Assembly (NCBI RefSeq): GCF_044704955.1
Contig: NW_027252549.1
Coordinates: 248,001 to 312,000, forward strand
From: Pristiophorus japonicus
Taxonomy: Eukaryota
Direction: 5' to 3'
DNA: 64,000 nt
Shown: piece after piece, positions 1 to 64,000 of the stretch
Numbering within the stretch: position 1 is the first letter of the stretch
Layout of the letters: every line of letters starts with the position of its first letter
The notes under the pieces: model-generated
Database searches by the model: none
What the model saw: only the letters and a program-made list of their open reading frames with translations
Told to the model about the DNA's origin: nothing
Made by a program: the position numbers and the translations under genes

Positions 1-3000
1 TGCAAGGAAGGTAGTGAAGGAGTCCACTGCGGTCATCCCCCTGCAAAACAGATACACCGTTTTGAGCACTGTTGATGGGGATAACTCATCAGGGGAGGGC
101 AGCAGCAGCCAAGTTCATGGCACCGAAGGTGGATCTGCTGCACAGGAGGGCAGGATAAAGAGTAGGAGAGCGATAGTGATAGGGGATTCAATTGCAAGGG
201 GAATAGATAGGCGTTTCTGCGGCCGCAACCGGATCTCCAGGATGGTATGTTGCCTCCCTGGTGTAAAGGTCAAGGATGTCTCGGAGCGGGTGCAGGACAT
301 TCTGAAAAGGGAGGATGAACAGCCAGTTGTCGTGGTGCACATTGGTACCAACGATATAGGTAAAAAAAGCGATGAGGTCCTCCGAGACAAAATTAAGGAG
401 CTAGGAGCTTAATTAAAACGTAGGACCTCAAAAGTAGTAATCTCGGGATTGTTACCAGCGCCACGTGCTAGTCAGAGTAGGAATCGCAGGATAGCTCAAA
501 TGAATACGTGGCTTGAGCAATGGTGCAGCAGGGAGGGATTCAAATTACTGGGGCATTGGAACCGGTTCTGGGGGAGGTGGGACCAGTACAATGCGGACGG
601 TCTGCACCTAGGCAGGACCGGAACCAATGTCCTCGGGGGAGTGTTTGCTAGTGCTGTTGGGGAGGAGTTAAACTAATATGGCAGGGGGATGGGAACCAAT
701 GCAGGGAGACAGAGGGAAACAGAAAGGAGACAAAAGCAAAAGACAGAAAGGAGATGCGTAAATGTGGAGGGCAGAGAAACCCAAGGCAAAAAACATAAAG
801 GGCACTGTACAGCAAAATTCTAAAAGGATAAAGGCTGTTAAAAAAACAAGCCTGAAGGCTTTGTGTCTCAATGTAACGAGTATCCGTAATAAGGTGGAAG
901 AATTAACTGTGCAAATAGATGTGAACAGATATGATGTGATTGGGATTACAGAGACGTGGGTCCAGGATGATCAGGGCTGGGAACTCAACATCCATGGGTA
1001 TTCAACATTCAGGAAGGATAGAATAAAAGGAAAAGGAGTTGGGGTAGCATTGCTGGATAAGAGGAGATCAATGCAATAGTTAGGAAGGACATTAACGTGG
1101 ATGATGTGGAATCTATATGGATGGAGCTGCAGAACACCAAAGGGCAAAAAACGTTAGGGGGAGTTGTGTACAGACCTCCAAACAGTACTGGTGATGTTTA
1201 GGAGGGCATCAAACAGGAAATTAGGGGTGCATGCAATAAAGATGCAGCAGTTATAATGGGTGACTTTAATATGCATTTAGATTGGGCTAACCAAACTGGA
1301 AGCAATACGGTGGAAGAGGATTTCCTGGAGTGCATAAGTTATGGTTTTCTAGACCAATATGTCGAGAACCAACTAGGGGGGAGGCCATCTTCGACTGGGT
1401 GTTGTGTAATGAGAGAGGATTAATTAGCAATCTCGTTGTGCGAGGCCCCTTGGGGAAGAGTGAGCATAATATGGTGTAATTCTACATTAGGAAGGAGAAT
1501 TAAACAGTGAAGTCAGAGACCATGATCCGGAACTTAAAGAAGGGTAACTTTGAAGGTATGAGGCGTGAATTGGCTGGGATAGATTGGCGAATGATACTAA
1601 AGGGGTTGACTGTGGATGGGCAATGGCAGACATTTAGAGACCACATGGATGATCGACAACAATGGTACATTCGTGTCTGGCGTAAAAATGAAAACAGGAA
1701 GGTGACTCAACCGTGGCTATCAAGGGAAATCAGGGTTAGTATTAAAGCCAAGGAAGTGGCATACAAATTGGCCAGAAATAGCAGTGAACCTGGGGACTGG
1801 GAGAAATTTAGAACTCAGCAGAGGAGGACAAAGGGTTTGATTAGGGCAGGGAAAATGGAGTACGAGAAGAAGCTTGCAGGGAACATTAAGACAGACTGCA
1901 AAAGTGTCTATAGATATGTAAAGAGAAAAAGGTTAGTAAAGACAAACGTAGGTACCCTGCAGTCAGAATCAGGGGATGTCATAACGGGAAACATAGAAAT
2001 GGCAGACCAATTGAACAAGTACTTTGGTTCAGTATTCACAAAGGAGGACACAAACAACCTTCCGGATATAAAAGGGGTCAGAGGGTCTAGTAAGAAGGAG
2101 GAACTGAGGGAAATCCTTATTAGTCGGGAAATTGTGTTGGGGAAATTGATGGGATTGAAGGCCGATAAATCCCCAGGGCCTGATGGATTGCATCGCAGAG
2201 TACTTAAGGAGGTGGCCTTGGAAATAGCGGATGCATTGACAGTCATTTTCCAACATTCCATCGACTCTGGATCAGTTCCTATCGAGTGGAGGGTAGCCAA
2301 TGTAACCCGACCTTTTAAAAAAGGAGGGAGAGAGAAAACAGGGAATTATAGCCCGGTCAGTCTGACCTCAGTAGGGGGTAAAATGATGGAATCAATTATT
2401 ATGGATATAAGAGCAGCGCATTTGGAAAAAGCTGACATGATAGGTCCAAGTCAGCATGTTTTGTGAAAGGGATATCATGCTTGACAAATTTCTGGAATTT
2501 TTTGAGGATGTTTCCAGTTGAGGGGACAAGGGAGAACCAGTTGATGCGGTATATTTGGACTTTCAGAAAGCTTTCGACAAGGTCCCACACAAGAGATAAA
2601 TGTGCAAAGTTAAAGCACATGGGATTGGGGGTAGTGTGCTGACGTGGATTGAGAACTGGTTGTCAGACAGGAAGCAAAGAGTAGGAGTCAATGGGTACTT
2701 TTCAGAATGGCAGACAGTGACAAGTGGGGTACCGCAAGGTTCTGTGCTGGGTTCCTAGCTGTTTACACTGTACATTAATGATTTAGACGAGGGGATTAAA
2801 TGTACTAACTCCAAATTTGCGGTTGACACTAAGTTGGGTGGCAGTGTGAGCTGCGAGGAGGATGCTATGAGGCTGCAGAGTGACTTGGATAGGTTAGGTG
2901 AGTGGGCAAATGCATGGCAGATGAAGTATAATGTGGATAAATGTAAGGTTATCCACTTTGGTGGTAAAAACAAAGTGACAGACTATTATCTGAATGGTGA

Positions 3001-3760
3001 CAGATTAGTAAAACGGGAGGTGCAATGAGACCTGGGTGTCATGGTACATCAGTCATTGAAAGTTGGCATTCAGATACATAATTCAGTTAAGAATGCAAAT
3101 GGCATGTTGGCCTGCATAGCGAGGGGATTTGAGTACAGGGGCAGGGACGTGTTGCTACAGTTGTACAGGGCCTTGGTGAGGCCACACCTGGAGTATTGTG
3201 GACAGTTTTGGTCTCCTAACTTGAGGAAGGACATTCATGCTATTGAGGGAGTTCAGCAGAGGTTCACCAGACAGATTCCCGGGATGGCAGGACTGACAAT
3301 GCAAGAAAGATTGGAACAACTGGGCTTGTATTCACTGGAGTTCAGAAGAATGAGAGGGGATCTCAGTGAAACGTTTAAAATTCTGATGGTTTGAGAAAGG
3401 TTTGATGCAGGAATAATGTTCCCAATGTTGGGGAAGTCCAGAACCAGGGGTCACAGTCTAAGGATAAGGGGTAAGCCATTTAGGACCGAGATGAGGAGAC
3501 ACTGCTTCACCCAGAGAGTGGTGAACCTGTGGAATTCTCTACCACAGAAAGTTGTTGAGGCCAATTCATCAAATATATTCAAAAAGGAGTTAGATGAAGT
3601 CCTTACTACTCGGGGGATCAAGGGGTATGGTGAGAAAGCAGGAATGGGGTACTGAAGTTGCATGTTCAGCCATGAACTCATTGAATGGCAGTGCAGGCTA
3701 GAAGGGCTGAATGGCCTACTCCTGCACATATGTTCTAAGTTTATATGTTTCTATGTTTCT
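1..3760 (+). mobile_element. CR1-clade (HER1-like) LINE, near full length, degenerate; ORF1 SGNH esterase and ORF2 APE-RT
   Basis: ORF1 motifs IVIGDSIARG, VHIGTNDIG, DGLHL. ORF2 has an APE start (LCLNVTSIRNK, IGITETW), RT-region KSPGPDG and NYSPVSLTS, and C-terminal LVRPHLEYC...LYSLEFRRMRGDL...TRGHSL. 3' UTR ends in a TTTCTATG-type tail near 3730-3760. Multiple stops and frameshifts. Confidence 0.95.
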
Positions 3761-6700
3761 ATTCTTCTAAACTCCAGTGGATACAAGCCCAGTTGATCCT
3801 CATATGTCAGTCCTGCAATCGCAGGAATCAATCTGGTGAACTTTCGCTGTACTCCCTCAAAAGCACGAACATCCTTGCTGAGATAGGAGACCAAAACTGA
3901 ACACAATATTCCAGGAGTGTCCTCACCAAGGCCCTGTACAACTGCAGTATGACCTTCCTGCTCCTTTACACAAATCCACTTGCTATGAAGGGCAACATGC
4001 CATTTGCCTCTTCACCACCTGCTGTACCGATATGCCAAACTTCAATGACTGATGTACCATGACACCCAGGTTTCGGTGCACCTCCCCTTTTCCTAATCTG
4101 TCACGATTCAGATAATATTCGGTCTTCCTGTTTTTGCCACCGAAGTGGATAACCTCACATTTATCCACATTATACTTTATCTGCCATCCATTTGCCCACT
4201 CAATTAACCTGTCCAAGTCTCCCTGCAGTCTCTTCACATCATCCTGACAGCTCACACCGCCACCCAGCTTAGTGTCATCTGCAAACTTGGAGATATTACA
4301 TTCAATTCCTTCATCTCAATCATTGATTTACATTGTAACAGGCTGGTGTCCCAGCACTGAACCCTTCGGCAGCCCACTGTGCACTGCCTGCATTTCTGAA
4401 AAGGACCCGTTTATTCTGAATCGCTCCTTCCAGTCTGCCAACTAGTTCTCTATTCACGTCAATACATTACCCCCAATATAATGTGCTTTAATTTTACACG
4501 CTAGTTTCTTGTGTGGGACCTTGTCAAAAGCCTTTTAAAAGTCCAAATACACCACATCCACTGGTTCTCCCTTTTCCACTCTACTATTTACATCCTAAAT
4601 ACATTCTAGAAGATTTGTCAAGCATGATTTCCTTTTCATAATTCCATGCTGACTAGGACCGATCCTGCCACTGTTTCCAAAACGGCTGCTATTTCATCTT
4701 TAATAATTGATTCCAACATTTTCCCCACCACCGATGTTAGGCAAACCGATGTATAATTTCAAGTTTTCTCTCTCCCTCCTGTTTTAAAAAGTGGTGTTGC
4801 ATTAGCTACCCTCCAATTGAAAGGAACTGATCCAGAGTCAAAGGAATATTGAAAAATGATCACCAATGCATCCACTATTTCGAGTGCCACTTCCTTTATT
4901 ACTCTGGGATGCAGCCAATCAGGCCCTGGTGATTTATCAGCCTTCAATCCGATCAAATTCCCGAACACAATTTCCTGACTAATAAGGATTTCCTTCCCTT
5001 CCTCCTTTTCACAGACCTTCGAAACACTAGTATTTCTGGAAGATTATTTGCGTCTTCGTTAGTGGAGACAGATCGAAAGTTTTTGTTCAATTGCTCTGTC
5101 ATTTCTTTGTTCCCCTTTGTAACTTCATCTGATTCTGTCTGCAAAAGACCTACGTTGGTCGTCACTAATCTTTTTTCTCTCCACGCATCTATAGATGCTT
5201 TTGCAGTCAGTTTTTATATTCCCAGCTAGCGTCCTCTCATACACTATTATAATACCCCTAATTAAACCCGTTGTCCTCTGATGAATTCTAAATTTCACCC
5301 AGTCCTCAGGTTTGCTGGTTATTCTCACTAATTTATATGCCTCTTCCTTGGATTTAACACTCTCTCTAATTTCCCTTGTTCGCCACGGTTGTTCTACCTT
5401 CCCCTATTTATTTTTACTCCAGACAGGGATGTACAATTGTTGAAGTTCATCCATGTAATCGATAAATTTCTGCCATTGCGTATCCACTGTCAACCCTTCA
5501 AGCATCATTTGCCAGTCTATCCTACCCAATCCACGTCTCATACCATCGAAGTAACCTTTCCTTAAATTCAGGACCCTTCCGGGGGAGTCGCACAACAAGA
5601 TTGCTGATTGGTCCTCTCTCATTACACAACACCCAGTCGAGGTTGGCCAGCTCTCTCGTTGATTCCTCGACATATTGGTCTCAAAAGCCATCACTAATAC
5701 ACTCCAGGAATTCCTCCTCCACCGCATTGCTACCAGTTTTGTTAGCCCAATCTATCTGTAGAATAAAGCCGCCCATGATAACTGCCGTACCTTCATTGCA
5801 AACATCCCTAATTTCTTTTGATGCCATCTCCAACCTCGTTACTACTGTTTCGTTGCCTGGACACAACTCTCACTCGCGTTTTCTGTATTTTGCCATTCCG
5901 TAGCTGTAACTATCCGGATTCCACATCATTCAAGTTAATGTCCCTTCTTACTATTGCGCTTATTTCCTCTTTAACAAACAACGCCAATTCACCTCCCTTT
6001 CCTTTCTGTCTGTGCTTCCTGAATGTTGAATACCCTGGATGTTGAGTTCCCAGCCTTGGTCACCCTGGAGCCATGTCTCTGTGATCCCAATTATATTATA
6101 ATCATAAAGAGCTACCTGAGCAGTTAATTTATCCACTTTATTCTGAATACTCCTCGCATTGAGGCACTGAGCTTCAGACTTGTCTTTGTATCCGTCTGTT
6201 TCCATTGAGAATTTTTCTGTAATCTGGTCCTTTTTATTTTTGCGTTGGGTTTCTCTGCCCTCCACTTTTGCTATTCTCCTTTCTATCTTTTGCTTCTGCC
6301 CCCATTTTACTTCCCTCTGAATCTCTGCTTGGGTCCCCATTCCTGCCATATTAGTTTAACCCCTCCGCAACAGCACGAGCAAACACTCCCCCATGACATT
6401 TGTTGCGGTCCTGCCCAGGTGCAGACCGTCCGGTTTGTACTGGTCCCACCTCCCAGAAAACAGGTTCCAATGTCACAGGAATTTGAATTGCTCTCTTTGC
6501 ACCACTCCTCAAGCCACAGATCCATCTGAGCTATCCTGCGATTCCGACTCTGACTGGCACGTGGCACTGATATCAATCCTCAGATTGCTATCTTTGAGGT
6601 TTTACTTTTAAATTTAACACCTAGCTCCCTAAATTCAGTTTGTAGGTCCTCATCCTGCTTTTTACCTATATCGTTGGTACCTATATGCACAATTACAACT

Positions 6701-6933
6701 GGCTGTTCACCCTCCCCCTTCAGAAAGCCCTGCATCTGCTTCGAGACATCCTTGACCCTTGCACCAGGTGGCAACATACCATCCTGGATTCTCGGTTCCT
6801 ACCGCAGAAACGCCTATCTATTCCTTTTACAATTTAATCGCCTATCACTGTTGCTCTTCCATTCTTTATCCTGCCCTCCTGTGCAGCAAAGCCACCCACG
6901 GTGCCACGAACTTGGCTGCTGCTTCCTTCTCCT
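3761..6933 (-). mobile_element. CR1/HER1-like LINE, antisense, internally deleted, 3' end cut off by the upstream element
   Basis: Minus-strand fragments of ORF1 (VHIGTNDIGKK), APE (CLNARSIQNKVD, IGITETWLQ), RT (KSPGPDWLHPRV) and RLQGDLDRL..KYNVDKC. Confidence 0.93.
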
Positions 6934-7810
6934 CGTGGTGCGATGACACACCCTTGATTATCCCCGGTCTGTATATGGAATGGTTCTGTGGTGGATGCCT
7001 TGACCGGGAGCACGGATTACATTTCATCCTTCAGACGGTGGAGCATGGTGACAAACCTTGAAGTGCAGCCGAATCTGAGGAGGACGCTGCATAAACCCTC
7101 ATGGTTGACAGCGTTGGAGGATTTTGTGAGTTTAAAATAGGCCATGTGCAAGTATTGGAGCTATTCGCTGCATTTGTCTAGTATCTGCCGCGTGGTGAAG
7201 ATGATATCCATTGTGCCAAATAGTGGGCAGAATCCACATTGCGAAACTGGGAGGAGTTCTTCAGCCACAGGGAGAAGGTGGTTGAGGAGAATACTTGCGA
7301 TGACTTTGCCTTTGCTTGAGAGCAGCGAGATTCCTCTGTCATTGCCGCAGTCAGACATGTCACCTTTCTTCAAGATCATCGCAATTAAATCTACTCCGAG
7401 ATCTCCTGGCATGATCTCCTCCTTCCAGATAAGGTCATGAATACGTGACATTAGTGCTTCGCCGCCAAGTTCAGTACTTCCAAGGGGATTCATTCTGCTC
7501 CATAGGCCTTGTTGTTTTTAGTTGTCGGAAGGCGTTTGCAAACTCGTGCCGAGCTGTGATTGTGCCAAGGAGGTGATGGGTAGCATGCTGTGGGTTGATG
7601 TCAAGGACAATCACGTCGAAGGCGGATTCTTTGTTGCGAAGATCCTCGAAGTATTCTTTCCAGCCAGCAGCGGCAGCCTCACTGTCCTTGATGAGCAGCT
7701 CTCTGTTCTTGGCTTTCAGTGGAATAAGACCCTGAGCCACCGGTTCTACTCCACTGAAAAATCCACCCACTTCGTGATTTTCGGCTAGATGCTAAATCTC
7801 CTGCGCTATT
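6934..7810 (-). mobile_element. RTE-clade LINE fragment (RT N-terminal part)
   Basis: KKGDMSDCGNDRGISLLSSKGKVIASILLNHLLPVAEELLPVSQCGF and WKEYFEDL are typical RTE RT motifs. Confidence 0.9.
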
Positions 7811-7849
7811 AATTATCTATTAGTTGTAGTTTCTTTATTACAATCACGT

Positions 7850-9290
7850 TCTCTATTAGTGTGAGGCTCAATAATAGTTTGAGGGGCTGTATTAATTTGA
7901 AGGGCTGCATTAGTTTCAGTTTCTCTAATAGTTTGAGGTGTATTATTTTAGGTGGCTGTATTTGTTTGAGGTTCTCATATTGGTTTGAGTTTCTTTCATA
8001 GTTTGAGGTTGTATATTAGCTTGAGTTTCTATAAATGGTGGAAAAGTTATATTATTTGACGCTGCTGTATTTATATGAGATTCAGTATTAATTTGAGGGT
8101 CTTTATCAGTTTGAGGGGCTGTAGTATTTTGAGGTTCTCTAGTAGTTTGCGGTTACCTATTAGTTTGAGGATCTTTATTGTCTTAGGGGCTGTATTTGTT
8201 TCACGTTCACTATTAGTTCCAGGGGCTGTATTAGTTTTAGGGACTGTATTAGTTTGAGGGGCTGTATTAGTTTGAGGGAATGTATTAGTTTGAGGGAATG
8301 TATTAGTTTGAGAGTCTGTATTAGTTTGAGGGGTTGTATTAGTTTGAGGGACTGTATTAGTTTGAGGGGCTGCATTAGTTTCAGGTTTTATATTAGTTTG
8401 AGTTTCTGTATTCGTTTGAGTTTCTCTATTAGTTTGGGTTACTCTATTATTTTTAGTTTCTCTATTAGTTTGAGTTTCTCTAATAGTTTGAGGGACTGTA
8501 TTAAATTGATGGGCTGTGTTAGGTTAAGTTTCTCTTTTAGTCTGAGGTGCTGTCTTTGATTGGGCTGTCTTATTTTGATGTTTGATATTAATTTCATGTT
8601 TATTATTACTTTGAGGGACTGTATTAGTTTGAGTCTCTCGATTTGTTTTGAATATTTGTATTATTTTGATCCTCCCTCGTAGTTTAAGTTTCTCTATTAG
8701 TTAGAGTGGATTATTTTGAGGGCCCCTATTAATTTTTGAACATTAGTTTCAGCTTCTCTCTGAGTTGATTTTCAATATTAGTGTGAGTTTCGCGAATAGT
8801 TTAGTGTCTCTGTTAGTTTGAGGGTCTGTATTAGTTTTAGTTTCTTTATTATGTTGAGGGTCCGTGTTATTCTGAGGTTCTCTATAGATTTATTAAAAAT
8901 TCGTTTGATATTCTTTACTGGTTTGAGGTTCTCTATTTCTTCGAGGTTCTCTTTTAGTTTGATGTTATTTTTCGCTTGAGGGGATGTATTAGTTTTAGTT
9001 TTAGTTTGAGGTACCATGTAATTTTAAAGGGTTGTTTTAGTTTGAGGTTATCTTGATTAGAGGGGCTGTACTAGTTGGAGATTCTCTATTAGTTTGATGT
9101 ACTGTATTATTTTGAGTGTCTGTATGATGAGAAGTGCTGTATTAGTTTGCATTGTTTTTGCTGTATGAGATTGTGGTGCTGTATTATTTTTAGGTAATCT
9201 ACGAGTATGAAGCACTGCCTGTGTATGAGCTGTTGTATGGGTATGAGAGGCTTAATTAATATGAGGGCCTGTATTAGTTTGAGGACTATC
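7850..9290. repeat. 18-bp minisatellite (consensus ~GAGGGGCTGTATTAGTTT), purest at 8220-8400 and decaying outward
   Basis: Repeated TATTAGTTTGAG at 18-nt spacing. The minus strand translates as (LKLIQP/S)n in short ORFs. Confidence 0.9.
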
Positions 9291-9439
9291 ATAGACGTTT
9301 CCCACTTTAATTGTTGAACTGGATTTCCGTAGTTAAAGAGATCAGCCACTTCCTAGCCCGCAGTAGAACAGCCTTGAGTAGGACATTCTAACATTTGTTC
9401 TTGAAGTACTGAATGCCTGCATTTAAAAGAGCAGCCACG

Positions 9440-9780
9440 ACCCCCATTCTGGCACAGCAGCTCTGAGAGAGAAACTCTAACATTGGGAATGTAATTACTG
9501 AATATCGACAGTTAAAGCAGTCACCCACATCACAGAGTGCAGTAGAGCAGCCCTGAGAGAGAAACTCTAACATTGGGAATGTAATTTCTGAATATCGACA
9601 GTTAATGAAGTAACCCACATCACAGAGTGCAGGAGAACAGCCCTGAGAGAGAAACTCTAACATTGGGAATGTAATTTCTGAATAGCGACAGTTAAAGCAG
9701 TCACCCACATCACAGAGTGCAGTAGAGCAGCCCTGAGAGGGGAACTCCAACATTGGGAATGTAATTACTGAATGGCCACA
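9440..9780. repeat. 90-bp tandem repeat, about 3.7 highly similar copies
   Basis: AAACTCTAACATTGGGAATGTAAT recurs at about 9472, 9562, 9652 and 9742. Confidence 0.92.
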
Positions 9781-10067
9781 GCAGAGTAATGGACATCACC
9801 TGAAACAATATGCGATTCCCCAGTTTGGCCTGATGGTTTTTGAAACAATAGCCCTATATGCTTGGAGAAAACAGCTGGAAAATTTCATAAGTTAATTAAC
9901 ATGCGCAGAATTGTCCAGTCTTTGGGATTTCCAATCTGAATCTCAGCAGTAAATATATCCGTGAACAACAGGGAATTAAATCGGCTGTGGTAATTTGTTT
10001 GTTCAAGGTTTTAAAATAACTATTTTGATCGATGTTGCAACCTCAATGTCCCCGTGGAGAGACCGCA

Positions 10068-10083
10068 GGGTATAACTTAAAGG
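10068..10083 (+). promoter_or_regulatory. Possible TATA-like element upstream of GPCR exon 1
   Basis: GGGTATAACTTAAAGG lies about 90 nt 5' of the ATG at 10163. Positional inference only. Confidence 0.25.
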
Positions 10084-10162
10084 CGCTGGAATTTTACCAC
10101 ATCAGAGTATAATTCAGGGAGATTGCCTGCAGCACAAAGGGGCTCATCGCTTCACACAGAAA

Positions 10163-10226
10163 ATGCTTCCAATTGAACTTGCCAAGAAAATATGCGACAC
10201 TTTCATTGCAGTCATTGGTGTTCCTG
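10163..10226 (+). CDS. Coding exon 1 of GPR139/GPR142-like class A GPCR (MLPIELAKKICDTFIAVIGVP)
   Basis: ATG in AAAATGC context, open frame encoding the first half of TM1, ending CCTG|GTAAGT (consensus donor). The phase-1 join to TG at 16315 restores the TM1 motif IGVP-V-NLVAIVIL. Confidence 0.85.
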
Positions 10227-10549
10227 GTAAGTGACTATAACTATTGAAGTTGTGCAAAACTGTGTTTGAGCTGGTCTCTGGTTTTGCTCTGTGACTGATA
10301 ATGTTACATCCTTGACTAGTGGTCACCGGTATAGACACATGATCGGTGAATTCATCCCGTTCAGTCAAATGGCCTGTATAAACACTGCGGTTTGATTCAA
10401 TTGCTCCATCTGAACATAAATTGTGTGTTTAACCAACAGGCCGATTGTTTTATCAAGATATTTTCTTTCGTGGAATATTGTGTACTTTTCAATCAGTCCT
10501 TACTCCGCGCAACTATCTGAGAGCAGGTATTAGTATGAATGTCGATCAC

Positions 10550-11158
10550 AGTGGGATTTACTGAGTGTGAGTCTCTACCCGGCGTGGAACATGATACCCC
10601 AGTAATCATGTAATGCTGGGAGTGTCTCTCACTGTACGATGTCCTGAGAATTGATCATTAACCGGTGTGGAACACCGTTCACCAGTGACCATTTATTATT
10701 GGGAATGTCCGGCTCTGTAGGATATATTGAGTGTGGGTCAATACCCGGCGTGGAACATCATACCCCAGTGATTATGTATTACTGGGAGTGTATGTCACTG
10801 TAGGATATACTGAGTGTGGATCACTAACCGGTGTGGAACACCGTACCCCAGTGACCATGTATTACTGGGAGTGTCATTCACTGTAGGATATACTCAGTGT
10901 GGTTCACTAACCGGTGTGGATCACTGTACTCCAGTGACCATGTATTACTGGGAGTGTATTTCACTGTAGGATGTGCTCAGAGTGGGTAACTAACCAGAGT
11001 GGAACACCGTACCAGAGTGACCATGTATTACTGGGAGTGTGTATCACTGTAGGAGATACTCAGTGTGGGTAACTAACCAGAGTGGAACACTGTACCCCAG
11101 TGACCATGTATTACTGCGAGTGTCTGTCACTGTAGGATGAACTCAGTGTGGGTCACTA
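10550..11158. repeat. 83-bp tandem repeat, about 7 copies, in GPCR intron 1
   Basis: ACTGGGAGTG...TCACTGTAGGATATACT..GTGTGG..CACTAACC..TGTGGAACAC.GTACCCCAGTGACCATGTATT recurs at about 10781, 10864, 10947, 11030 and 11113. Confidence 0.92.
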
Positions 11159-11995
11159 TTTCTTGTACTTCCGCTTCTGAGGCGTACCCTCGGAGTCGAG
11201 GATGCCTCGATTTCACACTACAAATTAGTTCCCTGACTGCTGAAAAGTCAAATGCATGACCTACTTTCTCTGTCACAGGAGGGGCAGACGATGGTTGAAC
11301 GAACGGGAGTGTTGGGTGCCTGGGTTGCTGCGCGTTCCTTCTGCTATCTCCGCTTTCTTCAGCTTGCTCTGGGCGATAAGACTCGAGGTGCTCTGCACCG
11401 TGCGGATGCTTTTCCTTCACTTTGGGCTGGTTTGGGCCAGGGGATTGCCAGGTGTAGACGGGGACGTTGCAATTATTCAAGGAGGTTTTGATTGTGTCAT
11501 TGTGCGTTTCCTCTACCCACCTGTGGCTCTTTTGCAATAACGAATCACCGAGTAGAGCGTTTGCTTTTTGAATCTCATGTCAGGCACACCGACGATGTGG
11601 CCGGACAACAGAGCGGCTCGACTGTGGCCAATGATTCAATGCTGGGGATGGTGCCCTGACCGAAAACACTGACGTTGGTGCAACACTCCGGCCAATTAAT
11701 TTAGAGGAAATTGTGGAGGCAGCATTGGTACTTCTCCAGTGCTTTGAGGTGCCTGCTGTAAATATTCCATTTCTCTGAAGCAGATAGGCAGGCGGGTATC
11801 ACTCCTGCCTTGTGGACCATGAGTTTGGTCCGGGGTTTGATGTCCTGGTCTTCAATCACTTGCTTCCTCAGGCATCCGAAGGCAGTACTGGCACACTGAA
11901 GGCAATTTTGGACTTTGCCATCAAAGTCTGCCCTTGTTGACAGTCGGCTCCCGAGGTATGGAAAATGGTCCACATTATACAGTGTACAGCCCAGT
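11159..11995 (-). mobile_element. RTE-clade LINE 3' fragment
   Basis: DHFPYLGSRLS...AFGCLRKQV..TKLMVHKA (RTE RT C-terminus), plus an RTE-like 3' UTR ending near 11160. Confidence 0.88.
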
Positions 11996-12415
11996 AATCC
12001 CGAGCTTCCCTGAAGCGGATGGCGAATTTCCCTGCGCCTATCCCCGCTGATACATTCTGAGTGCCCAATTTACAATTTAATTCACTCGCCATTCACACTT
12101 GAAGTCCTCTCGCCCTCACCGGGTTTGGGCTGGGAATGAAAACCCTTGCAGGTTGCTGATCCTGTTCTTGACGCCAGTGCTCTACCCCTGCTGAAAGTAC
12201 AAGTGCTGGACCGCTGGTCTGAACAATGTTCCATCTCCACACTCCAATGGTATCGGTATGGGAGCTCAGATGGTTCCTAGCTCTGCTGCCTTTTCTTGGG
12301 ATACAAGGAACCTTCGCTGTTCCAATTCTACTCCGGTCCCCTCCTTCACATATTGTTCATGTACATTGATGACTGTGTTCGCGCAATTTCCTTTTCTTGC
12401 CATGAACTGGAAAAT

Positions 12416-12944
12416 GTCCTAACTCGCACAAAGTCATGTTCACCCATCACCTCACCCCTATGCTTTCTGTCCTACATTGGCTGCCGGTTAAAGAACACCA
12501 CGATTTTGAAAATTCTCATCCTTGTTTACAAATCTCTCCATGGCCTTGCACCTCCCTACCCCTGTACTCTTTTTTCGCCTCACAACCCCTCAAGATATCT
12601 CCGCTCTTCAAATGCTGCCCTTTCGAACATCCCTCATTATACTGCTGAACCATCGGTGGCCTTACCTTCAGTTGTTTGGGCCCTCAACTCTGGAATCCCT
12701 CCCTGAACCTCGAAGCTTATCTAACCATCTTTCCATTTTAAAGACGCTCCTAAAATCAACCCTTTTAGCAAGCTTTTGGTCATATGCCTCAATATCTTCT
12801 TTTTTGTCTTGTTGTCATATGTATCTGTGTTGTCCTATTAAAACTGCTTTGAAGCGCCTTGGGACATTTAACTAGTTTAAACGTGCGATGTAAATAAAAG
12901 TTATTGTTATTATTATTAATAATATTAATTATAATTATTATTAT
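12416..12944 (+). mobile_element. L2-like LINE 3' end inserted in the Penelope RT
   Basis: HWLPV, KILILVYKSLHGLAPPY, PSRYLRSS motifs. Ends AAATAAAAG followed by a (TTA)n tail. Confidence 0.85.
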
Positions 12945-13439
12945 GTGATCAACCTTGCTTCAAATTTGCGACACACTCTTTCCTTCACATGCTCAGTCTG
13001 TCACTCCCTTCCCTTCCTTAACATGTCTAAGTCGATTTCCAAGGATCCGCTCTCTACCAATATCTCCTATAATGTGGCCGACTCTGACAGCTACCTTGAT
13101 TATATGACTTCTCACCCAGCTTGCTGGACGGACTCTATTATAGTGTACAAATGTTGCTGCCTGCGTTGCATTTGTTCCGATGAAGCCACTTGCCACACCA
13201 GTGCTTACAACATGTCTTCCTTTTTCTGAGCTGAGGATACCCATCCTCTGTGGTCATGATCCTGTGAGCCTGTAACCTAGCGTGGAGTGGGTAGGAGAGG
13301 AGGGGCGAAGCAGAATCATGAAGACTGAGACCAGTTGAGTCAATACCTCGGGCTGAGAGACTACAGTGGTGGGATGATTCCCCGGTCCCCCACACCTTTC
13401 TGCAGTGAAAATGCTCTGTTCAGAGAATTTTCACCAGGC

Positions 13440-13965
13440 TGTTTCCTGAGATGAAGGTGTTGACTTATGACGAAAGGATGAGTAGGTTGAGCATATATTC
13501 GTTGGAGTTTAGAAGAATGTGCGGTGATGTTATTGAAACGTATAAGATTCTGAGGTGGCTCGACAGGGAAGATGCAGAGAGGGTATTTCCGCTCATGGGG
13601 AATCTAGAACTTGGGGACATAGTTATAGAATGTTCCTGATGTTGGGGAAGTCCAGAACCAGGCGACATAGTCTAAGGATCAGGGGTAAGCCATTTAGGAC
13701 CAAGATGAGGAGACACCTCCTCACTCAGAGAGTTGTTAACCTGAGGGATTCACTACCGCAGAGAGTTGTTGATGCACTTGATTGGATATATTTAAGAGGG
13801 AGTTAGGTATGGCCCTTACATTAAAGGGATCAAGGAGTCTGGAGGGAAAACAGGAAAGGAGTACTGAGGGAATGATCAGCCATGATCTTATTGAATGATG
13901 GTGCAAGCTCGAAGGGCCCAATGGCCTAATCCTGCCTCTATATTCTACGTTTCTATGTTTCTATG
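13440..13965 (+). mobile_element. Two fused CR1/HER1 3' fragments
   Basis: YSLEFRRMCGDVIETYKIL, then a restart at MFLMLGKSRTR. Ends in a TTTCTATG tail. Confidence 0.9.
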
Positions 13966-15599
13966 CACAGGGTCCTCAATCCAATTTCCCGAATTTATCC
14001 ACAGCCGAGGATTCCCCACCATTGTGGTGGACAAGGCACACCACAGTGTCAATCCAATTTGCTGCGTTACTTTCATCGCCCCTGATCGTCCCTGCTCGAA
14101 CCATGATCGGGTCCCCGTGTCCTCACCTTCGTCTCAACCAATCCCCACATTCAATTGCTGTTCCTTCCTTCTTTGTCCCACCACCAGACATATCCCCTTT
14201 CAGCATTCCGAATGGATCGGTCCCTCCACGACAACCTGGATCACTCCTGAATCGCCCCCAACAGTTCTCCCCAACCACCGGACCTTCAATGCAAAACCTA
14301 GAAAATGCAACACCTGCCCTTTCACATCCATTCATTCCATCGTCCAGGGCCTTCAATCTGAAACAGTAATCGACTTGTATTTCCTCCAATGTAGTATACT
14401 GTATTCGCTGTTCACGATGATGTATCCTGTCGATTGGGGAGGATTAAACAGAGATTGTGTGATTACATTACTGAACTTCTCCATTGTGTCTGGATAAGTG
14501 TCTCTCTCCCTCTCTCTGTCTCACACTCCCCTGGTCACTTGCCCCTTCAATTCTACATCCCACTCCCAGACTGACATCTCGACCTTCGACCTTCTAAAAT
14601 GTTCCCCTTTGTAACTCAATGGGGAACAGCACCACATGTTTCCATTATCCATTTATTGCAACCCGGTCATAAAACTGAGATTAATCTTTTCAGATCATTG
14701 CGACCGCACCCGCTTCCTCAGACAGCATGTGCTGGTAATGAAGGATGTCTTCAGTAGAGCCACTGGGAGTGGAGGAGGTGGGTGCTGGTGCTTGGGATCA
14801 CCTCTCGGTGTACGGCAGGCCTTCTTGGATCTACTGACCTTTCTCCACCAAATTCCTGGGCCATGGGAGCCTTCTGATCTTTGCCAGATTTACCTTGCTC
14901 CCCACCGTCCCACCGCCCCATTCTGTTATCCTGCTCTATCCACTTACATCTCCTCTGGACTCATTTCCTGTTCCTTTAGTTGTCCCATGTGTCTTACACC
15001 ATCATCCCTTTTGTCGTTGAATCACTCCTGCCCACCGTCCCATCAAAGACCTTCAACTTTGTTCTTTCCTCCTCCTAACACAACTTTCTCTTCCTCTGAC
15101 ATTGCCTTAAAACTGTTCATCTCTCGCGGATTCCAGTATTGAAGTAAGGTTATCACCTGAAACGTTAAATCTATTTCTCTCTCCACAGATGCTGCCTGCC
15201 ACACTGAGTGTATTTAGCTTTCTCTGTATTTTATCAGATTTACCACCGTTAGTATGGGGGTAGTCTAAGCAGAGGGAGAGAGAGGGAGAGCGTGTGGAGC
15301 CTTGGTGAAGGAACACCTGCAGCTCCTGGCCCACAACCGGGTCCGTGAAGGCACTTCCATTGCCCCCGAAGCAGTCCTCGGCTCACTTTAGCTACCGGTT
15401 ATCCCGAGGCCTGGGAAACACAGCCAACCAGAGTTAAACCCATAAAATATGTTAAACCCGTAAAATAGTTTAAATCTGCAGCTACCATCCGCATTAGAAC
15501 ATTTATATTGCCCACACGCCCGCTGGGATGGCTCGGTTCCTTCCCACTGCCCCGTCGCTGCTAAACTCGGAAGCAGTGGGTTGGAAGTAGGTTAGGTTA

Positions 15600-16168
15600 T
15601 AGAAACATAAAAACATAGAAAATAGGTGCAGGAGTAGACCATTCGGCCCTTTGAGCCTGCAGCGCCATTCAATGAGTTCATGGCTGAACATGCAACTTCA
15701 GTACCCCATTCCTGCTTTCTCGCCATACCCCTTGATCCCCCTAGTAGTAAGGACCTCATTTAACTCCTTTTTGAATATATTTAGTGAATTGGCCTCAACA
15801 ACTTTCTGTGGTAGAGAATTCCACAGGTTCACCACTCTCTGGGTGAAGAAGTGTCTCCTCATCTTGGTCCTAAATGGCTTACCCCTTATCCTTAGACTGT
15901 GAACCCTGGTTCTGGACTTTCCCAACATCGGGAACATTCTTCCTGCACCTAACCTGTCCAGTCCCGTCAGATTTTTAAACGTTCCTGTGAGATCACCTCT
16001 CATTCTTCTGAACTCCCGTGAATACAAGCCCAGTTGATCCAGTCTTTCTTGATAGGTCAGTCCCGCCATCCCGGCAATCAGTCTGGTGAAGCTTCGCTGC
16101 ACTCCCTCAATAGCAAGAATGTCCTTCCTCAAGTTAGGAGACCAAAACTCTACACAATACTCCAGGTT
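15600..16168 (-). mobile_element. HER1-like LINE 3' fragment (relatively young)
   Basis: Open minus frame LEYCVEFWSPNLRKD...GIKGYGEKAGMGY. Reverse-complement tail AGAAACATA at 15601. Confidence 0.95.
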
Positions 16169-16314
16169 GGGATGATATACTTTACATGGTAACCCCTGAC
16201 CCGACGTCCACGCGGCCAATTTTGTGCTAAATCACAGGTCATACTGTCTGGGCTCAGTCATCGAGAATGTGTGACCAATAATTGACCCTTTCTTTTCCCT
16301 TCTGTTTATTACAG

Positions 16315-17225
16315 TGAATTTAGTGGCGATTGTGATCCTGTCCCGGGGAAAGTGCGGGCTGTCCACCTGCACCACTCGCTACCTGGTGGCCATGGCAGCG
16401 GCGGATCTACTGGTGGTCATCACTGAGATCATACTACGGTGGATCAGTTGGTATTATTTCCCGGGATCTTTGCTGGATATCACCCCTGTGTGTAGTGTTA
16501 TCAATCTCCTGTCCCGTGTAACCACAGATTGTTCTGTCTGGTTCACCGTCACTTTCACCTTTGATCGATTTGTGGCAATTTGTTGGCAGAAGCTGAAAAC
16601 CAAATATTGCACCGGGAGAACTGCGGCTGTGGTCCTGGCAACAAGCTGCATTCTGCTCTGCTCAAAAAACATTCCGCACTACTTTACAATTGAACCCTGG
16701 GAGATAATCGACAATGTTCCGTGGTACTGTTCCTTCATCCCAGCCTATTTTACTGAGCCCGGATGGGTGGGATTTGACTTGTTTGATACGGTTGTAACCC
16801 CACTGCTCCCATTCGCTGTAATATTGTTGCTCAACGCACTGACAGTCAGATACATTTTAGTGTCCAGTCGAGTCCGGAAGGGACTGAGGGGTGAGAACAA
16901 GGCGGGGAATGGCAGTGACCCAGAGATGGAGAGCAGGAGGAAGTCTGTCATTTTACTCTTCACTATATCCGGCAGCTTCATACTGCTGTGGCTGATAAAT
17001 GTTATAGATGTATTTTATTATAGCATTACAGGAATAAATCCCAGTGATTACAGTGATTCTTTATATCAATTTACAGAGGTCGGATTTATACTGCGGAATT
17101 TAAGTTGCTGCACAAACACATTTATTTACGGGGTGACACAGTCCAAGTTCAGAGAGCAGTTGAAGAGCGCGGTGAAATATCCGGTTACCTCAATTGTACA
17201 ATTAATTAATAAACAGAACAACTGA
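16315..17225 (+). CDS. Coding exon 2 of GPR139/GPR142-like class A GPCR (TM1 end to TM7 and C-tail); spliced product 324 aa
   Basis: Polypyrimidine tract plus TACAG acceptor ending at 16314. Uninterrupted frame with hydrophobic helices, MAAADLLV (TM2), FTFDRFVAIC (DRY-like), PLLPF (TM5), NTFIY (NPxxY variant) and SKFREQL helix 8. Confidence 0.93.
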
Positions 17226-17669
17226 TCGCAGCCCAGATGCAGGTCTCAGTGTTTGCAGTCCAGGAATGTAATATTTAGCAGCAGAATTCCTTCCATTGAA
17301 TTACACCAGGAATGGCTGGTGATCTGATCATACACCCAGCGGCGGGACAAGCACTGTCTGTTGGAGACGGCATATTTCTGATTGAAAATTCCCACATGAT
17401 CTTTTGGGAAATACCACACGAGCATTCTCTCTGAGCTCTTCTGTAACGGGTCACTTCAGCTATTTAGTGCAGCTAGACATTGCATCTTCCAGAGTGAGAG
17501 GCTCGACAATACGTAGGCAGGAAGGGCTGAGCTCCAGTTCAGTGGGTTATATTATATACAACATAGAGCAGATAATCAGGCTATTCGGCCCAACCAGTGT
17601 GTGCTGGTGAGTATGCTCAGCACCAGATTAGAAAGTGAGAAACTGAATGAGGCAGAGGTTCAATGTATG

Positions 17670-17800
17670 ACGTGCCAGACTGAGCAGGAGGTCCAGAACA
17701 TACACACTGCGCACTTACAGTGAGAAGAGGTCTTACATCGACTTACCAAGCACACCTGCCTTCGGAAACTGCGCTTCCACAAAGTGGTTATCACTGAAAT
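17670..17800 (+). mobile_element. 5' fragment of Harbinger nuclease ORF (duplicate of about 22290-22431)
   Basis: Near-identical to the start of the Harbinger nuclease region at 22290. Truncated by a CR1 tail at about 17802. Confidence 0.7.
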
Positions 17801-17801
17801 T

Positions 17802-18795
17802 AAACATAAGAACATAAGATTTAGGAAGAGGAGTAGGCCATCTAGCCCCTCGACCCTGCTCCGCCATTCAACAAGATCATGGCTGATCTGGCCGTGGACT
17901 CAGCTCCACTTACCGGCCCCCTCCCCGTAATCCTTAATTCTCTTATTGGTTTATAATCTATCTATCTGTGATTTGAATACATTCAATGAGCTAGCCTCAA
18001 CTGCTAACTTGCGCAGAGAATTCCACAGATTCACAACCCTCTTGGAGACGAAATTTCTTCTCAACTCGGTTTTAAATTGGCTCTCCCGTATTTTGAGGCT
18101 GTGCCCCCTAGTTCTAGTCTCCCGAACCAGTGGAAACAACCTATCTGCCTCTATCTTGTCTATCCCTTTCATTATTTTAAATGATTTTATAAGATCACCC
18201 CTCATCCTTCTGAACTCCAACGAGTAAAGACCCAGTCTACTCAATATATCATCATAAGGTAACCGCCTCATCTCCGGAATCAGCCTAGTCAATCGCCTCT
18301 GTACCCCCTCCAAAGCTAATATATCCTTCCTTAAGTAAGGTGACCAAAACTGCAGGCAGTACTCCAGGTGCGGCCTCAACAATACCCTGTACAGTTGCAG
18401 CAGGACCTCCCTGCTTTTGTACTCCATCCCTGTCGCAATGAAGGCCAACATTCCATTCGCCTTCCCGATTACTTGCTGCAGCTGCAAACTAACATTTTGG
18501 GATTCATGCACAAGGACCCCCCAGGACCCTCTGCACCGCAGCATCTTGTAATTTATCCCCCATTCAAATAATATTCCCTGTTACTGTTTTTTTTACCCAA
18601 GGTGGATGACCTCACATTTTCCAGACATTGTATTTCATCTGCCAAACGTTAGCCCATTCGCTTAACCTATCTAAATCTCTTTGCAGCCTCTCTGTGTCCT
18701 CTACACAACCCACTTTCCCACTAATCTTTGTGTCATCTGCAAATTTGGTTCACTATACTCTGTTCCCTCTTCACGGTCATCTATGTATATTGTAT
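17802..18795 (-). mobile_element. CR1 LINE 3' fragment, (TTCTTATG)-tail subfamily
   Basis: ORF 17951-18544 LLRPHLEYCLQFWSPYLRKD...TRGHSLKIR. Tail AACATAAGAACATAAG at the left end. Confidence 0.93.
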
Positions 18796-19129
18796 TCGTG
18801 TCGCAGTCTGACAGACCTCTGCCGTGCCAGTTTCTGTATTTGCGACCCATTCCGACAGATCGCTGGCATGTGTGGAACTGTGTTCGGGTAGCAGTTGGAC
18901 AGGCCTCTGCACTCCCTGAATCTATATCCGATTCCCAGTGGGACAAAGCCCACTCCTATCTGTATCTGTATTATCTGTTACTATCCCACCTGTAATTTTA
19001 GGGTGGAGCCCTATTGTTCTGGATTCCACTCCAGAGGATATAGTTTTACTCCAACTAGCCCATCTAATCCCTAATTCATTTTAGCTATTTCAACTTAATC
19101 GAGATCGAATTCTAAAGTGAACGCGAGGG

Positions 19130-20329
19130 AATCTAATGCAGTTCTTTAAATCCAGCAGCATTATGTTGAATCCCACATGGCCAATATGTTCTATTTTCCC
19201 CTTTAGTCGGTGTGCCATTATTTTTCCAACCACCGACGTTAAGCTGTCTCTTCGATTGTGTCCTGGGCATGTTCTATCTCCTTTCTTAAATATTGGTATT
19301 ACGTTAGCTATCTGGCTGTGTTCTGGCTGCACACGTTATACTAACGAAAACAGTGCCTCTGCGATCTCTACTTTAAATTGGTTTAAATTGTGCAGATGTA
19401 ATCCGTCCGGAGCCGGGTTTTATTCTCTTTGAGTTTGCTTAGTTTATTTAATAGCTCCCCACTTTTTATTTTAAATGAAATTAACTCCATATTAATCTCA
19501 TCGTCTAATATTATGTTCACCTGCTCTGTCGCCCTGATAAATAACGAAGCAAAGCAATTACTTAATATTTCTGCCATCTCTCTATCGCTGCCTGTCCAAT
19601 CCTCTGTGGTCATATTCCCATTCCAACCTTCCTTTTGAATTGATGTACCTGTAAAAAATGTTGCTATTTTCTTCTTTGTTCCTTGAAAATTTAAGGTCAC
19701 AGTTGCTCTCTGCCTTTCTAATAGATTTTGACTTCATTCCTACTCTCTCCATATTCTCCCTTATCATGCTGACCACCGCTGTCCATGGAATTAATGCATG
19801 CCTCTATCCTTAACCTAATTTGTTTCTGTATATCTTTATTCATCATTAGTGCTCAGTGTGGTCTTTTATTTAGCAGAATATCTATTTTCCCGAATTCTGC
19901 TGCACAGCGTTTCAAATGTTTCCCTTTGAAATTCTTGTCATGTTTTTCCAATATTATTGGTCATTTTATTTTCCCATGTTCTATTCGCAAGTCCAACTTT
20001 TCTCCAAGCAATTAAACTGATCTTCGTCATACTTATGTCCATTTCAATTATGAGCTTACAGCATATTATATTATAATTGCATAGATGTATCCCAACATTT
20101 AGTTCTCCTATCTGCTCTGCTTTATTCCCTATTACGACATCCAATAGCGAACCCTTCCTTGTTGGTCTCCTTATTGATTGGGTTCGAAAGCATTCATGTA
20201 CGCATTGTGGGAACTCCATTCCCTCATCCTCTTCCCGACCTCTTCTATCCAATTAATATCGCAACAGTTGACATTTCACGTGATTATTACTCCGTATCTT
20301 TCTACTCATTTCCCTGTGTTCAATGCTTT
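19130..20329 (-). mobile_element. Old CR1 LINE fragment (APE C-terminus to RT N-terminus)
   Basis: PTRKGSLLDVVIGN, EMAEILSNCFASLF, ANVIPIFKKGDRTCPGHNR..SLTSVVGK. Confidence 0.85.
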
Positions 20330-21230
20330 GGGTTGGATATTACACTTTTGTGCAGTTAGCCCAAAAATGCACGTTATTTCCGACGTGGGCGTTAACAAAG
20401 AGTTTTCAAATCACCTGATACTCGCCTATTCTCAAAGACCTGACAACTTCCACTTTTGAGGTTATCTCCCCAAAAATGGGCGTAATTTCTGGCGTGGCGT
20501 TGACAAAGTGTTTTCAGACCGCCGGCTTCTCGACCATTCTCAAAAAACCCAATTTCCTTTTTAGAAAATGTGCGTGACACCCGGCGAATTCAAGATTTTT
20601 TTGACCTTCTGCGTAAAGTGGCCGTCCTTCGCAACGGCATGGCAACGCTCAGTTCCTGCAGTTCTGGAAATCAAGGGTCATCGTGACATCAACTGAAGAG
20701 GAGTTGGGGAGAGAGGGTACTCTGAGGGACTGAATGCGTGTCTGGGTGTCCTTTGACTACTTTGGGAGGAGGGAGGGAGAATTTGGAGCTTCACAACAAG
20801 TAGGGAATGAAAGATTAGTAGCCGCCAGCCATATATTTGCCTCAATTTGGCATATAATGGAGAGCCAGGAGGAGGCATCACAGCACGCTTTGGACTCTGA
20901 CGCTAGAAAGTGCAGTGAGTTCGGAGAGGAACACATTGGAGGCGCAAAAGAGCCACGTGGTTCTCGGACGAGTCAAATACCTCGCTCCTGCAGGAGGTCC
21001 ATTTATGCTGGAGTGATTAGGCACAGGGTGGGGATGGGAAGCCCACCCCAAAGGATATGGACTGAGATAGCACAGTTGGTGTCACCGGCAACCAAAAAGG
21101 TTTGTGAGCACAACCAATGCCACAAACGATAGAACGACCTCGTGGAATGCGCAAGATTAAGAAGCACAATGATTTAGATTTACTTATGTATTTATTAAAA
21201 TGGATTTGTAACAACCATGATTGATTCTCA
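20330..21230 (+). mobile_element. PIF/Harbinger element end with start of Myb/SANT-like ORF
   Basis: GGG-starting terminus. Subterminal sequence is homologous (inverted) to 25260-25521. Peptide IWTEIAQLVS...NQCHKR*NDL fits the Myb/SANT trihelix pattern. Confidence 0.75.
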
Positions 21231-21234
21231 TCAG

Positions 21235-21377
21235 GCGAGGAGGATGCTATGAGGCTGCAGAGTGACTTGGATAGGTTAGGTGAGTGGGCAAATGCATGGC
21301 AGATGCAGTATAATGTGGATAAATGTGAGATTATCCACTTTGGTAGTAAAAACAGAGAGACAGACTATTATCTCAAT
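21235..21377 (+). mobile_element. Short internal HER1 RT fragment
   Basis: Near-identical to 2853-2995 (GCGAGGAGGATGCTATGAGGCTGCAGAG...GACTATTATCT). Confidence 0.9.
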
Positions 21378-21860
21378 CCCAGGCTTTTATACTGAGCACA
21401 GATAGCTGGCATTTGACTTGTTTGATACGGTTTTAACCCCACTGCTCCCATTCGCTGTAATTTTGTTGCTCAATGCTCTGACAGTCACACACATTTTAGT
21501 GGCCAGTCAAATCCGGAACGGACTGAGGGGTGAGACCAAGGGGGAGAATTGCAGTCACCCAGAGATGGAGAGCAGGAGGAGGTCTGTGATTTTACTCTTC
21601 ACCATATCCGGTAGCTTCATACTGCTGTGGCTGGTATATGTTATAGAATTCTTATATTACAGCATTAGAGGAACAAATCCCGATTATTACAATTATTCTT
21701 TATAAACCTTTGGACAAGTCAGAGATATACTGCAGCATTTAAGTTGCTGCACAAATATATTTATTTATGGGGTGACCCAGTCCAATTCAGAGAGTAGTTG
21801 AAGAGCGGTGAAATATCCGGTGACCTCAATTATTCAATTAATTAATAACAGAACAACTGA
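21376..21860 (+). pseudogene. 5'-truncated pseudogene paralog of the GPR139-like receptor (ECL2 end to C-tail)
   Basis: Colinear with 16737-17225. In-frame TAG (about 21403), TAA (21703) and small deletions after 21780. Confidence 0.92.
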
Positions 21861-22289
21861 GCACAGCCCAGAGGCGGCGCGCAGTGTTTCCAGTCCAGAC
21901 ATGTAATATTTAGCCCCAGACTTCCATCCACTGAATTACACCAGGAATGGTTGGTGATCTGATAATACACCCAGCGACGCGGCACGCACTATGCTTCAGA
22001 CACGGCAATATTTCTGATTGACAATTCCCACATAGTCTTTTGGGATAGATTGTTGCATTCTGTCTGAGCTCTTCTATAAAGTGTCACTGCAGCTATTTAG
22101 TACAGCTATATTTTGCATCTTCCAGATTGAGAGGCTCGACAATAGGTAGGCAGGCAGGACTGGGCTAGAGTTAAGAGGATTATATTATATAGAACATAGA
22201 GCAGAGATTCAGGCTATTCGGCCCAACCAGTCTGTGCTGGTGTGTATGCTCAGCACTAGATTAGAAAGTGAGAAACTGAATGAGGCAGA

Positions 22290-25200
22290 GTTGCAATGTA
22301 AACATGCCAGACTGAGCAGGAGTTCCAGACATACACACCCCGCACTTACAGGGAGAAGCGGCCTTAGCTCGACTTACCAAGCACACCTGCGTTCGGAAAC
22401 TGTGCTTCCACAATGTGGTTATCACTGAAATATGCCATCCCATCAGGGCAGATATGCAGTCTGCCAGCACATTCATCACACCACTGTCCGCCGAGGTCAT
22501 GTTCACCACGGCACTATCGTTCTACGCGTCCGCTACGGTTCAGGCCTCTGCGGTAGATATTTTCCCTCAGTCTCACCATGCCATACATTGCTGCGACAGA
22601 ACGGTGTGTAGGATGGAATTTATCTGCTTCCCTGTGACGAGCGAGGCTTAGACTGACAGCGCTGATACTTTCTACAGCATTGCTAAGTTCCCCAAGCTAA
22701 AGGGATCAATACAATGTACGCACATCGCAATGCGGACACCTTCTCATGACCGAGAGATTTTTCGCAACAGAAAAGGATTTCACTCCCTGAAGGTACAACT
22801 AGTTGCGGACCACAACCAGATAATTATGACAGTGAATGCCACATATCCGGGCAGCTTCGATGAGGCTCATATCCTCCGTGAGAGAGCTGCATCAGAAATG
22901 TTTACCAGTCAGCTACAAATACAATGCTGGATGCTTGGTGACAAACGTTATGGCCCAGCCACCTGGCTATGACTCCCCAGCATGACACGCGCACCGAGGC
23001 CGAGAAGAGATACAACGAGAGCCACAGAGCTGTACGCAATGTGAACCAGAAAATCATTAGCGTGTGTAAGCAGCTCAGGAGGGGAGCTACAAGACAACCT
23101 TGATCAGGTAGCTCAATTCCTGGTCGTGTGCTCCATGCTGCACAACCTGGCTATCAGGAGGGGACAAGAATTGGCACAATGGACTGATGGTCCTGATCAG
23201 GAGAGAGAGGAAGAGGAGGACGAGGAGCTAACTTCGGGCCAGAAAGTCAGGGTGACGATGCACCCGTTCCCACGCCCACCTCCAGATTTGCCTGAAACGT
23301 TGCTATTATTGGCAAAGCTGATACACCACTGTGTGTGCAGCTCACACAGCAATGTTGGGCATCATATTGGTGCCAGTTAATGTTTAAGTTAATTCAAGTT
23401 AATTGTAATTATATCCTTTTATGATAGGCAATCAGCAGTGTGTGACTGTCCAGCTATCGAAGACAATGTGCATCAAGGTTATGCTAAATAAAAAACATTT
23501 AACACTACAATTATTCTGAAATCATGTGTCACTGGCAATAACACCCCAACCCACTCCACCCTCATTTTTCAAACATTGACATAAATCAAGTCGTCAACAT
23601 GTCCAGCAACACAGAACACAAATGCAAACCAACAGGTTGGCCCCCTCCGCCCACAAATTACAACAAATTGCATACACCTAGATGGAGATATAACAAAGCT
23701 ATCACGTGCGGACATGCACTTCATTTTCCTTCCCCCCTCGCATTCTTCTGCGCACCTCTACCCCTTCCCCTCCTCAGTCCGTGCCGCCTAGCTGAGGTGC
23801 TCTGCAGACGGTTCCACCTTGGGGTGGATGAAGGCAGAGCCGCTGGTCGCACGGATCCGGGAGCGGAACTACCGAGGTGGCAACATTCTCGGATCCAGAA
23901 AAAGGAACTTGCTCCAGCTTCTCATGTGTCCTTGGCACTGGTGGTGTGGACTGCTGCGCTCCGGCACCTCTGGGAGGCCTGTGTCACGAGTGTTCCTGGC
24001 TAACACCTCCAGGGCCTATGCCATCCATGGAACGTTCTCTGTCAATGTGCTAGAGATGCTGGCCAGCTGTCGGGTTATGCCTCCCAATGCCTCTAGCAAC
24101 TGGTCACCTATGTCTACAGTCTTCCTGCGCAACTATACCATCCCTCCTGCGGAGGCCTGTGGCGAAGTGCTTGGGCACGGCACATTCAGAGTGAAGTTAG
24201 GAATGGCGGGAGGCGCACTAGTTGGTCTTGTGTTGGAATGTCTTCTCGAGCGCGGCAATGCAGACTCATCAAAGACGGTGCTTTCATCCGTGAAGTCTAG
24301 ACCCAGCTGATTGACAGGCGAGAAGCAGTGCTCCTCAGCATCAGATGTAGGATCGTCTGGCTATTACGGTCCCGTACCCCAACTCCTGGTCTCTGTCATC
24401 TTGCCCTAGGACACGCTACTGGCTGAGCTGCAAAATATAAAAAAAAAGGTTATTCGAGGAGTAGAGAGTGCTAGGGTCACAAAGTCATTCCAACGCTACA
24501 CAATCCATATTTACGACAAAAACACCACCGCTATCAACTTCACCACAGACGTCACATTTCATGCCCATCAGCACATTCTGTGCTGCAATGATTCTCACGA
24601 GGCCATCATTTTTTTAAAGATAATTTGAGATACCAGCTATCATATATTATTGTTCAGATATGAGTGCGTGTTGAATCAATTGATCTTGCATCAGGCAACG
24701 GTGTATAATTTACCCACGTGGCATCACTTCAGGGTCTGAAGCTGCTTCCATGTCCGTCTCGGGTTCTTCCCCATGAGTACGAGCACCCGCTTCTCCATCT
24801 CAGTGATGTCGCTGGTGACTGGTGGCGCCCACCCGTTCGCCTCTGCTCAGACCTAATCGTCAATAGTTTCTTCTGCAAAAGGTGACAGGATGACATGGCA
24901 TGAGAGCATTGTGTGATATCTTCTCTCGGTAATATCAGAGAGACAGATACAACACATAACCGACAGATGTAATCATGAGTATTATGATAATTATCATTCG
25001 TGACATAAAGACGTGCGCCGTGACGCAGGCTTTGAGTACAACTCACTGCTCTGGCCCGCTTCAGTTTCCATAGCGTGCTGGCTTGCCTTCTCCAGTCCCT
25101 CCATTATAGTCACGAAATTCGAAAATCTGGCTTGTAACAGCTAATTATTTTTTCCCAATTTGCTGTAAAGTTCGAAACACTCCCTCTTTCCTCGCAAAGT

Positions 25201-25521
25201 AGCCTCACCACACCCACACACACGTTCACTCCCTCTCAGCTCCTGCTCTTTTTGTCTCCTCTGATGTGTAAATAATGATGACCCCTGACCTGCTGAATCG
25301 CGGGAATCGAGCGGTGCCATGCCGGTGCTAAGGGTGGCGTCACTTTACAGCAGAAGGTCATAGAGATTTAACGCTAACCCCCATTTCATATCGCTCGCGG
25401 TAATGCCCAATTTATAAACTGGAGACTAGTGGCTTTGAAAATGGGGGACAAGCCAGCGATCTGAAAACGCATTTTTATTACCCACTCCGGAAATAATGCC
25501 CAAAAGCGGAAAATATAGCCC
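22290..25521 (+). mobile_element. PIF/Harbinger DNA transposon, degenerate: HARBI1-like DDE nuclease (+, about 22290-23240) and convergent Myb/SANT gene (-, about 23720-25085)
   Basis: FPK..G.I.CTH, RNRKGFHSLKVQLVAD, YPGS, LGDKRY, YNESH and CSMLHNLAIRRG motifs followed by an acidic tail. Right terminus ...GGAAAATATAGCCC at 25521. Nuclease-side terminus not found. Confidence 0.88.
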
Positions 25522-25557
25522 ATAATCTCAGTAAAATTTAAAAATGTGATGATGATT

Positions 25558-25810
25558 AATTTCTTCTCAGTGGGTTTTAAATCTGTGGAATTCTCTGCCC
25601 CAGAGAGCTCTGGAGGCTGGGACATTGAATACATTTAAGGCGGAGATAATCAGATTTTTGACCAATAAGGACATAAAAGGTTATGGACATTGGCAGGGAA
25701 GTCGAGCTGAGTCGATGATGAAACCAGCCGTGATCTTATTGAATGGCGGTGCAGGCTCGAGAGGCCAGGTGGCCTACTCTTGCAACTATTTCTTATGTTC
25801 TTATGTTCCT
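25558..25810 (+). mobile_element. CR1 3' end fragment
   Basis: AATCTGTGGAATTCTCTGCC...GGCCTACTC...TTCTTATGTTCTTATG tail. Confidence 0.85.
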
Positions 25811-26379
25811 GCCAACATACCACACTTCACAATTGTATTTGTAAAATTCAATCTGCTCTTTTCAATCAGAGTTATGGTATTGCTGTGAGCGAAGGGATTG
25901 TTTTTGGACTGATATGCCGTCCGGGATGTGTAGGATCAGGTCAGAGATTTTTCCGAAGTTCTCTGGCTCTCCAGCATGAATATATTTAATATGAGTCAAC
26001 TCCCAATCAAATCTGCTGGTGATTTAAGGCCTGTTTTAGGCGGCACTGATATTGTAATCTTTTAATGCAAAATATATCTCAGTTAACAGAGTAAGGACTT
26101 AAATTTACATGCTGGAATGAGCGTCAAATGATGGTGTTAAATGATTGTCCATTTTTACCGATGATCAGCCACGATCTAAGTGAATAGTGGAGTTTGCTCG
26201 AAGGACTGAAAGGCCTACTCTTGCTCCAATTTTAAAATTTATAAATATTCCCAGTCAGATTTTTCCCTCCTGAAGTCTAGTACTATCATCCTCATTACAT
26301 ACTACATGTCCTAGTCTCGTTCGAGCTACCAAGGTTCAAATGATGCAGTTTATACCCAACTCTCGTTCATGAATCTATA

Positions 26380-26660
26380 TGAAACAGAGCAGTACTCCAA
26401 ATTCAGACCCATGGTGGAGATATCAGTACAGCTCGAGCCGGTCTGAACAACAGCCAGTCACCAATGCTCCCTGTTATCTGTCACTTAGCCAATGAAATGA
26501 CCATACTGCCCTGTCCCTTAAAGCCCATGCATTCGAATTTTATCAACAGGTTTGTTAGGTGGCAGTTTGTCAAACGCCTTTCAACAGTCCTTATACACAT
26601 CACCAAAAACGTAATATGTCCAGATATATCTCGATTGCGACCAAAATGTTTCACCTCACG
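26380..26660 (-). repeat. Old CR1 RT-derived segment, copy 1 of a ~280-bp direct duplication (copy 2 at about 27612-27885)
   Basis: Shared AAACAGAGCAGTACT, GTCTGAACAACAG, TTATCTGTCACTTAGCCAATGA, CAGTTTGTCAAACGCCTTTCAA, AAAAACGTAATAT. Confidence 0.8.
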
Positions 26661-26790
26661 TGCAATGTGACCGCTGGCTTTGAGTACAACATTCCCGGTA
26701 AAATTGAAAGACATCACATCGGACGACAGTCACTCTTGACTCTTACAAATCAAATTATACAAATACAATAAATAAATGTCATATTTACTC

Positions 26791-27602
26791 CTGCGAGGAG
26801 GATGCTATGAGGCTGCAGAGTGAATTCGATAGGTTAGGTGAGTGGGCAAATGCATGGCAGATGAAGTATAATGTGGATGAAAGTAAGGTTATCCACTTTG
26901 GTTGTAAAAACAGAGAGACAGACTATTATCTGAATGGTGACTGATTAGGAAAAGGGGAGGTGCAACGAGACGAGGGTGTCATGGTACATCAGTCAATGAA
27001 GGTTGTCATGCAGGTACCACAGGCGGTTAAGAAGGAAAATGGAATGTTGGCCTTCATAGCGAGGGAATTTGAGTAAAGTGGCAGGGAGGTGTTACTACAG
27101 TTGTACCGGGCCTTGGTGAGGCCACACCTGGAGTATTGTGTACAGTTTGGTCTCCTAATTTGAGGAAGGACATTATTGCTATTGAGGGCGTGCAACGAAG
27201 GTTCACCAGTCTGATTCCAGAGATGGCGGGACTGACATATCCAGAATGATTGGATCAACTGGGCTTGTATTCACTGGAGTTCAAAAGAATGGAGGGGATC
27301 TCATAGAAACGTTTACAATTCAGCCGGGTTTAGACTGGTTCGATGCAGGAAGAATGTTCCCAATGTTGGGGATGTCCAGAACCAGGGGTCACAGTCTCAG
27401 GATAAGGGGTAAGCTATTTAGGACCGGAATGAGGAGAAACTTCTTCACCCATTCATGCTCTCTCGCCATACCCCAAGTGGTATTGCGAGAGAGCATGAAT
27501 GGGGTGCTGAAGTTGCATGTCCAGCCATGAACTCATTGAATGGCGGTGCAGGCACGAAGGGCCGAATGGCCTACTCCTGCACCTATTTTCTACGTTTCTA
27601 TG
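26791..27602 (+). mobile_element. HER1-like LINE 3' fragment with internal deletion/rearrangement
   Basis: Matches 2851-3760 apart from a scrambled segment near 27450-27500. Ends in a TTTCTATG-like tail. Confidence 0.92.
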
Positions 27603-28179
27603 AATCACTATCAAACAGAGCAGTACTCTAATCCCGACCTCTGGGCGAGACAGCAGTATATCTCGCGCCAGTCTGAACAACAGTACCAATGCTCTCGGTT
27701 ATCTGTCACTTAGCCAATGACAAGACCATACAGCCCTGTCCTTTTAATCCCCTGCGTTAGAATTTTATCAACACGTCTATTAAGTGCCAGTTTGTCAAAC
27801 GCCTTTCAATAGTCCTGATACACATCATCAAAAACGTAATATTTCTAGATATACCTAGATTCCTATCAAATTGTATCACCTCACATTCATCTTGAAATTC
27901 ACTTTCCACGTCACTTCACAGTCGACATGTTTCCTCGTGCTTATTCTAAGATAATCTTTAGAGAATTGCCACATACATATTTTAAGTAAAGCATCAAATA
28001 AAATACTGAATAAAACAATTTATAAGGTAATAAAGCAGCAATTAACGACTGTATGACATTTTGGAATTGATAAGGAAACCATAGTGTTTATTGCTATTCG
28101 GTGAAGATGTTATTTATTTCATCCAACAGAGCCACGGCCCTGATTACATAAACCTCACTTTGTGTCTTTCCATATCTAA

Positions 28180-28762
28180 TTATGCACCCAAAATCCTCCG
28201 CTCCTCCCCACATTACCCAATATCCTCAGCTCCTCCCGACCCCACCCAATATCGTCAGACCCTCCCCACACCACCCAATAACCTCAGCTGCTCTCCAACA
28301 CATCCAATATACTCAGCACCTCCTTACCACTCCCACTATCATCAGCTTCTCCGGATCCCACCCAATATCCTCAGCGCCAGCCCACGCGACCCAATTTGCT
28401 CAGCTCATCCATACCCCACCTAATATCCTCAGCTTCTTTGCACGCCACCATTATCTTCAGCTCCTCCCCAACCCACCAAATATCCTCAGACTCTCCCCAT
28501 CGCACCCAATATCCTCAGCTACTCTCCAGCCCCAACGATTATCCTCAGCTCCTCCCCACCCCACGCAATATCGTCAGACCCTCCCTAGACCACTCAATAT
28601 TCTCAGCTCCTCCCCATCCCACCCAATATTCTCACACACTCTTCAACCCACCCCATATAATCAGCTCCTCCACACCCCAACCAATATCCTCAGCTCCTCC
28701 CCACCACTCCCAATATCCCGGCTCCTCCCAACCCCAACCAATATCGTCAACTCTTCCCCACT
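28180..28762. repeat. ~29-bp C-rich minisatellite (CCCAATATCCTCAGCTCCTCCCCACCCCA-like)
   Basis: About 20 degenerate copies of CCAATATC.TCAG.TCCTCCCC. Overlapping Pro/His/Ser ORFs in three frames are repeat artefacts. Confidence 0.88.
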
Positions 28763-28989
28763 AATGTTGCCTCTAATTTATTTTCCTGAGCATGCCAGAA
28801 ACTCCTTATAGGGCGACCTTTTCACCCCTCGGCAAAGTTTATAACAACATTATTTACAACCACTTTTACAAAAACGACAGCAGCAGTAACCACTTAAAAT
28901 CATGTATAGAGTTATGCCATATTGACAGCCCACCATCTGAGGTCATTAGACAATCAGACAACGTTCGATACAGGGTTTACATAACTTCT

Positions 28990-29240
28990 CTGCGGTTCAA
29001 TTATAACCCTCTATAAATTGCCTCCAGTGCTTCATTTGCACTTATATGGCGTTATTTTCCTCCATTGCTACATTTAGTGACTTGTGTATCTGTACCCAGA
29101 GAGCCCTTTGCACTTCTGGCCCATTTGTACACTTAATTTCCAAGGTTAGGTTGGGCCCTTATCTCTCCGAAGAAAATGCTCCACCTCACACTTATCTATA
29201 TTGAAAATCGTTTGATATTTACATGATCATTATGCACGTT
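28990..29240 (-). mobile_element. Old CR1 RT fragment
   Basis: Reverse-complement similarity to the KCEV.HF and DLGV.V region of CR1 ORF2. Confidence 0.5.
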
Positions 29241-29764
29241 TGTTGATGATAGAATTAGTTAACACCTTTTACTTCGTCATGTAAAAATTCTATTGAAAAA
29301 AAATGATCTCAAATGAGTGGGATATAAAGGAACTGCATAATAATGCATTAAAACTGGAGAATATTACTCAGTTACACGGTTATGCATCGACCAACAATCC
29401 AAATGCCCAAGGTGTGCTGAAAGGTGTAGATTTGTATTAATTTTAAAGTTGTCAACCTATTAGCCGCATCTCTCATGTCAGCATAGCAATGGCAGCACCA
29501 ACAGCAGGAACAGTGACTTTCCAAGGATACTGATAGCCTGTACGTTCCCATAAGTGTTGGAATATTAATCATAATCCAAACAGGCAACCAGCACAAAAAT
29601 TGCCGTAATTATTTAGTTCAAGGAACAAAAAAGAATTGAACAAAATGGACCGGAATTTCCAACTGCGATCATTCCATTAATAAACGTGGCCTTCATGTAC
29701 CAGCACCACGTCATGTAACATTTCAGAAATGAGGCACTTATTCACATGTGCAGAAAAACACATA

Positions 29765-32700
29765 AACGCTGCGGGAAGTGTATCCACCTCCAGCTCCTGA
29801 CAGACCGCGTTGCGGAATTGGAGCTGAGGGTGGATTCACTCTGGAGCATCCACGATGCTGAGAATGACGTGATTAATACGTGTAGCGAGTTGGTCTTACC
29901 GCAGGCAATGGGTCCACAGCCAGATCGGGAATGGAAGACCAACAGGAAGATCAGTGCAAGGTAGGTAGTGCAGGGGTCCCCTGCGGTCATCGCCCTGCAA
30001 AACAGATACACCGTTTTGAGTACTGTTGGGTGGATGACTCATCAGAGGAGGGCAGCAGCAGCCAAGTTCATGGCACCGTGGCTGGCTCTGCTGCCCAGGA
30101 GGGCAGAAAAAAGAGTTGGAGGGCGATAGTGATATGGGATCCAATTGTAAGAGGAATAGATAGGCGTTTCTGCGGCTGCAACCGAGACTCCAGGATGGTA
30201 TGTTGCCTTCCTGGTGCAAGGGTCAAGGCTGTTTCGGAGCGGGTGCAGGACATTCAGAAAAGGGATGGTGAACAGCCAGTTGTGGTGCATATACGTACCA
30301 ACGATATAGGTAAAAAACGGTATGAGGTCCTAAGACACGAATTTAAGGAGCTAGGAGCTAAAGTAAAAAGTAGGACCTCAAAAGTAGTAATCTTGGGATT
30401 GCTACCTGTGCCAATTGCGAGTCAGAGTAGGAATCGCAGGATAACTCAGATGTATACGTGGCTTGAGCAGTGTTGCAGCAGGGAAGGATTCAAATTCCTG
30501 GGGCATTGGGACCGGTTCTGGGGGAGGTGGGACCAGTCCAAACCGGACGGTCTGCACCTGGGCAGGACCAGAACCAATGTCCTCGGGGGAGTGTTCGTAA
30601 CGCTGTTGGGGAGGAGTTAAACACATCTGGCAGGGGGATGGGAACCAACGCAGGGAAACAGAGGGAAGCAAAATGGAGACAGAAGCAAAAGACAGAAAGG
30701 AGATGAGTTAAAGGGGAAGGCAGAGAAACCCAAGGCAAAAAACAAAAAAGGCCACTTTACAGCAAAATTGTAAAAGGTAAAATTGTATTAAAAAGGAAAG
30801 CCTGAAGGCTCTGTGCCTCAATGCGAGGAATATTCGGAATAAGGTGGACGAATTAACTGTGCAAATAGCAGTTAACGGATACGATGTGTTTGGCATCACG
30901 GAGACATGCCTCCAAGGCTGGGAACTCAACATCCAAGGGTATTCAACATTTAGGAAAGAAAGACAGATCGGAAAAAGAGGCGGGGTGGCGTTGCTGCTTA
31001 CAGAGGACATTAATGCAATAGTAAGGAAGGATATTTGCTTGGATGATGTGGACTCGGTATGGGTGGAGCTACGGAATACCAAAGGGCAGCAAACGCTCGT
31101 GGGAGTTGTGCACAGACCACCAAACACTCGTAGTGAAGTTGGGGAGAGCATCAAACAACAAATTAGGAATGCATGCAATAAAGGTACAGCAGTTATTTTC
31201 CGCGACTTTAATGTACACGTTCATTGGGCTAACCAAACTGGTCGGAATGCGGTTGAGGAGGAAATCCTGGAGAGTATTAGGGATGGTTTTCTGGACCAAT
31301 ATGTCGAGGAACCAGCTCAAAGGCTTGCCAGCCAAGACTGGGTGATGTGTAATGAGAAAGGACGAATTAGCAATCTTGCTGTGTGAGGCCCCTTGTGAAA
31401 GAGTGACCATAATAGAGTCGAATTATTTATTAAGAAAGAGAGTGACGCAGTTAATTCAGAGACCAGGGTCCTGAACTTAAGGAAAGGTCATTTCGATGGT
31501 ATGAGGCGTGAATTGGCTAGAATAGACTGGCGAGTGATACTTAAAGTGTTGACGGTGGATTAGCAATGGCAAACATTTAATGATCACATGGATGAACTTC
31601 AAGAATGTTACATCCCGGACTGGAGTAAAAGTAAAACGGGGCAGGTGGCTCAACCGTGGATAACAAGGGAAATTAAGGTTAGTGTTAAATCCAAGGAAGA
31701 GGCATATACATTGGCCAGAAAAGGCAGCAAACTTGAGGATAGGGAGTATTTTATCATTCTGCAGAGGGGCACAAAGATTTTACTTAGGGGGTGGGGGGGA
31801 TACATTATGAGAGGAAGCTTTCTGGCCACATAAAAACTGACTGCAAACGCTTCTTTAGATATGTGATTTGATAAAGATTTGGGAAGACAAACGTAGGTCC
31901 CTTGCAGTCAGATTCAGATTTATTTCTAATGGGGACAAAAGAAATGGCGGACCAGTCAAACAAGTACTTTAGAAACATAAAAACATAGAAAATAGGTGCA
32001 GGAGTAAGCCATTCGGCCCTTCGAGCCTGCTCCGCCATTCAATGAGTTCATGGCTGAAATTGTAAAATTCTTGAAGTTCATCCATGTGATCTTTAAATGT
32101 TTGGTTCTGTCTTCAGGAAGGAAGACAGAAATGACTTACCAGAAATACTATGTGACCGAGTGTCTAGTGAAAAGGAGGAACTGAAAGAAATCCTTATAAG
32201 GGGGCAAATTGTGTTAGGTAAATTGATGGGATTAAAGGCCGATAATTCCCAGGGGGCTGATACTCTGCATCCCAGAATAGTTAAGGATGTGGCCCTAAAA
32301 ATATTGGATGCATTGGTATTCATTTTCCAATAGTCAATCGACTCTATATCAGTTCCTATGGAATTGTGGGTAGCTAGTTTAACACCACTTTTTAAGAACG
32401 GAGGGAGAGTGAAAATCGTTAATTATAGACCGGTTAGACCGACATCTGTAGTGACGAAAATGTTGGAATCAATTATTAAAGTTGAAATAGAAGTGCATTT
32501 GCAAAGCAGTGACGGGATCGTTACAAGTGAGCATGGATTTATGAAAGGGAATTAATTCTTGCCAAAGCTAGGATAATTTTTTGAGCATGTAACTGATAGA
32601 GTGGACAAGGGAGAACCATTCCATTGGATGTGGTGTATTTGGATTTTAAAAAGGCTTTTGAGAAGGTCCCATACAAGAGATTGCCATGCAAAATTAGAGG

Positions 32701-33828
32701 ACATGGTATTGCGGGTAATGTACTGACGTGGATAGAGAACTATTTGGCAGACAGGAAGCAGAGAGTTGGGATAAACCGGCCCTTTTCAGAATGGCAGGCA
32801 GTGACTAATTGTGTGCCGCAGGGCGCAGTGCTCGGACTCCAGCTATTTACAATAAGCATTAATGATTTCTATGAAGGAATTGAGTGTAATATCTCCAATT
32901 TACAGATGACACTAAGCTGGGTGGCGGTGTGATCTGTGAGGAGGACACTTAGAGACTGCAGGTTGACTTGGTCAGGTTAGGTGAGTGGGCAAACGCATTG
33001 CAGATCCAGTATAATGTATATAAATGTCAGGTTATCCACTTTGGTGGCAAAAACACGAAGGCAGAATATTATCTGAATAGCGGCAGCTTATGAAAAGGGG
33101 AGGTTCAACGAGACCTGGATGTCATGGTACATTAGTCATTGACAGTTGGCATGCGGGTACAGCTGGCAGTGAAGAATGCAAATGGTATGTTGGCTTTCAT
33201 AACTAGGGGATTTGAGTGTAGGAGCAGGAAGATCTTGCTGCATTTGTACAGGGACTTAGTGAGGCCTTACTGGAATTTTGTGTTCAGTTTTGATCTCCTA
33301 ATCTGCGGAAGGACGTTCTTGCTATTGAGGGAGCGCAGCGAAGGTTCACCAGACTGATTCACGGGATGGCAGGACTGACATCTGAGGAGATACTGCATCG
33401 ACTGGGCCTGTATTCACTGCAGTTTAGAAGGATGACAGGGGATTTCATAAAAGCATATAAAATTCTGACGCAACTGGACAGGTTAAAGGTAGGAAGCATG
33501 TTCCCGACGTTGGGGCTGTCCTGAACCAGGGTTCATCGTCTAAGAATAAGGGGTAAGCCAATTAGGACTGAGATGAGGAGAAACTTCTTTCCTCAGAGAG
33601 TTGTGAACCTGTGGAATTCCCTACAGAAGAGATTGTTGATGCCAGTTCATTGGATATATGCAAGAGGGAGTTAGATATGGCCCTTACAGCTAAAGGAGCC
33701 AAGGGATATGAAGAGAAATCAGAAAAGGGGTACTGAGGGAATGATCAGCCATGATCTTATTTAATGTTGGTGCAGGTTCGAAGGAGCGAGTGGCCTACTC
33801 CTGCACCTATTTTCTATGTTTCTATGTT
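29765..33828 (+). mobile_element. HER1-like LINE, near full length (ORF1 Cys motif/coiled coil plus esterase; ORF2 APE-RT), degenerate
   Basis: CGKCIHLQLLTDRVAELELRVDSLWSI, IRTNDIGKK, DGLHL; APE GITETC; RT DVVYLDFKKAFEKVP, VPQGAVLG. Tail TTTCTATGTTTCTATG at about 33811-33827. Confidence 0.95.
31970..32095 (-). mobile_element. Small antisense HER1 3'-tail insert plus short inverted ORF2 piece nested in the LINE
   Basis: AGAAACATAAAAACATAGAAAATAGGTGCAGGAGT... interrupts the host at AAGTACTTT/TTTGGTTCTGTC. Confidence 0.8.
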
Positions 33829-33943
33829 GGGTGAATGAAGAAGAAATAACATATCACCTTAAGATTAGAGCGAGGTCTTCCAGGAGTAAAATCGGTCAGC
33901 ACGTTTTGATAGGATGGTAATGTTCAACTGGATTCCAGATTCT

Positions 33944-35140
33944 GGAACATAAGAACATAAGATTATGAGAAATAGGAACACGAGTTGTATTTTGGACCCT
34001 CTGGCATGGTCCGCCATTGAACGGGATTATGGCTGAAACTTCCATAGTTCCACCTGCCCGCACTATTGCCATTTCCCTTGCTTCGCTTAATATCAAAAAT
34101 CTATAGATTTCCGTCTTGAATATGCTCAATGACAGAGCCTCCTCATCCCACTCCGATAGAGAATTCTAAACATTCACACTGTTCTGAGTGCAGACATTTC
34201 TCCTCAGCTTAGTCCTAAATGTCCAACCCTGAATTCAGGAACTATGGTTCCTCGTTCCAGACAGGAGTAACATCCCACATGCAATAACACTCTCCAGCCC
34301 AGTAAGAATTGTGTATTATTCAATGAGATCACATCGAATTATTCTAAACTGTAGAGAATAAAGCCCTAGTCTACTTAATCATTCCTTGTAGGAGCACTCA
34401 AACCATGTCTTAGACAAGGAGTACAAAACTGTACACAGTACTCCAGGTGTGCTCTCACCAGTGCCCTGTATAATTGCATTCAGATGTTTTTCTCTTACAG
34501 TAAAGTCCTTTGTAACAAAGGCGAACATATCTTTTCCTCTCTTCATTGCTTGCTCTACTTGCATATTATCTTTCGGTGATTCGTGTACAAGGACACCCAG
34601 GTCCCTCTGAAAACCAGAAGTTTCCAATCTCTTACCATTTAATAAATCTCTGCTTTTCTATTCTTTCTGCGAAAGTGGAAAACGTGACATTTCTCCTCAC
34701 TATATTCCATTTGCAACGTTCTTGCCCGCTCACTTAGCCTCTCTATATTCCCTTCAAGCGTCTTTGCATCCTGCTCACAACTGAAATTCCCACCTAACTT
34801 AATATAATTAGCAAACTTGAATACACTGTACTTTGTCCTGTGAACTAAATCATTGATATATTTCGAGAATTGCTGAGGCCCAAGCACCGCACATTGCGGA
34901 ACCCCACAATTTACAGCACACAAACATTCATTTCTATTCACCGTGAACCAATTCTCAATGCATGTTAGCATAACAACCCTCACTCCATTGAGCACTAAAT
35001 TTCATTACTACCCGCTTAAGTGGCAGCTTATCGAATGCCTTCTGAAAATCCAAATACACACATCCACTAGTTCCCCTTATCTATTCTACTAGGTGCAACC
35101 TCAAAAACACTAACATATTTGTCAAAACATGATTTTCCTT
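33944..35140 (-). mobile_element. Diverged CR1 LINE 3' part
   Basis: GVPQCAVLGP, FKFANYIKLGG, DLGVLVHES. Tail GAACATAAGAACATAAG at the left end. Confidence 0.88.
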
Positions 35141-37099
35141 AAATAGAATTCTCTACCACACAAGGCTGTGGTTGTCGGGTTCTAATGGAGCATCCGCCAG
35201 TGAAGCATAGATTTCTTAGTGTTTATTCAATGCATATCCCTCATTCTGTTTGGCTTCGTTCTTTGAGGAAATGGTCACTCGACAATGGTGACAATGTAAG
35301 ATCATCTTGTGTCACTAAACATCACAGGAAGAACAGCTCACGCCATTAAATTCAAAGATTCCGAATGGACTGAGGACATTGATTTAGTAAATGTAGGCTG
35401 GAAACTGGATTCGGAGCATAGAGCGAAAGTTATTGACCAATGTATAAAAAGGCAGATGCGGGACTTATACACGCAATCTCTGATAACAGCATTTTCATCA
35501 TTTAGGGTATCGCAGGTCCCCCTGACTGTGTTTATCTCGGATTCTCTCTATCTCGGTTGATTCAGAATGAATGAATCCGGGAGTTTGCTCTTCTTTATGT
35601 GAGAGTGGAAGACTTGAAGATATGTTCTGAATGTTTCCCTGTAAATCATTCACATCTGCCTATTCCCTAAATTTGTACAACTGCACAAATGAGAGGATGG
35701 GAACATGGGAAAATAGGAAGAAAATTAGACCCATCGAGCCTGTACCGCCACGCAATGAGAAAATGGCTGATCTCCAAAAATATGACAATTTGTGTCCCCC
35801 ACCTTGTAACTACTTATTAGCGTTTCCATGGGTGCACTTAGAATCCAAAGAGCAACCATGATTCAGGAGCAGGTGAGAATTCTACAGCAGCGCTTTAGCA
35901 TTACTTATTTATAGAAGGAGTGGAGCCGTTTCCATTCTTGCACTAGGAACGATGATGTTAAGTAAAAAGTGCCAGTAACCAACTCGAATTAAACGCAATG
36001 ATAAGACATTCGGCACACATGGGAAGATTTTTAAACTGACTTGTGATTTTACTTGTTTCCTGCATTAGCAAGGATTCTCCTAAACAGGTTGCTGAGAGTT
36101 CTGAAAAAGGTGCAGACAAGTGTTCGCCGTTTCGATGACATCTTTTAGGAGGGAAAACGGAGCTGTTTGATGGGAGCGGAAACGCCGCCCCCTCGCTGGC
36201 AGCAAACCTCTTCTTCACACTCCCATCGCTATTTGTAGGATTGTCTGCGCCTTTTTGACTGCAAAATTAGGTTGAGTTTGGCATTGTTATGATGCAGCCA
36301 AAAGCACAATGGGAAGTGCAGTAAACATCGATATCATCTATTCTATTGGACCATTCAATGGTTGTCGGCTCGAATTTTAGGGAGGGTTTGGTGTTTACAG
36401 CACTAGAAAGTTAACGTGTGCAGAAAAATCGCAACATTCTGTTCTGCGGCTGAGCAGCGCCAACTATCGCACCAAAGAAAGAGACTTGCTGTTATGTATG
36501 GAATATTTCCCTGCAATTTGTTTTCATCTCCGTCTTTTCCCAGATGTTGAACAAATGCATATATGAGAGGATCACACAAAATGCTCCGAGACACTGGGCC
36601 GCTAAACATTGAGAGGTGACTGTGGTTAATGTGAGTATGTTCGATATATTCTCGTTCATCTGACATAAAAACGGCTGAGCCTCGGGTGTGAATCGAACAT
36701 GCAGTCCTCTGATCTGAATTTCGACGTGTTTTGGAAATCCTATTGCATCTTCAATACGCCACACAAAGATACCCTTCGTATATATGGTTCCAATGCTGTC
36801 TCCATTCCCCCCATGTAGAAGATCTTCCTCTCTATGGTGGAATTTTTCGCAGCTGAATGATTCTTCCGAGTTGACACATGAAGGCTATCAAATCAACAGA
36901 GTTCCTGCGGGATGTGAGGCAACTATGAGACGCAGCTTTCCTTGGCACTGCCCATGTCACGCTCGTTTCTGCCGCCCGCTGCCAGTGAGCTACCACATAT
37001 CCAATCACAGGGTTAGGTCGCAAAATATTAGCAGAGAAAGAGGCACGTTCTCAAATTCTAAATCAGAGGTACAGGTAAAGTTCTCGCTATGGATTTGGA

Positions 37100-37430
37100 A
37101 CAGAGTTGCAAAGAAATAGGTGTAAGATAGAGACAACTATTTCCTCTGATGTGGCAGTCCAGCACAATGCGATATAAACAAAAATGAGAGTCATCCGTTC
37201 AGGAATGATGTAAGGAATCAGTTTTTCTCACAGATGATAATGGCAAACTGGAACTTGCACTCAAAAAACTGCTGGGGGTGGGGGTCAATTGAAAATGTCG
37301 AAATTCAGGTTGATGGAAATTTGTGAGGCACGGATATCAAAATTTATGAAATCATCGCAGGCAAATCTAATTCAATGACAGAGCAGGCACGAGGGGCTGA
37401 ATGGCTCCTATTGTGTCTTTTTCCTCTATG
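37100..37430 (+). mobile_element. Old CR1 3' fragment
   Basis: Similarity to the ORF2 end and 3' UTR (GAGCAGGCACGAGGGGCTGAATGGCTCCT). Confidence 0.65.
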
Positions 37431-37784
37431 AGTGCAACAGGACAGAAAGCGAAACAGCTACAAACATACTGTACATTTTCTTCACATTTACCAGCAAAAA
37501 TATCCGTGACGTGCGCAAGAATCATATGGTCAGGCAGGAATTCTCGAAGCTGCGGTGTGGCTTTCCTGTGGCTCTCTTGCCTCTCACTGCCCTTCCACCC
37601 TCACGCTACCGGTTTTTAAACCTTGTTTTACATTTGCTGCTCTGGGCCAGTGCATTCCACAGTCTCGCAGCTTTTCCGACAAATACATTTTCACTGCTTG
37701 AGTTCGATGTTTATTAGCTTAAATATGCTGAAGGTGCAAAGGTAGCGCTTCATTGATCATATTAAAAGACGGCTTATTGAATGA

Positions 37785-38610
37785 TAGATTCATAGAAATT
37801 TCCAGCTCGGATATGTGCCATTTAGGCCCATCGTGTCCGAACAAAAGCTATCCAGCCGAATCCTTCATTCGCACACGTGGTCCGTAGCCCTGTATGTTAT
37901 AGCACTTGTATTGCACATCCTGATCCATTTTTGGATATGGTGCAGCTCTCAGCATCTACCAAACTTTCAGGCTGTGAGTTTCAGACCCCAACCATTCTAT
38001 GGGTAACAAAATCCACTCTAAATCCATGCTGATTATTTTAGATATTCGACCCTTGTCCCTGACCCATATCCTAAGGAAAATATGTCCTTATTTCCATTCT
38101 ATCTAACACTGCATAATTGTATACACGTCAATGAGTTATATTCTAAGCCTCTTCTACTCTAAAAGTATATAAATCCATCCCATGACATCTTTCCTCATTG
38201 TTATTATCCTCCAGTCAAGGCAACATCCTCGTAAATGTGCTCTGTACCAGCTCTACTGCAATGACATCGTCCCTGTAATGAAATGAGCAGAAATGCACGC
38301 AGTTTTCTAGTTGGCGCCTAACTGTTCCATATGGCTGCTTAACCAAATTGTAAGAACATAAAAAGATTAGATATATGAGCAGGAGTAGGCCATTTGGCCC
38401 CTTGAGCCTGCTCCGCCATTCTATCAGATCATGGCTGAACTGATCTGCTACCTGCAGGGATCTATTGGCATGCACTCAAGCTCCCTTTATTTCGCTATAC
38501 TTCCAAGAGTTCTCATCTTTAATGTGAATTCATTGCCCTGTTAGCCCGCCCCAAACGCATTACCCCAAACTTCTTCGGAATAAATTCCATTAGCCATGCT
38601 TCTGTCAAGC
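37785..38610 (-). mobile_element. Old CR1 3' fragment with nested CR1 tail (about 38352-38445)
   Basis: QLENCVHFCSFHYRDDVIAVELVQSTFTRMLP. Nested AGCAGGAGTAGGCCATTTGGCCC tail. Confidence 0.75.
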
Positions 38611-38624
38611 TGAAAATAAACTAG

Positions 38625-40348
38625 TAAATAACAAGAGTTCCGACAGGTACAAAAAATGGAAATATACGGCTAAATTAAATGTTGGTCCCCTAGAGGACGA
38701 GACTGGGTAATTAGTAATGGGAAGCCGAGAAATGGCAGAGATGTGAAACAAATATTTTGTAATAGTCTTCACGGTAGAAGACAGAAAAATATCCCGATTG
38801 TGGTAACTTAACAGGCTATAGGGAGGGAGGAATCAGTATCATGAAAGAAATAGTACTCAGTGAAAAAGTGGACGTAAAGGCGGACACGTCCCTGGACCTG
38901 ACGACTTGCATCGAGGGTCTTAAAAGAAATGGCTGAAGAGATAGTGAACGCATTGGTTGTAATCTGCCAAATTATCCTGAATTCTGTGAAGCTACCAGTG
39001 TATTGAAAACCGCAAATGTAACGCCCCTATATAAGAAAGAAGGCAGACAGAAAGCAGGAATCTATAGATCAGTTATCCTAACACCTGTCGTTGTGAAAAT
39101 GCTTGGAGTCCATTATTAAGGAATCAGTAGCAGGTCATTCTGAAACGCATAATTTAAACACTCTTGGTTTTATGAAAGGGAATCCATGTTTGAGAAGTTT
39201 GCTGGAGTTCTTTGAGGATGTAACGAGCAGGGTGGATAAGAGGTAACCATTGGATGTCATGAATTTAGATTTCCAGAAGGCATTCTATAAGATGCAACAT
39301 AAAAGTTTACTCCACATGACAAATCCGGGTTCACGGGGTTTGGAGTAATATATTAGCATTGATAGATGATTGGTTAATTAAAAGAAAATCGAGAGTCGGG
39401 AAAATGGGTAATTTTGTAGTTGTCGAACAGCAGCTAGTGGGGTGCTGCAGGGATTGTTGCTGGAGCTTATAATCTATGTTATTAATTTGCATGAAGGAAC
39501 CGAGTGAAATGTAGCCAACGTAGCTGATGAAACAAAAGATGGGTGGGAAAGCCAATTGTGAGGTGGACTCCAATTATCTGCAAAGGCATATAGACAGGCT
39601 AAGAGAGTGAGCAAACATTTGGCAGGAGCAGTATAATGTGGGCAAAAAATGGTTATCCACTTTACAGAAACTGTACAACAGCACATTTGTATAAATGGAG
39701 AAAAATTGCAAAATGCTGCAGTGCAGATGGTCCTGTGGGTCATTGTACAGAAAATACAAAAAAATAGTATGCAGGTACAGCAGGCAATCAGCAAAGCAAA
39801 TGGAATGTTGACATTTATTGAATGGGTATTGCGTCTAAAAGCGAGAGGTCTTGCTGCAAGTATAAATGGCATTGTTGAGGCGACAGCAGTAGTAATGCGA
39901 ACATTTTGGTTCAGTAGCTTGGGCCTATACACATTGGAGTTCAGAAGAATGAGATGTGAACTTATTGAAAAATATAATATAATGTGGGGGCTCGACCAGG
40001 TGGATGCAGAGAGGATGTTTCCGCTTATATGGGAACAAAATTAGCGGACATTGTCTCAGAATAAGGGGCCGCCCATTTTAAACTGAGATGAGGAGAAAAT
40101 GCTTCTCTCACAGGGTTGTAAATCTTTGCAATTCTCTGCCACAGACAACTGTGGAGGCTGTTTGAGTATAGTTAAGGGGGAGTTAGACAGAATATTTAGC
40201 GATCAGTGGTAAAGGGTTATGGGGAGCTGGCAAGGAAGTGCAGCTGAATCCATGATCAGATCAGCCATGATCTTATTGATTGGTGGAGCAGGCTCAATCG
40301 ACTAAGTGGCCTATCATGCTCCTATTTGTTATGTTTTTATGTTCTTAT
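38625..40348 (+). mobile_element. CR1 LINE RT and 3' end
   Basis: Degenerate RT (GFMKG.SC, DF.KAF), ANGML, LYTLEFRRMR. Ends in a TTATGTT-type tail. Confidence 0.88.
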
Positions 40349-40354
40349 ATTGTT

Positions 40355-41920
40355 AGATTGAATAAATTCCTCCTCGTCTCTATTTTAAATGGACTGCCCC
40401 TTAATCTGAGACTATGTCCGCTAGATTCACTTTCCAGATGTGTGGAAATTTCCTCCCTGCATTCATCTTTTCGAGCACCTTCATGAACTTATATGTTTCG
40501 ATAAGTTCACCTTTCATTATTCTGAATTCCCATGAGTATAGGCCCAACCTATTCAACCTTTCTTCTTATGTCAACCACCTCATCTACGGAATCAACCCAG
40601 TGAACCTTCTCTAAACAGCCACCAATGCATGTACATCCTTCCTTATATATGGATACCAAACCTGTATACATTACTCCAGGTGTGGTCTTAACAATCGCAT
40701 GTAAATCTGTAGAAGTAGACCTCTGGTTTTATACCTTATCCTGCTTTCAATTCCATTTGCCTTCCTGATTACTTGATGTATCTGCACACTAACTATTTTG
40801 TTTCATGCACAAGGACCCTCAGGTCCGTCTGTACTACAGCATTTAGCAATTTTGCTATGTTTAAATTATCATTTGTTTTTAAATTTTTTCTGCCAAAGTT
40901 GATAACCACACATTTTCCCCTTTTATACGCAATCTGCCAATATTTAATGTCCTCCTCAAAATTTGCTTTCCCACTCATCTTTCCTTTATCACCAAACTTG
41001 GCGATATTACACTCGGTCCCTTCATCCATATCATTCATATAGATTGTAACAAGTTGAGGACCAGCACCGATCCGTGCGGCACCCCACTAGTCACTGTTTG
41101 CCAACCGGAAATTGAACCATTTATCCCGACTCTCCGTTTTCTGTTAGTTTGTCAATCCTCTCTCCATGCTAATATATTAACCACAACCCCATCAACTTTT
41201 ACCTTGAAAAGTAACCTCTTACGTGGCAACTTAAGGAATGCCTTCTGGAAATCCATATAGATCACATCCACTGGTCCCCCCCTTATCCATCCTGATCGTT
41301 ACAACTTCATGAAGTCCAGCAAATTTGACAAACAATATTTCCCTTTCATAAATCCATGCTCATTGTGTTTGATTGATTTCTCATTTTCAAAATATTCCGC
41401 TAATGCTTCCTAACAATGGACGCCAGCATTTTCCCAACGACAGATGTTAAGCTAACTAGTCGACAGTTTCATGTTTCCTGTCTGCACTTTTTTTGAAATT
41501 GCGGTGTTAAATTCACGCTTTTGTTATTTGCTGGGACAGTCCCTGAATCAAGGAAATTTCAGGTAGAACACAACCAATTCATCCACTATGTCTGCAGCCC
41601 CTTCATTTGAGACCCTAGGATGTAAGCAATCACGTGCAGGGTTCTTGTCCACCTTTAATCCCATTATTTTACTGAGTACTACTTCATTAGTGACAATGAT
41701 TGTATTAAGTTATTCCCTCCCACTATTAGGATATTTTTGTGTTTTCTACCGTGAAGACCGATACAAAATATTGGTTCACATCTCTGCCATTTCCCTGTTC
41801 TCCATTATTAATTCCTCAGTCTCATCCTCCAGGGGACCAACATGTACTTGAGCTATTGTTTTCCTTTTTATATGCCTGTAGAAATACTTAATATCAGTTT
41901 TTTTATTTCGTGCCTATTTA
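40355..41920 (-). mobile_element. CR1 LINE RT fragment
   Basis: NDMDEGTECNIAKFGDK, reverse-complement GVPHGSVLVL and KNPARDCLHPRV. Confidence 0.88.
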
Positions 41921-42150
41921 CAGACAGTTGTATATCTATGTAATTGCATGCTCCAGAGAGCTGTAGATGCTGGGTACTTGAATATATTTATGATGATTTT
42001 GACTGATTTTTTGCGCGATAAAGCAATAAACGGGAGAGGGCAAGGAAATGGAGCTGAATCCATGAGTCGATCTGGCAAGATCTTATTAAATGGCGGAGCA
42101 GGCTCGAGGGGACAAATGGCCTACTCCTGCGCTTAGTGCTTATGGTCTAA
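41920..42150 (+). mobile_element. CR1 3' end fragment
   Basis: AATGGCGGAGCAGGCTCGAGGGG..ATGGCCTACTCCTG 3' UTR. Confidence 0.75.
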
Positions 42151-45100
42151 TATTTTTACTCCTGCATTTTACCGTTTTCTTCTTCATTATCAAACACACA
42201 GTCAATTTATGTATTATCTACGAACTTCTTAATCATACCCTGTACGTCCAAGTCGAAATCATTGATATATAGCACAAGAATCAAGGAAGGTAGTACTGAG
42301 TCGTGTGGTACCCAACTCTGAACAACCTTCTTTTCACAAAATTGCCCTTCACACATTACCCTTGTGAAATGCTTCTGCGCCATTTTGGGATCCAACTTGC
42401 CTTTTGCATTTGATCACATTGGCATTAGTTCCATAAGAACACGAGTAATCGTAGTAGGAATAGGCGTTTCCGCCCATCCGACATTTAATTTGGCCATTCC
42501 TGATCTTCTACTTCAACTCCACTTTCCTGCGCAGTGAACATATTATTCTGAAACGCCTGGTTATAGAATCTTCAGCCAGATAAATCATCCTCGCTGCATC
42601 TAATCTGTCAAGCACTGTAAGAGTTTTGTATGTTTCAATGTGATCATCACTCATTTTTCTAATATGTAGAGAATATAGGCCGAGTCTACTCGCTCTCCCC
42701 ACATAGGGAAACACCCCGATCGCCGCAATCAGTCCGGTGAACCTTCGCTGCATTCCCTCAATGCAAAGTATATCCTTCCTTAGCTAAGGATGCTAAACTG
42801 TACGAAGTGCTGCAGGTACGGTGTCACCAAGGGGCCAATATAATTGCAGTAAGATGTATTTACTCTGATACTCAAGTTCTCTTGCAATAAAGGTCGACAT
42901 TGCTTGCCGTACACGCATGTTAACTTTCTTAATTGCTTGCCGTACCTGCAGGTTAACTTTCAATGATTCGTGTACAAGAACACCAAAGTTCCTTCTGAAC
43001 ACCAACATTTCCAGCTCGCTCATCATTTTAAAAATACTTCGCTTTTCTATTTTTACTACGGAAGTCGATAGCTTCACATTACTCCACGTTATATTCCATT
43101 TGCCATGTTCTTGCCCACTCAATTTGCATACCTATATCCCCTTGAAGTCTCTTTGCATGCTCCTCACAACGAACATGCCCACCTAGTTTTGTATCATCAG
43201 TGAACTTGAATATATTTCGTTTGGTCGCCTCATTTAAATCATTGATATAGAGTGAGTATTGCTGAAGCACCGCTCCCTGTGGGAACCCATTAGTTAACAC
43301 CTGCTAATCCAAAAATGATACCGTTTATTCCTACTCTCTGTTTTCTGTCCTTTAACCAATCTTCAATTCCTGCTAATATATAACCCCCAACCATATGAGC
43401 CCTAATTTTGTCCAATAATCTTTTGTGCTGTTCCTCATCGAATGCATTCATGTGAATCCAAATGCAACACATCCACTGGTCCCTACTGACCGATTCTTCT
43501 ATTTGCAACCTCAAAAAATTCTTACACATTTGTTGAACATGATTTCCATTAAATGAATGCATGTTGATTCTGCCCAATTGTATTTTTATGTTCTAAGTGC
43601 TCTGTTACTACGTCCTCAATAACATTTCAAACATTTTACCTCACACTGATGTCAGGCTAACTGAGCTGTCGGTCCTTCTTTTCTCTCTCCCGCCTTTCCG
43701 AAATTGTGCGATATATTAGCTAGCTTCGATGATGCGGGAATGATCCTAGAATCTATGGATATATTTCGTGACCATTATGCCATGTGGGATCTTATGAAAT
43801 TCCTTGCTAAAATTCCTATGCACTGCATCCATCGCACTACCTTTATTGACCCACTTCGTCACGTCCTCAAACAAATCAATCAAGTTAGTCAGACATGACG
43901 TTCCCTAAACAATTCCATGCTCACTGGCCTTGATCAATCCGTGTCTTTCCCAATGAAGATTTATCCTGCCCTCCGAATGTTTTGTAATAAATTTCCCAAC
44001 ACCGAATTTAGGCTGGCTGGCCTGAAATTAATCGATCTATCCCTTTCTCGTTTTTTAAACTAACGTACAACGTTAGAAGTCTTCCAGTCCCCCGGCACCA
44101 CGCCTGTGGCCAGAGAGGATTATAAAATGACGGCCAGAGCCTCTGCGATTTGCCCTTTTCCTTCACTAAGCACTCTGGGATACATGTTAGCCGGGCCTTT
44201 GAAGTTATCCACATTCAATGCTGCTACGTCGCTAAATACTTCCAATATCATTATATTTATTTCATCAAATATTTCAAACTCCTCCCTGATTGCAATGTCT
44301 GCATTGCCCAAATCTTTTCTGAAAATAGACGCAATGTATTCAAGAAGATACATACTCAAACCTTCCACCTCCACGCACAGATTACCTTTATGGTCTCTGA
44401 TAGACCCTACTCTTCATTTAGTTAATGTCTTGCGCTTAATGTGCATATAAAACATGTTCTGGGTTTCACTGGTATTGCTAGCCAACATTTTTGCATGCTC
44501 TATCTTTGCTTTCCTAACTTTCTTTTTTAATTTTACCGCTGCAGTTTCTATACCCCTCTTGGGTTTCTGGAGAATTGAGCCCTCGGTGTTGTCATAATCC
44601 TCCTTTTTGTTATATTACCCTGTGTACCGCTTTCAATCCAGGGACTGTAGCTTTCCGGTTACCACTCTTTTTCTTCAAGCGAAATCACTTGCTCTGAACC
44701 TTCAATTTCTCCTCCTTAATTGCCTACCACTGCTCTGGCATGGATTTACTTTTAATCATTTTTTCTCGTCGAATTTAGCTAAATTATAATTCAGCTCAGT
44801 AAAATTGGCTTTCCACCAGATGAAATCTTTTATTTCTGGTCTATCTTTATCCTTTTCCGTAAGTACAAACATTTAACTGAATTATGGTCACTAACATCAA
44901 AACGCTCTCTCATTGTTAACCCTACCAACAGCTCAGCTTCATTCCCGAACTCTAAGGCCAGAACCATACACTCCCTTGTTGGGCTTGCTACATATTGGTT
45001 AAAAAACGTTCTCCTGAATATATTTTTGGAAAACTGCACCATCAATACCTGTCATATTAATTATATCATAGTTAATATAAGTGTAGTTGCAATCACGTTG
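42150..45100 (-). mobile_element. Nested antisense CR1 fragments (older host at about 42150-42420 and 43760-45100, with an insert at about 42430-43760)
   Basis: LYINDFD..IKKFVDNT; GFPQGAVL..YINDLNE..KFTDDTKLGG; GPANMYPRVL; QYVASPTRE..SDHNSV. Confidence 0.82.
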
Positions 45101-45239
45101 GTGTCACAGTTTCAATTTGCACATAATTCAAAGTAATTCTTTCGAGGCGGAATATTATATTTGCTACATCAGAATAAATATCATCTTGTTATAGTTTTTG
45201 GGTGATTAGTTTCCCAGTGTCACAAGTAGATTTGGCTGA

Positions 45240-45541
45240 TCCTCTCGGAATAAGAGGCCGCCCATTAAAAACTGAGATGAGGAAAAATGTCTTCTCTCAG
45301 AGGGTTGTAAATCTATGGCAGTCTCTGTGCCAGAGAACTATGGAGGCAGTACCATTGAATATATGTAAGGCAGAGATAGACATATTTTTGAGCGATACGG
45401 ATTTAAAGGTTTATAAGGAGTGGCAAGGGAAGAGGAGCTGAGTTCATGATCGGATCAGCCATGGTCTTATTGAATGTCGAATCTGGTTCGAGGGGCCAAA
45501 TGCCCTGCTCCTGCTCCAATTTCTTATGTTCTTATGTTCTC
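45240..45541 (+). mobile_element. CR1 3' end fragment
   Basis: IRGRPLKTEMRKNVFSQRVVNLW, followed by a TTCTTATGTTCTTATGTTC tail. Confidence 0.9.
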
Positions 45542-45746
45542 ATTTACTTCATCTTCGACACAAATACTGGAATTCCTTCAGCATCAACCCACAGATTGAA
45601 ACCGAGATGAACACAGCGAGAGATAACGGCAGCTTTGGGATATATGGCGCAAAAGACAGGAGAGATGGGTATATCCAAAACGGTCACAGACTTCAAAAGG
45701 CAGTGTCAGTGGAGTCAGTGAAGTTAAGCTAGCAAGTGCATGCTTT

Positions 45747-45812
45747 AGTTCCGTGGCTCAGCTGCTGAAAGCGCCTGTCTAGCCAACAGTAAATCCTACG
45801 TTCGTCTCCACA
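45747..45812 (+). pseudogene. Degenerate tRNA-Thr(AGT)-derived pseudogene
   Basis: AGTTCCGTGGCTCAGCTGCTGAAAGCGCCTGTCTAGCCAACAGTAAATCCTACGTTCG closely follows the vertebrate tRNA-Thr-AGT pattern recalled from knowledge (GGCTCCGTGGCTTAGCTGGTTAAAGCGCCTGTCTAGTAAACAGGAGATCCTGGGTTCG). T-arm and acceptor 3' strand are broken. Confidence 0.75.
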
Positions 45813-45864
45813 TAACCCTTTAATCACTTATCGCTCAAAAATCTGTCTATCTCACACTTAAAGA

Positions 45865-46640
45865 TAGACTCGGAAAGATAGACAAGAAGGGAAAGGAGGT
45901 GGGGTAGCTCTGTTAATAAAGGATGATATCAGGACAGTTGTGAGAGAAGGTATTGGCTCCAATGAACAAAATGTTGAATCATTGTGGGTGGAGATGAGAG
46001 ATAGTAAGGGGAAAAAGTCACTGGTGGGCGTAGTTTATAGGCCCCCAAATAATAACTTCACGGTGGGGCGGGCAATATTCAAGGGAATAATGGAGGCATG
46101 TGAAAATGGAATGACAGTAATCATGGGGGATTTTAACCTACATATCGATTGGTCAAATCAAATCACACGGGGTAGACTTGAGGAGGAATTCATAGAATGC
46201 ATACGGGATTGTTTCTTAGAACACTATGTTACAGAACCTACAAGGGAGCAAGTGATCTTAGATCTGGTCCTGTGTAAGGAGACAAGAATAATAAACGAAC
46301 TCCTCGTAAAAGATCCTCTCGGAATGAGTGATCACAGTATGGTTGAATTTGTAATACAGATTGAGGGTGAGGAAGTAGTGTCTCAAACGAGCATACTATG
46401 TTTAAACGAAGTGGGTTGTGAATCTGTGGAATTATCTGCCCAAGGAAGCTGTTGAGGCTAGCTCATTGAATGTATTCAAATCACAGATAGATAGATGTTT
46501 AACCAATAAGGGAATTAAGGGCTACGGGGAGCTGGCGGGTAAGTGGAGCTGAGTCCACGGCCAGATCAGCCATGATTTTGTTGAATGGCGGAGCAGGTTC
46601 GAGGGGCTAAATGGTCTACTCCTATTCCTAATTCTTATGT
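45865..46640 (+). mobile_element. CR1 LINE APE fragment joined directly to a 3' end
   Basis: ESLWVEMR..LVGVVYRPPN..IMGDFNLHIDW..PTREQVILDLVL..SDH, then a jump to the 3' UTR with a TTCTTATG tail. Confidence 0.9.
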
Positions 46641-48497
46641 GAAGATAAAGCGATTAGTGAAGACAAAGGTAGAGCCCTTTCAGGCAGAATCACGTGAATT
46701 TACAATGGGGAACAAAGAAATGGCAGACCAATTGAACAAATATTGTGGTTCTGTCTAGATTAAGGAAGACACAAATAACCTTCCAGAAATACTACGGGAT
46801 CGAGGGTCTAGCGAGAAGGAGAAACTGAAGGAAATCCTTATTAGTAAGGACATTTTCTTTTGGGAATTAATGGAATGAAGGCCGATCGATCCCCAGGGCC
46901 TGCGGGTCTGCATTCAGGAGTAGTTAAGCAAGTGGCCCTAGAAATAGTGGATGCATTGCTGTCGCTTTTCAAACATTCTACAGATTCTGGATTAGTTCCT
47001 ATGGATTGGATGGTAACTAATGTAACCCTACTTTTTTAAAAAGGAGGGAGAGAGAAAATATGGAATTATAGACCGCTTAGCCTAGCATTGGTCGCGGGGA
47101 ATGTGTTGGAATCAATTATGAAAGACATAAAAGCAGCGAATTTGGAAAGCAGTGACAGGATCGGTTAAGTCAGCATGGATATATGAAAGGAAAATCATGC
47201 TTGACCACTCTTCTAGAATTTTTTAAGGACGTAACTAGTAGAGTGGACAAGGGAAAACCAGTCAATGTGGTGTATTTCGACTTTCAAAACGCTTTTGACA
47301 ACGTCCCACAAGAGATTAGTGTGCAAAATTAAAACACATTGTATTGGGGTTAATGTATTGACGTGGAGAGAGAACTGGTTGACAGACAGGAAGCAAAGAG
47401 CAGGAACAAACGGGTCCTTTTCATAATGGCAGGCAGTGACTAGTGGCGCACTGCAAGACTCAGTGCTTGGCCCCGAGATATTTATAACTTTCATTAATGA
47501 TTCCCGGGATGGCGGAACTGACATATCAAGAAAGACTGGGTCAACTGGGCTTGTATTCAATGGAGTTCAAAAGAATGAGAGGGGATCTCATAGAAACGTT
47601 TAAAATTCTGACGGGTTTGTTCAGGTTAGATGCAGGAAGAATTTTCCCAATGATGGGGAAGTCCAGAACCAGGGGTCACAGTCTAATGATAAGGGGTAAG
47701 CCATTTAGGACCGAGATGTGCAGAAACGTCTTCACCCAGAGAGTGGTGAACCTGTGGAATTCTCTACCACAGAAAGTTGTTGAGGTCAATTCACTAAATA
47801 TATTCAAAAAGGATTTGGATGTAGTCCTTATTACTAGGGGCATCAAGGGGTACGGCGAGAAAGCAGGAATAGGGTAAAGAAGTTGCGTGTTCAGCCATGA
47901 ACTCATTGAATGGCGGTGCAGGCTCGAAGGGCCGAATTGCCTACTCCTGCACCTAGTTTCGATGTTTCTATGTTTCTAAGATTTGAACGAAGTAATTGAA
48001 TGTAATATCTCCAAGTTTGCAGATGACTCTAAGCTGTGTGCAGTTTGAGCTGTGAGGAGGATCCTAAGAGACTGCAAAGTGATTTGGACAGTTTAGGGGA
48101 GCGGGTAAATGCATGGCAGATGCAATATAATGTCGATAATTGTGAGGTTATACACTTTAGTTGCAAAATCAGTGAGGCAGTCTATTATCTGAATGGTGAC
48201 TGATAAATAACATTTAGGACTGAGATGAGGAGAAATTTCTTCACTCAGAGAGTTGTTAACCTGTGGATTTCCCTGCCACAGAGAGTTGTTGATGCGAGCG
48301 TGTTAGATATATTCAAAAGAGAGTGAGTAGATATGGCCCTTACGGCTAAAGATATCAATTAATATGGAGAGAAAGCAGGAAAGGGATACTGATGGAATGA
48401 TCAGCCATGATCTTATTGAATGGCGGTGCAGGCTCGAAGGGCCTAATGACCTACTCCTGCACCTGTTTTTACGTTTCTATGTTTCGATGTTTCTATT
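46641..48497 (+). mobile_element. HER1-like RT region with a younger same-family 3' fragment nested at about 47497-47978
   Basis: Host RT is interrupted at TTCATTAATGA and resumes at GATTTGAACGAAG (about 47980). The insert is an open frame MIPGMAEL...GYGEKAG with its own tail. Confidence 0.9.
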
Positions 48498-48499
48498 AT

Positions 48500-49485
48500 T
48501 GTAAATCATCCATGGCGTGCGTATCCCTATCACTATCGCTGCAACCCATCCACGGACCACCTATTCCATTCCCTATCTGTAACGCATCCATGGATAAATG
48601 GAGCTGAGTCCACGGCCAGATCAGCCATCATCTTGTTGAATGGCGGAGCAGGCTCGAGGGGCTAGAAGGCATACTCATGTTCCTAATTCTTATGTTATGT
48701 TGTTATGATCACTTACCGCTATCCACTTCACTGTAACCCATCCATGGATTGCCTATTCCTATATCTATTTCTGCGACCCATCCATGGACCGACTAGTCCT
48801 ATCCCTATCGCTGTGACCCATCAAAGGATTGCCTATACCTCTCCGTATCTTTTTAACCCATGCATCGACTGCCTATCCATTTAGCTTTACCCCTCCATGG
48901 ACTGTCTATTCTTATCCCTGTCGCTCAAACCCAACATGACCTGCCTATTGCTAGCCCTAAATCTGTAACCCATCCATGGACTGCGTCTCCCTAACGCTAT
49001 CATTGTAACCTATCGATGCACCGCCAATTCTTATCCCTGTCTCGGTAACCCATCGTTGGCCAGCCTAATCCTATGCCTATCTCTGTAACCCATGCATGGG
49101 CCGCCTATTACTATCCCTATCTCTGTAACCCATCCAAGAATTGCCAACCCATAATCCCATCATGGAAACCAATCCATGGACTGCCATGTCTTATTGCTAT
49201 CTCTGTAAAACTTCGTTGGACAGCCGAATCCTACGCCTACCGTTATAACCCACCATGTGCAACGAATTACTAACCCTATCTCTGTAATCCATCCATGGAC
49301 TGCGTATCCTTAACGCTATCATTGTAACCCATCCATGGAACACCTATTCCTGTCTTTGATGCTGTATCCGTCCATTGTCTACCCATTACAATCCCTATCG
49401 CTCTACCCCATCCATGCACTGGCTTCCGTATCCCCATTGCTGTAATCAATCAAACGATTGCCTACTGCTATCCCTGCTATCAACC
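48500..49485. repeat. 40-bp minisatellite (TGTAACCCATCCATGGACTGCCTATTCCTATCCCTATCGC-like), interrupted by a CR1 tail at about 48593-48706
   Basis: ACCCATCCATGG motif at 40-nt spacing, about 20 copies. Confidence 0.9.
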
Positions 49486-50862
49486 ACTGGGAGGTTGACG
49501 CTAGAGTTCTCCTGAACCGTCTTCTCCCTGTGGCCGAGGAGCTCATCCCGAAGTCACAGTGCAGATTTCGTCCCCTATTGGTAACAGCGGACATGATCGT
49601 GGCTGCACGACAACTGAAGGAAAAATACAGCGAACAGCGCAAGCCCGTACACATGGCCTTTTTCGATCTTACAAAGTCCTTTGTCACTGTCAAAATTGAG
49701 GGCTTATGGAGCGTCCTCCTCCATTTTGAAAGCCCTCGAAAGTTTGTCAAGATCATTCGCCTGCTCTATGACGACATGCAGGCCATGATCCTTAGCAGCA
49801 GATCCATTACCTACCAATTCCACGTGCTGGCCAGTGTCAGTCAGTGCTGCATCATCGCTTCAATCCTCTTTTCAATCTTCTGCGCTGCCATGCTCCACTT
49901 CATTATCAACAAGCTCACCTCCCAAATTAACTAAACAACAGAACCAGTGGGAAGATGTTTAACCAAGCCACATCCAGGCCACATCCAAGATCACCCAAAC
50001 GTCTCTCGTTGTACTGCAGTATGCAGACGACGTCTGCACCTGCGCACATTCTGAGGCTGAATTCCATGTTTATTCGATATATTCACAGAGGCATATGAAA
50101 GCATGGCTCTCATACTTAATACCGGTAAGGCAAAGATCCTCCAACTGACTCTCCTCGCCGCACAGCATTGCCGCCCAGTCATCAAGATTCACGGCACAGC
50201 CCTGGACAACGGGGACCACTTCCCATACCTCGGGAGCCCGTTGTCAACAAAAGCAGACGTTGATGCGAAGATTCAACATCGCCTCCAGTGTGCCATTGCA
50301 GCCTTCGGCCGTCTGAAGAAAAGAGATTTCGAAGACCAAGCCCTGAAACGTAACACCAAGCTCATGGTCTACAGGGCTGTTTAATACCCGTTCTCCTTTT
50401 TGGATCAGAGGCATGGACGATGTGCAGAAGACACATCAAGTCGCTGGTGATATATCGCCAACGATATCGCCGCAACATCCGGCAAATACACTGGGAGGAC
50501 AGAGCACCAACATCAGTATCCTCGCCCAGGCTAACAACCCCTGCATTGAAGCAATCACCACTCTCGATCCGCTTCGCTGGTCAGGCCACTTAATTCGCAC
50601 GCCAGACGCGAGACTTGCGAAGCAACTATTCTATGCAGAGCTACTTCATGGCAAACGAGCGAAAGGTGGGCAACGGAAGCGTTACTATAGGACCCTCAAA
50701 GCCTTCCTGATGAAGTGTGACATCACCACTGACACCTGGGAGACGCTGGCCGAAGACCACCCCAAGTGGAAAAAGTGCATCATTGAGGGCGTTGAGCTCC
50801 TCGAGGTCAACGCTGCGAGCATGATGAGAACAGGTGCAGGCAGCGGAAGAAGCGTGTTGTAA
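49486..50862 (+). mobile_element. RTE-clade LINE RT fragment
   Basis: ARVLLNRLLPVAEELIPKSQCRFRP, AFFDLTKSF, LQYADD, FPYLGS, LRWSGHLIR, GKRAKGGQRKRY. Confidence 0.93.
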
Positions 50863-53742
50863 ACCGGTTCTGGGGGAGGTTTGACATATACAAGCCGGAT
50901 GTCTGCACCTGGTCAGGACCAGAACCAATGTGCTGTGGGGACTGTTTGCTGGAGCTGTTGGTGAGGGTTTAAAATGCTATGGCAAGAGGATGTGAATCTA
51001 TGCAAGGAGACAGATGGAAGTAAAATGCGGGCAGAAGCAAAAGGTAGAATGGAAGTAAGGAAAGGTGAACAGCACAGAAATCTAAGACAAAATCAAAAAC
51101 GGCCACATCACATCATAATTCTAAAAGGAAAAGAGTGTTAAAAAAAACAAGCCTAAGTCTCTGTACCTAAATGCGAGGAGCATTCGTAATGAGGTGGATG
51201 AATTAACTGCACAGAAAGCTGTTAACGGATATGATGAAATTGGGATTATGGAGACATGGCTCCAGGGTGAACACGCTTGGAACTCAACATCCAGGGCTTT
51301 TCAATATTCAGGAATGATAGACAGAAAGGAAAAAGAGGTGGGATAGCGTTACTGTTTAAATAAGAGATTAACGCAATCGTAATGAAGGCTATTAGCATGA
51401 ATGATGAGGAATCTGTATGGGTAGAGCTGCGGAAAACCAAAGGTATGAAAGCGCTAGTATGAGTTGCGTACAGTCCACCAAACAGTGGTAGAGAGGTTGG
51501 GGATAGCATGAAACCGAAAATTAGGGATGCGTGCAATAAAGGTGCAGCAGTTATCATTGGTGACTTTAATCAACATGTAGATTGGACTAACCAAACTGGT
51601 ATCAATGCGGTGGGGGAGGATTTCCTGCAGTGTAAAAGTAATGGTTTTCTGGACCAGTATGTCGAGGAACCAACTAGGGAGCAGGCCATCCTAGGTTGGG
51701 TCTTGTGTAATGAGAGAGGATTAATTGGCAATCTTGTTGTGCGAGGCACCTTGGGGATGAGAGACCATAATATGGTAGAATTCTTCATTAAGATGGAGAG
51801 CGACACAGTTAATTTAGAGACTACTAAAAAGCAGCAATCCTGTGGACCTGCAGAAATTAAAAATTAAGCAGAGGAGGACAAAGGTTTATAAATAGGATGG
51901 TAAAAATAGATTATGAGAGAAAGGTTGCAGAAAACATAAAAAACTCACTCCAATTGCTTCTTTAAATATGTGAAGAGAAAAAGATTAGTGAAGACCAACA
52001 TAGGTCCCTCGCAGTCAGTATCAGGTGAGATTATAATGGGGAACAAAGAAATGACAGACCAGTTTACCAAATACGTTGGTTTTGTCTTCATGAAGGAAGA
52101 CACAAATAACATTCCAGAAATACTAGGGAACGGAGGGTCTAGTCAGAAGGAGAAACTGAAGGAAATCCATATTAGGCGGGAAATTATGTGAGGGAAATTG
52201 AGGCATTCAAGGCCAATACATCGCCAGGACATGATAGTCTGCACCCCAGAGAAATAAGGAAGTGGCCCTAAAAATAGTGGATGCATTAATGCTCATTTTC
52301 CAGTCGTCTATCGACTCTGGATCAGCTCCGATGGACTGGAGGGTAGCTAATGTGACACCACTTTTAAATAAGGAGGGAGAGAGAAAACCGGTAATTATAT
52401 ACTGGTTAACCTGACATCAGTAGTGGGAAAATGTTGGAGTCAAATATTTAATTTGAAATAACAGCGCATTTGGAAAGCAGTGACAGGATCGGTCCAAGTC
52501 AGCATAGATTTATGAAAGGGAAATCAGGTTGATAAATCTTCTAGAATTAATTGAGGATGTAACGAGAAGAGTGGATAAGGGAGAACCAGTGGATGTGATG
52601 TATTTGGACTTTCAAAAGACTTTTGACAAGGTCCCACACAAGATTTGAGGTGCAAAAAAAAAGCACTTGGTATTAGAGATAATGTACTGACCTGGATAGA
52701 GAACTGGTTTCAGACAGGAAGCATAGAGTCGCGATAAACGGATCCTTTTCAGAATGGCAGGCAGTGATTTTTGGCGTATTGATTTGGACGAAGGAATTGA
52801 TTGTATAATCTTGCAGATGACTCTAAGCTGGGTAGCGGTGTGAGCTGTGAGGAGGATGCTTAGAGGCTGCAGGATGACTTTGACAGGTTAGTTGAGTGTG
52901 CAAATGCACGGCAGATGCAGTATAATGTGGATAAATGTGAGGTTATCCACCTTGGTGGCAAATACACTATGGCAGAATATTATCTGAACGGTGGCAGATT
53001 AGGAAAAGGGGAGGTGCATCGAGACCTGGATGTCATGGTACTTTACTCATTGAATGTTGGCATGCAGGTACAGCAAGCGCTGAAGAAGGCAAGTGGTATG
53101 TTGGCCTTCACAGCTAGGGGATTTGAGTATAGGAGCAGGTAGGTGTTACTGCAGTTGTACTGGGCATTGGTGAGGCCTCACCTGGAATTTTGTGTTCAGT
53201 TTAGGTCTCCTGTCCGAGGAAGGACGTTCTTGCTATTCAGGGTGTGCAGCGAAGCTTCACCGCATTGATTCCCGGGATGGAGGGACTGACTATGGGGAGA
53301 GACTGGATCGTATGGGCCAGTATTCACTGGAGTTTTGAAGGATGAGAGAGGATCTCGTAGAAATATATAACATTCTGACGGGACTGGACAGGTTAGATAC
53401 AGGATAATCATCCCGAAGTTGGGGAAGTCCAGAACCAGGGGACATAGTCTCAGCTTAAGGCGTCAGCCATTTAGGCTTAAGATGAGGTGATACGTCTTCA
53501 CTCAGAGAGTTATTAACCTGTGGAATTCTCTATCGCAGAGAGATGCTGATGCCAGTTCATTAGATATGTTGAAGACGGAGTTGATATGGCCATTACGGCT
53601 AATGGGATCAAGGGGTATGCAGAGAAAGCAGGAAAGGGCTACTGAGGTGAATGATCAGCCATGATCTTAGTGAATGTTGGTGCAGGCTCGAAGGGCCGAA
53701 TTGCCTAATCCTGCACCAAATTTCTATGTTTCTATATTTCTA
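50860..53742 (+). mobile_element. HER1-like LINE (ORF1 end, ORF2 with internal deletions, 3' tail)
   Basis: IIGDFNQHVDW, PTREQAILGWVL, MQYNVDKCEVIH. Tail TTTCTATGTTTCTA at about 53722. Confidence 0.93.
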
Positions 53743-54085
53743 AACTGGTTCCACACATACTACCCTGCTCATTACGTCCTCAAAGATCTGCAGCAAATTC
53801 GACAAACATGATATTCCTTCAATAAAACCATGCTGACTCTGTTTCATTGAATCATGCTTTTCCAATGTCCTGCTACTGCATTCTTAATAATGGACTAAAG
53901 CATTTTCCCAAGGACAGTTAATCGGCTAATTGGTCTATATCATCCAGTTTTTGTCTGCCTCACTTTTAAATAAGGGCCTTACATTTTCGTTTTTCCAGTC
54001 TGCTGCGACCATCCCAGAAGCCGGTAAATTCTTATAGATAACAACGAATGCATCCACTATCCCTGCCGATATTTCTCTTAATGAA
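53743..54085 (-). mobile_element. CR1 RT fragment
   Basis: Reverse complement of the IVDAFV..,NYRPISL.., SQHGF..G.SC region. Confidence 0.7.
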
Positions 54086-54109
54086 GGTGATTCGCATGTT
54101 AATGTTTAG

Positions 54110-54240
54110 CTTCCCATTATATATCCTGTCAGATGTCCAATATATCTCCTGCAGGATATCCAATATATCTCTTGTAGTACATTCTCCATATCTCCTGTAG
54201 TATAACCAGTATCTTTCCTGCAGTATGTCCAATTTATCTC
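54110..54240. repeat. Short degenerate tandem repeat (~22-bp, ATATCTCCTG.AG.AT)
   Basis: About 5 copies of CCAATATATCTC.TG.AG. Confidence 0.55.
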
Positions 54241-54931
54241 AGAATGTAGAAATTAATCTGAACACCAGAATACTTTCCACTAATTGAACTATTCTCCAGA
54301 TGGCTTCATAATTTACAGGACCAGATGGACAGTCACAATTTTCCTACACAGCAAAACATTACCAGGAATAACACTGATACAGTCGATTGTTCAGCCACTG
54401 CCAGGTGGAGCGGCAATAATGTCGAGCTGTGCTGGGCTGCGGGGATTCCTGAACGCCGCCAGACAGGACGCGCTGCTCCAAGTCGCCACTCGCTCACTGT
54501 TTTGCGAAATGTATCGCAATCTGCTGCTATCCTCGACTGCCCCTGCAACTCACCCAGTCACACATCTGGGAAGTGGAGGTTCAATTACATCAAGCAGCCG
54601 ATGGGAAAATGTCCTGCCGCCATCATTGCGCTGTTTGCCAGAGCTGCATATGGTGTGTGGAGCGCGAGCGATGCCATCTATATGTGGGGCAGGGAAGGGG
54701 TCCTGAGGAACACCATCATATGTGTCTAGACAACGGATGTCACCAATTAGTGCAGGCGCGAGATGAGGTATTTGGGGCTGTGTGTTAGGGATCGTCATCT
54801 TTTACAGGTCACTGGTGACATTCCAGAGGGTCCTGACAGATCGGCTCTCCGCTCCCAGGGAGCTCAGTGCAGACAGCGTGTGAGTGAGTGTGATAATATT
54901 CACAACAAAGCAGAGCGGCTGGTACAGAATG

Positions 54932-55653
54932 GACCTAAAATTCTGGCATGGTCCCGGCGAGGCCTCCCAAAAGCTCGTTTTCGGGGTGCGATGTACATGC
55001 GCGGAAAATCGACATTTCCAGTCTGACAAAAATTTCTCCATGTGGATTCTCCACATCCCTGAGACACTGATATTCAGACGGATGAGATTGGGCTATTTGT
55101 TCAACTCATGCCCAGCGAATGTCCTTCAATTTCTGAAGACTGGTAAAAGCAGGTGCAGAGCCTACCAGCGTAAGAGTTATAAAACATATAAAAATTTAAG
55201 TTAAGTACACACTTTTATCGTTAAAAACCCTGTCCACTATGGTTAGTTTATTTTAAAAACTTGTAGAACGCATTTTTTTAATCCCAAAAACATGTATTTT
55301 TCCAGTATTTAATTAACTTTAATTTCAATGAATTTTATACATGTGAGCTGTTTTTTCATTTATTTTGCTGAGTTTCTTGTATTAGGGGGATATTCGCATT
55401 TATAGTAATCGGAATTAGTAAAAACGGAGTTCCCATTATTACCAATGAGATTACTGAAGAGTGATTGGTGGTCCAGGCCCACATAACTTCAGCTTTACCG
55501 GATGTATGAGGAAGTCATTTTCCCGCATGCTCCACATGGAATAAAGTCCTCTGATGGGAATCGAAGGCACCTCCGTGACCACCTCTTAATTTCGCAAAAA
55601 AGTTTCGGATCAGGGCGTTCCCAAAGGAAGCCGGCATCTGGAATTTCTCTCCC
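54932..55653. mobile_element. Non-autonomous DNA element (Harbinger-type MITE)
   Basis: Imperfect TIRs GGACCTAAAATTCTGG / CTGGAATTTCTCTCCC flanked by AAT on both sides (possible 3-bp TSD). AT-rich core, no ORF. Confidence 0.5.
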
Positions 55654-57374
55654 AATATCAGGCGTTATTGAGCTCTGAGGCTGTAAAGTCTCAACTGCAT
55701 GTTATCGTTTCATGACTTTTACAATTAAATAAAGGGATATTTCATCACATTCATCCACTGCTCCTGGAACCTAGTCAGTGTCACGACATAAATACCAGTA
55801 TTTGTGCAGTAACTCACAGTGACAGCATTCTATGATTATGTCCCCGAGTTCAAATCTCGCCTATCAGTGGAAACATCCTCTCTGCATCCACGTTATCAAG
55901 TTCCCGAATTTCCTTATATGCTTCGATATGATCGTGTCTCATTCTTCTGAATTTCAATGCGTAGAAGCCCGACGTACACAACCTTTCCTCAGATGTCACC
56001 CCCCTCATCACCGAGTGGAACCTCTCTGTGCTGCCTCCTAAGCAAGGATATCATTTTTCAAATATAGTAACCAAAACTACACGCAATATTCCTGGAGTGG
56101 CCTCACCAATACCATGTATACAAAATATCAACAAATATTAACTAAATGCAACAACTTGAACGACAGCGTGCCATTAATAACTGATTATCCCTTGGTATAT
56201 AGCAAGAATGATATTACATTTCAACGTGGTGGACACAATTAATAACTGAACATTGATACTAAATGGAACACCAACAGCTGCTAGTAGAGGATTGTAAATG
56301 TTTTGTATATCCCACATATTTTATTTTTATCTGCCCTTCCAGCAGCCACCTATCAAAATTGGTTTGCAAATCATCAGTAATGGAAGGGGGTGATGGCGAG
56401 GGAGGCACCGCCATGACTACCCTTCTGTGGGTCACTTCTGGTATCTGTGCTGGAGTCACCACGTTGATTGCGTGAGCTTACACAGTGAAGGGAGCTCCTT
56501 ACATAGAGCAGAGGGAAATCTCCAAATGACATCATTAAGCGTCACTGTAAGAGGCATTAATTACAGTCAGTGTACAAATAGACGCATTGAACCATTTCAC
56601 CACAACACTTTACTGCAACTTCATCTAGCTCACCTTATTATACACAGTTTTAAATTAAAAGTAAGATAATGTGTAATTTTTCACCAAACCATAATGTACC
56701 GAAAACTGGGCAGAGGGAACAGAATTCATCGTTCTGTTCTGAATTAAAACTGAGAACGAAAGTGGAGAAAGTGACAGAAACAAAGAGGGAATAAAAGGTG
56801 AAAAGATTTAGAGTCCCAATCTTGTCTCTGTTTTAATCGAACCCATGCCATCAGGGTAAAAATATTCCCCAAAAATAAATGTGCCTAAACTGCAATATCT
56901 GGGAGATAATCGCTGTAATGAAACAATGGGACACGCCGAAACGACACAGCTCCAGCCTTAATCCATGAATTCCATTCCGAGAGCCCGATAGATTAGAGTG
57001 GTTCCACTTCAGTCCAGGAGTTCCATTCCCGGGGTTTTCTACATTGTCTGACACTCGATCCAGAACAACAGTTTAATTCTAAAGAATTACATTACCCAGC
57101 AAAACGCCCTTTATCGAGGGGAACAATCATAAAAGGAGCAAAGGGTTGATACCAAATAATCAAAGGCAAATGCTTAAAATATTAGCCATTGAGGTAAGTA
57201 CCCTGTATATAATTCAATACTCCATGAAACGCTCTGGTTACATTGGATCCTCGCACAATCTTACTCAGATAAACGTCCCTAACTATCAACATTCTGGACT
57301 ATTCTATCATCATCCCAGTGTAAGTCCTGTTCCAACGGCAGCACATCACCAGTGAAGTTGGTGGCACATTAGTC

Positions 57375-58240
57375 TACATTCGGAAAGAAGTGGCCCTGGG
57401 ATTCCTAACATTGACTCCGGACCACATGACTTCTGATGGAATTAGGTCAATCACGGACAAGAAAACCTCATGCAGTTTACCACCTGTCGCCCTCCCCCAG
57501 TTGAGGAATCGGTACTCTTCCATGTTGAACAACACTTGGAAGAAGAATTGAGAGTAGCAAGGACACATAATGCACTCTCATTTGGAGATTTCAATGTCCT
57601 TCACCAAGAGTGGCGCTGGGGATCCAGTACTGACAGAGCTAGCTGAGTTCTGGTCATGTGACAAATGGTGAGAGGACCAACATGAGAGAAACACCAACTT
57701 GAACAGGTCCTCCCCAATCTACCTCTCGCACACATTATTGAAAACTGTGAACACAACACAGTCATTGTGGAGACAAAGACCCTTCTTCACATTAAGACAC
57801 CCTCCATCGTGTTGTGTGGCACTACCACTGTGCTCAATGTTATAGCTTCAGTACAGTATTGGCAGTCCAAAACTGGGCATCCATGATGGTCCAATAGCAG
57901 CAGCAGAATTGCATTCCACGACAATCTGAAACCTCACGGACCAGTACGCTCCTCACTCTACGATTATTGTCAAGCCAGTGGCCAACACCGTTTCACTGTG
58001 GAGTGCAGATGAGCAGGCCAGAAGCCGAATACAAAAAAAATAACGAACCAACCTTGTGAAGCAACAACACAGGACAACATATATGCTAAAGTGTGGAAGC
58101 AGCAAGTAAGCTAGTAAAATACAAAGCTAAGAGAGATGACAAGCAAAGTAAAAGATAAAAGCTCTGCAGTAGTTTCGCATCGAGGCTTGAACGGCGATGG
58201 ATAATTAACAATTAATAGTCAGAGAAGGCACCATGAACGT
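57375..58240 (+). mobile_element. Old L2/CR1-group LINE endonuclease fragment
   Basis: Degenerate ALG.LNIDSGPH..TTCRPP..VLFHVEQHLEEELRVA..GDFNVLHQEW APE motifs. Confidence 0.7.
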
Positions 58241-58739
58241 GTTGCCCTTGTCGTTCAGGTTAAGCTTAGTTGGGAATTTGGGAGGTGCAGCCGAAGAAGC
58301 CTCGGCGAGTTGCTGCAGTGCATCTTATAAATGGTACAGACATCACTTCAAAAGTCTTGATGTTAGAATCCGTGGATACACCTTGTAACTCCGAATTCAA
58401 CCTACTGGGAATGTGTTGCATTTTCAAAAGCAGCCCAGTTAAAATCGCAATGGCCCATCGCTCTACAACAGATGGGCACCAATATTCCAGTCTCCGACCC
58501 ATCAAATTCAGAAAGTTTTTTATTTTCTGTTGCAATTGCCATGGAGTATTTTATGAAGCAGCACAAAGTTTTATAAATCAGAATGTTAAAAAATACTTCG
58601 TCCACGTGGGGAATTTGATTCCCGGTGTCCTGTGAGACAGGCGTGGATACTCACCATTATATAACCGAGCAACTGACAAATGTAGAAACTGTGAGAGCAG
58701 GAATCAAGCTGTGATCACAACTGGAGGCAGTGAGAAAGG

Positions 58740-58915
58740 AATATTAAAACAGAAAATGCTGGAAATCTCAGCCAGGAGGCAACATCTGTAGGGAGAAAAA
58801 CACTTAACGTTACAGGTCGATGACCCTTCGTCAGTTTCTTCCTGACCTGATGAGATTTCCTGCATTTTCCGTTTTATTATAGATTCTGGCATTCACAGTA
58901 CTTTGCTTTTGTATT
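58740..58915. mobile_element. Palindromic Penelope terminal-repeat element with minimal hammerhead-like core (- strand 58804-58834)
   Basis: Arms AAAACAGAAAATGCTGGAAATCTCA / TGAGATTTCCTGCATTTTCCGTTTT are inverted. Minus strand reads CTGACGA AGGGTC ATC GACCT GTAA CGTTA. Confidence 0.7.
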
Positions 58916-58977
58916 AGTGAGAAAGAGAAAGACAAATTGTGAGACAGAGACAAAGCATTTGTTATAATCTGAACAAG

Positions 58978-61242
58978 AGTCCCTGAACTTCGAAAACCTC
59001 TGGAACTTTTCAAGGACCGATGTCGAGATCCAGAACCTGTTACCAATACTGTCTTCTGGTTCTTACATCGCTTCGAGTTAGGCCATTTCAGTTTCCGCAA
59101 TATGCGGGTGACGGAATCTTTCTACCAATTCCTTTGGCTTTCCCATTGTGTACTTGGCGAGAAAGTTAAGCTTCTGCATGGCTGGTGTGGTCGCCAATCT
59201 ACCATGGCTTGGAACGTGTGGCGCCATGACTGAAACATGATCGGGTGCCCCTCATAAACATCGGTCTTGTGTGCAGGCTGGCGCTGCTGAGCATGATTGT
59301 TGGTAATGCTATCATTAGGTCGAGATTTGGCTCCCCACTGTTGCTGCCAGCTCAACAGGACGGAGGATAGAATAGTTCTTAGTAACTGCTGACTGGTGGC
59401 ACAGTTCTTCGTTCCGTTCCAGATGGATGAAAGATTGGGTCCGCTGGCTGAACGCGGAAAGAAGGAAGACCGCAAGGTGCCAAAACTAAGAGGCATGGAC
59501 ATTTGGGGTCTGCTTCGATGTGGTTCAGACCCAAGGGCTCCGTACCTCTTGCTCGCCTTGCTGCATTTCCTCGACCCTTGCTTGCTGTACGTCGGTGGTT
59601 TTCCAGGCTCGAAGTATACTGAGGTCCGCCGCGATCTTCACTCCTGCCACTTTCACCTCAGCCGTTTGTCTCGCTATGACCTCCTCGAAGTCTGAATTCT
59701 TTGTGGCAGTGGCAGCCTCGGCACGAGCATGGATCAAACAAAAGCAGTGCAGATGCAGTACAATGTGGAAAAATTTGAGGTTATCCATTTTGGTGGCAAA
59801 AACATAACAGGAATGCTGAATATTACCTGAGATGCGACAGATTTGGAAAAGTGGAGGTGCAACGAAACCTGTGTATCATGGAAGATCAGTCATTGAATGT
59901 TGGCATGCTGTTTCAGCAGGCGGTGAAAAAGGCAAATGGCATGTTGGCCTTCAAAGCGAGGAGATTTGAGTATTGGAGAAGGGAGGTTTTACTGCAGTTT
60001 TACAGGGCCTTATTGAGGCCTCAACTGGAATATTGTGGTCAGTTTCGTCACCTAATCTGAGCATGGGTCTTCTTGCTATTCAGGGAGTGCAACGAAGGTT
60101 CACCAGACTGATTCCCGGTATGGCTGGACATTCATGTGAGGAGAGACCGGATCAACTGGGCCTGTATTCACTGGAGTTTAGAAGAATGAGAAGGGATCTC
60201 ATAGATACATATAAAATTCTGACGGACCTGGACAGGTTAGATGCACGAAGTATGTTCCTGATGTTGGGGAAGTCCAGAACCAGGGGTCACAGTCTATCGA
60301 TAAGGGGTAAGCCATTTAGCACCGAGATTAGGAGAATCTTCGTCACTCAGAGAAGTGTTAAGATATGGAATTCGCCGCCGCAGAGATTTGTTGAAGGTAG
60401 TTCATTAGATATATTCAAGAGCGAGTTAGAAATGGCCCTTACGGCTGAAAGGTTCAAGGGGTATGGAGAGAAAGCTGGAAATGGGACTGAGATGAATGAT
60501 CAGCCAGAATCTTATTGAATGGTGGTGCAGGCTCGAAGCCGGAATGGCCTAATCCTGCACCTATTGTCTCTGTTTCTTTGTTTCTATTTAGTCCGACGAG
60601 AGGACGATGCACTGCAGGTCCTTGTGGAGCGTCCCAACCATCTCTTGCCATTCAAGCTAATGCTAGACGGTGAATCCAGGGCCGTGGTGCGGAGCGACTC
60701 CGTCACATGAGCAATGGCGATGATGCCTGACCGTGATTCCCGGCACGCGGAGTGGAGACAGTCCGTCATGTGGGCGATTGCGTTTTTCGCGAGTTCTCGT
60801 TCTCTCGGAACTTCGACTCTGTTTGTTCAGCATCTTCCTTAAATGCTCCCGATTTATCTTGAGGGGTCGCAGATCGCAGAACACAGGTTCTGATAAGTTT
60901 GGATTGCTGAGAAAACCTCGACCGTGGTTGTGGCAGGGCGTTCTCATCATCTGGAACATCTTGAAGTTTTTGAAGAATTACTTGAGTTCTCCACTCGTGA
61001 CGATGTCATTTATTTTTCTTGCTTCTCTGTCATTGCTGAGGACTTTTACGGCAGTGTATCTCTCTCCATGATCGACTCCGAGTGTCTTGCTCAGGGGAAG
61101 AGATCTCTTCGAGCTCTCAGCATAGAATGTTGTCGTGCAGGGTGTTTGTGCAATCGGGAATGCCTGACATGATAATCTTCTGCTGGTGATCTGAGCGATT
61201 ACTCGAGTAATACTTACGTCGTGCTTCACCGTTATTTTTCAC
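58978..61242 (-). mobile_element. BEL/Pao LTR retrotransposon 5' internal region (gag, DUF1759-like), degenerate, split by a HER1 insert
   Basis: SASSSRRTK|..ARAEAATATKNSDFEE coiled-coil linker. VYEGHPIMFQSWRHTFQAMV followed, after a frameshift, by QKLNFLAKYTMGKPKELV, matching the BEL gag pattern FxGDPxxYxxW..F...KL.YL..YT.G.PK.LV. Confidence 0.8.
59748..60588 (+). mobile_element. HER1-like LINE 3' fragment inserted in BEL gag
   Basis: ANGMLAF, LLRPQLEYC, LYSLEFRRMRRDL, TRGHSL, with a TTTCT-type tail. Confidence 0.93.
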
Positions 61243-61510
61243 TGTACCGGTTGCTGTCAGAGTGCAGCACACCACGACCCAGCTTCAACAGTGCAGCAAG
61301 AAAGAGCGTCCGAATCCCAATCCTTTATATAAGGCAGTTTGAGCCTGTTGATAAAGAATAACAGACAGATGTTACATTCTTGTAGCTGAAAGTTTACAAT
61401 GAAAGAAAACAGTTATACAGAGAGGTTGATTATCTCTTACTTTACATCACATATAAATACAACATTTCCAGACCAATTGGAAGCGGGGAATTTAATTACA
61501 TAACCATACA
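61243..61510 (-). repeat. Putative 5' LTR of the BEL/Pao element (outer boundary uncertain)
   Basis: Minus strand ends ...GGTACA|GTGAAAAA just before the gag leader, with TTATATAAAG about 80 nt inside. No second LTR in the window. Confidence 0.4.
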
Positions 61511-61838
61511 TCTCGGATGGTTTGCTGCTATGGAAGATTAGTTTCTAATCATTAAAGTTACAGATAGTGTGAGCTAAAATTTATGCTGTTATCCATGCTT
61601 GCAGTTTTGTTTTCAATTTCCTTTTGTCATTCCAATCGGAAAACGCGTCCAAGTCTGGTGGTGTGGGGGGGGGGGGGGTTGGGGGATGGGGGGAGGATAT
61701 GACCAGTACGGTATCCCTAAACGGACAAAAATTCTTCAAATGAATATACTCCCAGCATTACATAAGTCTCCACAAAAGTCATAAAGCATTTAAACTTTTC
61801 CAGATTCCAATACCAAGACTTTCACCTGTTCTTGTGGT

Positions 61839-64000
61839 ACATAGAAACATAGAATAAAAAAAATAGTTGCAGGAGTAGGCCATTCGGCCCTTCTACCCTA
61901 CACTGCCATTCAATAAAATCATGACTGATCATTCCCTCATTATCCGTTCCAAGCTTTCTCACCATACCCCTTGATCCCCTTAGCCGTATCGACCTTATCT
62001 AACTCCCTCTTAAATATATCCAATGAACTGGCATCAACAACTCTTTGCGGCAGGGAATTCCATAGGTTACCAATTCTCTGATTGAAGAAGTTTCTCCTCA
62101 TCTCAGTCATAAATTGCCTACCCCTTATCCTAAGTCTATGTCCCCTGGTTCTGGACGTCCGCAACATCGGAAACATTCTTCCCGCATCAACCCTGTCCAA
62201 TCCCGTCAGAATCTTATATGTTTCTAGGAGTTCCCCTCATCCTTCGAAACTCCAGTGAATAAAGTCCCAGTTGATCCAGTCTCTCCTCATAATACAGTCC
62301 AACCATCCCTGGAATCAGTCTGGTGAATCTTCGCTGCACTCCCTCAAAAGCAATAACGTCCTTCCTCAGATTAGCAGATCAAAACTCAAAACAATGTTCC
62401 AGGTGAAGCCTCACTAAGGCGCTGTACAACTGCAGTAAGACCTCCCTGCTCCTATACTCAAATCCACTAGCTATAAAGGCCAGCAAACCATTTGCCTTCG
62501 TCCCGCCTGCTGTAACTGCATGCCCACTTTCAGTGACTGATGAACCATGACACCAAGGTCTCGTTGCACCTCCCCTTTCCCTAATCTGCCGCCATTCACA
62601 TAATATTCTGCCTTCGTGTTTTTGCCCCCAAAATGGTGACCTCACATTTATCCACATTATACTGCATCAGCCATGCATTTGCCCACTCACCAAACCTGTT
62701 CAAGTCAGCCTGTAGCCTCTGAGGCTCCTCTTCAGAACTCACACCGCCACCAAGTTTAGTGTCATCGCCAAACTTGTAGATGTTACACTCAATTCCTTCA
62801 TCAAATCGTTAATGTATATTGGAAAGAGCTGGCGTCCCAGCACCGAACCCTGTGGAACCCCACAATCACTGCATGCCTTCTGGAAAGGATTGGTTTATCC
62901 CGACTCGCTGCTTCCTGTCTGCCAACCAGTTCTCTAACCACGTCAGCACGTTAATCCCACTACCACGCACTTCGATTGTGCACACCAATCTCTTGTGCGG
63001 GATCTTGTCAAAAGCCTTTTGAAATTCCAAATACACCACATCCACTGGTTCTCCCTTTCCACTCAGCTAGTTATCTCTTCGAAAAATTCCACAAGTTTCG
63101 TCCATCCTGATTTCCCTTGCATAAATCCATGCTGACTTGGTCCGATCCTGTCACTGCTGTCCAAATGCGCTGCTATTTCATTCTTAATTATTGATTCCAT
63201 TATTTTCCCCACTACTGATGTCAGGCTAACTGGTCTATAATCACCCCCTTTCTCTCTCCCTCCTTTTTAAAAAGTGGTGTTATATTAGCTACCCTCCAGT
63301 CCATAGGAACAGATCCAGATTCGAAAGACTGTTAGAAAATGATCACCAATGCATCCACTATTTCTTGGGCAACTTCCTTAAGTACACTGCGATGCAGTCT
63401 ACCAGGCCCCGGGGTTTTATCGGCCTTCAATCCCATCAATTTCCTGAACACAATTTCACACCTAATAAGGATATTCTTCAGCTCCTCCTTTGCTCTCGAC
63501 CCACTGTATCCTAGTACATTCGGAAGGTTATTTGTGTCTTCCTTCGTGAAGACAGAACCGAATTATTTGCTCAATTGGTCTGCCATTTATTTGGTCCCCA
63601 TCATATATTCACCTGAATCCGACAGCAAGGGACCTACGTTTGGCTTCACTAATCTGTTTCTCTTTACATATTTATAGATGCTTTGGCAGTCAGTTTTATA
63701 CGTTCCTTGCAAGCTTCTTCTCGTACTCTATTCCCCCACACACCTTAATTAAACCCTTAGTCCTCCTCTGTTGAATACTACATTCTCGCATCCTCTGTTT
63801 GTTGCTTTTTCTAGCCAATTTATATGCCTGTTCCTTGGCATTAACACGATCCTTAATTTCCCTAGTTAGCCATTGTTGAGCCACATTCCCCGAATTATTT
63901 TTACTCCAGACAGGGATGTACAATTGCTGAAGTTCATCATGTGATCTTTAAACATTTGCCATTGCTTATCCACCGTCAACCCTTTATGTATCCTTTGCCA
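61839..64000 (-). mobile_element. HER1-like LINE ORF2 and 3' end, running off the window
   Basis: Tail ACATAGAAACATAG at 61839. TRGHRLRIRGR, LVRLHLEHC and YIPVWSKN fragments. Confidence 0.95.

Follow-up and report, generated by a model that had tools for sequence, protein, structure and literature searches.

A large, plausibly chemosensory receptor family of sharks and rays, represented by an intact two-exon gene of Pristiophorus japonicus

The window, i.e., the whole 64,000-nucleotide stretch of Pristiophorus japonicus DNA that was analysed, contains an intact receptor gene with its upstream elements and two remnants of related genes. The features are the following, in window positions:

9996-10003, + strand: forkhead/Sox-like box TGTTTGTT
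10049-10058, + strand: degenerate O/E (EBF)-like box; the TATA-like box follows after 22 bp (23 bp in most paralogues)
10071-10076, + strand: TATA-like box, 92 bp before the ATG
10163-10226, + strand: exon 1 (21 codons and one further base), donor GTAAG in phase 1; matched in paralogues and in database protein P0001
10227-16314, + strand: intron of 6.1 kb, repeat-filled, directly before N1.50
10546-11158: 83-bp tandem array inside the intron
16315-17225, + strand: exon 2, from the end of TM1 to the stop, class A GPCR; acceptor polypyrimidine-ACAG
21376-22431, + strand: decayed paralogue comprising the 3' half of exon 2 with its 3' flank; 86% nucleotide identity, two premature stops, three small deletions
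55728-55817, - strand: TM7/helix-8 remnant of another subfamily, 30 codons, 70% identical to loci L122/L126 (E 1e-9)

When joined, exons 1 and 2 form an open reading frame encoding a 324-aa protein, and P0001 presents an equal gene model with a single difference (L6I). The first-pass annotation had placed an intact receptor gene at 10163..17225, and both the two-exon model and P0001 agree with it. The protein is a class A (rhodopsin-like) GPCR by its Pfam 7tm_1 match (E 1e-21, no other Pfam family) and its seven-helix predicted fold. The AlphaFold model of exon 2 has a mean pLDDT of 86 and a TM of about 0.7 against peptide GPCRs; the fold search was no help in placing the gene, GPR139 ranking 8th among near-equal peptide receptors. 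Given N1.50 is residue 23, the N-terminus is very short, and sequons occur at N220 and N283 only. The motifs are D105-R106-F107 and N289-T-F-I-Y293. A short N-terminus without a sequon, DRF and NTFIY had all been reported from this gene, and all are present, yet they give no support for divergence: TM7 of GPR139 itself carries NFFLY, and single-copy fish and amphibian relatives also have no N-terminal sequon. By the sequences compared, NTFIY and the absent sequon are old traits of the clade.

The decayed tandem paralogue that had been noticed about 4 kb downstream is the half-copy listed above, on the same strand, 4.15 kb from the gene and beyond the annotated interval. The piece adjoining it on the 5' side resembles a CR1 LINE when read by eye. 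In the C3767 copy, recombination between two CR1 ends was considered as the origin of an exon-2 deletion and rejected, the junction having no long homology. Domain scans of 26 of the window's 39 other ORFs (at least 100 aa) returned five of LINE type and 21 without a match, and those 26 gave no support for a viral or mobile-element carrier.

The best PDB sequence match of the protein is GPR139 (E 2.4e-8; 7VUG and 9M42 are GPR139/GPR142 entries). However, the GPR139 orthologue of this genome is locus L046, with E 1e-161 against only 2e-8 for the window gene, and the GPR142 place is taken by L048, which is 57% identical to GPR139 and its sister in the tree (100/100). These true orthologues are single copies, on contigs C15 and C16. 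In the trees, GPR139 and GPR142 lie outside the clade formed by the family and its relatives, with invertebrate sequences falling in between (support 93/80; 87 in a quick tree). The earlier statement that the gene is not the 1:1 GPR139 orthologue is thus supported; on these phylogenies it is an orthologue of neither receptor, and naming the family's genes after GPR139, a brain receptor, is a mislabel.

Traits of the wider GPR139/142 group are nevertheless present, namely the phase-1 intron before N1.50, an NxxxY motif without proline in TM7, and W6.48. The place and phase of the intron acceptor are common to the family, GPR139, GPR142 and two single-copy relatives. In contrast, identity to the window protein is only about 30%, P6.50 is lost in the window protein, and the family has both a TM3-ECL2 cysteine pair and a DPEMxxRRKS loop, neither of which GPR139 has. 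At F3x33, H5x43, W6x48 and N7x38, the four Trp/Phe-binding residues of GPR139 (PMC5430874), the window protein has R89, D179, W247 and F279. With one of the four kept, descent lends no support to amino-acid sensing, and the previously suggested analogy with GPR139 is weak.

Four genes of coelacanth, teleost and shark (P0230, P0241, L031 and L032), all single-copy, group with the family (100/99). They fit, by description rather than by Ensembl ids, GPR210A/B, orphan receptors related to GPR139 and known from fishes and coelacanth (Rinne et al. 2019, PMC6504862); that paper leaves sharks unmentioned in its main text and lists for this group neither an amphibian member nor an expansion. The direct sister of the family is an amphibian-plus-sturgeon gene, with one cluster per species. 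The nearest invertebrate clusters are FMRFamide-receptor-like, and protein-atlas neighbours carry PF10324. Six family loci score above the PF10324 cut-off, the window protein has no match, and in the genome search, which did not recover GPR139, the three top matches were galanin-receptor-like genes. The likeness to nematode srw and invertebrate FMRFamide-receptor-like chemoreceptor expansions consists of PF10324 in these neighbours and six loci, whereas the shark family is a separate, vertebrate expansion.

The annotation had proposed a multi-copy clade with birth-and-death turnover, which one or two copies genome-wide would have spoken against; this was borne out and its size understated. One DNA pattern matched 1,290 times in the genome (control 0) and an independent second pattern 1,237 times (control 22), so the family has at least 1,290 copies, in tandem clusters; a total of about 1,950 is estimated from the overlap of the first-listed matches of the two patterns. 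A single contig (C9) holds 58 copies within 3.7 Mb. Among 38 sampled copies 18 were intact and 20 broken; full-length OR-type genes found in the same genome number two. Sharks and rays are both represented within subfamilies, and a chimaera protein also falls inside the family, which on this sampling is chondrichthyan-wide. The freely accessible literature covered yielded no description of the expansion, and the term GPR139 is absent from the supplements of PMC10620051 and PMC11406177 and from 12 of the 24 supplement files of PMC8455134.

Close copies have flanks about 90% identical over 3.9 kb. Retrotransposition was rejected as the copying route since copies retain the intron, promoter and flanks; they spread instead as multi-kilobase segmental duplicates carrying the promoter, the intron and flanking transposons. 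Three further loci encode an exon-2 protein identical to that of the window gene, with synonymous differences only: across the four near-identical copies six exon-2 sites differ, all six synonymously, and the flanks differ by about 1.3%.

A promoter module composed of a forkhead-like box, TGACTG-CTAA, the degenerate O/E-like box and TATA was found in 26 of 29 family promoters, spanning nine clusters at 60% identity. The 7-mer AACAAAC occurs on either strand in 21/29 promoters (1.5 expected) and TATAAA in 19/29 (5.6 expected). A tight module pattern matched 90 times in the genome (control 0), with a family exon 1 behind 24 of 30 inspected matches. That paralogues 40-83% identical have this module in common suggests a single expression domain, and as far as the sampled promoters reach, the promoter has been conserved between lineages that predate the divergence of sharks and rays. 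Six runs from other species, presumed to be RNA, contain family-like contigs, the depth reaching 285 in one that is 1,827 nt long; no exon 1-exon 2 joint was among those listed, and where contigs stop at the acceptor their loose ends look intronic.

The module resembles OR regulatory DNA (PMC8213819; mouse composite probe, PMC5608512) in combining TAAT, an O/E-like box and TATA, although the match is degenerate and open to other readings. Against YCCCNNGGGR the O/E-like box averages 2.0 mismatches (background 4.2), with at most one mismatch in just 5/26; the adjoining TAAT is exact in only about 8/28 promoters, with a spacer that falls 1 bp short of the one in the mouse probe. Within the 1.5 kb upstream of 14 class C and two OR genes, no match was clearly above background, although 5' non-coding exons could hide promoters lying further out; neither OR gene has the module, nor do four V2R-like genes and six other genes of class C clusters. 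Judged by its motifs, which factors bind the module is ambiguous: forkhead plus NKX2-like sites (TYAAGTG, in 10/29 promoters against a 7.6% background) fit endoderm, and EBF plus forkhead fits B cells.

Selection was estimated on 43 close paralogues, using models without gene conversion. IQ-TREE gave a dN/dS of 2.18 for the pocket, 1.37 for the extracellular loops and 0.43 for the cytoplasmic half; counting gave 1.93 [1.2-3.3] for the pocket versus 0.51 [0.39-0.66] for the cytoplasmic half, with dS flat (0.27-0.34). These values indicate, within such models, ligand pockets diversifying under positive selection above a conserved cytoplasmic face. Passive amplification of one orphan gene in transposon-rich segmental duplications, with mostly functionless copies, would account for the flanks about 90% identical between close copies, the 20 broken copies and a whole-exon dN/dS of 0.86-0.96; it is extremely improbable given the contrast between cytoplasmic half and pocket (0.43 vs 2.2), the purely synonymous changes among the four newest copies and the retained ancient promoter.

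Immune receptors, too, typically have a dN/dS near 2, and forkhead plus EBF-like boxes occur in B-lineage promoters. Immune sensors of microbial or parasite peptides in leukocytes or barrier epithelium, like the FPR or MRGPR expansions, would agree with the strong selection on pocket and ECL2, the fast turnover (about half of the sampled copies dead) and the promoter boxes, but NF-kB, IRF and ETS words are not enriched among the top k-mers of family promoters, and we regard this as unlikely. GPR142 acts in islets and enteroendocrine cells, and kinship and a common intron with GPR139/142, together with the forkhead box beside the NKX2-like site, could point to gut, gill or endocrine cells that use the family to sense internal nutrients or peptides. 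This is decidedly improbable, as a small internal ligand set poorly explains hundreds of positively selected pockets and the GPR139 Trp/Phe residues are mostly lost. Invertebrate sex-peptide/MIP receptors are kin of the clade; reproductive recognition by sperm, oviducal gland or pheromone-peptide receptors, while compatible with positive selection and FMRFamide-receptor-like neighbours, is very improbable, the repertoire far exceeding known reproductive receptor sets.

We therefore lean, with some confidence, towards the window gene being an intact unit of a diversifying chemosensory repertoire of sharks and rays, serving a single, probably sensory, cell type. Each paralogue would bind a different ligand, peptide-sized to judge from ancestry and the ECL2 hairpin with its C81-C160 pair, and all would couple to the same G protein; the shared promoter would direct their expression to a single class of cells, most likely olfactory cells or other chemosensory cells at the surface. 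Two chemoreceptor-family traits were found, namely a large clustered repertoire with pseudogenes and a diversified ligand pocket. Like the OR, TAAR, V1R/ORA, V2R and FPR-rs families, this one is arranged in tandem clusters with birth and death of copies, and its members combine a short N-terminus with a pocket that varies, a cytoplasmic face that is conserved and a compact shared promoter. It differs in its coding intron and in sequence membership, the window protein matching only 7tm_1 in Pfam and not PF13853 (odorant receptors, 7tm_4). More tentatively, and with the odds somewhat against it, the family might constitute a fifth family of vertebrate olfactory receptors and provide sharks and rays with their main odorant repertoire, in which hundreds of intact GPCRs, derived from peptide receptors and controlled by an OR-like homeodomain/EBF promoter, replaced the ORs that cartilaginous fishes barely use.

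The catshark has two canonical ORs and 32 V2Rs (PMC11979771), and cartilaginous fishes have been credited with a 'relative paucity' of GPCRs (PMC8455134). With 1,300-2,000 copies and about 500-900 open frames in one shark, this few-receptor picture is contradicted, whatever the function of the family. Sharks and rays likely possess a large overlooked set of chemical sensors; if the family is sensory, it would account for how sharks smell when so few of their receptors are known. The Xenopus sister gene (XP_031757816.1) offers a laboratory handle on the ancestral role.

The window gene encodes a 324-aa product from two exons and equals P0001, a Pristiophorus japonicus database protein named 'probable GPR139', except for L6I. 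The short N-terminus without a sequon, DRF and NTFIY, described in the first-pass annotation, were all verified, and the decayed paralog it placed downstream was found as a half-copy:

10163-10226, exon 1 of the window gene
16315-17225, exon 2 of the window gene
21376-22431, decayed half-copy, interrupted by 2 stops and shortened by 3 small deletions
55728-55817, family remnant of 30 codons

Among the 26 other window ORFs scanned, five carry LINE-type domains and 21 have no domain match. Tandem arrays of 90 bp (9456-9773), 83 bp (10546-11158) and 18 bp (8085-8633) flank exon 1. Contigs from other species match 10102-10229 and 10271-10376 (exon 1, 5' leader and intron start) at 80% or more, and the match at the intron start suggests a putative conserved intronic element.

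The window gene is not an orthologue of GPR139, in agreement with the first-pass annotation, nor of GPR142. The place of GPR139 is filled by locus L046 (human GPR139, E 1e-161), the one place found by a TM3 pattern search of the genome, and the window gene matches GPR139 at E 2e-8 only; the sole close paralogue of L046, the 57% identical L048, is taken as GPR142. In a 37-row IQ-TREE, the family and salamander genes are grouped at 99/97 and join single-copy shark, coelacanth and teleost genes at 100/99, with GPR139/142 outside this clade and invertebrate sequences in between (93/80). In a quick tree, the sister group of the family also took in Xenopus, caecilian and sturgeon (support 99), and a Callorhinchus protein was nested within the family. 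Of the 25 matches from the sister-group search, 20 were clusters from amphibians, each named species contributing a single one; one was from sturgeon, and four were from shark or skate. One phase-1 intron is common to the family, GPR139/142 and two single-copy relatives.

The motifs, previously read as marks of divergence, are instead clade traits: the TM7 motif of GPR139 is NFFLY, an N-terminal sequon occurs in only 3 of 133 family members, and P0230, P0235 and P0241 (database proteins, single-copy fish and amphibian relatives) likewise have none. Four GPR139 residues are required for Trp/Phe according to PMC5430874; of those, the window gene keeps W6.48 only. The other three positions are highly variable across 97 distinct paralogues. 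The main text of PMC6504862 presents GPR210A/B as GPR139-related orphans of fish and coelacanth, with sharks unmentioned. The shark has two single-copy GPR210-like orphans, L031 (C17), 61% identical to the coelacanth gene, and L032 (C7), with a long branch and without W6.48. Three genes on C16, C15 and C19 (L037-L039), paralogues of one another, appear galanin-receptor-like by eye.

The proposed multi-copy clade was borne out by two DNA patterns, which yielded 1,290 genome matches (control 0) and 1,237 (control 22). A protein search gave 3,792 candidates, 130 of which were scored, all 73-100% identical. A family size of about 1,950 copies is estimated from the overlap of first-listed matches (100 and 94, with 62 common, on contigs C1-C9 only, after dropping four likely chance matches and matches beyond the shared range). 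Exon 2 is open in 18 of 38 pattern matches fetched from the first-listed set; inspection showed a single false positive, which is balanced by a single false negative. Given that 107 fetched copies collapse to 85 clusters at 99.5% identity, haplotigs or very recent duplicates may account for as much as a fifth, and open copies are estimated at roughly 500-900. PF13853 gave 17 genome matches, two of them full-length OR-type genes. Named homologues from many sharks, rays and skates occur among 2,527 clusters.

Duplication occurs in multi-kilobase blocks carrying promoter and intron, and copies die through stops, frameshifts and deletions. Four times the window gene recurs paired with a neighbour at a distance of 86-94 kb (C1937, C1478 and two places on C90), which suggests either that the duplication unit spans 86 kb or more, or that these are haplotigs. 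In L184 (C3767), a 99% identical locus copy, comparison with window 16188-17952 reveals a 1.77-kb deletion without long homology at its junction; exon 2 is wholly gone, and exon 1 and the promoter are retained.

For the selection estimates, near-duplicates were removed from a set of 60 intact paralogues close to one another, which left 43; 26 positions of a standard list were assumed to represent the pocket. IQ-TREE, with a single tree and a model without gene conversion, yielded an overall omega of 0.86; the value was 2.18 in the pocket, 1.37 in the extracellular loops and 1.20 at the remaining outer TM sites, and it fell to 0.43 in the cytoplasmic half. The counting method gave 1.93 [1.2-3.3] for the pocket versus 0.51 [0.39-0.66] for the cytoplasmic half, with dS of 0.27-0.34 in every receptor part. 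Top sites include H143, S161, F162, S88, I147, R63 and T275. Against its three nearest copies, the window gene has six exon-2 differences, all synonymous, and the flanks differ by about 1.3%. Selection keeps the cytoplasmic face conserved and drives diversity in the pocket; the paralogues may share one signalling output and would respond to many ligands. Passive amplification, by which the copies would merely have accumulated, is very improbable.

Among 37 divergent paralogues, 28 had an exon 1 that could be located upstream, and together with the window gene these form a promoter set of 29 (40-83% identical, median 51%, nine clusters at 60%). The shared elements are, in order, TGTTTGTT, TGACTG-N3-CTAA, a box resembling T(C/G)TCACTGGA that lies 23 bp upstream of TATA, and TATA itself; the window gene has elements one, three and four, and TGACTG-N3-CTAA is absent. 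AACAAAC occurs in 21 of 29 promoters versus 1.5 expected, a count that is not independent since the promoters are related. Of three promoters held out of training, two scored 20 and 26, above the 99th percentile of background (11.5), and the other scored 6.5. The single-copy L031 scored within background. A tight module pattern gave 90 matches (control 0), with exon 1 read downstream in 24 of 30 inspected. Given this module is shared across divergent paralogues, co-regulation of the family is well supported, and one cell class may express it.

The O/E consensus is YCCCNNGGGR (PMC8213819); the third box shows a mean of 2.0 mismatches to it (background 4.2) at a place picked after the motif was seen, and only 5 of 26 have at most one. 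The mouse Lhx2/Ebf probe, as given in PMC5608512, reads TAATTG, one base, then TCTCCAAGGA; the best shark examples are without that base. The module was not found within 1.5 kb of the V2R-like and OR genes here. External chemosensation is, by a modest lead over even chances, the function we favour for the family. Of the 29 family promoters, 10 contain NKX2-like sites; gut or endocrine sensing is unlikely, and a reproductive role rather more so. Upstream of the window gene, TGGGATTTCC (9924-9933) is an NF-kB-like site, and it is not among the words common to the divergent paralogues' promoters. Immune sensing is a minor possibility, albeit the foremost after chemosensation.

No description of the expansion was found in the literature searched: there was no match in the main text or supplement of PMC10620051 or in the supplements of PMC11406177, and 'GPR' is absent from the main text of PMC11979771. 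According to PMC8455134, cartilaginous fishes show a 'relative paucity' of GPCRs. On C7 of the shark genome (G000) lie at least six class C receptor genes related to one another (L249-L254), GPRC6A- or V2R-like in appearance by eye, separate from the V2R-like genes on C6.
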